Below, one piece after another: positions 1 through 64,000 of a DNA stretch of 64,000 nt; within the stretch, counting starts at the first letter, position 1, and every line of letters begins with the position of its first letter. The notes beneath the pieces were generated by a model. The model did not search any database. It was not told where the DNA came from and saw only the letters and a program-made list of their open reading frames with translations. Source of the stretch: Cirrosporium novae-zelandiae (Eukaryota). The stretch lies in contig JAPETS010000066.1 in assembly GCA_026023565.1 (NCBI GenBank), positions 1 to 64,000 of the forward strand. The letters are read 5' to 3'. The position numbers and the translations under genes are program-made.

Positions 1-723
1 TTGCAAGAGAGAGAGGGGGGGGGGGGAGATGTTGCTGTGATTGATGATGGTGAATTTCGCGGTTGAGGATTTGGTGTTTGTTCATGATGATACCCACTCA
101 ACTCTTAATAGTGGCGATTTTATCAAGTTTTTTTTCTCTCTACCTTTTTCGCTTCTTTTCGATTACGTTAAAATGCTTTGGACTTTAACTTTTCTGTGTG
201 TGTTTTTGGTTTGGGGTGGGTACGTGTGGGGTGGAATGAGATGTGTGGGGGAGGTGGATATATAGGGGTATGATTATGGCTATGGTGATGGCTATGGCTA
301 GTGAGTATAGCGGGATGAGGTGTAACTATCTTAATGCGTAGGGAAAGATGAATCTACTAACTAGACTAAGGAGAGAAGAGAGAACTACTACTCTGGAGAT
401 GTATATAAAGCCCCCCCCCCCTTTTTTTTTGTGAGAGAGATTCAAGTTTCTAGATTCAAGATCTGATGGCAGCAATGCAAGCCGAGTCAAACCGACTGAT
501 CAAAATGCTTTATCCATATGCCAACGCATAAAGTCGCGGGCTTTTATATTTCGGAATCTCAATATCATCTCGCGTCTGAAATCATTCCAGCCGAAGGAGC
601 AATAATATCGACTCCGCTAATCTATGCCCCCCCCAAGTACCTCCATTCCATATAATATACAGAGATCTCTCACTACCGAGGGCGCCCAACCAGATGCGAT
701 CGATGCATCCATGATAGCTAGCT

Positions 724-1900
724 TTAACCCTTCTTTTTAGAAGATTTTTCTTTGGGTGTATCCTTTTCCTCCTTGGTCTCCCCGTTGGCTGCCGTGGCAC
801 CGTTGTTGGCCTTTTTTGCATCTTTCTCTTCCTTGGTTTCTTCCTTCTTGTTGTCCTGTTCCTCCTGCTGCTGCCGGTTTTGAATTTTGTTCTCAATCAA
901 GTCGTGGAAAGCTGTGATTGCTCTTATCAGGCTGCTCAGATAGATGGTCATGAGCTGATCATTCGTCTTGATGCTCATCGCCCGCGCGAGTTCGCTATTT
1001 TCGAGTTTTGACGGGTCCGGTCCGTTAATCGAGGATGTGCTTTTCGGTGTGGAAAGATTTGGGAGGAGATTGAAAACGTCTTGGAGATTTCCGAGGATGG
1101 CATGGTTCACTGGCAGGTCACCATCGAGGACCTTTTGTAGATATTGGCCAATGTCTCGTAATCGAAGGTGGAGGCCTTGTAGCGATTGCAGTTGAGAGGT
1201 TATTCTTGTTGATAGTGTGCCGACTGCTACATCGCGAATGTCTCGAAGGAGATGCTCTACCCCGATTTCCTCTGCCTCCTCAGCTTCAATGATCGAAGGC
1301 GTATGTACAAAGGTCTTGGAAGTTGTGGTTCCATCCTAAGATAGGGTCAGCAAATAATGACGAGTAAAGGCGGTTGTAGTTCGACACTCACATCTTTGAT
1401 TTCCTCAACAGCAAAGTATGCATCCGTCGGTACTCCCACCTCCTTGGGTTGGACATCAATAATGACTAGGAGGGGGTTTGGCGTATATCTTTTGAAGAGC
1501 TCGTTGATTTCCAAATCCGAAGCTCGTAGCTTTGGTCCCGAATGATACCAGCCTATTAGTTTTTCTCGTGCATTTACTTTCTTAAACATATCATTCATCG
1601 ATTCAACATAATTGTGATCTAAGAACCAGACTGAAGGATCCCTGTCATCTTCCTCAAAGGGCACTGCAAAGGTATCAGCACCCCGACCAGAGTAAATAAT
1701 TCGCAGTAAACTGTACCAGCAAAACTGTTTGATACCCTCACATTTTGGCCATCATTCTGCCCAAGTAACACTCCAACAACTCGTTTCTTCGTATCTTTTG
1801 CTGACCGGCCGTAGTGATCGGCTGCTGAGAGAAGGACAAGAGGCGCAACGGACACAGTTCTCGTCACCAGTGACAGAGTCTCTGCGGTAGTGGCGGGCAT
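724..1900 (-). CDS. RPN8: 26S proteasome lid subunit Rpn8 (MPN domain); 3 exons (1900-1717, 1663-1392, 1335-724)
   Basis: Spliced protein reads [30 protein letters not shown]...RVVGVLLG...[11 protein letters not shown]...WFLDHNY...[21 protein letters not shown]...; GT-AG introns at 1716-1664 and 1391-1336. Confidence 0.96.
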
Positions 1901-2492
1901 GATGAAATAGAAGACAGATTCGAGGGTAGAAATATCAGCAGACTTGAGTACTCTGGAATACTGCCTTCAAAATCGAAATGGTATTGGGAGTTGAGCTTCT
2001 AGCTATTGCTAACAAGCTGACAATGCAAAGACCAGGTGAAGGTGAATTGGATGACCTAAGCCTTCTACTCTGCGGTATTTACCGGCACTAGCCGTGGCTT
2101 AAACTACGTGAACTCACCTTATTTGAACCTTTTATTCACCACTAGAATTGTCTTTGGACGATTTATGAAATAGTTATATGAAGCAATTTTCATTGGTATT
2201 TTCCAGGCCTTGCGCATTTAATCCCGGTCAAGATGCATTACACCATCAACAGGACTCGCAAATATAATCTGCGCAGTCCTAACACACGTAAGGCCATTGC
2301 TATCCCACCGATTTAAATCAAATAAAAACACCCTACCGCCCTCATAATATGCTACTTCCCTAACCACCACCCATATTCACCTATTCATATCCATGCTCAA
2401 GATGGAATAGTGTACAGAAGAAGTGAAGGTAACCCGACCGTAAGATTATGTGTGCATCTAAGCGATACCCAGTTAAAGAATTGGTGTCTCAT

Positions 2493-5400
2493 TCAAGGGA
2501 GATAGCTTCTGATCTCTTTAACTTGACGGACCAACTGTGGGATCTTTCTGAGAATAGCCATGTTTCCAGGATCGGTCTCCGCTACAACCATAAAATGACT
2601 CTCGAGTTTTTGAGATAGAGCGTCCAAAATTCTCGGCATGACCTGTTTGATCTCGGGATCCTGGATATCATTAGTGTCAATACCCATAGAAAAAGTTATC
2701 ATTTAGCTTACCATAGGATTGAGTCTCGGAAGAAGTGTTTCAAGCCAAGTCAAACGCTCCGCAAGATGAGTATCAAAGGTTTGCATGAGCGTAGCAGCGG
2801 TAGAGAGTGCCACGAGTGGTGCAACACTTCTAAGGAACTCGGGGCTATAACGGCAGAAGAAATTGTCGAATAGCTCAGATGGATGCTGTGATTGGATCCA
2901 CTAAAGGCAACATTAATCAAAGAACATAAAACCTAGTTTAATGGATATTCTTACCTTGACAGTTCCTTCGTCGTATTTACCTTCGTCCATAAGCATAGCA
3001 ATCTTTTCCATTTCCGAGAGCTCTAGAGCAGGAAGGGTAGAGGAACCATGTCTTGATGGAGAAGACTGAGTGGGAGCTGGGGCCGGAGCCGGAGCTTGTT
3101 TCTGAGACACAATACTTCGTAATTGGTTGACTTCATTTTGGAGCTCTGATTGAGTGGTAGCCATAGAGTGAACAGTTTCGGTCAATCCATGAACAAGTAG
3201 CATGAGCTGGTCGATCTTTTCATTGCTCTCTGTACGAATCACGTTGGCTTGCTGTAGCTGTTCGTTAACGCGCCTTTCAACTTCTTTGCTAATTTTTTGA
3301 CTGACACGTGAGGTGAGATCTTCAAACGCTGGCGCGATAGACGTTTGGAAGACTGTAGTCAAGCCGTTGTCAATACGTCCAGATAATTTGGCAGTGACAG
3401 CTTCAGATATGGAGCGCGCGACTTCTCGACTTTGCATGGCCTTGTTGATCACCTCAGGGAGAGATGCCTTCAGTTCACGTGGGATAATTTGGCGAAGGCT
3501 GTCCGAGAGAAGCTCAGTCACACGTTGATTGATGACGGATCCAACCACTTTATTAAGCTCGGGCACAATGTTATCTTTAATTCCAGAAGTTACAATGCGG
3601 GTGAGAGACTTTTCAATGTTATTGGATAGAGTACTTGAGATGAGACGAAGGACTGCATCTTGCTTCGCAGCGCCAGCAGCATCTTGTACTCGCCTGTCTT
3701 CTTCGATGTGACGGTAAAGATCATTAAATTGCTGACCAGTAGCCTCGTTGAATTTGCTGATCTCAGTTGAGATGGAGTCATTGACCTTCTGAGCTAGATC
3801 ATCCAAAAGATCACGCGAAATTTTGAGCCCAGATGATTCGGAGTCATGCATTGCTCGGGAGTGCAAATCGTCTAGACCCATTCTTGGATCGAAAAGTCGT
3901 TGTGCTGGCTTTGAGTTTCCGTTTGGTTTTGTAAGTGTGGAGAAACTGTCAGGTTGTGTATTGTTTGTTGAACGAGCTGCACTGGCATAAGTTTGCGAAG
4001 TTGGTGGAATATCCCGTTCGGATCCACTAATAATATTAGAGTTGGCGTCGCCCAACGCGGCCAACTTCTTCTTTCGTCTACTCGTTTTCTCAACCCCAGA
4101 GTTCGTTGGTAATTCTTGTCGTTGGGTTGACGAAGTCCTAGAGGGAACCTCTGGCCTATCGTCGCCGCCTCTAGCTTTAGCCGACCCTAGTAAAACAGGC
4201 TTTGTCGGAATGGGGATAGGAATTGGAGAGGCGACGCGACTGGTGTCACTTTGCTTCGCATCAACTCTAGACATTATTTGCTCTCCATTTGCGGACGAGC
4301 GGTCACTGGGTGGTTCAGACGGTTCTCGTAATTCCTTTACGACAATTACTCCTGTTTCTTCCGCATCAACCGGATGTAGAACCTTGAAGTCTCTGTTAGG
4401 GCTCCATCCTAAATCTTCTTTCTTGACCGTCACATAGGTCACGCCCTTAGAATGTGCTACGTAAAGTTCAAAGAGGACCTGGTCAAGGCCAAAGGTGCTG
4501 GATCCAGAATTTACCCGAGGCAACAGTTCGAGGCTTCTTAACTCGCCTTTTGGAGCGAACGAGTATTCTCTCAGTCCACTCATAATCGCAGTAGCCTCTG
4601 GTTTGGGTAAGGTTTCATCGTTATCTGCAAGTCGCTCTAGAAACTTGGCTTGATTCATCGCGGGAAGATTGTATTTTGGAGCAGAGAGGTGAATGAAATA
4701 GATCGAGTTTCGGGTTGGGTGACCAACAACGATAATACCAGAATTTGGATGATATGCAATGCTGCATATAGCATCAGACTCGTTCTCATGAGGGAAGTTC
4801 AACTCCTGGACAGCCTTTCCGAGGCCCAAATCCCACAATTGCAGTGTGTGGTTCTGCTTCATTCCCACGAGAAGATACCGCAGGGCGATTTCTTTACTGT
4901 AGGGACGAATCTTGTCAACAAAAAGGACTGATGTTGGCCAGGACTTCTCAGTAGGCGATGTTGTATTGAGGCTCCAAAGCGGAACTTTTACTTCAGAAGG
5001 TCGGCGAGGGGAATCTGCATCAAACAGAGCACGGATGTCCCAGAAACGAAGACGGCCTGCTTTATCGAGTGATACAATAAGGCTGTCGTCGTCACTAAAG
5101 CTGAAGTCTTTGCCAGCTTTTCCAGTTGCAATCTTCATGGTTCGCTCTTTGAAGAATCTTTCGGCATCAACACGACGGTAATTTGGAGCATTTCCAATCA
5201 CATATGGATCAGCACGATTGGACGAAACAATATGGATTGCCTTTCCTCTACCAATTGCAAAGAATTCCGGGTGGCGGGAGCTCTTCCTTGCTCGGGTCTT
5301 TAGCTGACCGCCCGAAGTTTGTGGATCTGGTGCAGGGACTGGAGGGAACACTAAGCTCTGACTTTCGACAGAAGGCGCATTTTCCGCGAATGTTTCTGAA

Positions 5401-7235
5401 TCCGAGATAGGAGACCAGTATACTGTACCACTGATTCCGGTAGCAATGACAGCTTGCACTTTGGAATCCTGAGAGGTAGGCGCAGTTGAGATGGCAATAT
5501 TGAAGATTCGATCGTGAGAGGAGCGGAAGACTTGTTTCTCAACACCATCATCCTGGCGGATTACCCTAAAACCGGATTTTGGCAGGGCATAAACAACGTA
5601 GCCCTCTGTCGCAGAGGCCAACGTTCGATCAATTTGGTCAAAGTCCTTCTTGAAACGTGCAACATCCATGAGAGCATCATCTCGAAAGCTCAATAATTGT
5701 TGTTTCTTGGACTTGATTTCGATCGAGACAAAAGGTCGCATGGGGAAATTAAACACAAGAACTTTCCGTTCCTCTGCTCTATCAGGGCCTTCTTCAGCGC
5801 TTTCCCAATCATCAACAACATTTCCATTCACCACCTCTTCGACGACTTCTTCAACTGCCCTTGCGACAGGTTCTGGGAAAGCCTCTCTCAAGGCCTCTTT
5901 GTTTCCCGGACTGTCCAGACTATCTTTGACATTGGCAGCAATGCTTTGTAGGTCTTCATGTGCAGCCTCCACAGCGGCATCCAGTTCAGCATCGGAAGCT
6001 TTTTCCAAAGCATCCATTACTGCATCAGCAGCCATACCTAGATTCTCCCTTTCCGCTCTTGTGAGGGCATCTTCCACTTCATGGTTGACTTCATCGCCCA
6101 TTTCCTGAAGAGCATCGGCAACAGATTGGTCTTTTGTGGTGGAATTACTAAGCCTTGATGGATGAAAGAGCTTTGCTTGACCGTTGAGCGTAGCAGATTT
6201 CTCTCTGGGAGAAACATTCGTTTCTTCATCCGCAGACAAATTCCTACGAATAGATGAGGTTTCGGGTGAAGATATTTTGCTTCGTTTGTTTCCATCTTTA
6301 GAGACCGACATTATGCCGGGCGTAGGTGTATCCTTCCTGGGAGGCTGATTACGTGGAGAGGAGGCAGCCAATTGCTCAAAGGGGTTCACATATGTAAATA
6401 TCGTGTCCCTCTTGGTTGCTGATGGTTCAAATGGAGTAGGCTTGCCAGTATCGTCAGCTCCAAAAACGCGTATTGTTGCTCCACGAGAACTCTGGCGGGA
6501 TGTTTCCTCCTTCGGCATGATATTCTCCCGACCTCTAGATCGATCTGAACTCGGTTCCGGTGTGTGCTTTGTTGGCTTTTGAGTCTCTCGACCACGCTCG
6601 CTCTCAGGTTTATTCTGAGAAGCAGTGCGATTCAAAAGCCGTAAAAGGAGATCTTGGGGGTTTTCAGTACCGACAGGAGGCTTTTCCTCCATAGCACTAT
6701 TTCCATGCTGTTCATATGCTTGCTCTTGGGAGTGTATAGATGTTTGTTCATGCCCGGAAGGCGATGATGGTTTTCCCATGAATGAAGCAACCAAATCTGA
6801 GGCAGAAACTCCTCTTCCATGAATACTATGGGAGCTCCCACCGTGAGAAACGGGAGATTTCAATTGAGATGGTTTATCGACCTCTCCAGAGGTGGCCTGA
6901 CCAAAGCTTGCAGGCGGTTGGCTGAATTTCAGGAGATTCAATAAAGATGCTGTTCGATCCGAACTTTGATGCCCCATACCGGGAGCTGGAGATATTGAAG
7001 GATTGGTTCTTGGGCTCGCAATGGTTGATGTATGTGGTTGAGATTCATTGGCTGGTGGGGACATTATAGGTGACGAGACAGACGGAGTGCGATATTCATG
7101 AGAGGGTAAAAAACCATTATGAGCAAAGGCATGTGCATTTCTGCTTTGGGATAGATTATTCGAAGGACTTCCTGTTCGGGAATCATTCCGTTGAAGGGAA
7201 GCAAAGAGAGCTTTTAAATCGTCAGAATTAGACAT
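2493..7235 (-). CDS. EDC4/Ge-1/Pdc1-like mRNA-decapping scaffold (disordered N-terminus, WD40 propeller, C-terminal helical region); 2 short introns near the 3' end
   Basis: 1440-aa ORF with a WD40-like core (LDKAGRLRFWD, NHTLQLWD) followed by a coiled/helical C-terminus; introns 2954-2901 and ~2711-2661 restore the frame into ORF 2493-2702. Confidence 0.75.
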
Positions 7236-7797
7236 GGCAATGACGAGAAGAGCTGGTATCTAGCTCAAGGAGCTCGATAGTAACCGTAACTTGAGCGATT
7301 AAGATAAACCAATTAGGATTATCATAAGGTTTTTGATTTTGTACGAATAGAAAATTGATAGATCTCCACGGATGGGGAAATACCTTGATAAATGTGTTGT
7401 GTTGTGGCTGGGGGGGGGTCGTGAACAAAGTGACAGTGACAAGGTAGTACCAGAAAAAAGAGTTGACATTCAGTTGTTCAGTTGGGCAGTTAGACTAGGG
7501 AGCCCGAGAGAGAAAGTTCAGAGTTGGTCGGGTTGGTTGACCTTAGAACGTCACGAACTTTCAAAGGCGGTACGGTCTTGGCAAACCCTGGCAGTATCAA
7601 GAACATTTGTCTCAACTCCATCTCGTCTCAGCCTGAATATCTTATTAATCATCTAATAATTACCATACTTAAATATCTTTACAGTCTTGTCTCCCGCTAA
7701 CCACCTTTTAACCTATTGATGGTGCAAGGTGGTATTCTTTCAAGTTTACCTTGATGGTGAAACCCAACTTGTTATTACCTACCTATTAACCATCATC

Positions 7798-8406
7798 ATG
7801 TTTTGCCTTCGAAGGTATTGCCTTTATGCTCTCCCTTTTGGCCGTCATCCATTTTTTTACTGACTCTTAGTAGTTGGCTCCCTCTCCTCTTCATTCCCAC
7901 AAATGCCTCGCCTCTGTAAGTCTACAATATTCATTCCTTCTGGCGATAATAACGCCGAGTACTATTGATACCTTCCAAACTAACGAAGCGCTAGATTCGT
8001 TATCTCCTTCTTTGTCTTGACATACTTTCTCAACCGACCATGTGTCTACTGTTCAGCATTACTCCTAATTCTCTTCGTTTCCTCCTGCTACTGGTCCGAC
8101 CAGTGTTTCTTCGACATTCATAGCAACTGGTTCGAGCCAAGGCATATGTCCTCGCCAATACCGGACGCCATTTCCGACTCATTACAATCTTCCTCTGCCG
8201 GAAACTACTCTCCAAATGAAACCTCATTTCTTCTCTCCACTGTAAATAACACAGTAGCTGCACTTGCGGGAGCAGCACTTGAGGAAGTGAAAAAAATTGC
8301 AGAACATCCATCAGGGTGGAGTGGTATTGGGCTTGAATGGACTCGTAGTGTTATAGGCAAGAAGGAAATAAGGGTGCCATGTTTAGATGTCTTTATAAGA
8401 TTGTAA
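7798..8406 (+). CDS. BLCAP/BC10-like small membrane protein; 3 exons
   Basis: Spliced: MFCLRSWLPLLFIPTNASPLFVISFFVLTYFLNRPCVYCSALLLILFVSSCYWSDQCFF..., which resembles the BC10 family (MxCLxW..., PCxxC). Introns 7815-~7873 and 7916-7995. Confidence 0.8.
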
Positions 8407-8893
8407 TGATCTTATGTCGACTTCTGTTCATTGCTTCTAGGTTGCATGGGATGGCGAACTGGCATGAGGATTGGAGTTTGGAGGATTCAAGGTCTTTTAT
8501 AGAAGGCCTGGTGACTGAAGAGCCTGGAGTTGCTCGCTATGGCGAAGATTATCTTGCGTTTGCCTTCTTCGAAAGAAGAACGGCAACAGCGGTTGACCTC
8601 CAGAAGCCCCTTTATCGGGAGTGATGGTGAATAACAATCGTTAAAAATTATGGAGTTGATTTTGTGGTGCTCTTGGTTCGTGGTCTGGCTATAGTTTGCA
8701 TTAGTGAGATGCTTTTATCTTGTTCAAGTCAGGAATTATCCTCGTTATTCATCCTGGTACCCTTGGTTTGGCTTCTTAAGTTCGTATATTTTACATTATT
8801 CTGGGTTGTACAGTACATATTTAATTTTGAATCACATGATTTTTATACAGTAGATATCTCGAATACCAATGATACCTAAAAATTTATTCGTGG

Positions 8894-11800
8894 ATGCAAC
8901 CCCAGATGCCATCCTTCATAGTTCTCACTCCCCAATTCTCTCACATCCCAAAAGCTTTTCTATTGCGGTCTTGTCAGAGATATTATTCTAGTACTAGATT
9001 TATTATAAGGCCAGTGCTTCCGGAGCTACCCCGCTATCGTCAATACCAGGCGCCCCACCAACGACGATTTCAGCATCATTATCAACTAAACCCAAGACAA
9101 TTGCCACGAAACCCTGGAACTGGATATCGACCATTAAGATACTTGCGATATTTCAGCAATAATAGCATATCAGGGTTTCATCAGTCTACCGTTGCAGCAG
9201 ATACAATCCAAGTAAAGATGGATAGGGATGTTCTCTCTAAGGCGTAAGTCTTCCAGGCACACACTTGCCCACACACCAATCTCTGACCCGATAAACTGTT
9301 AGTGTAAAGCCAAACCACTACGAGATATCACTATTCGATTTGGAGGCAAAGGCGCCGTGGAACTATCAAGGCATTGTCAAGATTCATGCAGACATTAAAG
9401 AGAAAAGCAAAGAAATTACGCTTAATGCCTTGCAATTGAAGATCCAAACAGTTGAGGTCCAGGCAGAGCAAACAAAACGTATGCTCCCGGGGAGCCCATA
9501 TTCTTTCAGTTAAGCTCAGTATAACTAATTTTTTTTATTGCTTTCAAAGACCGACAATCTACAAAAGCCTCGGAAATTTTATATGATGAGAAAAGCCAAA
9601 GAGCTACCTTCAAGTTTCCTGAGGAGCTCCCTGTATCCAAGGCCACTTTTATCGTCCGGTTCTCTGGCGTCATGAACGATTTCATGGCTGGTTTCTACAG
9701 GTTCGATCGCCTTGTATTACTTTCCTGCATCGTAGCTCATTAAGCCAACTATATGGCTCTTGTAGATGAAGAACGAGGCTAAAAGTGGGGTTCAGGTCAA
9801 AATATAAACCCACAACTACACCCGCCAAGTCCGTCCCAAAAGATAAGGAGTATCATTACATGTTCAGCACTCAATTTGAGTCCTGTGACGCCCGCAGAGC
9901 TTTCCCATGCTTTGACGAACCGAATTTGAAAGCTACCTTTGATTTCGAGATTGAAATCCCCGAAGACCTAGTGGCACTGAGCAACATGCCTGAAAAAGAA
10001 GTTAGGAAGGGCAAAGCTGATGGATTGAAAGTCGTCTCATTTGAGAGAACTCCAATCATGAGCACCTACGTAGGTCTTAATGTTTCCTGTTTTCGTATAA
10101 ATATTCTGATGACATCCTATAGCTTCTTGCTTGGGCTTTTGGAGATTTTGAATATGTCGAAGATTTCACGAAAAGAAAATATAATGGAAAGAACCTTCCG
10201 GTTAGAGTATACACGACGCGAGGACTGAAAGATCAGGGTCGATTTGCTCTGGAAAATGCACATCAGATTGTGGATTACTTCTCTGAAGCGTTCAAACTCG
10301 ATTATCCACTGCCGAAAGTCGATCTTTTGGCCTGCCATGAATTCGTAAGTAGTATCAAAGATACTTTACCTGGTTTTTCTTGCACATCACCTAACATGTT
10401 CCTGCTCAGGGGGCTATAAGTAGACCTTGTCCATTTCATAGCGGTTTGAAGCTGACCGCAGTTTCCTAGTCCCACGGCGCGATGGAAAATTGGGGTTTGA
10501 TTACATACCGAACAACAGCTGTCCTTTACGATGAAGGGAAGTCAGATGCTCAATATCAGAATAGAGTTGCTTATGTTGTCGCTCATGGTGAGTATATGTG
10601 ACAAATTTCTGCAGTTTTGAAAATGATGGCTCATTCTTGTCATGAAGAACTCGCACATCAATGGTTTGGAAACCTTGTTACCATGGACTGGTGGTCGGAG
10701 CTTTGGTTGAACGAAGGTAATATTCTAGGTTGAAAAAATAATAGATTTTAAAAAGGCTCCTGACAGTATCTCAGGCTTCGCAACATGGGCTGGCTGGACT
10801 GCTATCCATCACCTCCACCCAGGTATGTGCTCACAGAGCAACCTCTGGAATTTACATGTAATTAACAGTTCCTTACAGAATGGGATGCCTGGGCGCGGTT
10901 TGTCGTACGTAGCATGTCTCGAGGTAGTTAACCCCTTGTATATCTAGGCTAACAAGAGCTATTCTTTCTTAGACTGAATCGGTCCAAACAGCTTTCCAAC
11001 TTGATGGCCTGCGCTCATCTCACCCAATCGAAGTCCCCGTTAAAAACGCGCTCGAAATTGATCAGGTATTTGACCACATTAGTTATCTAAAGGGAAGTTC
11101 TGTTATTAGGATGCTCTCTGGGCATCTTGGACTAGAGATATTCTTGTTAGGCGTCTCCAATTATCTGAAAGCGCATGCTTATGGTGAGCATCACCCAGTT
11201 GCCCCTAAGAATCTTGCTTATATTCCAAGGGAATGCAACTACCAATGATCTTTGGGCTGCCTTAAGCGAGGCGAGCAAAAAGGACGTGAATAGCTTCATG
11301 GTAGGAATTGTCTCTTGTGTTAATTGTATATCCCACTAATTGATTAGGATGTTTGGGTCCGTAAAATTGGCTTCCCATGCCTAACTGTTGCAGAGGAACC
11401 CTCTCAGATCGCAGTCCGCCAATCTCGTTTCCTCTCTACCGGAGATGTGAAGCCAGAAGAAGATGAAACAGTATGGTGGATTCCGTTGGGACTTAAGACG
11501 GGCACCAAATCTACTGCGGCATCCACGGCTGCATTGACAACAAAAGAAGAGACAATTCGTGATGTTGACGATTCTTTTTATAAGCTTAATGTTGATCAAA
11601 AAGGCTTCTATCGTGTCAACTATCCACCCAGTCGACTTACCCAGCTCGGTGCTGCCAAGGATAGGCTCTCGAATCAAGACAAAATTGGTTTGATCGGTGA
11701 TGCCGCAGCTCTTGCATTAGCTGGAAATGCAACAACAGCAGGTTTGCTATCATTTGTGCAGGGATTCAAAGATGAAGGGAACTATTTGTAAGTGATACTA

Positions 11801-12787
11801 CCTGGCTGAGAGATCTTTATTCTAGGCTCTTTCATGAAATGATACAATATCGCGTCTTGCGATTCCGCTAGGACGGCTCTTAAGCACCCCATAGGCAAAT
11901 GGTGCTATTTTCAGGTTACTAACTTGCTACAGAGTCTGGACCCAGATTATTAGCTCTGTTAACAACCTTCGATCAGTCTTTGCAGATAACACAGCTGTGG
12001 CCGAAGGACTAAAGAAGTTTATCCTTGAACTTGTGGCCCCGGCTACCGAGAAGATTGGTTGGGAATTTGCAGCTAATGAAGATTTCTTGACTGGCCAGCT
12101 TAGATCGCTCTTGATCACAGTTGCAGGAGGAGCAGGGCATACAGGGTAAGAAGTATTGAGGATATAGTATATGAGATACTCACTATTTGCAGTACCGTAT
12201 CAGAGTCAAAGCGTCGCTTTGAAGCCTATACGTCTGGAAAGGATAAGGCAGCAGTACATCCAAACCTTCGATCAGCCATTTTCGGTACGGTTGTGTCAGA
12301 AGGAAGCATGGCAGAGTACGAAGCGGTCAAGCAAGAATATCTCAAAACCGATTCTATTGATGGCAAAGAAATCTGTCTGCGTGCCCTGGCTAAGAGTAAA
12401 CTCCCAGAAGCCAACCTTGATCTCTTAAATTTCATATTTTCAGACAACGTGGCAGTTCAGGATGTTCATTCTGGAGCAAGCTCCCTGGCTTTGAACCCCA
12501 AAGGGCGAAAGGTTTTGTGGCAGTATATCAAAGAAAATTGGAGCAAAATCCATGACCGACTGTCAGGAAATTCTGTTGTACTTGACCGATTTGTCAAAAT
12601 GAGCCTGACCAAATTTGCGGACCATGAGATCGAAAGAGACATTGCATCCTTTTTCAAGGATAAGGACAACAGTGGCTATGATCGCACTCTTGTTGTTATT
12701 GCTGATTCGGTAAAGGCAAATGCGAATTATAAGGAAAGAGATGAGAAGTTGATTTTGGAATGGCTCAAAGCCCACGATTATGCGTGA
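8894..12787 (+). CDS. M1 family alanyl/leucyl aminopeptidase (Ape2/Aap1-like), multi-exon; second in-frame ATG at 9218
   Basis: [59 protein letters not shown] (HEXXH-X18-E) and [12 protein letters not shown] assemble across canonical introns; ERAP1-like C-terminal domain. Confidence 0.95.
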
Positions 12788-13301
12788 AGATGATGGGATG
12801 CTGTCGCTCTCAGTAGAAGAAATAACTTAAAAGTGTTTTCCTTGTTCTCCTCGGATTGTTCCACACGGATAGTAGTAGCCGAATCAGAGTCTAAGAAACA
12901 AGCAAGGAACGGTAATTGAGGTGTGACTGACGTGTTGCTGAAACATGTCAAAGGTACAAAATGGCTTTATATGTAAATGGCGGTGGTGTTCGGTGTTCTG
13001 CAGCGGCTTCAAACCTGTTCGTTGCCAAGATCCTAAAAGGTCATAGCGTCAAAGGCAAGCCACGCTGCCACAGTCACTCACTCGTCTCGTCTCAGTCTCT
13101 GTCTGTCTGTTCTGTGAAAGTCAAAGTAGCCAAACCTAGAATGATCACTTGGCTCCGCGAAACTCATAACCTCTCCGAATCAGCCTATCCTCAACATCTT
13201 CTCCCACCATCAACTCATCCATCCTTCTCTGATAGCTTCTCTGTTGGCTATATTCAGTCTTTTTCTTGTCAAAACTCTACATCCTACGCAACTTCGGAAT
13301 C

Positions 13302-14320
13302 ATGAATCCTGAGTAGTAAGTTGAATCTGACCTCTTTGATCGGCCCCGAATTTCATTAAGGTTCCTTTGAACTCGAAGCCGAATACTAACTCTCACGCCT
13401 ATCTAGAGTTGACCACTGCCCTTCCTCTACCAGTCGACCCCAACAACCCACAACAGATCAAGTTGTGAATATATGTAAACAACAAGAAAACTGACTGGTA
13501 TCGCCTTCAGATACGATTACTTGTTCAAGCTGCTCCTTATCGGAGACTCTGGGGTTGGAAAGTCTTGTCTGCTCCTTCGATTCGCAGATGATACGTATAC
13601 GGAGAGTTACATTTCTACTATCGGTGTCGACTTCGTGAGTTTGACTGGTGGATTCCTGTCGTTTATAAGGCGACAAGAGAGTAACGGTGGACTAATTATG
13701 ATTAGAAAATCAGGACCATCGAACTTGATGGTAAGACTGTAAAACTTCAGATTGTAAGCGTTACCCATACCTCTACCCTCGTACGGGATCGCACCATGCT
13801 AACCCTACTGCCTTAGTGGGACACAGCGGGACAAGAGCGCTTCCGCACCATCACCTCCTCCTATTACCGTGGCGCACATGGCATCTGTGTAGTTTACGAT
13901 GTGACGGACATGGACTCGTTTAATAACGTTAAGCAATGGTTGCAAGAGATTGATCGATACGCTACCGAGGGTGTGAACAAGCTTCTTGTTGGCAACAAAT
14001 CCGATATGACAGATAAGAAGGTGGTAGAATACACTGTCGCTAAGGTATTACATTATACCCTTTTCGTCACCGCTAGATCTTTCATCTCGGTTGGATATTT
14101 CTATATGATACTTACACTGCTACAGGAATTTGCTGACAGCCTGGGTATCCCTTTCCTTGAAACTTCTGCTAAGAACGCTTCGAATGTTGAACAAGCCTTC
14201 CTTACCATGGCTCGTCAAATCAAAGAACGCATGGGTACCACAACTGTGAACAACAAACCTACCGTACAGGTTGGGCAAGGTACAGGTGTTGCTTCGGGGT
14301 CAGCTGGTGGATGCTGCTAG
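13302..14320 (+). CDS. YPT1: Rab1/Ypt1 small GTPase; exons 13302-13312, 13511-13634, 13707-13752, 13817-14044, 14126-14320
   Basis: [50 protein letters not shown] and the C-terminal GGCC prenylation motif. Confidence 0.98.
13313..13510 (+). other. Complex intervening sequence: candidate [D3,4] stwintron (internal intron 13316-13406 nested in the external donor)
   Basis: Internal intron has GTAAGT, ACTAAC (13385) and TAG (13406). Its removal joins GTA+AGT into GTAAGT. External branch ACTGAC (13490) and acceptor CAG (13510). Only a cut at 13312/13511 gives MNPEYDY. Confidence 0.8.
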
Positions 14321-15107
14321 ATGGCCTGTTGGTAGTACCTTGGTGGCGAATTATGGGAGGGGATATTATTTGTTCTGATGTGATGGGACCCGGGAAGATA
14401 TGAAGCAGCGCAATGACATGAAGATGAATTCGGAACCGGTTGACTGAACATGGACTAGAATCGAATACCAGCCCAGCAATTGTTTTTCTCGTGTTTGGTT
14501 TGGAGTTTCGTTACGTCCTTTTTCTCTCCTTCCCACCGGTTGATATGAGGGAATGGATGGAGGAATGGAAATACAATGTGCACAGAACGATATGATATGG
14601 ATCCGGAGGCTTCTTGGGAGATTAATGTCATCGGATGCTCATCAACAATTAAGGAATCTTCAAGATGCACATGGACTCCTTTTCATTCCTACAAGTCAGC
14701 ATAGTGTTTCATCCTACCCATCTAATAGGGTATATCAACAAGGGAGAGGATGGGTGGTATCTCGATCCGTACTTCTATTCTCGGATTATTTCTTTATTTA
14801 TTGTTTGATTGTATGCTCTTAATTAGAGGGTCTAAGGAGTTAAATGCATTGGTCATCTTATATCCATCAAGCTGTCATTGTGAGAATCAAGGCGATAATA
14901 TCGAGGGAGATGTCCTTACCATCTGGCACTTGTAGGTAAATTATCGCAGGCTAGTTATATACTAAGTCTTTAAGTCCGATTTCATATTTCGTAGAATAAA
15001 GTCTTTAAATATCCAGGCAACGTTGAAAATTCGAGAGATCTGCATCTAATGTCCAACCCACATCCCGCTGTCTCGGCCTCACCATCCACCAACCCTGAAA
15101 AATATCC

Positions 15108-16603
15108 ATGACCGACCTTCTACACGTTCTGCCCTCTCTCGATCCTACTCTCTATACTCATCTTCTGCCATCACTTGAAGCTTATTGCATCACCACCTCG
15201 GATCTGCTGACCTTGTCACATGTTGAGATCGCTAAGCGTGCCCACGTTCCTCCTCTTGGTGTTCGGAAGCTAGCTGAACATGTTCTTCGTAGCTTGCAGT
15301 CTGAGCTGGGGGTCGAAACAATTGAGGCCGGGTGCGATGATCAAGCGGTGAAAGGCAATAAACAAAGCGGAAGCAGCGCAAATGAGCTGTTATTATATCA
15401 ATCTGGAAATCATATGCTGCAGCGATGGAACACGGTCAGCACGTTGGATCCTACCATCGATACAGCCTTGGGAGGTGGAATACCCACTGGTTACATCACA
15501 GAAATAACGGGTGAAAGGCAGGTTCCCTAAATCTTTATTTATCATCTCATACTAATTTCCGCAGTGCTTCAGGGAAAACGCTTTTCCTCCTCCATCTACT
15601 TCTATCCTCTCAGTTACCTCCTTCACATGGGGGCCTGTCCCGACCTTCTGCCTACCTCTCTACAGAGGCCAGTCTCCCAACAAAGCGCGTAGCTCAACTT
15701 CTGAACTCGCATCCGGTCCTTTCGAGCTTTCCAAAATCAGAGAAGGATAGTCCATCTCTCAAACGAATATGGACTCTCAAAGCTACGGACCTAGAATACC
15801 AATCCCACATTCTGACGTACCAGCTCCCTGTCCTATTATCGCGGGAGAACATCGGAGTCCTAGTTATCGATAGTATCGCCGCCAACTTCCGCGGTGAGTT
15901 GTCTACATCTACGGGGTCTGTAATGGCTCGACGAAGCCAAGCGCTTGTGGAAACCGGAGCAACGCTTAGAAAACTAGCCAGGGACTATAACGTTGCGATA
16001 GTTGTTGCCAATCAGGTCTCAGACCGTTTTGACACAATTCCGCTTATAGGCTCAGGTTTTGCAAATCGCAGCCCCAGACGATTGGATCTCGACGTCTCCC
16101 CTTCGCCAGTGCCTCTGGCTCCTCAACCATCCTACTCCCCTTCTCCGATCGGTACACCTGTCTCCACACAAGCGCCTGCCGCGATGACATTTAACCATCA
16201 GCTACGTTTTTTCTCTGGATGGGGTGATAATCCCTCTTTAAATACTATTTGCAATATACATACAAGTAATTTTAACATGAAAACTCCGTCCCTGGGTCTT
16301 GTATGGGCGAATCAGATAGCATGTCGGATTGCAATGATAAAGGAACAAGTTATTCCCTATGAAGAGCTTGAAGAAGGAAAACCTACTAGATATCACCGAA
16401 CAATACGTGTGGCCTTTTCTAGTTGGGCAAAAGGAAGTTCACGAGAGTGTAAGGATGAACATCCAACAGATGGAACGGGTGAGGTAGAGTTTGAAATTTG
16501 GGAGGGTGGAATCAGGAGTATCTCTGATCATCTCATAGTGAAAGAGACAATGAACCAAGACCAGAGCGAAGTTAGAACGGTGAGAGACAATACATTCTCT
16601 TAG
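15108..16603 (+). CDS. RAD57: Rad51 paralogue Rad57/XRCC3-like; one GC-AG intron 15518-15564
   Basis: MTDLLHVLP N-terminus; STLDPTIDTALGGGIPTGYITEITGESASGKT (Walker A after splicing), YLSTEA, LVIDSIAANFR (Walker B), VVANQVSDRF, PSLGLVWANQI. Confidence 0.9.
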
Positions 16604-16664
16604 GCACCTAAGGGCATGTTATCCCTCTCCCATTGATATAATCTATTCAACCATTCTATCTTCA

Positions 16665-18000
16665 TCAGTCATCGTCCATCAACGCAGCAAGCTCTGCTTC
16701 TTCCTCTGCAGTCAGCATCGATTCTGGCTTCTTTTCTTCCTCTTCTTCAAGAACGCCTTTCTTCGCCTTGTCGGCTTCCTCGATGGCTTTTGCTAGATCA
16801 TCTGCCTTCAGAGACCAAGCTCGCACTGTACCATCTATACTAACACTGACAACCGTTTGGCCCAATAATGCAAGTCCAGTGACTTCTTCGAAATGCCCAG
16901 TGAAGATGTGGTGGAGTTTACCAGTCTGTGACAATCTCAGCATAACCTCCTTGAGACAGGACGGACTAGAGGGATACTCACTCCTCGATGCCATACTCTA
17001 ATCTCCTCATCCCTACAACCAGTAACGGCCCATCCGCCAACTTCATCGACAACAATATCCTTGACGAAATCTGGGTGTTTTACTACTAGATCTGATTTCC
17101 ACGTACTTTGTCTTGTAAGACATCTTGCCGTTCCGTCAGCTGACGCCGTCCAGAGGTCACCATCCGCGTCGAAGAACAGTTTAAATACGCTAGTTTCGTG
17201 CTCGATGATGAGATGAACATCACTATTCTCGGATACTTCAAGGGAAGGAGATATGATCCATTGACGAATTTCACGGTCACTTCCAGCACTAAAGAACCGG
17301 AGTGATGTCGAGGGTTCAGATGGGGGGAATGGATCCAGAGACAGATCCAAAATTCCCCGGCTATGCGCAGAGAGGGTTTGTAATTTTGTTAGGCTTTTGT
17401 CTGGTCCCAACTTCCAAACAATTATTTTAGTATCAGCGGAGCCAGATATGAGGACATCATCCTGGCCTACTCGACAGCAGAGCAGGGATTTGACGAAATC
17501 TGTATGCGCAACTACCGACTGCGGCTTTGCTCTTGGTTGAGATGTTGGAAGCCAGTAGATCCTTTTATCCCAACTGCCGGCAAAGATAGTCTTCCCATCG
17601 GGACTAAGAGCAAGGCATGTTATTGGAGCGGGGGCTACTCCAGCAAATCGAGAGACTTGATGAGTCTGGTAGATGAAACATTAATGATTAAAGATAGACG
17701 TAATTAACTCCAAAGGCGATTGCTCACCTACTTGAATATTTAGCTTTTCGATATCACCTACGCTCTCTGCGACATAGACAGACTGTGAATCTAAAGGGTC
17801 TGGGAGAAGGGCGAGAATCTTGCTTCGCAGCTTGATAGGATCTCCATTTTTATTGCCAGATTTAGCCTTCTTGCGGTTGGCGGTCTCGAGGGAAGAGCTG
17901 AAGATTCGATTAGGTCAAGGTTGTAGTCAGAGGTGATTTAATGGAGCAATTGGACCGACGTTGTTTGAAAGAAGTGGCCTGGATCTGTAGATTGAGACAT
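16665..18000 (-). CDS. WD40-repeat protein of unknown function; 4 exons
   Basis: Spliced MSQSTDPGHFFQTTSSLET...; WD repeats FAGSWDKRIYW, SGSADTKIIVW, SAGSDREIRQW, TASADGTA, TGCRDEEIRVW, SVSIDGTVRAW; acidic tail. Confidence 0.85.
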
Positions 18001-18930
18001 TCTGAGAATCGACAGACAATGGACAATACGAGTGGCTGATGTTTAAGGAGTAGAGTAGCTACAGTAGCTGGATTTAGAGCGTGGGGTTAAAAGAGTCAGT
18101 GAAAGGAAGAAGGAAGAAGGTCTCTAGAGAGAATCATAGGAATTCATTCGAGATGTCCAAGCTCCAAAAGAAGTTTCATCTTAGGCCATCAATGATCTAA
18201 TTACCAAGATAATTCTTCTTAGGTTCTTCTCTACCGTCTTCTTCACTATGTGGCTGCCTAGGGATCTGCTTTCGATGGGGGAAAAAGTTGAAAATTTGAA
18301 AATGCCAAAATTTGATTTGAAGACCCTTAACTCTTCACGTGCTTCCTTGTATCTTGTATTGTCACACAAACTCAGGGCAACCCAAATGATTACTTTATAG
18401 AATGGATTGTGACAGTAACAGTGACAATGACAAAAGGCACCTCGCAATGACAATACACCATAAGCAAGAGTAGTCTCAACTTAGCCAACAAAGAAATTGA
18501 GAATCTGACTTTGAGGCAAAATGAAGGTTATAACTCAGCCACCTTTAGAACGGAGAAACCGTCCCACCTACCATGTGGTTTCAAAACAATACGAGCAGCT
18601 GCTCACCATTATCATCAATTATCCTGAACTTCGCCTAGCGGGTCTTATTCCTCCAAACAACTGGTCGGTGATGGGCGTGATCAATGCGAAAGATACCGGT
18701 CTCTTTAGTTCTATGTTTTCAAGGCTTAGATGTCTATAAGGGATGCTATCCTGATGTCCATATAAACTATGGACTACCATTAAATTCAATTGGTGTGCTC
18801 ATCTGCTATTCCATGTGTTTTATTCAAATGACCTTTTGGGATCCAAATCCTTCCAATCCTTTAACACAATTCTTCTTGGCAGTTTGTTTTAACGGAGTCA
18901 TATATATATTCGCGTATATTTATTCCAAAA

Positions 18931-19347
18931 ATGTCTAATCATCCTATCCTCTCGTTTTTGGTTTCCTCTCTTATGACTATGGAATATCGAAATACTCTCG
19001 ACGGCGAATCCACAGCCATACGCTCTCCTCCGAAATACTCTCATAGTCTTATTCTCGGTCTCTCCATCGGTATCCCCATCCTGACAGTCTCTCTTGGTGT
19101 CCTCTTAGCATGGTTTTGTGTCTTCCAACCTTCCAGACGGCATCAACCACTTGGCCAAAATGAAGAGGATATAGAAGCCGATGAAACTACGAGAAGTATC
19201 ACTGGTTCCGCACCGGCTGGGGCGTTGTGGTGTTATGATCCTCTATGCTGCGGCATGGGAGGCTATGATGGGTGTGGAGGTTGTTGTGAGGCCTGTGGCC
19301 TTTGCATTACTGGATGCTTAGGGGGCTGTGGAACATGCAACTGCTAA
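18931..19347 (+). CDS. Small single-pass membrane protein with Cys/Gly-rich C-terminal tail (start may be 18973)
   Basis: Hydrophobic LILGLSIGIPILTVSLGVLLAWFCVF segment; 12 Cys in the last 38 residues; TATAAA upstream at ~18761. Confidence 0.55.
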   Translation: MSNHPILSFLVSSLMTMEYRNTLDGESTAIRSPPKYSHSLILGLSIGIPILTVSLGVLLAWFCVFQPSRRHQPLGQNEEDIEADETTRSITGSAPAGALWCYDPLCCGMGGYDGCGGCCEACGLCITGCLGGCGTCNC

Positions 19348-20296
19348 ACAAAGATGCGAAATGAATTTTGATCCCGTCTCCTATCCATGGCCGTCAGCAA
19401 AATTCAAAACTTCCACCACCGTCGGAGTTGGTCATTATCCGCTCTAGACGACATTCGGCTACCGATAATCATGTCCAAAATCTGAGATCGTCTTGAGATG
19501 ATGCCAAAACCATTAAAAACGTTACGAAGGCCTTCTAAAGTGCATATCGATAGACAGCTAAGCTAAGGTGAGATTTTGTATATTCGTCTTTGGTGATGAG
19601 CTCTAGACTAACGTTCCTAGTTGCGGGCATCCTGCCTAAGTTAAGGCGGATTGCGAATCAGCACTTCGAGCTCTAGTTCATTGACGAGAACTTTATACTA
19701 GAAGATGGCTAGGAATCATTATTCATGGGGTAACCCCCAAACTCATTTCAAAGAGTACAAGAAATACTCCGCCTGCTCTACTTGATTCCTATCATCCTAC
19801 CAGCTGCTCCGCAAGACTTTCAACTTCATATCACATCCAACCAATTTTATCATTGGCCATTTACACCTAACCGGAAAGTCTTTCACTCACATGGTCGCAA
19901 CTAAGGCTTTCATCATAATTATCCGGGCATATTTTTATACAGACGCCTATCATCATTAATGCAAACCGAGTCATATGGCGTACCTGCGCATGTGCGTGCC
20001 GTACTGAAATACCGAGGACCCTGTCTTAAGGTGAATGTGGAGAGCCCCAGGTGACTCCTCAGCACCAGAACCATGATGCGCAGCGTTCTCCTTTTCATTC
20101 CTTCATCATTTCTTCTTACTAGAGAGACCCAGTTGTACCAGAATTTGTTTAATATGTAATACTATCAACATCTTTGTCACGAAATTAATAATCTACTCCT
20201 CTATTAGTAGTTAAGAAATAGTTTGAAAGCTTGAATCCTAGAAGCAAGTTGTACCCAAGAAATAATCATACGTCCTAAGTGGAAACTATCGTCAGT

Positions 20297-21457
20297 ATGG
20301 CAGCAGTAACATATTCTTTCGACCTAGGACCCGTCACAACTACCGCCTCTATGATAGCGGAAACAGGCTCGCAGACAATGACTACGGCTCCAGAAGCAAC
20401 AGATTTAAGCTCAGGTATTGGTTCATCACTCATCAGTATCGTTCCGTCACCAATAATATATAGCTCTCTAAGAACTTTGACAACCCTAACCACACCCAGA
20501 AGCACTCTATTAACTTCACCACCAGCACCCTCCTCATCACAGACTCCGACTCAAGTATCTACTTCGACATCTGCCCCGACAACCTCGACCCCAACCCCTT
20601 CGACAACATCCAACAAGAGTTCTAGCTTCAGCGCTGGGGCGAGTGTAGCAATGATTCTGGCCCCTACAATCTTTGTTTTTATGCTTTCAATATTGGTGGT
20701 TTGTCAGTTTCCTATCCCATAGTAACACCACACCTAACTAACAACTTCAAAAAAAGGGTACAAACAACACAAATCCTGCAACGATCCCTCATTTATCCAC
20801 CTCTTCAGAACAACCGGAAGAACTCTCCGGCACTCCATCGATAAACTGCACAATCCTCATCTCTTTAGGAGCTCAGGATCTGGCTCTCACACCCAAGAAA
20901 TAGAACCGAAACCAAGACCAGAACTAGAAATGGCAGAAAGAACAATGCTTTACAACAACCAAGCGGTCCAACAGGTCAGCACCCCAAGGCACACATGGCA
21001 CTGGCATAAACCCTTCCGCCACGAAAAAGCAAGAACCTGGGCCCCTCTCACCAACGATCCTTATTCTTTCCCCTACACCGACGCTCCCATCACATCCCCC
21101 CACAATCTACATTCGCATCTCCCACTAGAGCAAAGGCACCTCTCGTCCATTCAACGAGAAATGCGTCACGAATACCTACGCCCACAATCGTATCCCCTAA
21201 TCCAAGTCCACACCAATAGAGAAAATGAACAAATCCCACGTCCTACCTTAGCTTTGCCCGAGACCCTACACCTCCATCGGGGCCTGAGCTTGAAGAATGT
21301 CTGCGTCCCCAACATGTCCCCATATCCCGGAGATAGTGATGAAGAGCTTGCTTCTGCTTCTGCTCGGCCATCTATCTCGACGAGGTCTATGGATGTTCAG
21401 CTGAGGATGGTTGAGGAGGGGGTTTGGATAGGGACGGCATGGAGAAGAGGGAAATAG
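20297..21457 (+). CDS. Hypothetical membrane protein: Ser/Thr-rich ectodomain, one TM helix, cytoplasmic tail; intron 20703-20756
   Basis: A GTCAGT...CTAAC...AAG intron joins ORF 20279-20722 (S/T-rich + GASVAMILAPTIFVFMLSILVV) in frame to WYKQHKS..., which runs on into ORF 20930-21457. Confidence 0.6.
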
Positions 21458-21974
21458 GGATTAGGGAGGTAGGAGGAGAGATGCATTAAGTACTTGGTTC
21501 TCTGGACCGGATATGAGGGATGGGACTTTATTGCTCAACTTGTCATCTGTTTTTGATTTTGATGTTGGTTTTGGTTGTGTATGATGAAAGTGATGGGGGT
21601 GATAGGGATGATAGGGGTAGAATGTCAGATTTGTAAATTTATTGAATCAGTTCAGGGAGAATAGAAGGTGTTTATTTACATAAATTACACATATGCTTCT
21701 CATAATATTTATCCATCTAAAAAGTAAATCCACTAATCCATAACAATACAATCTATTGATAACCAGTAGCGTAATCGGGCTCTGCCTTAATTTGCCAAGC
21801 CAGGCAGCCATGTGACTCCGTGAAGTGGCGTTGAACTTGCCAACGCGACTTCTCTCACCTTCGCGCCCGAACATCCTCAAATTTGTCATATCACAATCCT
21901 AGGCCCCTTTAAACCTCACTTATTCTATAACCTGGCGACCCGTGTTTCTATATTCTTGTGATAACTTCAAAGCA

Positions 21975-23190
21975 ATGAGCGCCGAGGAAACCAACCAGTC
22001 TCAAGCTGAGGAGTTTGAGGATGGAGGGATGGGAGGTCCTGGTGCTCCGACACCGCTGTCGTCACTCGAGGTATTGCATATCCACAAGGAAACCCATGTA
22101 AATAAGATACTGACGTATGCTGTAGGGTGTTTCTGGATTATCGGCTCGCGATATCAAATTAGTCGTCGATGCGGGGTACAATACCGTGGAATCGGTGGCA
22201 TATACGTGGGTTCGACGACGAAGGACTACCCTGATAGGAAACTGAACAAGTCTCTAGGCCGAAGCGGAATTTAGAGCAAATAAAAGGCATATCAGAACAA
22301 AAGGCTTCTAAACTCCTTGCTGAAGGTTAGTCCTTCTAGGACCTTATGCAGTTACAACATCCCGCTCATTATTTCTAGCATCAAAACTTGTCCCCATGGG
22401 CTTTACGACCGCCACAGAAATGCATGCGAGGAGAAGCGAATTGATATCAATCACAACCGGGTCAAAACAACTAGATACGCTACTGGCGGGAGGCATTGAA
22501 ACAGGCTCAATCACAGAACTATTTGGTGAATTCAGAACGGGAAAGAGTCAGCTTTGCCACACATTAGCAGTAACATGCCAACTGCCATTCGACATGGGCG
22601 GCGGTGAAGGGAAATGCCTATACATCGACACCGAAGGCACCTTCCGACCCATCCGCCTCCTCGCCGTCGCAGCCCGCTACGGTCTCTCCGGCGAAGAAGT
22701 CCTCGACAACGTCGCATACGCACGAGCCTACAACTCAGACCACCAACTGCAACTCCTCAACCAAGCCTCAGCCATGATGTGCGAAACGCGCTTCTCCCTC
22801 CTCATCGTCGACTCCGCCACATCCCTCTACCGAACAGACTTCATAGGCCGAGGCGAACTCTCCTCGCGCCAAACCCACCTCGCAAAATTCATGCGCGCCC
22901 TCCTCCGCCTCGCCGACGAGTTCGGAATCGCGGTCGTCATCACGAATCAGGTCGTCGCCCAGGTCGATGGGGGTCCCAGCTCGATGTTCAACCCGGATCC
23001 CAAGAAGCCAATTGGGGGTAACATCATCGCGCACGCCAGCACGACGCGGCTGATGCTGAAGAAGGGGAGGGGCGAGACTAGGATATGTAAGATCTATGAC
23101 AGTCCCTGTCTGCCGGAAAGCGATTGCATGTTTGCGATCAATGAGGATGGGATTGGGGATCCTAGTCCTAAGGATCTGGAAAAGGATTGA
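21975..23190 (+). CDS. RAD51: DNA recombinase Rad51; 4 exons
   Basis: [63 protein letters not shown]...[15 protein letters not shown]...[16 protein letters not shown]. Confidence 0.99.
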
Positions 23191-23317
23191 TTGATTGATT
23201 ACCTAGGTGATTTGGTTTGGTTGGATTGGTAAAGTTATGTAAAAATCATGAAATACTGGACTGAATGAGTTTGGTATTACTGTTTCTACTTCTACTATTA
23301 CTTACTACCTAATGGAT

Positions 23318-23389
23318 GGCACTGGCACTGATACGGCATTGGCATTGGCACTGGCAACAGACACGGCAACGGGGCAAGGGCACTGGCGC
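23318..23389. repeat. Degenerate 6-bp tandem repeat (GGCAYT/GGCAAC) in the RAD51 3' flank
   Basis: ggcact ggcact ... ggcatt ggcatt ggcact ggcaac ... ggcaac. Confidence 0.7.
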
Positions 23390-23846
23390 ATAAAAGGAGC
23401 TATGGAGCCATAGATAGAACTTAGTTATTTTTCTTTAAAGATAAATATCTATTTATCTTTATTAATAGGTCGAGATGAAATTAAATTAAATGATTCATGT
23501 ATGTGTGTATGTGTGTATATGTATAGGTAGGTATATTCGTGTTTATTCAACCGAACCTTCTTGGTTCTTTGCTGTTGCTTGGTTCTTACTTTTTCTTCTA
23601 TGTTTGGGGGGAAGGGTTGAGGAGGAGAGAAAAGGAGGGGATTGGGGGAATGGGGAATGGGGATTTCTTGATTTACTGTGTAGATTTTATTTTTATTTTA
23701 TTTTTCATTGGGTCTTGTATATGAATGCAATGCAATGCAATACCCTGAATTTCTTTTTTTCTTTTTTTTTTCCTTGCAGTCAGTCCTTTACAGCGCAGCC
23801 TAGTTACATATATACATATCCTCTATACATCTATATCCTAACACCG

Positions 23847-23892
23847 GGTATCTAGGTATCTAGGTATTTAGGTATCCGCTCAAGCCGCTCAA
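23847..23892. repeat. Short tandem repeats (GGTATCTA)x~4 followed by (CCGCTCAA)x2
   Basis: ggtatcta ggtatcta ggtattta ggtatc cgctcaag ccgctcaaa. Confidence 0.7.
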
Positions 23893-24376
23893 AGTAGCGG
23901 ATAATCAACTCTATGTCCTTTTTTTGGGGGGGGGGGTCTTAATTGGGTAGTTAGGGAAGAGGGTTGTGTTGGCTTCATGGTAGATATATCTATATCCAAC
24001 AAAAGAGGGATAGAAAATATCTAGGCTGTAGTTTATTATAGTCTATCTATTACAATATAGGATAGACCTACTTCCTATTCGGGGGGGGTTTTTTTTTGCT
24101 AAGTGGGTGGGTTATTGGTGTTATGTTATGGGTGGGCTGGGGTTGGGTTGTCTATTTGTCTGTCTGTTTGTCTATATTATTTATTTTGTGTGAATGGTTT
24201 ATATTAAAAAAGGGAAAGGAATGGAATTTTGTTTGTTTAGGATGTTAGATAATTTTATTTTTTTATTTCACCTAAATGGGGGTTTTTTTTTCGTTTTTTT
24301 TTTCTTTTTATATCACACGATCTCACCTTGCAAGTCCAGCTTGCAAACCCCCCCTCAAAAAGTCCCTACCCCCTAC

Positions 24377-24598
24377 TCACCGATATCTCCTCCCCCTCTC
24401 CGAAAATTCTACAACCTTCTCCCTAGCCCTTTCCAAATCCTCCTGCAACCTCTTCTTGCAGAGCCTGCAAAACTCCCGCACATGTTCTTCCTGGTGGACA
24501 AAGTTGCATTTTTTCCCCTGTTGGTGGCGGATGCAGAGGAGGGTTTTGGAATGGCCTTTGTGGTTGCAGGTGTAGATGTAGCGGGTTTTGGTGCACAT
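24377..24598 (-). CDS. 73-aa Cys/His micro-protein (MC..Y.CxH...C...C...CxxC plus charged helix)
   Basis: MCTKTRYIYTCNHKGHSKTLLCIRHQQGKKCNFVHQEEHVREFCRLCKKRLQEDLERAREKVVEFSERGRRYR; ATG in ACAATG context after a CA-rich leader; TATATA upstream at ~24763. Confidence 0.6.
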   Translation of the reverse strand: MCTKTRYIYTCNHKGHSKTLLCIRHQQGKKCNFVHQEEHVREFCRLCKKRLQEDLERAREKVVEFSERGRRYR

Positions 24599-24844
24599 TG
24601 TGTTGGTGGATGGGTGGGGTTGTTTTGGGGGGATAGGTGGGGATTTGTGGGTTTTTTGTGGGTATGGGGGTTGTGTGGGATTGTGTTTTTGTGGGTGTGT
24701 GTTTTTGTGGGGTTGGTGTAGATGTGTGGGTGATATAGAGGAAGAGGAGGTAGGGGTGTTGTATATATAGGGATAGTTGAACAATGGGGCCATTGTTTGG
24801 AGTCATTTGGTGGATAAAGAGGGCCGTGGGGTGGAGGAAGGTCA

Positions 24845-24886
24845 TTGTCGTTGTTGTTGTTGTTGTTGTTGTTGTCGTTGTTGTCG
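24845..24886. repeat. (TTG/CAA)n microsatellite
   Basis: ttgtcgttgttgttgttgttgttgttgttgtcgttgttgtcg. Confidence 0.9.
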
Positions 24887-25501
24887 TGGTGGATTATTCG
24901 GTGGGGATAAAGAAAGGTTTAGTTTGCACACAAAGGGCATTGAATAAAAGAATAAAAGAATGAATGAGTGGAAGAAAGAGAAAAAGAAAGTGATAGTATT
25001 TGCCACTGTCATTTCTATACAATACATGAAGATAACGCTTTAGGATTATTGGTTCCTCTTTTTTCTTTCATTGTCTTCTTTTATCCTTGGTTCGAGGGAG
25101 GAGGGATTGGATTGGAAGGTCACATTTCAAAATAATCTATTAATTAGTTTTAGTGATTATCCCATTGCAATTGTTTTTCTTTCATTTGGGTCCTTGAACC
25201 TTGTCTGTTTCTAGGTCCTGGTGTTTTATACGCCTCGCTTTGTGGCATTATACTTACAGCTCCGATTTCCAGTGCCCCGTTTCGGACCGTCACTGTGTAG
25301 ATAGTTGGTGATTGGACAATTGGGAGCTAACCGATTGTCATGCTTGATTAGACATCTAGCCAGTGCTCGAATTTTCGCTTTTCCTGGGGGAGAATAAAAG
25401 GCTTGGTAGACATTCAAGGACGCACACAAAGACTTTCCAGCTTTTGATGTGATGATATACACTTCCTAAAATCTGGTACAAATTGTTTAAACCCGTGACC
25501 C

Positions 25502-27719
25502 TCATGGAGGTAGTTCCAAATTGTTTAGAAACCCATTCCAGTCCATATTGAGATCATCCGAGCCAGCCAGCGGCTGCCAGAATTGTCCAGACGATATGGA
25601 AAAGTCCTGCCATGGCTGGAATTCCAACCCGGATGGAAAATCATTAAAGGAAAGCGGAGGTGTTAAGTTAAGTTCGAGACTGTCCGACGGGATTGATGCC
25701 TGGAGAGATTTTGGAGTGGCCTGATGGCCATCAGCAAAGCTTTTTCCTTTTCCGATAGTGATGGCGCCGACATATGGGATAACGCATCTTATGAACTGGT
25801 CGCTGCAATCGGGATCGTACTCTTTAGATTTATTAAAGGTATCGAGGACCCTCACTGCCTGAGCTGCAACACCGCTGCCTCTTGTGACAGAGACTTCTCT
25901 TAGATGACATGAGATTCTAGAGATGGTTTCCCAATCTTTTGTCCTTTGTATATCGGTAGTAGAGGTAACTGTGTTTGCTGATGCCAAGCGATCCAAAACT
26001 AGTATCATTGAGCCTATAAAGACCAAGAATTCTACAGCGGTTAGTTACAAGGGCCAATTATAGAAAAAGATATTTAAACTTACCAGTAATTCTACAAACT
26101 TGTTTATCATTTCCTCGCTGTGCTCGGAGGGTCTCGTAAGTCAAGAGCATGTTTCTAGAGGCATCCAAGGCTGCAATTCTAGAGAATTCGTAACGCGGAT
26201 CCGTAATGCTCTTTAACATAAAGGGCAGATGAAGCAGAACCTTCAGATGATAAAACCAGAGTTTCGTAGCAAAGTTATCATTGATTTCTTTGATAGATGA
26301 TAATGAGGCAGCAGACGCTGACCACCAATCGGGAGAGTGGAAGCTTTTACTATCTTCTAGTTCCTGATCAACTTGAAGAGTCTTCGAGAACGAAAGGCCA
26401 GAAGGATCCTGGTCTCTATCTATTATCTGCCCAGCGATCATGCCAAGTTGGTTCCAGTAGTTCCCTTGCATCAGAGCATTTACATCGATATGAGTGAAAG
26501 CAAATGAAGCAGGGAGCCCAAGCAAAGCACCCATAAATGTCTGACAGCGGAAGAAATAGGCGAAGAGTTCCTTCTTACATCCAGTGGTGTCATCCTTCCA
26601 AACTGCTGGACGATTAAGCCCAAGAAGCTGACATAGAGACATCGCACGGCAATATGTAAGGTATGCCTTTCGAGGTTTTCCAGCATTCATGTAGTATTTC
26701 CCAATAAGTTTTATACTATCGAAGCCTGCAGTTGAGGCGGCGAGAGCATCGTTGGTCCTCAACAATGTATCAATGGATTCCAGAATGTGTTCTGCAAGGG
26801 CTTGGGGCGAACAAGATAGGCACATATAGCTGAAGTTAACGTCTGAAGGCAGCTGCTGCAAGCATAGGGTAATACAGAGTAAAGACCTCATCACGACACT
26901 GGGATTGGTGTCCTTTAAAGTATCCGCAATGTAATGGCTTAAGACCTTGGTATTATGTTCCATATGAAACCCCTTCTCTTGTGCTTCTTCGGCGGTGCTT
27001 AGCTGTACGCCACCTAGTGCCGAGAACATGGCCAAAAACGAGTTGTCGGTAGCATCGATGAGAGTAGATAGATCGTGTGGGCTAGGTAAGAAAGATTTTA
27101 ATATTCCCAGGACTTTGCGTTCCTTATCATTTATCAATACCAAGGATTCTGTGGCGTCCGGTATTTCAATTTCAGGCTGCCCATTGCCTTTTTGACATAT
27201 TACAGAGTTGTTGAACAGCGAGAGCACTGGGGCACTACAATTGCGGCTGTCTGGAGTCAAAGAAGTCTCGGATATGGTGATGGGTGGGCTGAGACCAGCG
27301 GAGATGTCTACAGTCACACTCTTCTGAACAGTTTCCCCTCTGGGTTGGGTCTGGTTTGACATATATATAGATGGTAACAATTCAGAGCGTAGACTCTTCA
27401 GGGCTTCAACAGCGCCACGTTCGGATGTGTTGAGACTGTGGTTTCCAGCATCTAGCCTTTGTAGGATTTGGCTAACCTGATCTTCCAATTCACCCACTCT
27501 CTCCCGCAGGTTTTTCCTCTTGTCAAATGCATATATCTTTGCATCTCCAAGTGCTTGGCCTAAGCAATGGATTCCTTTAATACTGCATTCATCGCAAGCC
27601 TGGGCTTCTGGTTTGTAGGTACACCGAATTTTACGACGACGGCATTCAAGGCAGGACTTGGTTCCCTTGCGCATTCGCTTTCGTGGATGACCGCTCGGGT
27701 CTTCTGAGGATTCAGACAT
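25502..27719 (-). CDS. Zn(II)2Cys6 fungal transcription factor; one intron (~26082-26032)
   Basis: RKRMRKGTKSCLECRRRKIRCTYKPEAQACDECSIKGIHC binuclear cluster followed by a coiled coil and a middle homology region (LLHLPFML). Confidence 0.93.
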
Positions 27720-28920
27720 ATTTAGCAAATGAAATAAAAGGTCTTAAGTTGGAATCAGTAGTAACTTCATTTTTTTCTGAAGATTTGATGCTCGCTGATT
27801 CTGATCAATGGCGAAATGTTGGTAGGCTACCAATAGCCCTTGGCCTTAACAATAAATCATCTAAAACCGAACGGGGGATAATAATAAGCACTAAAAGCTA
27901 ACGTCATGAGAACTCTATTCTCAGAACTCTTTACTTTTTCTTCAATTATTAGATACCTACCTAGGTATAGACTATATCTTATAACATGTTTAATTATATA
28001 TATTTTGTATGAGGGCAACACCTCGGCTATAGGCAGAGTGATAAGGACAATAATATAACTAGGATTATATTCGCATGTGAGACGCAAAGGATGATGATAA
28101 GTTAGAAATAATTTTGTTTGAAGGACTCCCCAGGATCACTTTTCTAGTTCCATCTTTGGGTCTGGTCGCTTTCATTTCTACCCGTCGAGCATACTTGACA
28201 TTTTTTTCGATGCAGTAGCCTGCAGCTCCAAGGCTAGAGGCTGCTTGTCTGGTTTAATTCTCGTGGATGAAGGCTTGAGCAACAGCTAGGCCTTGATCGA
28301 GGCTACTGAATAGAGAGTTCGGGATCCAGGCATTACGGAAGGAGACCATGGTATGATTTATTGGCATGTTGAATGCCCATTCATAGCTTTGACCTTTGAC
28401 TCCTGGGCCATTAGCAGGAGCGAGGCCTTGGTCTCCAGATGCATCGCATCACTGCTATGAGATGTTCTCGAACAGCCGCCATTCATAAGTTTCCTCCACC
28501 TTGTTCATCATATTCTTTCGCAAGCAAGAATCGGTAAAAACTAGCATTGCTAGCTCTTCGATGACAGTCTAAGCATGTTCACGACGATGATCAAAGTAGC
28601 CATTGTTATCGTCAGAACGTCACAAGGGTCGATTTCGCGAATAATGAAAGCATCCAAATTACCCAGGAACTCGGTACGCATAGGAGCAAGGTCAAAGTTC
28701 ATGGTCATCTGTAAAATATGAAGAAAGGAAGCTCCTCAAGCTAATAGTGCATGCATGGTTAGGCCAAGACTGTGGGGGAAGCGGTGTTAAAAGAGTACTC
28801 GAGTGCTTGGGAGAATAGTGGCCTGTAGAGGGCAGGCACGGCAAGTTGTAGCAACGGGCCGGAGCGCTGATAGCGTTGGGCATTCACTTGGCGATGGAAA
28901 ATCTCAGTTTCAATTGCGGT

Positions 28921-29003
28921 GGAGAAAAGTCGGAAAAGATGGAAAAGCCGGAAAAGCTGGAAAAGCTGGAAAAGATGAGAAAGATACTCCGGATAAATAT
29001 CCG
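28921..29003. promoter_or_regulatory. 9-bp tandem repeats (YGGAAAAGM) plus inverted CGG-N8-CCG site in the TF/MFS divergent promoter
   Basis: cggaaaaga tggaaaagc cggaaaagc tggaaaagc tggaaaaga tgagaaaga, then CGGATA-AA-TATCCG at 28990-29003. Confidence 0.55.
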
Positions 29004-29491
29004 ATATGCATATTTTCATGACTTTATAGATTATTGGTCAAAACCATATTTGTTAATCTGACAAATCAGAAAGCTTTGATTCCATTTTTCCGGCTCCGTT
29101 CTTCGGGCAAGCTCCTAAAGGGTGGAAACCAACAATTCAGCACCAACGTCCATTACCATTTTATTGACTCAGTGGATGAAAAAGCAATGACCGACTTTTT
29201 AATACAATTCGAAGCAGTACGGATATCCTGGACCATAATATGGCCTCAGTCGCTCTTCTTCATTCCTCTTCTCTCTTTTTCCCTCTATCTCTCCCTTTTT
29301 CTTTGTTGGCCTCGTTTTTTGCAACAATTTCCAATCTACACTAAGTTAGATTGATTTAGAAAGAACTGTTGAAAATTTCTCTACTTGATGTTATCTATAT
29401 AAATAATAGACGGTAGGGACATATTTCTAGAGCTCATCTCCTGAATATTGTAATGCACCCAACAATCAGATCTCTCCTACACGTTTGAATC

Positions 29492-31260
29492 ATGAACCCC
29501 AACACCAACAAGTCCACCTTCCCCAGAGAGAATATCGATATCGACTCAAACCATTCACATGGAAATGCTTCCTGTGACCTAGACGATATTGAAAAAGTCA
29601 ACACGCGCGAAACTGCTCGACAAAATGAGCTCGATCATATCCCCAGCCATATCTCGGCCCAGGATATACATGCTGTAGCTGTCGAACGAGAACGCCATGG
29701 AGAATATGATATGGATGAAACAATCTACCAGAAATTCTCCCCGCACCGAAAGACCATCATTTGTGCCGTGGTATCTTTTTGTGGGTTGCTGGCCCCTATA
29801 TCTTCCACGTCAATTTTATCAGCTATTCCAGAAGTCACATCTACATTTCATACGAAAGCTTCAGTGACTGACTTGACCAATGCATTCTATATGTTGGCCA
29901 TGGGAATCTCGCCTACAATCTGGGGCCCATTGAGTCAAATCTATGGTCGAAGATGGGTAAGCAAATGAGCACTTATCCCTTCCAATCCTATTTCCCACGT
30001 TTCTTTCACTTATACTTTTGCTAAATGTACTATTAGATATGTATATACACCGCATCTCTTTTTACAGTTTTCAACATTTGTACAGCTGTCTCACCAAATC
30101 TCCCGGCTTTTTTCGTCTTCCGAATCCTCACTGCTCTTCAAGGAACATCCTTCCTTACCATGGGTGCCTCAATCATCGGCGACATCTACAAGCCCACAGA
30201 GCGTGCTACGGCGATGGGATGGTTCCTCTCTGGCACTCTCATTGGCCCTGCGTTTGGTCCTTTCATCGGTGGCATCATTGTTACTTTCCGCTCTTGGCGC
30301 GTCATCTTCTGGCTCCAAACCGCACTCGGTGGCCTCGGGACAATCCTCGTTGTCATATTCCTCCCAGAAACAATTCACTATGCCAAATGTGACGAACTTG
30401 TCGGTCTTCCTCCAAAACGAAAATTCCGCAAGTTAGCACAATGGACATCGCCATGGCGTGTGATAGCTCTTTTCTCCTATCCCAATATTATTGCGGCAGG
30501 ATTTGCCTCTTCTTCTCTTACCTGGAACATGTATAGTCTTTTGACACCTATCCGCTACGTTCTGAACCCTCGCTTCAATCTCACCTCGCCCTTACAATCT
30601 GGCCTTTTCTACCTTGCCCCGGGTTGCGGGTACCTCCTTGGAACATTCTTTGGTGGAAGATACGCGGACTATTGGGTTAAGAAATACCTTAAGAGGCGTA
30701 ACGGTGAACGTGTTCCGGAGGACCGGTTGAATTCCTGTTTACCGTTCATGGGCATCGTTATTCCAGGCTGCATGCTTGTATATGGCTGGGCAGTCGAGAA
30801 GGCAGTAGGTGGCATTCCTCTTGTTGTCATTGTGATGTTCGCGCAGGGGGTAGCACAGTTGTTCTGCTTTCCTAGCCTTAACACTTACTGCGTTGATGTG
30901 ATGCAAAGTCGTAGTGGAGAAGTTGTCGCTGGGAACTATGTTATTAGATATCTCTTTGCATGCCTTGGAACTGCATTGGTATTACCTGCTGTTGAAAGCA
31001 TAGGTGTTGGTTGGTTCAGCACGATTTCGGCTGCCTTCGTTTGTGGCAGCGCCATTTTACTTTGGACGACGACCATCTATGGCAAAGCATGGAGAGAGAA
31101 GACAAATGCAAGGAAAGAAAGAAAGAGGAAAGCAAGGGTAGCCAAGAAGCTTGAAAGAGCACAGCCTTCGTCATCACCTTCCTCGTCTTCAGCTTCTTCC
31201 TCTACGGATGATGTGAGAATGGAAACAACTCAACAACAGGTGGGTGAAAAGGTCCAATAG
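29492..31260 (+). CDS. MFS transporter, DHA1 drug:H+ antiporter family (Dtr1/Qdr-like); intron 29957-30037
   Basis: WGPLSQIYGRR, IIGDIYKPTERATAMGWFLSGTLIGPAFGPFIGG, WRVIFW, FLPET, PEDRL; many hydrophobic TM segments. Confidence 0.93.
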
Positions 31261-31952
31261 ATGGTATAAGTAAAGATGTCAGCATGAAGATATATGCTAT
31301 GGATATGAAGGTCAAAAAGAAAATATACAGCGGAATATGGAAAAATCTACTCCGTTAGAATATAATATAGATACTCAAGGCGGAGTTGGCATTGGCTTGA
31401 AAGAATTTTAATGAATGGGAAAGCGAGCGCAATGGGTTTGGCATAGAAAGTACTCTGATGATAATCGGTTTGGGATACATGATTATTATTCTATTGTATA
31501 TTTAATAACATAGAAGAATTGATGAATGAAGTATGAGATGATAATTTATTTAGTGTTGCCTTAATTCTTAATTGCATGTACAGTTTGTAAATGTTCCGAG
31601 TGCGAGTGCGAGGTTGGACCCGAAAACCTTAAGTAAAGGCCGCCGCCGGAGGTCGGCTGTCCCATTCGGAATTTAAGGTCAAAAGCCGAGAGCGGGCCCT
31701 GGCAACCTGGAGCCTGGGGACCTACACTACAAAGGCCGCCGTACAAATCAATTCAGACACTCCGCCTTTCCACTGCTGACTTGACTCTGAACTGCCCTGG
31801 ATCTCTTTTTCTCTTTTTCTCTTCTCTTACTTTGTCTTCCCACCCCATAATGGAAGATAGCTAGTTGTTGTTTATACCATTCTTTCAACATCTTCATCTC
31901 TGTTGTTTCTACTCCGACTGCTATTTAGGTGACATCATCAATTTTTGACAAA

Positions 31953-34715
31953 ATGTTCCGTGCTGGGACATCGTTGCTGGCAAGGACTTTGGGGAGGGTA
32001 GAGCCAAATGCTTCCACACAGTCTCTAGACTCATTGGCTGAGTTGCAATCCTGTGAGCAATATCATACTTCATAGTAGAGCTGTGTACTGATGACTTCAA
32101 TAGTAGAGTCTGCTATGCGCGGTATTATCCCCCATGTTCGTCCTATTCGTTCTATCAATGTTCGCAACAAATTCAAATAAATCCCATCTTCATCTTGCCA
32201 TGCAAGCTTGCATAAACCAACCTTTTCTCCTTCCTAGAGGTCCTTCGCATACGCTTCTACCTTCGCCACTTTGCCCGGGCTGGTTCAGACTTAGTTTGGC
32301 TTGTTCCGGACATTGCAAGTCCCCAGAACCTCATACTGACTACTATTTTCAGCTGCGGCGCAAATAATGAATGACGATGTAGACGCAGCTGAGGAAGGAT
32401 TAAGCCATGGAAACTCTTCTTTTCATAAGGTACGATTACCGCTAGAGTTGAAAGCCCAGGAGAAAAAGGCTGGGGATTTACCGAGGGCTGACACTTCGAT
32501 GGTTTTTATAGCTTGGAAAGGGTCTAGTAGCTTTTATTAGAGCTACGTTGGGGTTTGAACAGGAGATTATGCGTGAAGGTTTGGAATTTCAATGTGGGCT
32601 TTTGATGTGTGGACATTGACGGTGTGTTTCTGTGTCTCATAGCTTCTGAACGGTTAGCCGACGCGGAAGCAGCAGCAAGTCACGACCATCGTCGAATCCA
32701 GCGTGATGCCAATGCCTTTCGATCTTCCATATATCCCCCAGGTGCCGAATTGGCCCTTTGCCATGCTATGTCACAATTAATGAGCGCTGTCGTCGGAGTA
32801 CTTAATGAGAGCCTAACGGAGAGTATAAAAGGATTTTACAAATTAAGGAAAGCTTATATGACTTTGGAATCTATATTGGACGCCGAAAGCACCTTTATGA
32901 AATCTCAGTCAGAGCCACGTCTGGCGAAGGAAAGGACATCGATGGAATCATTTACATCGAGTCATTCATCTCCTTCGCTCAGAGTACCGGGAGCCTTTGA
33001 TGAGATTGAATCTGAAAATCCATCAGGGAAAGCATCCCCCAAGTCCATTAACGGAGAAGGGAACGGGAAGTCTGGTGCTAGTGCTCCAGGAGAAGATGAA
33101 TTCTTTGATGCAAGTGAAGCAAAACAAGGTGAAATAACACCTGAAACTTACGAGGGAAACATTGATATCAAGAACATTGAAGAGAAAACAGCCGCGCTCT
33201 CTATAGAACCCCAGCCTTTGGTGTCATCAACATTCAGCAAGCCTCCCACAATACCTAAAAAAAATGCACTTCTAATTGACTACAATCCCGATTCCGAGAT
33301 TTTCGCCAACCCCATTGACGTCTTTATCCACTCGGGAGCAAATCTCTGTTTCGGGATTCTCCTTATCATGATCTCTATGATCCCTCCTGCGTTTGGGAAA
33401 CTCCTTTTCATTATCGGCTTTAAAGGCGATAGGGAACGGGGCTTGCGTATGCTCTGGCAATCGAGTAAATTTCACAACATTAGTGGTGCAATGGCTGGTC
33501 TCGTTCTTCTTGCTTACTATAACGGACTTTCCAGCTTCTGTGATATTCTGCCAGATCCTCCTGCCGATGATGAAGATAACCCAGAAGGTTACCCCAAAGA
33601 GAGGTGTCACGCACTGCTAGCAGACCTAAGAGAAAGGTTTCCAAGGAGCAAGCTCTGGCTGTTAGAAGAAGCACGAATGAAGGCAGCAAATAAGAGTTTG
33701 GATACTGCATTAACTTTGCTTAGAGGAGATCTTAAGAGTCCATTAAAACAGGTAGAGGCATTGGGGGTTTTCGAGAAGAGCTTGGATTCGATGTATGCGC
33801 ATCGATATCAAGAATCCGCAGACTCTTTCTTGGAAGTAAGTTTTTCACCCCCGTTCGCCAAGTTTAAAGCCTCTAACCTCCTCTTCTTAGTGCATGAAAA
33901 TAAACACCTGGTCCCACGCTCTCTACTACTACATAGCAGGAATCAATCATCTCGCCCTCTACCGACAATACTCGGCACGCTCTTCAACCCCAAACCCCAA
34001 ACTAGCCTCCAACCACGCCAAGCTCGCCACCAAATTCCTGCAGACGGCACCCACCCACGCCGGCAAAAAGCGATTCATGGCGCGCCAGCTCCCCTTCGAC
34101 GTCTTCGTGGCCCGCAAGGTCGAAAAATGGTCCACCCGCGCCAAAGACCGTGGTATCGACTTCATAGATGCAGCTGGCGTCTCCCCAGTCATAGAAATGA
34201 TATTCCTCTGGAACGGTCTTAAACGAATGACGCCAGAACTCCTCCAAAAGTGTCTTGACGCCCTTTTCTACGACACACACTCCCCAACCTGGGACCAAGA
34301 AGATAAAGACGAAAAAGCTCTTGAAGCTCTCATCCGCGCTTCCGTGACCCGACATCTCGGCCACCCAGCGGACGCCCGCGCGATCCTCACAGCCGAAGTA
34401 ATGGACATCGACCGCAAAGAATTCAAAGGCCCCGGAAAGGACGACTGGGTGCAGCCATCCGCGTGCTTCGAAATCGCAGCCACGCATTGGGAGGAGAAGG
34501 ATCTTTCACCACCCAACTCATCCTCAACCCTCTTTCATCATCAAAGAGACATGGTCGCGAAAACTAAGGAGTGGACGGATAAAGCGTCGAATTGGGAGTC
34601 GTTTGAGCTCGAAGCCAGACTAGGAATGAAGTTTCGCGTTGCGTTGCAGACGGTGCAATGGTGGGAGGAGCGGAATGTGAATGTGATCTCGCATGCGCAT
34701 ACCACAGCCTTTTAG
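31953..34715 (+). CDS. IML2: Iml2/TTC39-family TPR protein; 6 exons including an 18-nt micro-exon 32104-32121
   Basis: [112 protein letters not shown]. Confidence 0.85.
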
Positions 34716-35289
34716 TTTTGCGGGGGGGCGGCAGGAAGAAGGAAGAATGGAAGAAAGAAGGAAGCAGTTGGCCGTGGGGAATCTTGATAAAAGAAGTGGT
34801 GTGAGAGGAAGAAGGGAAAGCATTAGATTTGTAAAATAAATTTCCTATGTTATGTGTTTTATTTTGGTATGGTTTGTTAAGTCAAGGGAAAGAAAGATCG
34901 GGTTGGGCTTCTTTAGAAACGGGGATTGGGGGGGGATGGGAAGGATATATATAGTACGCATGCATACATAGATATATGCGGAACAGGCATGAAAGACGGG
35001 GTTTAACCGTTATTTAACTTGATACAAGTAAGATAGAAGGGGTCGAGAAAAGGTAACTAAAGAAGAAAAAAACGATAATTACTTTAATAATATTTTGTTG
35101 TCAAAGAGGCTCTTCTCTCTTCTCCCCTCGTTTTCATAAGATTTCTTTTGGCGTGTTATTAGATAAAATGGAACCTACTCCAACTTTACCTACCTACAAA
35201 ACTAAAAAGCTAGTTTTTCTTTTTGGTTAGAAAAAAAAGAAAAAAAAAATCCCATGTTCATACAACAACTTAATCCAACCCAGAAAATC

Positions 35290-38200
35290 CTAACCGCCCC
35301 CAACCCCGATCCCATTCCCATTCCCACCAACACTACTCTCATCAATATCCATGCTCTCCAATCCCAAATCCTCCAACGCCCCCACAAACTCATACTTCCC
35401 CCCCTCAACCGCCGCCACCCGATCAAGCTCCTCCTGATACTCCCTCCTCAGATCCTCCAACGCAACGACCCTCCTCTTCCCTGGCGTCAACTTCATCCTC
35501 TCCTTCTCTTTATTATCCCTGAGAAGAGTTTTGTTTTCGAGGTCTTTGCCTAGGAGGGTGATTTCGCCGGAGCCGGCGGGACCTTGTTCGCGGAGGCGGG
35601 CGGGTTGGAGGTTTTGTTTTTGGGTGGAGGCGAGAGGGAGAGTCGGTGGTTGGGGGATGGTGACGTTGGCGGAGGAGGAGGATGTACTAGTAGTGGTGGG
35701 GAGGTCTTCAGCGAAGATCCAGGCTTGGTCTTTGGAGACGAGGGAGAGTAGGTTGATGATCGTCCTGTATTCCCTCAGGACCTCTTCTTCCGGGTTCTGG
35801 TCTTGGTCCGTGTTTCCTCGGATGCGCCGCTTTGTCCCTACACTTCGACGCCTTTTCCCGCCGAGGACAGGAAGACGTTGTAATCGGTCCCAGATTACTT
35901 CCGCGGCGCCTCGGAAATCTCCCCGCTTGATGCGGTAGGATGCTAGGACACGGTGCCATTCAGGCGCGGCATCTAGATCCAGGACTTTCTTCGCCAACCC
36001 TTCTAATGTGGTGTCGACGTGGTGATTTAGGATTTCGTTTGCGAAGGGAAGGGCTAGGAGTTCTGATGTCGCGTTGTGTGTCACCGTGTGTGTGATGAGG
36101 GATGTTAGGCATGATTTCTGCAGCGCCATGATGGGTATTTGGGAGAGTGCGGAATAAGCAAGGGTATAAGATTGGGTTTGGAGGGCAGAATTGAAGAGAC
36201 GGGAGAGAAGGTCTATTTTGTTTTGTGAGCGCTCGGTGGAAGAGGCTGTTGTGGACATTGGCGAGGATAGGAATTGAAGAGCCAAGTCGGCGAAAATGGA
36301 GACGTAGGAGTATGCGTGGTCGGATTCGAAGAGAGTTAGGATGTGCTGATAGTATTTTGAGAGACCATTATGGAAGTGGTCGACGTCGATTAAGGAGAGT
36401 AGGTCTGAACTCATTTCTCGGAGCTCACCCATGGCTTTTCCATGTGCCAGAACATACGCCGCTTGTTTGAAGGCTAGGGTTGCTCGGTCGTATTCTCCCC
36501 TCATCAAGTATAACCGCCCTTTCACATATGTGGACCAGGCTGTAGAGGGCTGAAATCGCAGGAATTCTGAGGCAAGAGATATGTTTTGGGTTTGGAGAAG
36601 GTTGCATTGGATATAGACAAGGGAATTGGAGAATGTGGTGGAGAGGACTGGGGATGACTTAGACCCAATTGTCCAAGCTATGAGTTCACGAATATTGTAG
36701 GTAAGGATGGACGTATACGGCTGATGGACGGGGGAAAGGGGTCGAACATCGTAGGCGAATAGATCAGAGAGAAGAGATATCTCTGGAGCAGTTGGCGAAG
36801 GGATTTGTTGGGAGGACGATGATGGTGATCGGTTAGGGGTGCCTCCCATTGAGGTAGAGACGTTTGGTCGTATAGTCTTTCGCCGAGTTGTCTTTGCGAG
36901 CCATTTCATGACCTCATGTTGCTTCAGGTACCCAAGGAACCCTTCAAATATTTCGGGGGCGTTGAATTTATCTATAGGCTCTCCACCATCTTGATGAATC
37001 TCAACTTCCACAAAAACAGCCAGTAGAAGTAAATCAAAAAGCATCCTCCAGGTCATGTAGATTGTCTCCTGCGCGCCATGGACAAGCACCTTTACACCAA
37101 ACTCGGTCGATCTTAACCTTGTTTCCCTACCCACAAAATCGAGAGGTAGTGTCTCAGCGATCTGATAGAAAAGATCGTTGCTCAAAACCCCATACCCGCC
37201 AAATGATCCTGCCCGTTTTGCGAGCTCATCATACATATCGTCACTGACATACTCAGCAAACCTGCATTGGTCGTAGAATCTTTGGATTCTAGTCAAAATT
37301 GAAAACGATGGTTCCTGCAAAACTTCAGATTCTAGGGCTATTCTACAGCTCTCCTGTAATTCCTCTGGAAAACTTTCTCGAAAAGCGGCCGCAAGATTCA
37401 CAAGTCCAGAGAGTTTTTCTGGACTCTCAAGTAACCCATCCTCATATTGACGATGGTGTCGCCGCCGAAGTGTTTCTTGGGAATCTATGAGGATTTGAGG
37501 ACGATTATGAGCCAAAATTTCAGTACTGCTGCAATCTCGAATGGCACAGCATGAATCTGCAGTAATAACCCAAGGTAAATCAGCAAAGTGATCATAAGCC
37601 ATTGAGATTGGCTCATGTCTTCGTTTGTTCAAATCCTCGGCAATCCGCCAGAACTGCTGCCAATGAACTTGCGTATCGTCTCGAAAGCGTTCGTAGTCTA
37701 TTTCTGAATCTGCACGTCTTCGAATAGTTACAGCTGAGGCAACAGATGAGCAGATACGATCCTTTAATGATCTACCCTTAGTTGATTGTGAATCTTGGGA
37801 TGTTTGGGTTGCGTCCCTATAAATAGCTAGAGAAGTCTCCAAGACCGCATCGGTATATCGACCAGGAAATAAAATGTAGTCCATCCATTTCTCAGTTACA
37901 TCTTCAGGGTCAGTATCAGATATTACTGGTGTCGGGATGCTCGTTCCATGCTCCGGAGTACATCCCACCCAGTCATCCTCCCAGACCTCTGGAAGCTTTG
38001 TAAGATCAAATTTGAGCGTGAAGATCTTATAATTGGTGTCATATTTCCAGAGCATCCACATTTCCATTAGTCGTCCTTGTTCCATAGCCTTCACATCAAA
38101 GTCTGCCACAATCCAGAGAGGGTTGGACTGATCTGGGTCAGGAGGATACAGGGTCTGAGTCGGGTATAAGTCATCGATGTGCACAATACCACCATCAGGC

Positions 38201-39308
38201 TGGCCAATAGACCAGAACTTGAACTGGCCATCTTCGTGCGGGGAGAAAGTTACTGCAAAATAGCTATTCCCCGCAACCGCTCGTTCAGAGTTGAACATCC
38301 GAATACGGTGGGTATTTGCCGGATTAAGCCTATATTGCAAAGCTTCCTGGGGCAACCTTTCTTTGTTTAGAAGATCTTTACCACAATCCACCTTCCCAGA
38401 TTCAATATTCCATGCCTTGAGCATATGGTTTAGGCATACAGTAAAAACATATTTGCCATCCGGAGAAGTCGCAAGAGCTGTAGCAGTTGATTGATCCAAA
38501 GACCTGCCGTCATATCGAATAGTATTATTTCCCTGCCATCTGATAAGACCACGAAGAGAAGAAGCCCAGGCACCGTCGTTGTATGTAGCTTCTCGCCATA
38601 AGAAACCTAGATTCCTGTCAGCACATCCAGAAATTTTTATCAACCATAGATCGTACTGTGTTCCTCGGGCTTTCTAGTCAGCCTCAACAGCCCACCATTG
38701 TCCAGCGCAATCCACACATCGTAAGAATTGCTAGCATGTATCTTATGTGGATGCGCCATACTGAATGCGTTGGGAGAAAAAGCATTATACCAAGACGAAA
38801 TTTCTGCCTCAGAAGCCAGAGGCCTGTAAAAAAACTCATGTCGCAGCGTCAATGTATGTAGCTGATTATTCTTCGTCAAAACCAGAACAGTCAACAAATC
38901 ATGGGCTTTCGTATCTGCTAATGCCACCCCATCAGCTCTTATAGGCGACGGGAAAGTGAATCGCAAGACGAGCTTCGCCTCATTTCCATCATGGCCACTT
39001 CTGAACAGATCAATACACCGTAGCTCCAAAATATTGTCTCCCAGTACCCGCCATAGAATGGTCCGAGGTGATTGATTAGATTGTCGGAAATAGATAGAAC
39101 CGCGCGCAGCCAGGTATTTGTGAGCAAAGGTACTCTCATCGACCGCAATAAGGTTATCGTGTTCAGGACGGTTCCCACGTTTTAATCGTGGGGAGAGGGA
39201 AGTGTAACTGAATGTTGGAATGATGATGTAGATGACGGCGTCTGGATTGGGAGGGGAGAGATCGACGCGCGTCTCTTTGAAGAGACAGAGATTTTTAGAT
39301 ATGGTCAT
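35290..39308 (-). CDS. NUP120: Nucleoporin Nup120/Nup160; one intron (~38655-38607)
   Basis: N-terminal FKETRVDL...SIYFR...PRTILWR, predicted beta-propeller then helical solenoid, C-terminal RRVVALEDLRREYQEELDRVAAVEGG typical of fungal Nup120/160. Confidence 0.85.
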
Positions 39309-39573
39309 GATTACTCAAGCCATCTGGGATATGATGGAAAGTAAAATATAGAGATTTAGATAGTAGAGGTTGAAATGATGGGATATTCAAAGTTAATGAA
39401 GCGCGTTGATTGGTCAAAGCTTTCACATTCTAGCTCAGAATCAGTAACTCAGCAACATCATCAGAACCAAACCCCCACCACAAAACCAATACTCATTCTA
39501 AGTTCTACTCTACCACTCTGACCACAATCGATTACTTTACCCCAAGACTATTTTATACTCATCTTTTCTAAAA

Positions 39574-40049
39574 ATGTCCGCCCAGGGATCTACCGAGTCA
39601 ACCAAAGCAGTGACCAAAGATACTAAAGAATCTGCCGAAGAGACCCAGAAGCCTCCTGCTCCCCTAGAAGAGGATGATGAATTCGAAGACTTCCCCGCTG
39701 ATGGTGTGTGCTCTTTGCGATCCCCTTTCCCGCCCTGTCCACCTCCAGTCGGAGACGGAAGTCCATCATCGCAATCCTATTTATATTTTGAAAAGATTTT
39801 ATATCGGACTACACTAACAATGTGTTCAATCTAGACTGGTCACAAGAAGATGCGGAAGTAGCTAGTCAGAATCAGCATTTGTGGGAGGAAAGCTGGGATG
39901 ACGATGATACAAGCGAGGACTTTTCTAAGCAGCTCAAGTACGTACAGATATTCTTTGCATATACTCCCTTCACACTACTTGAATGCATATTAATATACTT
40001 TTCTACCTTCAGAGAAGAGTTAAAGAAAGTTGAATCTTCCAAGCGGTGA
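39574..40049 (+). CDS. SEM1: Sem1/DSS1 (proteasome lid, TREX-2 and BRCA2 cofactor); 3 exons
   Basis: LEEDDEFEDFPADDW...HLWEESWDDDDTSEDFSKQLKEELKK. Confidence 0.96.
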
Positions 40050-40375
40050 ACGAACATATCTCTGATGGACAGAGAGTGAGCGAGCGTATATGGGTTTATG
40101 GTTGCGATTACGATTCAGCAGGCGTTAAGAATACATTATATTATCTTACCACCAAGGAGGCCAATCAAACGGCAATAAAACTTTTTTGCATTTAATTTTT
40201 TTCAAGTATCTATCATGAAATCGGGGTCTTCGTATACGCCGTCATAGTACCCAAGGTCCATCCATTTGCAATGACCGGATTCACGAATTCCCCGCCTTTC
40301 CTATTTCATCAAATCCTTCCTAACCTTCCTTTGGCTATACCCTTAGATTTTATATAGGCATTGGCCTTTTTTCAT

Positions 40376-41751
40376 TCATTTGCTTGATAGAGCCACAACA
40401 CCAGGAAGTTCCTTGCCTTCTAGCAGCTCCAAAGAGGCACCACCCCCAGTCGAGACGTGGCTAAGTTTGGCTTCAGCTCCATACTTCTTAGCGACGGTAG
40501 CAGTATCACCACCACCAATGATGACGATCTTGCCCTTCCCGCAGCCCTCAACAACGGCGTCAAGAGTCTCCTTGGTACCATGGGCAAACTTCTCGAATTC
40601 GAAGACGCCAGCGGGACCGTTCCAGAGAATAGTATTAGCCTCGGCGATGGTAGCCTTGTATAATTTAAGGGACTTCTCGCCGCAGTCCAGTCCTTGCCAG
40701 CCATCTGGAATACCATCCTTGTCGGTGGCATAGCCGGTGGTTGCATCCTTGTCAAACTTGTCTGCGGTGATGAAATCAACAGGTAGAACAACCTTGACGT
40801 TATTCTTCTTGGCTTTTTCCATCAAATCGCCAACAATCTTGCTACCAGCCTCATCGAATAAACTGTTCCCGATCTTCATGCCTTCGAGGGTCTTCTTGAA
40901 GGTGAAAGCCATACCACCGCAGATGATAAGGCTGTTGACCTTCCCCAGCAGATTATCAATCAGCTGAATCTTATCGGAAACCTTAGCACCGCCAAGAATA
41001 GCAAGGAATGGTCTCTTGGGGCTCTCAAGTGCTTGGGCAAAGTAGTCAAGTTCCTTCTTCATAAGGAAACCAGAAGCCTTTTGCGGGAGTTCACAACCAA
41101 CCATAGAGCTGTGGGCACGGTGAGCAGTACCGAAAGCATCATCTAAAACACATTAGCACCTTAATCAGAAGCAAATTCATACAACTAGGCTTACTGATGT
41201 ATACATCACCCAAGGCTGTGAGTCCTTTTCTGAACTCCGCAACCTTGGCTTTGTCTGCCTTGACCTTCTTTCCCTCTGCATCCTTCATGCTTCCTTCCTC
41301 TTCAATGTGGAACCGCAAGTTTTCCAAAAGGATAACCTGTCCCCCACTAGCCTTGTTCACTGTCTCCTCGACCTCCTCACCGACACACTCATTACAGAAT
41401 GTGACCGGCTTTCCCAACAGACTCTCTAATTCTGGGACGACGGCCTTGAGACTGTACTTCTCATTTCGGGCACCGTTGGGACGACCAAGGTGGGACATGA
41501 GAATGACGGCCTTTGCGCCATTATCGACAGCGTATTTGATGGTAGGTAGGGCGCCAACAATCCGTTGATTGTTGGTGACCTTCTTCTCAGCGTCGAGAGG
41601 AACATTGAAGTCAACCTGGAAAAATCATAGCTGGTCAATCGCCTGTTGTTCTTTGGCATATCTAAAGTTCGGATAGGAAACCTACTCGGATCAGAACACG
41701 CTTATCCTTAACATCAAGGTCAGTGATGGCGAGTTTGTTAGATAACGACAT
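40376..41751 (-). CDS. PGK1: Phosphoglycerate kinase; 3 exons
   Basis: [92 protein letters not shown]. Confidence 0.99.
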
Positions 41752-42477
41752 GATGAATTCTAAATTACTGAAGAATTGGATGATCAAGACGATGTAATGA
41801 AAGAAAGTTCTCAGATGGATGATTGCTGCTGAGTGTCGGAAAAGCAAACAGGAGGGGGGGCCCGGTGGGCTTAAGAAAGTGCTTTTTTGGTGGGGCAGAG
41901 GTTACTAAGAGGGGCACTCTCATGAGCGTGGTGTGATTGCCGCGGTGACGAAAAGTCAGGTCAAGCATCAGACAGGCCAGCATTCAAATGTTACCTTTGG
42001 CCCGCCATTCTCTCTATTCTCTTGCTTTATTTTCCTACATTGATGTCATCTTATCTCTCATACCAAGTATTAGTTGGAGCATTTGATTGCTTCTCTACTT
42101 ATAGTACATGCCTAGGCCCGTCAAGGCTTTTTATACTAACAGCTATTACATTGTGTTATAACTATCCACCAGTAATGAATGTAGAAAATTGTTGAACCGA
42201 ACACTAGGGAAATTTGTCTGGAACTTGGAACAAGGGAGAATCATAGAAAAAGGAACGTAAATCTTATACAACGCCCAGCCTTTGGTCCGTCCTGGTCCGT
42301 GTCTTACGCCTGCCATTAAAACTCCAACACAAGCCTTGGACCGAAACACCCGGCGCTTAATCTTTAATTCACAGCCGCCATCCAACCAGCCCCCAGTGCC
42401 AGTTACGTATCAAGGGTAAATATACAGTCCAGTCACAACACTGCTTCGGCTGTGTTTCTAGGATATACCCTATTTAT

Positions 42478-43387
42478 TCAAGCCTCATCCGAAGAATTCG
42501 TGAGAGAAAGATAGGCTGTCCAAGCGATCCCAATCGTCGACACAAATGGCTAATGTATTCATTAGTTAAGTGATCGCCCTTTTTTCCCATTAAGACTTAC
42601 AAGCTGAAACTGGATGGGCATAACTCTGAAGTTTATAATTTGCACTGCCGGCCAGAGGACGAAATTTGCCTTCAATGATGGAACATAGACATCCTGGAAT
42701 TTGCGCATAATAGCACGCTTACCTCCACCTTCAGCCACAGTCATGAACGTGAAGAAGCACGAAAGACCTAAGATTATCAGCTTGTAAATCCTTTTATAAG
42801 AGGCATGATAAGATTACTAACCAACAGGGGCAAACACCAGCTGGTCAACGGCTACTCGTTTTAAAGCCGGAATGGTCGCACTCGTCTTTGTAATTGGAAA
42901 GGCTCTGGATAAGAAGCCAAACCACTTGAATTGTATCGGTGCCATGATAAACCCATAGGACATGAAACGAGTCAATCGTTCAAAGTCAAATGGAGGTGGG
43001 AGAGTCCTTGGCATAGATTCGGTCGTCCATGAGTCCTTCTTGTCGAGATCCTTAATCTCAATCGATATGAAGTCGTCCTTTCCGAGCCCTCGACCTTTTT
43101 GAACTCTCTGTCGTATGGCGGTTATGGACTGCGCCACTGTATCTGCTATACCTGAAAGAATCTACCTCGCGTTAGCGACAATGCTGGATTGGAAGACACC
43201 GCTAAAAGCTGAGATCAAGGGTGGGAGGTGTTGTATAAGACATACAGCATTCGTTATCATAGTCGTCAAAACTATTTTCAGTCTTAGTATCGAGCTTTTC
43301 ACAAAGGCGCGGAAATCCGCAGGACTTACTCGGGCGCTCTGAATAGTAGACATTGAATTTGGTCATCAACCTCCCGGCGATGGCCAT
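42478..43387 (-). CDS. Mpv17/PMP22 (Sym1-like) membrane protein; 5 exons
   Basis: Spliced YYSERPILTTMITNAILSGIADTVAQ...FDFERLTRFMSYG...KRVAVDQLVFAP...LKANFVLWPAVQIINF...WTAYLSLTNS. Confidence 0.9.
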
Positions 43388-46121
43388 TTCGATCAGGAAG
43401 ATTAGGGTATGAAGAAGGGGCTACACATTAGCGATGGAAAAGTTAGTGATGTTGGATGTATTGATTTGAGTTGGTTGCTATTGTCCAATGGTGTCATTGA
43501 GGCGTAATGTGCCACCTGAGGAACTCACGATCCTGCCATAGATATATCTACTATTCAACGCCCCCAGCATACGTTTCCGGGCAGTTTCAATCATCATCAT
43601 TTTGAAGGAGTCGAAGGAGAAACAGCAGAAAATGAAAAATGCAATGGGTCCGTCAAAGGAGGAAAGACGGTGGGCGATCGGGGGATCTGGGAATTTGGAA
43701 TTTGTTGGAATTTCAGCGGGCGGTCGGGGGACGGGGGTCTATGAAGCACTGGGGAGGATGCACAATTGCACAAGATGCACACACACACACAGGAGGCAAG
43801 GTTATGATGCAATACAAGTTGATTAGGTAGAGAAGTAAGCCCCAACGAACAGGGTTGGGAGTAGATGGAAAAGCTTGACCTGCAAGATACTTGAGTGGAG
43901 GAGAATTAAGATAGATATTGTAGTACTCGAGTAGACACTGATGAACAGTCACTGGGGAAAAGGCTTTTGAGAGAGCGTGTATTTAATGTGACCATAGATG
44001 GGGGGAGAGGGGGCACGGGGTGAGAGTTAGACTATCGGCTTGCTCTACCGACAAGCACAAGCACAAGAGCAACAAGGCTGAAACTTCAAGTCGTAAAAAT
44101 ACCAAGAACCGATGTTCTTGGCGGAAAGGCCTTGTGGTCCGCAAAATATTCTAGCCTCGTTGGTTGGATAATTAGTATAATTAGTCATTACTCGAGTACA
44201 ATTAATTACCGAAGGCACGTTGCACCGTCGGTCTATTTTGTAAATATCTTTATAGCCAGTCGAATGCGTCATGCACATGTCTTCAAGCAAAACCAAATCT
44301 CAAATATTAATTCATCACCACCCCTTCTCACCCTTGTGTCCTCTATTATAGTCCTTGCAAGAGATCTATCCACTACCACTGTGAAAGCAATCCTGTCAAC
44401 AGCATGCAGCTCTAACAAAGTCATCTTAAGCAATCGAAACCATCGATTCCATGAGGCTCGAACGGCTAGCAGATGATATAGTCGGTGGCCTTGAGATCCA
44501 AACCCCGTCCACTTCCACCCCGCTCTCAATCGCCCTGACACCAAACGGTATGTCATTTCCTTGCTTTTGTCTCGTATTTTCTCGTTTGTGGGTTCTCTTT
44601 AGTTCTTCAACATTTGAATACTTCTGTATCCGCCAATGGTTGTATACGAGTTTGCAACCACCAGCTACAATGGTGAAAAACTATGCCGGTTAATGGGATG
44701 TGAATACAAGAGGGGGCTGATAGACTTACGATGGCAACTGCTAGGATCTGAGAAATAGAGTGTTAACCATTTGATTCAGCCATCGACACTTTCTGGCAAA
44801 CTTACAAAGCACATCTTCTCCCATAATGCCCACGAGGCCCAGAAAGCATTCATTCCGACGGTCTTTTTAGAGGGTTGTTTTCGTTGAGCTTAAGTCTCGG
44901 ATCCAAATTCTTGTCCAGTAGGTCTTTTCCAGTTCGTCAAAGAAGAATAGCTAAGCGGATAAAGATAGAGGAAGTGAATTGAGAGGATTTCGGAGACTTG
45001 AGAGTCATCAGACCAAGTGAAGACTCGCAAGCCGACCTAAGATCCTGTAGATTCCTCTTGAAGTAGTGGGGAGTGATTTTAGTGCCCCTACGCTTAATTG
45101 TTGCTGGGAACTGGTTGCACAAATGACGCTGTGAAACGCAGGTACAACCACTGATGTTGCCGTTGGGGTTGGAATCAAGTTGAATGGAAATTGAAAACTA
45201 AACACCCTTCAGCTAGACATGTTCAGAGGTGATTTCATAAACTTTCCTTTTAATATTCTCCGAATGAAATTGTTGTGGTTACCGGTTAGGCCACTGAAGG
45301 AGGTGCCAGCAGCGGCATCTACCCGTTCATGTCCATGTGACAGTATTCTCCTCTGAGACAACGAAAAAAAAGGGTTGAAAGGCCCAAGAAGTGAAGAAAT
45401 TCCTTGTAGTAATAGAAATGTCAAACCTAAACTAGGCTCACACAAACATTTGATTTGAAGTTTTTTTTTAAAAAAACAAAAAAAACCTTTCTGGTGGAAT
45501 TTAAAAGTCTTGGTTATGCCCCCTCTGCCATCTAACTATGGAAATGCTGTCTTTCCACCTTTTCCCTTACTTCCTTTTGAATGTTGTCCTTCCCCTAAAG
45601 TACATGCACATTTTTTGGTCTTAATTTATGATATTTTATTAGTGTATGCTATCGTCGTTTACAAGAAGATATATCTAAGCACAAGGTCGTGCTGTGAGAA
45701 ACTATAGCAATCATGCCTCTCTTGTAAAATGTAGTAACTAATTAGATCCAAACAAGGGTCTGCCTGCAAACTCCTATGTATGCATTGTAGGACTGCAAGG
45801 ATTACGTTGAATGCTATCGGGGAATAAGAGGGCATGGGGGGGAATGGCCGCCTATGTCAAATATAGCATCACCATTATCCACTGTGCTCCAGCAACTCCA
45901 ACAGCTATTAATAAACCTTTCAATCAGTTCTCTGGGATTTTATGCCAAACACGGCATCTATTAATTCAAGTCCACGGTCAAGGTTAGGCGGACAAGTAGC
46001 ATAAGACCCTGCTAATAATTCAGTGCAAATCCCCATGTTAGTGCCATATACCAGAAGCGGTTCTGTTTTCCATTATTCATAAATCATAACAGCTTTTCCA
46101 TTCTCAAGGAAACTAGTTCCT

Positions 46122-46708
46122 CTATATCCTCTTCCTCTCCTCTTTCAGTCCCCTTTTCGACTCCCTATTCCCAAACGGCCACCCACTCGTTCTCTTATCC
46201 CTTCCCGTTCTTTTGCTAATTCTGCCACTTTCGTTCCCAAAAAGCAAGATCCAGCCACTAAGAGCTGCCAAAGCTGCATCAATTGTCATTCCAAATGCGA
46301 AACCTATCTGCTCGGTAGAATAGTATTGTGTATAGAGATAGGTCGCTGATGTAGTGTGAAAAAGACCAGTAAGACCAACCATGGGCATTGCGTATGGAGC
46401 TTTTGGGTCATCTTCTTCAGGAGTTACAGATAGTGAGGTTGAGGTGAGAGGGATGGAACCGCTAAGGAGGATCGTGAGGAGGGCGAGAGTGAAGAGGGCG
46501 AAGGCAAGGGAACGGCAGAGATAGATTTCAAGGTCTACCAATCGTTAGCGCATCTATTTGAATTGGGATCAAATCCTTATATACCGGTTGAGGCTCGTGC
46601 CTCACTGGAAAGCATAGCAATTATAAGTTTGGGTGTGAGGAGTAGTGGGGTAGCTTGGATGGCCTGGAACCCCGCGCTGCCGTAGGTGTAGGCGTAGAAA
46701 ACGTCCAT
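46122..46708 (-). CDS. Conserved-looking fungal hypothetical membrane protein (about 4 TM helices); one intron (~46584-46535)
   Basis: MDVFYAYTYGSAGFQAIQATPLLLTPKLIIAMLSSEARAST/DLEIYLCRSLAFAL...DPKAPYAMP...GRISKRTGRDKRTSGWPFGN; canonical intron signals. Confidence 0.75.
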
Positions 46709-47042
46709 GGTGATATATGCCCAGTACGAGAAGTAAATTCAAGGTCTCAAGATGGTTTTATGTTATAGCGGGAAAATTACTGCATGAGAAAGAGTCAAAG
46801 TGTATTTTCCACTGTGCACGTTGTGGTATTCTTCGATCGCCAGGAACATTCAACGATCCACGTTAGCCTTCATCACTTAATTACGTCATTTATAGCTTGA
46901 CAAAACTTACAATTGTCAATAGTTAATGGCTGTTTATCAAAACGTTATACTAACTTCTATTTTCTTCGATGAATACTCTTGTACAATGTCTACTTTAGTA
47001 CAAGTATAAAGTAATTCGACATTATTTATCATGATTTCTCGT

Positions 47043-48500
47043 TCATGAATCCCAAATCTGGCCCAATGCGATCACACCCCTGCTTTGTAATTTGTACATG
47101 AGGTTTGCAGTTCCTTCCTTGTTGTTGACTATGAATACTACCTCAGCGTTCGTTGCTTTGTATACATTCCATACTAGTCCCATTAGATCTTTGCGGCCAT
47201 TCTTTCGGGTATCTACAATCACCACATTTTATCTGCATTGGTGATAATGTTGATGATTTCCGTTCCATATGTCTTCTCGGGATTTCCCGTAGACCAAATG
47301 ATTTGAATGTCACACGGTAGTGGATTCTGAAGGAACAATGATAGGAAAGATCTGATCCTAGAGCCAGTTGCAATGAAGATAAGACGGGAGAATATGAGAG
47401 CAAGACGTAGGGAGGAGTGACAGAGCATTTCTCGAGTCTAGACATAGTCTGGAGGATTGAAAATGATCTTCTTTGTCCAATCGCCAGCATTAGATACAAG
47501 AATCGAATAATCTGGAGGCTCGGAAAAAGTAGCAAATTTATGCTACTCGCCTAGCGGATGATGAGCAATAGCGATCGTTGTACCTAGGCACATATTGGCG
47601 TGTCCGAGGTGAAACTTGGGGGCGTGAGAGGAAAGAACATCGGAACGTACAGGAATTCTCTGAAAATTAAACCAAGGATCTAGGATGCTTATAGTGATAA
47701 TAATGAGAAACCAGAATGTTAGAGTTTTGACAAGAGCCCCGCCTAACGAGCGTGAAATTGTTGCCATCGTCGAGGTTTGGGATGGAGAAAAGGAATGTAT
47801 GAATCCAAAAGAGGGTAAGGGCCGTCCATCCACCCAGCCGATGCACGTGTTCAAACGAATTGTGCGATTTGAAACGGAATGACGGGTGGGCCAGGGCTAG
47901 AATCAATACAAGGAACACAAGGAGGATATATGTAAGCGCAATAAGGGGAACCTTGTGCTTCAAGGAAGGCAGATTAGCTATTACAAGATCTCTAGTAACT
48001 ATTCCACAGAACAATAGAAACCACATCACCGAAGATATTGCGCAGCTACTGTGAAGTCCTCCATAGTGATATGCCTTGGAAACGAACCGCCGGACCCAGA
48101 GAGGTGCAGACTTTGGGACCGAGCCGCAGATAACCAGAATCATGTTGATGATATGTTCGCTCCGAACGAGTATTGATATCGTCAAATTAGCTGAGACAGC
48201 AGTGCCAATATTAGTAAATGGCAAGCTGGAAACGCTTTGATGACATGCCAGTAGAGCAATAAAAGTAGCCGTATTAGACAGAAAGATCACACAAAAGATG
48301 AGTCGATACATGGAGAGGAATTTGAACCAAATTCTGTACCAGAGCCTTTGGCTTAGCCCAACTGAAGGGGTTCCAGTCTCCCAAACCGAGTTAGAAAACG
48401 TATTTTCTAGTATATTTGAATGCTCCGATGTCTTGAAAGGAACTCCAATTGGAGTTTTTGAATGGCATGTACTTGGAAAATTTGAATTTGAGTAGGCCAT
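47043..48500 (-). pseudogene. Pseudogene of a TmpA-like ferric-reductase-type membrane flavoprotein
   Basis: Motifs YHYGGLHSSCA, FRFKSHNSFEHVHRLGGW, PLGE*HKFAT, SNAGDWTK, ATGSRI and GQIWDS are spread over three frames; in-frame TAG at 47543-47545 and 47438-47440; frameshifts near ~47770 and ~47225 with no intron signals. Confidence 0.8.
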
Positions 48501-50329
48501 TGCGTAAACCTAGAGTTGAGATACGACCTTTTAAGATATCAGGTTATGCAATTTGTTCTTTTGTAGAGAAAGATATGAACTTTTAAAACAAAATTGCGGA
48601 GTCATTCAAACAGTTTATATTGTGTGGTTTATCAGAATAATTTCTATATTCGAACACAGTGGATTCAGAAGCTGGTTAGGCTCAACGCAAAGACAATAAG
48701 AGAAACGAGGAGGGTGGAATCAGAGCTCTGGCCCACTCACACATCATGAATATATGGCGGAGCCACGTCATGGATGAAGGTGAAGTTCTCCAAATTGACA
48801 AGATGTGGTACGGCAAGGCACAGTTACAAAATAGCATAGTGCAGGTAGAGGCACATGGTAGAAAGGGGAAAATATCCCAACCACCAATTAGAGGATTGCC
48901 CCCAGGGCTGACCATCCAGCAAGACAACGATTAAAGGTGAACGAATGTATATTGCATGAAATGTTGAAAATGTATTGGAGAATAAATGACTCAAGAACCC
49001 TAAAATTATCAAATACGAGCATTGTTCCCTCCAGTCTGTGCCTATGCATCTGTAGTGCTGGCAGATTGCCTTCCATTGAAATTGCTTGTTAGTCTCCTAG
49101 GGCTTTGGTTGGCAGGTTATCCTAATGGTTTGATATTTTGGGGTACACTAACACTCACGCGGGTAGAAAGACTCCTTTGGTTCCGAAAACGAGTATTAGA
49201 TATGATGAGGGCGAGGTTTGAGGACACTATTGCTATAGATGGACATTGTTGACGAGGTTCATACACCATATAATTGACAAAAAGGATGGAAGAATGATTA
49301 AATAGACTCTCACATATCCAATAGTATATTGAAAACATTATCAAAGATAAGAATTCAGGGCAAGGGGATAAAAGCTAAGAAATGGATTGAAAAGTTAACA
49401 TCTTTTGATAGCTATCAACTTTGTAGATGCATAAGCTCAAAGAAAGCGAGGGGCTAATATCCTAGTAGAAAGAAGTGGCTTTAGATAAGGTAGTGATGAA
49501 GGGCTGAATAGAACAAGATAGGTATGTCAACGAGAGAGTAGGATTTTTAGAGCGTTAGAAATCAATCCTACGACAAGTTTAACTAACCAAATATAAAGTC
49601 AAGTACTTAATGGAAATATGAAATAGATAATTAGCTTTGCAACTAGAGCTTGGATGCTAATTTCTCTAATAGGGTAGAGGCAGATGTTGTTCTTAATTAA
49701 GGATGGTATAGATGGATGTTGGATGGAGGTGTTGGAGGTGAGATGGAAAAGTTGGGCAGGCTGGACTTTCTTTCCTGACCGTGGCTATGTGGGAATACGA
49801 TATCGCGAAATATGCATATTTTCGTCGGTAACTACCTACAATAATTTTTACAATATCAAAATCTCCATAATTTTACTGTTTTCTTTCGCCCCTTTCAAGT
49901 TATAGGCCTATGAAGCTCTTTACTTAGCCCTGAGGACTTGCCTGATTAGAATTGAAACAGAAGAAGCTCGAATCGTTTGCATTCTTTTTCGTCATGATGG
50001 TCGTGACGCACATCAATGCAGTATCACCTAATGTACACACAGCTTTTTATGTCCTCATGAAGACCATTAGAAACCGTGCGAATGAACAAGATAAACGTGT
50101 CCGAAAATGCCGCTTCCAGCATAAGACAATAAGCTTTTTTGGCCTGTACCAACAAAAGAAAGGGCTCCCCCTCCGAGAAGATGTTAGGCCATGCAAATAA
50201 CCCAACTTTTACCGCCCAGATGAACTATCCTGATTTTAGACTTTCTCCCGACTCGAATTCCAAATACGCTGCCGAACGTTTCTGTGCCAAACAGAGGGGG
50301 ATTGATCATTGTGAGCATGGGAGAGAGAT

Positions 50330-51447
50330 TTAGTTAGGGCAAGCTGCCTGGACGTGTCCTGGCTGTTTGCACTTGTAGCAGAGCCGTTCCTGAGAGGGCT
50401 CGGCAGGACAGTCACGAGAGAGATGTCCGGTTTCACCGCCTAAATGGGTCAGTCAATCGAAGATTAAATGAGGTTGATGACATACAATTATAGCACTTTT
50501 GCCCTTGAGTGCAATCACGGGACATGTGACCAAATCCACCACAAGTGTAGCAAGTTTGGCCACCACGGTTGCTATAACCGCCACCTCCGTAGCTGCCTCC
50601 ATAACTGCCAGCACCCATGCCCTGTGGACAATTGCGTGCAATATGGCCTACTTTGCCACATTTGTAGCATTCCTGACCCCCGCCAGAAGCAAATCCGCCT
50701 TCGTTGTTACCAGCAGAGTTTGGGCAATCACGAGAGATATGGCCAGTCTCTCCGCAGCGGTAGCAGGATTTATCTTTGGGAGGTTGAGTGCATTCGCGGC
50801 CTAATATTTATTAATATTACCTAAGATGCGAGGGAGGTCCGAGGTTTACTTACTGACATGGCCCTCCTCTGAAATTAGGTAAAAATCATTAGCCTTGCTT
50901 ATGACATAAAAACATAACTGCTATAGCACTTACGACCACAATTGTAGCTATAAAATCAAGTTAGCAATGCGTAATAAACTGTGGAAGTCATCGCAGACAT
51001 ACCAAGTGGGGTTTCCACGCTTAGGACAGTCACGCGCCTAGAAACAAATAAGTAAAACAATCAAGATGATATTTGTCGATGAGCTACGACAACCCAACCG
51101 AACGAGTGTCGCTTACTTGATGACCAGGTTCGCCGCCTAAAATTGAGGCAACAAGTTAGTTTCGTGCTAAAGAAATACCGAAAGAAACAAGGCTGAAAAT
51201 ATCAATCTAGTCACTAAGGGCAGAAATGAATGAGAGCCATAGCTAGGCGTCATATGAAGACAGAAGGAAACATTCGAATATGCAATGCCATTGAGACGAT
51301 GATCTCCATCAGGTCGCTGTAATGTCGTATGCTCAGCTAGAGACCGTGCTCGCCACAGCAAATTGTCCAATGGTTTCTTATTTTGAATATGAGAGAGACG
51401 TACAGTTGTAGCAGTTACGATTACCGCTTCCAGATGGGAAATCCATG
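50330..51447 (-). CDS. GIS2: CNBP/Gis2/Byr3-like CCHC zinc-knuckle RNA-binding protein; 7 coding exons, several of them micro-exons
   Basis: [47 protein letters not shown]...; repeated CX2CX4HX4C knuckles, Gly-rich linker, [14 protein letters not shown], ends [16 protein letters not shown]. Confidence 0.92.
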
Positions 51448-54400
51448 ATGTTTGAAGTAGGTGATAAAAGGTTTACTACATAATCGGAAAATATTAGTCT
51501 GTTGTTGTGAAGTCAAGTGATGAATGGCGACAAGAACATAGTGACGTCGCAGGAGAATTAAGGATCTTACTCACAGAGAATATTCTAAGGATAGGTAGGA
51601 TGAGAAGAAGGAATAGGTGAGGGAGAATGAAGCTCACTAGGACTCGATGAACTTTGTGGAAAAGATCAAACGGGTAAGTTAGAAGTTGATGAGCCTTGAA
51701 GGTCTAGAAGTGAGGACGAGAGAAACAAAAGAAGTTTGGTTATAGGAACAGCGGTTTTAAAAAAAAAAGAGCTCCAAGGCCGAGTTGTGAGGTGGGACGA
51801 AATTCTAGGATTTCTGGGATCAAAATTCAAGCACTTCCGTAACTTCTTTCAGGAACCGGCTATCTCCTTCTCCAATCGGGTATTCACAACTTTACAGGGT
51901 CTGACAGATGTCTAAATGCCTCTCCCCATCTAATCTGTGCTCGTGCTGAGTGAATAATGAATTGACCTGTAGTATATCTTGTGATATTTTCTTTTTATAT
52001 AAAAGAAGAATACCTGACAAGTGACTTAAGGGGTTGTTTGATATAGTATTCACCAAGACTGAACAATCTATTTTATTTTATATTTTCGTTGGTCTTGGGA
52101 AGTGAATTGAATTATCGGGGAAAAGTTGGTGCGCAGCTTAAAATCTTCTTATCAGTCGTCTCTCGTCTGTTAAGCGAAAATAATAATTACTGTAAGCGAG
52201 AAAGCGTCAGTGTGCCAATGTCAGTCAAACTACCCCAGACTTTCCACGCGTGCCAGGTCATCTTGCCTTCCATTCCTTTATACCCGCCCGCCTCTGGAAC
52301 GGAACAAAACGATAGAGAAACTTACCGTTTTTATCTTCTATACTCTTGCCGCCTTAATATCTTTCCGCCTCAGCAGCTCTCATCTTCAACCTCGACCTCG
52401 TAACGCCATCCATCATATTGCATCCAAAACTCGCCGTTTCCTCCTATTCAAAGCTTTCGGTGCTATTCCGTATAAATGTGTTAAGAGACAGTTTTTATCC
52501 ATGTGGAAGAAAGGGCTGTTACGTCTTGCTCTCCCGAACCACACATTTCGATATACAAGTGCTGAAACTCATCCGTGATAAAGCTACTCCATACAACATA
52601 CGTGATAGTCAAAATAATCGCCCGGTATATCCTGAAAACGTGGGATGAAGGAAACCACTTCATAATGTGCCTTGGATGAAATGTGCATTTGACGGAAGAC
52701 GTTGGTCAAGAGAACAAAATATAAACATTCAATCAGGAATACTGTCGAATCTCGCTATAATTCTTTGTTCCTGTGAACAACATTGACAAATATACTGCTT
52801 ACACCTCACTTTTGAGGAGGAATTTAAAGAAAGGAGCTTTCGTCAGAATTCACAGAAAGTAGCAACTCTCTATATCAGCAACGTCAAAATCGTATGCGTT
52901 CCAACAACTCTCTCAGTATTAGGGATGAGATCCACCGAGAGTCAACGCTCCTCCTATACCAACACCCAATTGGATCAAGTGTCCAGAGAAATGCAAGTTT
53001 CCTCGGACCTATTGGCCGCATATAACAAACATGTGTAGGTGAAGTGTTACACATATTTACTTTAGGATGGCACCATAAGTTGCGACTACCTCGACCACAA
53101 CTATCCCTAGTTTTTTCAACATAGTAAGCTAACGTGTATGTATAATGAAATTGACAACACCTGATATAAGAGGTATGACTTGACCAGAATTTCAGGAGCC
53201 GCGACTTTTATCTTTTCATGCAAATAAAATAACAGCAGCATGCAGTGTAAAGGTAATCATAAATTGCAGGTATTAGTGTCGGAAACACCCGTACCACAAC
53301 GTTTAAAAGAAAAAATATGATTGAAACATCGTACAATATGCATCAGGGATTGGGGATAGAACGAATCTGTGGCGGATCTTCAGCCCCGACATTAATTATG
53401 TTTGTACCTCGAGGGCTTATATACCATATACAATGACAAGGTATTCCAGCAGAATTTTTATCAAATGCGGCACAGTTCCTGCCGTATTCCCTTGTGAACC
53501 ACAATCGCAATTTAATCGGTGGTCTTGAACACCGAGACATATGGCTTATAGAAGATCTGCATAATACCATCCGACATTGGTAATGGATGCCTTCAAAGGT
53601 CGGCTCCGATAGCGCATTCCTCGACATTGAATTAGTAGCTTCGTGCCGTGCCTCGGAGTATAAATGTGGCATACCGCTACCTCAAAGCTAATGTGGTCAT
53701 GAAAGAAGCCAACTTTTGAGGTAGCTGTTGGCTTCTTGAACCTGATTATAGGACCAAAACTGCAATGAATAATGTTAAGTAATAGAAATACAATTTGACG
53801 TGCCTGGTTCCATATAGGATACTGGAATATTTCTCCATCCACCCACTGTGGAAAGTTTCAGAGCGTTAATGACGCTTCGGAACCAAAGCATTTATCCTTG
53901 GTGCATCCGCTTTCTTTTCCGGTAGCATGATTATTGTTCAAAAAGTTTATTCTGGCATCATTTCCTCCTGTTATTATTTATCTTGACCCACCTACTTGCT
54001 GATTGCTGCTCATCTTCTATCCTTATATCTCCAATTTTAGATTGATATACATTTACCAATCGTTGCATAATCTAACCCCTTCGATGAAGCTCAGCATAAG
54101 CCAACGTGATTTTCAATTTTGCATTGCATTCAGGTACCTCTCGGTATTTCACATTTATTCCTTCAAGGGAAGGCGATCCAGAATCTGTTCGATCCGAGGT
54201 TGTTAATCAAGGGACAATTGTTTACCCCCAATATTTTTCTGTAAGCTAGATATTTTCTTAGGTCTAACTCCTCAAGTGCCATTCTGTTTCTGATTTCTCC
54301 GCATGTTTGTTGATGTAAGGAGATCTAATGATATTACTTACTGAGGTCGAAGAAACAAAATGGGGCAAAGCTATCCCCCAACTAACTGTCCGACAAGACT

Positions 54401-56904
54401 GGGAGCTCCCAGCTTTGAGACATATTTATCGAGGATCTATGATTATAGTTAGCGCAGGAAGTTGATTGCCAAGTTAGGATATTTAAAAGGCTAGTGCCGT
54501 TGATAACCTCTAGCTTCGGAAAGGTTGTGGGGAGCTTAGAATAGTCTGGCGTTTGTATAACTCTGAGAAGCGTTAATGGGAGTGAGTATAGGATGGGATT
54601 TACGGGGGATCAATAAAAGCATACTAACCAGATATGTGGAGCTATTATGGTGGATGAGAGGTAGTCGTGGTTGCATATGATTATGGATAGTTGTTTGGGG
54701 CATAGCATACCAGAGGTCTCTTTGAAGAATATCAGCATCGGAATGTATACCAAAGTTTTATGAGGTAGGTGATTGCAATAAAAATACTGCTGAGAAGATG
54801 GTCTGCGATTGCTTTCTTGATCTTATCTTGTAGGACTGGGGGAAGAAGAAGAAGAAACTGAAATTTATTCACTATTTGGTCATGTGAAAAAAATCTGCAT
54901 AGTACTTGAAGGTTTGTGCCAATGAGTTCAAATACGAACGACTGACTGACAGCGACCTCGAGATTTTGGGGACTCACATGAACGATTGACATTTGTGCCT
55001 TATATCTATTTAAGACCTTTGCATACGGCATTAATCTATATTTTTGTTAATCCGAACTGCTTTTATTTCTATGATTTTAATATGGTGGGGTGTGGATTGA
55101 GGGGACGTATTAACACCAAGTAGAGTCCAGCTGTTAGGAGTGACATAGCCTTTGGGATGAATTTATGTTATCTAAAGAATTCTCTCAGTAAGTATAATAT
55201 ATTTTACTCTACCCACAATAATAAATAAATGACAAGAAAAAGCCATTGTTCAAATATCGATGATGTTACGACGAGCTTCTCCTATTTAACACCAACAACA
55301 TTGCAGTACTGATTCATGATCACCAACCTAAACCACAAAAACAAATTAACGAAACAGTTGAAAATGCTAGAAGCAGTCCCTTCTTTGGTCTTATGCACTG
55401 ACTGTGTTCCATACATTTCTTAAATTTATTGGCAACTGATGATGTAAGACTGCGAGCACTCTGCCACTTATATTCTTTGGGTGGAAGGTATTAATATTAC
55501 ACTCTATTCCCTTTCGTTATCATTTCCCTCCCCTTTCCCCTTAAAAAGAACTTCCCTTAGATGTTCTTTTCTTTTATTATTCCCTTGTAGACATTAAATT
55601 GAACCATATCCCTTGAGCTATCATCTGTAAACTATATGCTTTAGTCAGTTAAGATGCATTATAATTTAACTCCACCACTTTTATCAGCCTGCTCTCTATG
55701 CCTTCTATTCAGCAGCGCTTCCCCAGTTGAACAAACCTCCGAGCTCGTATCTGTTATTGTCGATAATATGCCCTAGGACACTTTCTAATCAGATGTTGGA
55801 GCTAATATACGACATGTCATTGTTAGCAGTATTCTGAAGAAATCATATATCACTATTAAAAACAACCTAAGTCTACTATCAAGGGCTCGCCTATTCAACA
55901 TGCTCGCATTACACCCTATCCTCAGAAGCAGACTGATGATTATCAAGACTATTTCCCTGCATCAGTACACCATGACCAAGCGCATCTTTAGTAGTCCATG
56001 AAATTAGAAGACAAGAAATTGAATTTCGCCCTTACTAGTGCTAAGCATGTCTATATGCACGAGAGGATAGTAGAACATGTATAGAAGGTTTTGTGTATAG
56101 TTAAGCTAGCATATTACGTGTGATAAACACGTTAATTATCTTATCTTACCTCTACTTCCGTGAAGATATTGTATTATAGAAATATCTGAAAACCAGAGAA
56201 ACTTTGATTCATTTCCCCTAGATGCATCGACGTTGCTCTTCTTCAAATGCTGTTTACCTTATTTCACCCCGATCCTGTCGTAGTTTTAGGGTCTGTGGGA
56301 CGAATTAACCAAGACAGATCCTCGTCTTAATATTTGATTCCCTCCAATTTAACCACATTTAAGCAATTAGTCCTTCATTATCTTTGCTGCGAGGTATGAT
56401 GAACTAAAATTAATCCGTCCTCCTCACCCACGTCGTCTGCAAGCTCATCCTCATCTAGGACATAGCTAAGCCCTTCTCCATGGAATCTTCTTCGGAAATT
56501 GTTTGTTTCATCCCCATCTCCCTATGTTACCAACTCGTCCTCGGCTCAGCATATATCCTATCTTTATATTGAACCCAGATTCCACTGTTTAGGCGAAGAA
56601 ACTACCTTCGGCTCCTTAAAGTCGGTCCAATTCATTGACGGTATGTGGGGCGTTTGTAAAGATGCTATCATCGAACTATGTTCTTTGGAGTTCTGTAACG
56701 CCGGGAGTAGGTTCGTAGCAGGGTTGGTCGGCCACGCTATACCCCCCGATTCTTACATCATGGTACCGCAAAGAGGAATGGATTGAAGTTAAGACTCCAA
56801 ATTCAAAACTATGGTTCAGTGGATACAGGAACCACATTTGTATATATGACATTGTAGATCTGCCAGTGTATGATTTACTCAATTCCCACAAAGCCTGCAC
56901 CGTA

Positions 56905-58608
56905 TCATCGGAAATCATATACCTTCAGGCTTTGCGCTCCTTCGGGCCGTTTCTCCTTGAGTACAACAACTTGCTCGTCGTTGAAACCAATCCAGCTATG
57001 ACTGAAGTTGATGGGAAGTTCATGAGCTGTATTCATTTCTTGAAAGGCAAGGCCGATACCACGGCCACGGGAGTGAAGGGCAGGATTCAAGAGAGTAAGT
57101 GCTTCGTGACCAGAGGAGGTAGCCTCTTCTGTACGGTCCGCTTCGTCTTCATCGTCATCCGAGCTTGATAAGCATGAAGTAGGGATAGGGTTGGGTTTTA
57201 CTACCACACTTCTAAACCCTTTTTGTCGTGCTTTTACACCGCCAGCCATAACGAGATCCTCTAGTTCCCAAACCCGCATCTCCTCACCAATAGTACTGAT
57301 AGATACAGCTTTTCCGCGGTCACTAATATACGCACCAGATATTGAGGATGTGTGACCCCACAGGCGACGAGCTGAACTGATGCGAAGGGAATCTGGTGTC
57401 GACGAAGCAAGATATAGCGATAGAGTGTTATCTGCATGAGAAAGGAGGATATATGGGTGTGTATAGGAAAGCGAAGTTGGATGGCTATTATTAGCGACAA
57501 AGGGCGAGAAATTGGTGTTTATGGAATTTAAGAGGTCGACAGGGATACGGGGGCGGGGTTCCTCATCTGCAGCACTGGCAAGACGTGATTGTATAGTTTT
57601 TCCAGATGGATTCATAAGAATTTCTTGGAGACCAACAGTCCACCCAGTGAACGGGGTGGCAAATGCGTAGGCAATGGAAGCTTTGATGCCTTTGGATGTA
57701 GGTCGAATCGAAAGGGAAAGTGGGTCGCCCACAGTATGCGATTTGAGAGATGTCAGGAGAGTTGGCTTTCTATCTATATCGGAGAGGCTGTAAAGAGAGA
57801 GAAGTCGAGCACCTGTCATGGTGAGAAGGAATGGGTGGGAGTATGCGATGGCGGAAAGAACACCAGTGGAAGAAGGATGTGAGTATCTGCGAATAAACTG
57901 TCTATCATTTGAAGAGTATTGGAAAAGATCAAAGCCGCCATCTTGAAAGCCTACGGCCACACGAGTTATATCTTCATTTTTGTACTGCGTGTCCACTGCA
58001 AGTGATGATGGTTTTCTAGGGTCAACAGCTCCTCTGTCATTTTCGAAAGTTATACTTCCATGAAGAGCCCGATTGTTCTTTAACGACCACGCTCTAAGAC
58101 CTAATGTGGAATCCACTGTAAATGCAAAACCTTTGTGTAGCCGTACGAGTAGAGGAGGGGTTGGCCGATGTTCTGATAGCTGGACTTCGGAGATGTTACA
58201 GCATCCCTTTGACCAGTTATGACGTAACTTATATTGCCTCTTCCAATTTGTATTCATGCCTCTCTTCACAAGATGGTCATCATCAAGCCATTTCGAAAGT
58301 TTAGAGGAAAATAGTAAGGATTGGGACGATGTCGCACTCTCCTTAATCCCTGGTATCCTGGCGGCTCGAGGCCTCACGAAGCGAGTATAGTAGGCCGCTT
58401 TCCAAAGCTGAGGATCGCCTGCGAGGATATAAAAACGGCGAGATAGTTTCTGACACTGCGCCAAGGTGTATGTAGGAAGTTGGCTTAGTATTTTTAAGAG
58501 CAACTCGTCGCTCAATGATGAGAGGCGGTCTGGATGTAGAGGCCGATGCCGCTTGGGGGATGGTTTTTCTATTTCATTATCGTTTTGATTTCGATTTCGT
58601 TTCACCAT
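56905..58608 (-). CDS. F-box protein with WD40-like C-terminal region (intronless)
   Basis: DRLSSLSDELLLKILSQLPTYTLAQCQKLSRRFYILAGDPQLWK F-box, WKRQYKLRHNWSKG, RLWGHTSSISG...MRVWELE. Confidence 0.9.
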   Translation of the reverse strand: MVKRNRNQNDNEIEKPSPKRHRPLHPDRLSSLSDELLLKILSQLPTYTLAQCQKLSRRFYILAGDPQLWKAAYYTRFVRPRAARIPGIKESATSSQSLLFSSKLSKWLDDDHLVKRGMNTNWKRQYKLRHNWSKGCCNISEVQLSEHRPTPPLLVRLHKGFAFTVDSTLGLRAWSLKNNRALHGSITFENDRGAVDPRKPSSLAVDTQYKNEDITRVAVGFQDGGFDLFQYSSNDRQFIRRYSHPSSTGVLSAIAYSHPFLLTMTGARLLSLYSLSDIDRKPTLLTSLKSHTVGDPLSLSIRPTSKGIKASIAYAFATPFTGWTVGLQEILMNPSGKTIQSRLASAADEEPRPRIPVDLLNSINTNFSPFVANNSHPTSLSYTHPYILLSHADNTLSLYLASSTPDSLRISSARRLWGHTSSISGAYISDRGKAVSISTIGEEMRVWELEDLVMAGGVKARQKGFRSVVVKPNPIPTSCLSSSDDDEDEADRTEEATSSGHEALTLLNPALHSRGRGIGLAFQEMNTAHELPINFSHSWIGFNDEQVVVLKEKRPEGAQSLKVYDFR

Positions 58609-58917
58609 GATCAGTATTATCGTGGGGAATTTAATGTTATATATTAAGCAGAACCAAAGATCCGGTGAGGAAACAAAATAAATACCATAGATACCTGAAT
58701 CATAGTCTGAACAAAGAAGAAATTCCATTTATCGTTATCGAGGCTTACCTAATACAGTTAGTTACAACTGTATATTACACCGGAAATTATTTACGTCACG
58801 TTTCGTCTTGTCCAAACTTCTCGTGTTCCAACTACCCATAATTATATAAGTAGTCTTGTTACGTGATTTGGCCCTATCTAAAATATCCATCAGACAACGA
58901 CATTATATATCAATCCA

Positions 58918-61410
58918 ATGGACTCCCTTCAGAGACATAAAAACTTTCTTTCTGATATTATCAAGCAAGAATGTGATCGCCTCGAGGAAGAATGGAAGGA
59001 ATACCTCGCTCAGAGTAAGCGCTCCAGTTGCAATGTTTCTTGTCTAACCTAATAAAGTTGAGTAGGAGAAGAAATATGTGCCCAAGAGAAGACAAGGCTA
59101 CTTGAAGAAATAAAGAACCTCGAACGAAATGAAGCGCAGCTTAATGAGATCCAACGAGAACGAGGTCTATTGTCCCACCCCCCACCAAATAGACCACCTT
59201 CTAGCGCCAGCATCGATGTAAATACAGAGAAGTCTAGAGGAGATGTCACGGGTGGGCTACATGCTCTACAGGTAAAAGCAAACCCCGTCGACGGTCTCGA
59301 AAAGATGAACCAACAGCTCCAAGAAGATGCCCAAGGAACGATGACCCAATTACAGATGCAAAGTCGTAAATTTCGTGAAAGGCTTGAGAATAGAGCGCAG
59401 GAAAGTGCACAACTTTTAGAGGAGAATCGGAAACTCTCACGACAAATTGAAACCCTACAGAATGAGGTAACTCGTATAGGTGAACTTGAAAGAGAAAACC
59501 ACCATCTCCGGGCAGAGGCAGGCATGGAGCATGCAAATTTGACGGAGGTACACGATTGTTTTAAGAATGATGAAAATAAATCTAGTGGGACCCCCAGGCA
59601 GGAAATTTCTTCTAGTGAGGAATCTCATGGAAGTGTGAAAGCCTTTCGGTCCAGTGGTTACGAGTCTAATACAACCGCTTCACCTAGTGATGGCTACCAT
59701 CGGCTTTCTTGCAAATATAATGAACTTAGGGATAGTAACAAAGAATTACAAAGAGCTTTCGATGCGCTGTGCAAGAAGAATAGAGAATACAAAGATGTGG
59801 TAAAGTCATGGCAGGCTTGGGCAGAAAGGCTCAAGGGGAAAGAACAAAAGCGAAAGCAGGTCCGCCAACAGAATCCTACTATCGAGATACATGACCAGAT
59901 CCCAGGCATCTTCATGCCAGAACATGCCTTAGCATCAGACCTCGTGTCAGATGCTAAGGCATCGCCTGCGTTTAAGATACCCAAAGGTCTCAATCCCGTT
60001 GATACTGGGGATATTCCTGCTCTGAATCCAGATTTAGATACAATCGATATCCCAGAGGTTGTGTCTTCGCGGAAGTTGAAACGAAAACGCCCTACGCCTA
60101 CAAATCAAGCCAAAGTGCAAACTGGACAGATATCCACCCCTGGCACTGATAACAACGGAGGGTCAATACAAATAAAAGAGGAACCCGTGTCTAGTCCTCT
60201 CGATTCAGTCAGAGTCCGAGAACTCCAAGGACCTCAAGAAAGTATTGACTTGGATGCCTTTGTAGATAGTCGAGCGACAACGCCTAAAAAGCGACGAAGA
60301 GTTGAAAAGTAGGCCCCGTCTTTTAAAAACCTTTCAGCTGAATGTTGTATTAGTGAGCTAAGTAGTTCGTTTTCAAGATCTCCAAGCCCGACTCGACCGT
60401 CGACTACAGATTCCCCGGCACCACCCCAACCCTTGGTTCCAAATCAACCCGTTTCTCAGTCTACAGCAAAACTCCAAAAGGCGAACCACCCTACCCCTTC
60501 GGAGGAAGAAAAGCGAAGAGAGGCTGCTTTGTTAATTTACGGAGAAAGCGGAGATGAAAATGCTAGTGATATAGGCCCTAAAAGGAGAAATGCCCCCAAA
60601 AAGATGCCAGATATGCTCAAGAGATTGAATCGACTTCTTGAGGGACCATCTCCAGAGAAGTCTCCTCTATCACTAGGAAGTATTCGAATACCCAGGGCTA
60701 AGAATCTTGAAGGTTCCAAATCACCACAACCTATTCCCCGGGCTAAGGGCAACGATGTTCGAGGTCGTGATGAAGCTGTTAGTCCAGGTGCTATTGACGT
60801 GACGGGGAAGAAAGTCAAGAATACAACGCCGAAACCGAGCTCAACTCGACCATCAAGAGGGCATGAAGCCAGAAATATTCCCCTCCGCGACAAACCCGTC
60901 GATCAGCTCGCCCTCTCCGACTTCAAACCGAATCCAAATTATAACCAAGGCCTCGACTTTGTCTTCACGGAAGTAGTTCGTAAGCACGACGAGCGAAAAA
61001 AGCTCCCCGGAACTGTGCGCCCCGAATTCCTCAAAATGGCCGAATTAGGCCAACTTCCCCCAGATATGGAAACAACAAAAAGCAAGCAATCGCGCGCGGC
61101 AGAGGACGACATCCTACACACTCACCTCGGGCTCAACTACTTTGAGATTCGGGGTCTCTCTCCTGATGACCGCCGACGCCATCTCCTTGACGCGCAAGCG
61201 AAGGAATATGCAGATAAATTTGGACGACAACGACAGGCATACGAGCGAGCAAAGTCGCCCGAGGGGTTTTGGAATGTTGATTTTCCGACTACGCAGGAAG
61301 AGCAAGAGAGTCGTGAGGCTGCGGAAAAAAGGGAGAGGGAGGAGATTGAGAAGAGGGCCAGGGAAGCAAGAAAGGGGGCCGGGGCGTGGGTTTTTAGGGA
61401 TGAGTTTTGA
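58918..61410 (+). CDS. SAE2: Sae2/CtIP/Ctp1-like DNA end-resection factor; introns 59015-59065 and ~60309-60378
   Basis: N-terminal coiled coil; C-terminal LSDFKPNPNYNQGLDFVFTEVVRK...FGRQRQAYERAKSPEGFWNVDFPTTQE matches the Sae2/CtIP C-terminal domain with its CDK S/T-P site. Confidence 0.85.
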
Positions 61411-62009
61411 ATGGGTTGGGTGGCTTTGGGAATACAGAGGAAGCAAGATGGGTTTTTGTTCATGGGTTGGTATTAGGTCTATACTGAGAATTCTTGTGTC
61501 ATCGTAGCTGACATTCTCGTACATAAATTACCTAGGTAATCTTGGTAACTTTCTTAATTGATACCAACAAATTATCAAATCATCAAAAACTTTACGATGA
61601 TGGGAGTTGATTAGTTTATAATTATTACTGATTAATTACAAGCGAAGCACGCATAGAATATGGTATCTATTTTTGCCTTCACAGATGATTAAAATTCCCG
61701 TGATTATGTAGGCACGTGTGGTAGGCTTTTTTTCATGTCGATTGCTGTACTACTTGTGTACGGGATGTAAGCATTTTGGCAGCACGGTTGGATCTAGATA
61801 TTAGTTAGCCATGATCGGTAGCTGTTCTTCCTCTTTCTTTCACGCATTTACAAGGACTATTGGCAAGGGTTCATTTTGAGATCCAAATATGATCAATGTG
61901 AATAATTAAACCATCTGTTATTCGTTAATTCTGAATTTGATCCACTTGCAAGTAAATAAATTGCATTTAGTCATCAATACCACAGTATCAACATATTCAT
62001 CATCTCAGG

Positions 62010-63030
62010 TTAAGATACTCCATTCATATCCGCCTCGGCCACTAACCCCTTCCCCATATCAACATAATCCAACAAAACAACATTCGGATTTCGGTTGTAC
62101 AACCCCTCGCAAATGGTCGCTTGAGCTTCAATGCTAGCGACGGAGTTGGTGGTCCCTGCCACAAGCTCATATGGAATATAAATGCCCAAGATGTCAATAT
62201 CAAGAAAGTGGTTAACGATGTACATGCGGCCTGTGGCGGAGGCGCCTGAGGGGCGATCGATGCTGCAGTCAGGGAAGGAGGAGTCGGTTACATCGTATGA
62301 GGTCTCGAAGTAGTAGTTGAATTCGTCGAGGATATAGGATACTTCGGATTCATCTGCGTTATAATCTGTTTGAGATGTTAACGCGCTGCATAACTCTAGA
62401 GTGGGAGGAGAATTGTGGCGGCGGAGGTACGAACCCATGAAGACTATTAGACGGGTTCCATCATCTATGAGAGTTTGGAGGGTGGGCCAGGAGCTCATTG
62501 AGAGGGTTTTGGGACTCGTCGAAGGAGTGAAGGCATAAGAATCAAGACCGACGTCTTCAAAAATAGTGGCATACTCCGATATGTCGATGGCATCGCTATT
62601 TGTAAGAAGTAGTGTCACCACTTCATTTGCGTTGTCGTCAAGGAAGTCCTTGACGGTTGTTAGGTATGTCGCCAAAGTCCCGGAATCCAACTCAGAGCAT
62701 GTGGTGTGGCACATGCTAATAACATCATCATCATTTTTATGCGTCTGGAGAATGTTAGCTGCTACTGGTATATAGGTATATCTTGAAAATATCAACCTGG
62801 CCCTGCAGATACCGGTAGCCTTTGCTCAATTGCTTACTGACAGCCCAATGTTGGTTTTGAGTTAACAGATAACCGACAAAGGCCGAATCGTGTGCGCCGA
62901 CAAAAGTGACATTGGAGTATTTGCGGTCGCAAAGCTCGGCGTAGCCATTGCAAGTGGAGCTGCCCTTTACGGGATTTGATAGGAGAAAAGGCACAAGGCA
63001 AAGGCCTAGAGACAGAATGGAGGAAAACAT
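62010..63030 (-). CDS. Secreted PLC-like phosphodiesterase (PI-PLC X-domain family); 2 introns
   Basis: Signal peptide MFSSILSLGLCLVPFLL; CNGYAELCDRKYSNVTFVGAHDSAF, QLSKGYRYLQGQ/TH, MCHTTCSELDSG, EVVTLLLTN, WPTLQTLI, YIVNHFLD, RNPNVVLLDYVD. Confidence 0.9.
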
Positions 63031-63623
63031 ACTACTAAATTCACCACATAAAACTTCACGGCGACATCATTAGGATTAGCAGTAGGAGAACATGTATATA
63101 TACTGCGGATATGGACATGCGCCACATTGGGAAATGTGCTCTCGACGTCGCATCAAGCAATAGAAATGCAGTAAAGAGGGCAGAAAACATGATGGCTCAA
63201 TCAGGACCGAAACATCACGGCTCGTAGATAACGTTGCATGATAAAAGCACGAGGTTGGTTCAGAGGACCAAAAGCTCTCTTTCCTGGTCGAGCGGAACTG
63301 TGTTGACGTGCAAGCGCCGGCGATGTTTCGCGATGGGGTTGGATGACCTCGGGTTACTAAAACCAGGGGTGGGCGCACCAGTTATTCGCACATCAAATTA
63401 TAGTGGAATACGTTCCCCATACTACCCCATCGGCCGATTAGCTGAATCTTGACAGAATTTTTGACCATTTGAGCTGTTATCATCCTGGTGTGGTGTGTCC
63501 ATGTCAATATTGCCCATCCCAACATATATTTTGGTACACGCCATCTAGGTCGATATTTATTAATCTAATTATTGAAACAAATATTGAACAGTACTAAATA
63601 AACTATTACTCCGTCTTGCTCAT

Positions 63624-63986
63624 TTAATATATGTTACCCACCACACTTTTTAACCTGGTCAAGGTGGTCATGCCGTACTCTATTAAGCTCCCTCCGAAGT
63701 CTTTGAATGATGACCTACCGCGAATGACAATATACCCAAGCAAGATGGAGGTTGCCAATCGTGCCATGAGAGCCACCAAAGTCCCTTGGGTAATAAGGTC
63801 ATAATAGCCATCCAGCATAATGTCGACCGCGCTCAAAGGCCTTATTGACGTTCCTAATCCTGGGCTGTTCAGGACTTCTATGCTTATGTTATTATCTTTA
63901 TCATTGCCGTAATCCACGCTTGATCTTCTTATTGCCATATTCTCAGTAATTACTTGCGCTTTCTCTTGACGAAAAGAGTGAGTCAT
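63624..63986 (-). CDS. Hypothetical 120-aa protein with one possible TM segment
   Basis: ATG-started ORF with hydrophobic LVALMARLATSILLGYIVI; no recognisable family; lies at the window edge. Confidence 0.3.
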   Translation of the reverse strand: MTHSFRQEKAQVITENMAIRRSSVDYGNDKDNNISIEVLNSPGLGTSIRPLSAVDIMLDGYYDLITQGTLVALMARLATSILLGYIVIRGRSSFKDFGGSLIEYGMTTLTRLKSVVGNIY

Positions 63987-64000
63987 GAGGTGTATTATCC

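What the first reader, a model, noticed from the sequence alone, without database searches (positions are those of the whole stretch)
13302..13520. YPT1 first intron is a nested twin intron (candidate [D3,4] stwintron) with a built-in stop-codon trap
Seen: ATG AAT CCT GA|GTA GTAAGT...TACTAAC (13384-90)...CTAG (13406)|AGT TGACC...ACTGAC (13490)...TTCAG (13510)|A TAC GAT TAC. The conserved Rab1 start MNPEYDY needs a cut after 13312, where the genomic donor reads GTAGTA (poor). Removing the complete 91-nt internal intron (13316-13406) fuses GTA+AGT into a perfect GTAAGT donor for a 107-nt external intron. Splicing the strong GTAAGT donor directly to the distal AG, or stopping after the first step, gives GAG TA+A = MNPE-stop. 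Established: stwintrons, where an internal U2 intron interrupts the donor of an external one, are known in filamentous ascomycetes. Inference: this is a donor split between nt 3 and 4 in an essential trafficking GTPase, forcing ordered two-step splicing and offering an on/off (NMD) switch. I cannot check whether this instance has been reported.
Basis: partly seen in the sequence, partly recalled or inferred. Interest (0 to 1): 0.9.

Follow-up and report, generated by a model that had tools for sequence, protein, structure and literature searches.

The report
Nested twin intron in fungal YPT1
The first intron of this fungus's Rab1/YPT1 membrane-traffic gene looks like two introns nested one inside the other, so the message must be cut twice to become readable, and six distantly related fungal copies of the gene keep the same odd design.

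Summary
The window alone does not beat chance. The full nested grammar is expected 0.73 times per resampled window, and 606 of 5000 shuffles of this intron also give a nested solution.

Comparison decides it. Of 80 related loci fetched from metagenomes, 6 carry an intron at this position and a complete 5' end. In all 6, and in the window, intron 1 starts GTR|GTNNGN. The first branch-point consensus is followed by a first AG, and that AG is followed by AGT (6 loci) or TGT (1 locus). Removing an internal intron of 60-183 nt therefore rebuilds GTAAGT, GTATGT or GTGAGT.

The introns are otherwise unalignable. Third codon positions are only 34-65% identical. The joint shuffle probability is about 6e-8.

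Rab1 loci with a different exon structure have a plain intron 3 nt downstream.

No RNA data could be obtained, so two-step splicing is inferred, not shown. The stwintron papers I read list no [D3,4] type and no YPT1 case.

The "NMD switch" is unsupported. The stop codon is a near-automatic by-product.

The parts
13302..13312 (+). Coding part of exon 1: ATG AAT CCT GA (M N P and the first two bases of Glu)
   Evidence: The same ATG AAY CCN GA precedes the intron in L001, L002, L004, L006 and L007.
13313..13315 (+). [quoted passage not shown] The outer hexamer as it stands in the genome is GTAGTA.
   Evidence: The outer site matches 3 of 9 positions of CAG|GTAAGT and has no G at +5.
13316..13406 (+). 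Internal intron, 91 nt: donor GTAAGT 13316-13321, branch point TACTAAC 13384-13390 (branch A 13389), acceptor TAG 13404-13406
   Evidence: It ends at the first AG after the first branch-point consensus, 17 nt from the branch A.
13407..13409 (+). AGT: second half of the external donor. Joined to 13313-13315 it gives GTAAGT.
   Evidence: The same triplet is AGT in 6 loci and TGT in 1.
13407..13510 (+). Body of the external intron (104 nt; 107 nt with GTA): branch point ACTGAC 13490-13495 (branch A 13494), acceptor CAG 13508-13510
13511..13634 (+). Exon 2: A (third base of Glu), then [41 protein letters not shown]
   Evidence: Pfam Ras family, E 8e-13.
13635..13705 (+). Intron 2, 71 nt, donor GTGAGT
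13706..13753 (+). Exon 3 ([16 protein letters not shown])
13754..13816 (+). Intron 3, 63 nt, donor GTAAGC
13817..14044 (+). Exon 4 (76 codons). Used as the query for related loci.
14045..14125 (+). Intron 4, 81 nt, with the unusual donor GTATTA (no G at +5)
14126..14320 (+). Exon 5, ending ...GGCC and the stop TAG

Best explanation
Intron 1 of this ascomycete's YPT1/Rab1 gene (13313-13510) is a donor-split spliceosomal twin intron of type [D3,4].

An ordinary 91-nt U2-type intron (13316-13406) lies between the third and fourth base of the donor of a second, 107-nt intron.

1. The spliceosome first pairs the nearest good signals: GTAAGT at 13316, TACTAAC, and the AG at 13406. It removes the internal intron.
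2. This joins GTA (13313-13315) to AGT (13407-13409) and creates GTAAGT directly after ...CCTGA.
3. The new donor is used with ACTGAC and the CAG at 13510. The product is ...CCT GA|A TAC..., which encodes MNPEYDY.

Shown here: the sequence architecture, its conservation in seven deeply diverged loci, and the weakness of the unsplit outer donor. Inferred: that the two cuts really happen in this order, and that this is the main route to mature mRNA.

The internal donor string ...GAGTA|GTAAGT is the same as the exon-1 end plus donor of the plain intron found 3 nt downstream in Rab1 loci of other exon structure. The twin intron therefore probably arose from that older intron, and the intron position shifted by 3 nt (inference).
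For: 1. Of the 80 loci, 7 have the acceptor AG|A TAC at this position. L003 is cut 93 nt upstream of exon 2 and was dropped. The other 6 (L001, L002, L004, L006, L007, L035) and the window each give exactly one nested solution.
2. A rule fixed in advance gives the same result. Take the first YTRAY at least 25 nt into the internal intron, then the first AG at least 7 nt after its branch A. This lands in 7 of 7 loci on an AG followed by AGT (6) or TGT (1).
3. The rebuilt donors are GTAAGT x4, GTATGT x1 and GTGAGT x2. The outer triplet varies (GTA x5, GTG x2) and the inner triplet varies (AGT, TGT), yet the product always fits the published fungal consensus GURWGY.
4. Shuffles of the intron interiors give at least one solution in 606, 356, 449, 548, 686, 377 and 326 of 5000. 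The product of the per-locus p values is 5.8e-8.
5. The introns do not align apart from their ends, and the internal acceptors fall in different columns. Internal introns are 60-183 nt and external introns 78-136 nt. Third-codon identity between loci is 0.34-0.65 and GC3 is 0.37-0.87. The signal has therefore been kept through saturating divergence.
6. Outer hexamers match 2-4 of 9 consensus positions and lack G at +5 in 7 of 7 loci. The 24 other donors of the same gene in 9 loci match 4-7 of 9 (mean 5.2), and 23 of 24 have G5. Rebuilt donors match 5-7 of 9.
7. Intron 1 is 163-261 nt, against 50-110 nt for introns 2-4. That is about two ordinary fungal introns.
8. Five comparison introns of 181-611 nt at the neighbouring position, in loci with another exon structure, give 0 nested-like solutions under the same rule.
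9. Donor-split stwintrons excised inside-out by intron definition are experimentally established in ascomycetes (passages read).
Against: - No RNA evidence of any kind. The intermediate, the order of cuts and even the mature junction are inferred.
- Taken alone, the window's pattern is at chance level.
- The same gene in the window uses a donor without G5 (intron 4, AAG|GTATTA). This fungus can therefore use some weak donors directly, although that site still matches 5 of 9 positions against 3 of 9.
- In human cells, donors 3 nt apart can be cleaved at a GU that is not the one U1 pairs with (abstract). Direct cleavage at 13312/13313 guided by U1 on GTAAGT is therefore conceivable.
- My branch-point and acceptor criteria were written after I had seen the six loci, although they copy published consensus sequences.
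- For L002, L007 and L035 the external intron has no YTRAY 7-45 nt from its AG. Only degenerate CTCAC or CTTAC are seen by eye in the output.
- L001's internal donor is weak (GTACGA, 4 of 9).
- The comparison loci are unnamed metagenome contigs. That they are independent fungal lineages is inferred from divergence and shared intron positions, not from names.
Confidence: 0.8

Rival explanations
1. One-step excision. The whole 198 nt is removed in a single reaction that cleaves at the weak outer GU (13313). U1 may be recruited by the overlapping GTAAGT, with the cleavage site set 3 nt upstream by U5/U6, as at delta-3 (GYNGYN) tandem donors.
For: The border is formally a GYNGYN motif (GTAGTA). 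Alternative use of such donors is documented in animals (title and outline). In STAT3 the site used does not depend on the exact U1 register (abstract). The window's intron 4 shows that a donor without G5 is usable here.
Against: This model gives no reason to keep an internal branch point, a first AG and WGT after it in 7 of 7 loci while everything else drifts (joint p 5.8e-8). An internal 3' splice site next to a strong donor would be harmful under this model. The outer site matches only 2-4 of 9 positions. Intron 1 is double the usual length.
Confidence: 0.13
2. One reading: the nested design is a regulated on/off switch. Cells shift between productive two-step splicing and distal-to-distal splicing, which gives MNPE-stop and mRNA decay. 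This could hold in addition to the main explanation.
For: Distal-to-distal splicing gives TAA or TGA in 7 of 7 loci. The first base of exon 2 is A in 8 of 8 loci, although GAG outnumbers GAA 34 to 14 elsewhere in these genes. Occasional one-step mis-splicing of [D1,2] stwintrons is reported (abstracts).
Against: Three of the four combinations GTA/GTG + A/G are stops, so the trap comes for free. In the five GTA loci a G would still give a stop (TAG), so keeping a stop does not explain the invariant A there. The A also avoids creating AG|GTACGA, a donor-like string, at the exon 2 border. No conserved element or unusual fold is present in the intron (z -1.54 with 17 of 200 shuffles folding as well). 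There are no expression data.
Confidence: 0.1
3. Chance resemblance or a wrong gene model: the true start or exon 1 lies elsewhere and no nested splicing is needed.
For: The grammar is expected 0.73 times per window by chance. The window intron alone has p about 0.12.
Against: ATG AAY CCN GA sits directly before the GTR in the window and in 5 loci; L035 has ATG GCC AGT CAA GA. MNPE(Y) is also the exon 1 product in the loci of other exon structure. Seven of 7 loci show the structure.
Confidence: 0.02

Closest known systems
[D2,3] stwintron of bioDA and [D4,5] stwintron of the Lipomyces lipofer reticulon-like gene (Flipphi, Fekete and co-workers; PMC5639578 abstract, PMC7138796 sections read)
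   Same: An internal U2 intron with its own donor, branch point and acceptor sits inside the six-base donor of an external U2 intron. It is excised inside-out, and a canonical donor is rebuilt. It occupies a position that holds a plain intron in other taxa. Like the bioDA and lipS stwintrons, it is kept across deeply diverged lineages.
   Different: The split lies between donor bases 3 and 4. This is the one split of the hexamer not listed among the demonstrated types ([D1,2], [D2,3], [D4,5], [D5,6], plus [D6,7] and [D7,8] sensu lato) in the texts I read. The host is the highly conserved Rab1/YPT1 gene, inside a conserved N-terminal codon. The Lipomyces cases lie in a poorly conserved, disordered N-terminal extension. 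There is no RNA proof here.
[D1,2] stwintrons of Hypoxylaceae and Xylariaceae (PMC9024468, PMC12403724)
   Same: Nested U2 introns. One-step use of the two distal sites leaves extra donor bases in the mRNA and spoils the reading frame or the message.
   Different: Those leave one G, a frameshift. This one leaves three bases, which keep the frame but read as a stop. The copies here show no sequence similarity and no terminal symmetry. This is a single old locus, not a propagating family.
Stwintron-mediated 1-nt intron shift (PMC5587772, abstract read)
   Same: Nearby but discordant intron positions in orthologous genes are linked through a twin-intron stage.
   Different: The shift here is 3 nt (GA|A against TA|Y). 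I found no alternatively spliced intermediate form and no species with a plain intron at GA|A. The path is inferred from string identity only.
GYNGYN / delta-3 tandem donors (PMC1779574 title and outline; PMC11162779 abstract)
   Same: Two GU dinucleotides 3 nt apart at the exon border.
   Different: Tandem donors give two in-frame protein isoforms in one step. Here the downstream choice gives a stop, and a conserved internal 3' splice site provides a two-step route.
Recursive splicing at ratchet points (AG|GTAAGT) in long animal introns. The motif is recalled; review titles were seen in the listing.
   Same: Stepwise removal of one intervening sequence, with a donor regenerated after the first step.
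   Different: At a ratchet point the new donor is made from the exon end plus GT that follows an internal AG. Here the internal junction is AG|AGT. The new donor is made from three intronic bases (GTA) plus AGT, and the first step uses a donor inside the intron.

Membership tests
Donor-split stwintron sensu stricto ([D] class) | One continuous intervening sequence whose complete removal is needed for the reading frame | tested here: met
   Removing 13313-13510 gives MNPEYDYLFK... and a 201-aa Rab1 frame.
Donor-split stwintron sensu stricto ([D] class) | The internal intron has its own canonical donor, branch point and acceptor | tested here: met
   GTAAGT, TACTAAC (17 nt to the AG) and TAG in the window. 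Equivalent signals are present in 6 of 6 other loci, with a weak donor GTACGA in L001.
Donor-split stwintron sensu stricto ([D] class) | The internal intron lies within the six-base donor of the external intron, and a canonical donor exists only after its removal | tested here: met
   The outer site is GTRGTA, with no G5, matching 2-4 of 9 positions. The rebuilt site is GTAAGT, GTATGT or GTGAGT, matching 5-7 of 9, in 7 of 7 loci.
Donor-split stwintron sensu stricto ([D] class) | The external intron has its own branch point and acceptor | tested here: met
   In the window: ACTGAC 16 nt from CAG. In L002, L007 and L035 only degenerate CTCAC or CTTAC are present.
Donor-split stwintron sensu stricto ([D] class) | A splicing intermediate lacking only the internal intron is detectable (RT-PCR or RNA-seq) | not testable with these tools
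Donor-split stwintron sensu stricto ([D] class) | Orthologous genes in related taxa hold a stwintron at the same position (comparative verification as used by the field) | tested here: met
   6 of 6 comparable loci. L003 and L005 are cut off and say nothing.
GYNGYN tandem donor | Two GY dinucleotides 3 nt apart at the exon-intron border | tested here: met
   GTAGTA at 13313-13318.
GYNGYN tandem donor | Both donors used in one-step splicing to give two in-frame coding isoforms | tested here: not met
   One-step use of the downstream donor gives GAG TAA or TGA in 7 of 7 loci, so there is no second protein isoform. Whether the upstream GU is cleaved directly cannot be tested here.
Recursive splice site (ratchet point) | Juxtaposed acceptor and donor, AG|GT, inside the intron (motif recalled) | tested here: not met
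   The internal junction is AG|AGT or AG|TGT in 7 of 7 loci.
Rab1/YPT1 GTPase (host gene) | Ras-family fold with best similarity to Rab1/Ypt1 rather than other Rabs | tested here: met
   Pfam Ras matches on exons 2, 4 and 5. Best PDB sequence matches are Rab-1A/1B and YPT1, E 8e-41 to 1e-36, against about 1e-26 for Rab-10/35/8.

The most novel reading that the evidence does not exclude
YPT1 intron 1 is the missing [D3,4] class of spliceosomal twin intron. It is obligatory for expression of a core trafficking GTPase and old enough to be shared by fungal lineages whose silent sites are saturated. It also records how an intron moved by exactly one codon. The ancestral eukaryotic Rab1 intron (…GAG TA|GTAAGT…AG|Y GAY) survives as the internal intron. 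Its last three exon bases (GTA) were recruited as half of a new donor, and a second intron body plus three coding bases appeared downstream. The result is …GA|GTA[GTAAGT…AG]AGT…AG|A TAC. If true, this would be a codon-sized intron slide through a twin-intron stage, visible in a gene present in every eukaryote.
Probability: 0.45. Interest if true: 0.75.

Novelty: new variant of a known kind. Interest (0 to 1): 0.62.

Why it matters
Stwintrons are the clearest natural test of how the spliceosome chooses and orders splice sites in short fungal introns. They also serve as models for how introns arise, move and vanish.

According to the texts I read, almost all described cases are [D1,2], and every other split of the donor hexamer except 3|4 has been demonstrated. 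A [D3,4] case would complete that series.

This one lies in a highly conserved, highly comparable gene rather than in a poorly conserved one. It is kept across deep divergence. It sits one codon away from the intron position in Rab1 loci of other exon structure. That makes it a ready-made system for three questions:

- Is two-step splicing obligatory?
- How often does the one-step error (a stop at codon 5) occur?
- How does an intron slide by 3 nt?

It also matters for annotation. Gene callers must accept a GTAGTA or GTGGTA 'donor' here, or they will truncate or mis-start YPT1.

Tried and rejected
- **RNA evidence.** No RNA holder was listed for window:13100-14400.
- **Own genome.** None is held, so I could not build a genome-wide donor statistic or search for other [D3,4] cases.
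- **More fungal loci.** A degenerate pattern for the acceptor plus exon 2 found 0 matches in genome contigs. A protein-guided scan of genome contigs returned 79 loci of Asgard and bacterial Rab-like genes plus tiny fragments, and none was usable.
- **Earlier findings of this scan.** Nothing near the place. The word 'stwintron' is met in no finding. Two unrelated look-alikes by sequence.
- **Intronic RNA gene or special fold.** Rfam found only a sub-threshold chance hit in exon 4. The fold of 13302-13520 has z -1.54, and 17 of 200 shuffles fold as well. I rejected this explanation for the conserved signals.
- **Literature.** 'stwintron' occurs in 12 held papers. In the 7 papers from the group that defined stwintrons, the main text has 0 occurrences of ypt/ypt1, rab and GTPase (GTPase was not among the terms, nor rab). 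None of the 12 papers listed, three of them stwintron papers, holds 'third and (the) fourth'. The label '[D3,4]' itself cannot be searched because the tool does not accept commas. The 2013 founding paper is not held. I did not try to open the 2015 paper or any supplement. Absence from print is therefore not proven.
- **Other searches.** The motif-string search returned only unrelated microRNA and primer hits among the 15 of 648 papers listed. A search of ypt1 with nested-intron terms listed 15 of 37 papers, and none of the 15 contains ypt1. One search was badly posed and gave nothing usable.
- **Candidates dropped.** Exon 1 candidates for L058 and L074 were dropped because the implied 'introns' were 35-38 nt and one candidate contained a stop. 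No exon 1 was found for L038, L043, L047 or L055.
Full report
**1. What is in the sequence**

- Exon 1 coding part: ATG at 13302, then AAT CCT GA up to 13312.
- GTA at 13313-13315, then GTAAGT at 13316-13321.
- TACTAAC at 13384-13390, then CTAG ending at 13406.
- AGT at 13407-13409.
- ACTGAC at 13490-13495, then CAG ending at 13510.
- Exon 2 starts at 13511 (A TAC GAT TAC ...).

With four introns removed (13313-13510, 13635-13705, 13754-13816, 14045-14125), the gene is a 606-nt frame with one terminal stop, 201 aa. Its exons match the Pfam Ras family. Exon 4 matches Rab-1A/1B and YPT1 chains best, at E 8e-41 to 1e-36; the next Rab families score about 1e-26.

The window is from an ascomycete. 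A neighbouring Nup120 gene has its nearest Atlas clusters labelled Ascomycota, and the first is named after the Aspergillus nidulans protein. Other large frames in the window are ordinary fungal genes.

**2. The problem the sequence poses**

The conserved start MNPE|YDY requires a cut after 13312. There the genome reads TGA|GTAGTA.
- That site matches 3 of 9 positions of CAG|GTAAGT and has no G at +5.
- Three bases downstream lies a perfect GTAAGT.
- Using that strong donor with the distal acceptor, or removing only 13316-13406, reads GAG TAA.

**3. The window alone does not decide**
- The full nested grammar occurs once in the window, at 13313. It occurs 0.73 times on average in 30 Markov resamples, range 0-3.
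- 606 of 5000 dinucleotide shuffles of the intron interior still hold a nested solution.

**4. Related loci**

No whole genome is held and no RNA run was listed. I used the one metagenome scan with exon 4 as the query. 593 stretches matched, 567 were relatives, and the best 80 were kept.

I located exon 2 in each locus with tblastn.
- Seven loci have the acceptor AG|A TAC, the same intron position as the window: L001, L002, L003, L004, L006, L007, L035.
- L003 is cut 93 nt upstream of exon 2, and L005 is cut inside exon 2. Both are uninformative for intron 1.
- Eleven loci have an acceptor 3 nt further on, inside the Tyr codon: L009, L024, L026, L031, L038, L043, L044, L047, L055, L058, L074.
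- Most of the rest are continuous across the site (cDNA-like or intronless) or lack the region.

**5. The decisive comparison**

All six complete loci begin intron 1 as the window does: GA|GTA|GTAAGT (L006, L007), GA|GTA|GTATGT (L002), GA|GTA|GTACGA (L001), GA|GTG|GTATGT (L004), GA|GTG|GTAAGT (L035).

- **One solution per locus.** Each of the seven sequences has exactly one nested solution.
- **A rule fixed in advance.** Take the first YTRAY at least 25 nt into the internal intron, then the first AG at least 7 nt beyond its branch A. This lands in 7 of 7 loci on an AG followed by AGT (6) or TGT (L001).
- **Rebuilt donors.** They are GTAAGT x4, GTATGT x1 and GTGAGT x2. All fit the fungal consensus GURWGY quoted in the stwintron papers.
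- **Both halves vary.** The outer half is GTA or GTG and the inner half is AGT or TGT, yet the product stays canonical.
- **Lengths.** Internal introns are 60-183 nt and external introns 78-136 nt.

**6. Why this is not shared ancestry without selection**
- The seven introns do not align except at their ends, and the internal acceptors fall in different alignment columns.
- Over 130 codons the proteins are 98-100% identical (81-82% for L035). Third codon positions are only 34-65% identical, and GC3 ranges from 0.37 to 0.87.
- Shuffling each intron interior gives a nested solution in 326-686 of 5000 trials per locus. The product of the per-locus p values is 5.8e-8.
- Five comparison introns at the neighbouring position (181-611 nt; L009, L024, L026, L031, L044) give 0 nested-like solutions under the same rule.

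**7. Donor strength and intron size**
- The other introns of the same gene give 24 donors from 9 loci. Of these, 23 have G at +5, and they match 4-7 of 9 consensus positions, mean 5.2.
- The seven outer sites of intron 1 match 2-4 of 9, and none has G5. The rebuilt donors match 5-7 of 9.
- Introns 2-4 are 50-110 nt. Intron 1 is 163-261 nt.

**8. Results that cut the other way**
- The one exception among the 24 donors is in the window itself. Intron 4 begins AAG|GTATTA (14045), so this fungus can use a donor without G5.
- In human cells, donors 3 nt apart can be cleaved at a GU other than the one U1 pairs with (abstract of PMC11162779). GYNGYN donors are widespread (PMC1779574, title and outline).
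- In L002, L007 and L035 the external intron has no YTRAY at 7-45 nt from its AG. Only CTCAC or CTTAC are seen by eye in the output.
- L001's internal donor GTACGA is weak.
- My criteria were written after I had seen the loci.
- The comparison loci carry no organism names.
- There is no RNA evidence at all.

**9. Mechanism I consider most likely (confidence 0.8)**

Intron definition pairs the nearest good sites, as described for stwintrons.
1. The 91-nt internal intron goes first.
2. GTA+AGT becomes a donor directly after ...CCTGA.
3. The 107-nt external intron is removed next.

The architecture and its conservation are shown. The order of cuts, and whether the two-step route is obligatory, are inferred.

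**10. The 'stop-codon trap'**
- Distal-to-distal splicing gives TAA in five loci and TGA in two.
- This follows from GTR plus the A that opens exon 2. Three of the four combinations GTA/GTG + A/G are stops.
- The first base of exon 2 is A in 8 of 8 loci, although GAG outnumbers GAA 34 to 14 elsewhere in these genes. That is a real constraint.
- In the five GTA loci a G would still give a stop. A G would also create AG|GTACGA, a donor-like string, at the exon border.

I therefore see no evidence for a regulated NMD switch. It remains possible.

**11. A shift of intron position**
- In L009, L024, L026, L031 and L044, exon 1 ends ...GAR TA (...GAC TA in L044). It is followed directly by GTAAGT or GTGAGT, and the acceptor is AG|Y GAY. 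This is a plain intron inside the Tyr codon, 3 nt downstream of the window's position.
- Exon 4 of these loci is 72-91% identical to the window's. At least L009 has a different exon structure. L024 encodes MSTMNPE-, which recalls animal RAB1A (recalled, not tested).
- The string ...CCN GAG TA|GTAAGT of that type is identical to the window's ...CCT GA|GTA|GTAAGT.

The internal donor of the twin intron therefore looks like the old donor. The three bases GTA look like former coding bases, and exon 2 has three extra bases (ATA). This is an inference from strings. I found no intermediate forms. It parallels in spirit the stwintron-mediated 1-nt shift (PMC5587772, abstract).

**12. What is known**

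From the texts I read:
- Demonstrated types up to 2020 were [D1,2], [D2,3], [D5,6] and [A2,3]. The 2020 paper added [D4,5], [D6,7] and [D7,8].
- The 2022 and 2025 introductions name no further donor type, and say other types than [D1,2] were rarely met.
- In the seven papers from that group that are held, the main text has no occurrence of ypt/ypt1, rab or GTPase (one search did not include GTPase, one search did not include rab).

Limits of this check:
- The 2013 founding paper is not held. I did not try to open the 2015 paper.
- I opened no supplements.

So 'not described' is probable, not proven.

**13. Verdict**
- The nested-intron reading is strongly supported by comparison but unproven at the RNA level.
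- The switch idea is unsupported.

I rate this a new variant of a known kind: the missing donor split, in a universal gene, with an apparent one-codon intron shift. Interest 0.62.

Noticed in passing
window 14045-14125: Intron 4 of YPT1 uses the donor AAG|GTATTA, with no G at +5. The orthologous intron in L001-L006 and L005 starts GTATGT, GTGTGC, GTCGGC or GTGCGT. It is the only one of 24 ordinary donors without G5.
   Followed up: partly
L009:253-730, L024:1645-2269, L026:1532-2045, L031:1647-2155, L044:1955-2155: Rab1 loci with another exon structure have a plain intron inside the Tyr codon (…GAR TA|GTRAGT…AG|Y GAY; …GAC TA| in L044). This is 3 nt downstream of the ascomycete position. Their exon-1 end plus donor is the same string as the window's outer GTA plus internal donor.
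   Followed up: partly
window 13511; L001:2215, L002:2207, L003:93, L004:2155, L006:2210, L007:2228, L035:2205: The first base of exon 2 (third base of the split Glu codon) is A in 8 of 8 loci, although GAG outnumbers GAA 34 to 14 elsewhere in these genes. A G would create AG|GTACGA, a donor-like string, at the exon border.
   Followed up: partly
L005:32-61: L005 has no intron 2: GVDF runs straight into KIRTIE. It keeps introns 3 and 4, so this is an intron loss in one lineage.
   Followed up: no
L035:2028-2976: A divergent Rab1-like gene (about 81% identical over 130 aa, N-terminus MASQE, GC3 0.37). It shares intron positions 1-3 and the nested design with GTG|GTAAGT…AG|AGT. It is either a fast-evolving lineage or a paralogue that kept the twin intron.
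   Followed up: partly
L003:1-93: The contig starts inside intron 1 with GTTCGCC. This would fit A|GTT… directly after an internal acceptor, as in the window, L006, L007 and L035 (AG|AGTT…). The upstream bases are missing, so nothing can be concluded.
   Followed up: no
L081-L159: The genome-contig scan with exon 4 returned many Rab-like genes (37-65% identity) in Asgard archaeal MAGs (Hermod-, Promethe-, Thor-, Heimdallarchaeota and others) and in some bacterial MAGs, and a few short fragments of 223-524 nt (e.g. L102, 92% over 36 aa). They were not looked at further.
   Followed up: no
window 2913-7235, 12293-12787, 30160-31260, 32768-34222, 35290-38424, 56905-58728: Neighbouring frames are ordinary fungal genes: an EDC4-like beta-propeller protein, an ERAP1-like aminopeptidase C-terminus just upstream of YPT1, an MFS transporter, Iml2/TTC39, nucleoporin Nup120, and an F-box protein of the pof12 type.
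   Followed up: no
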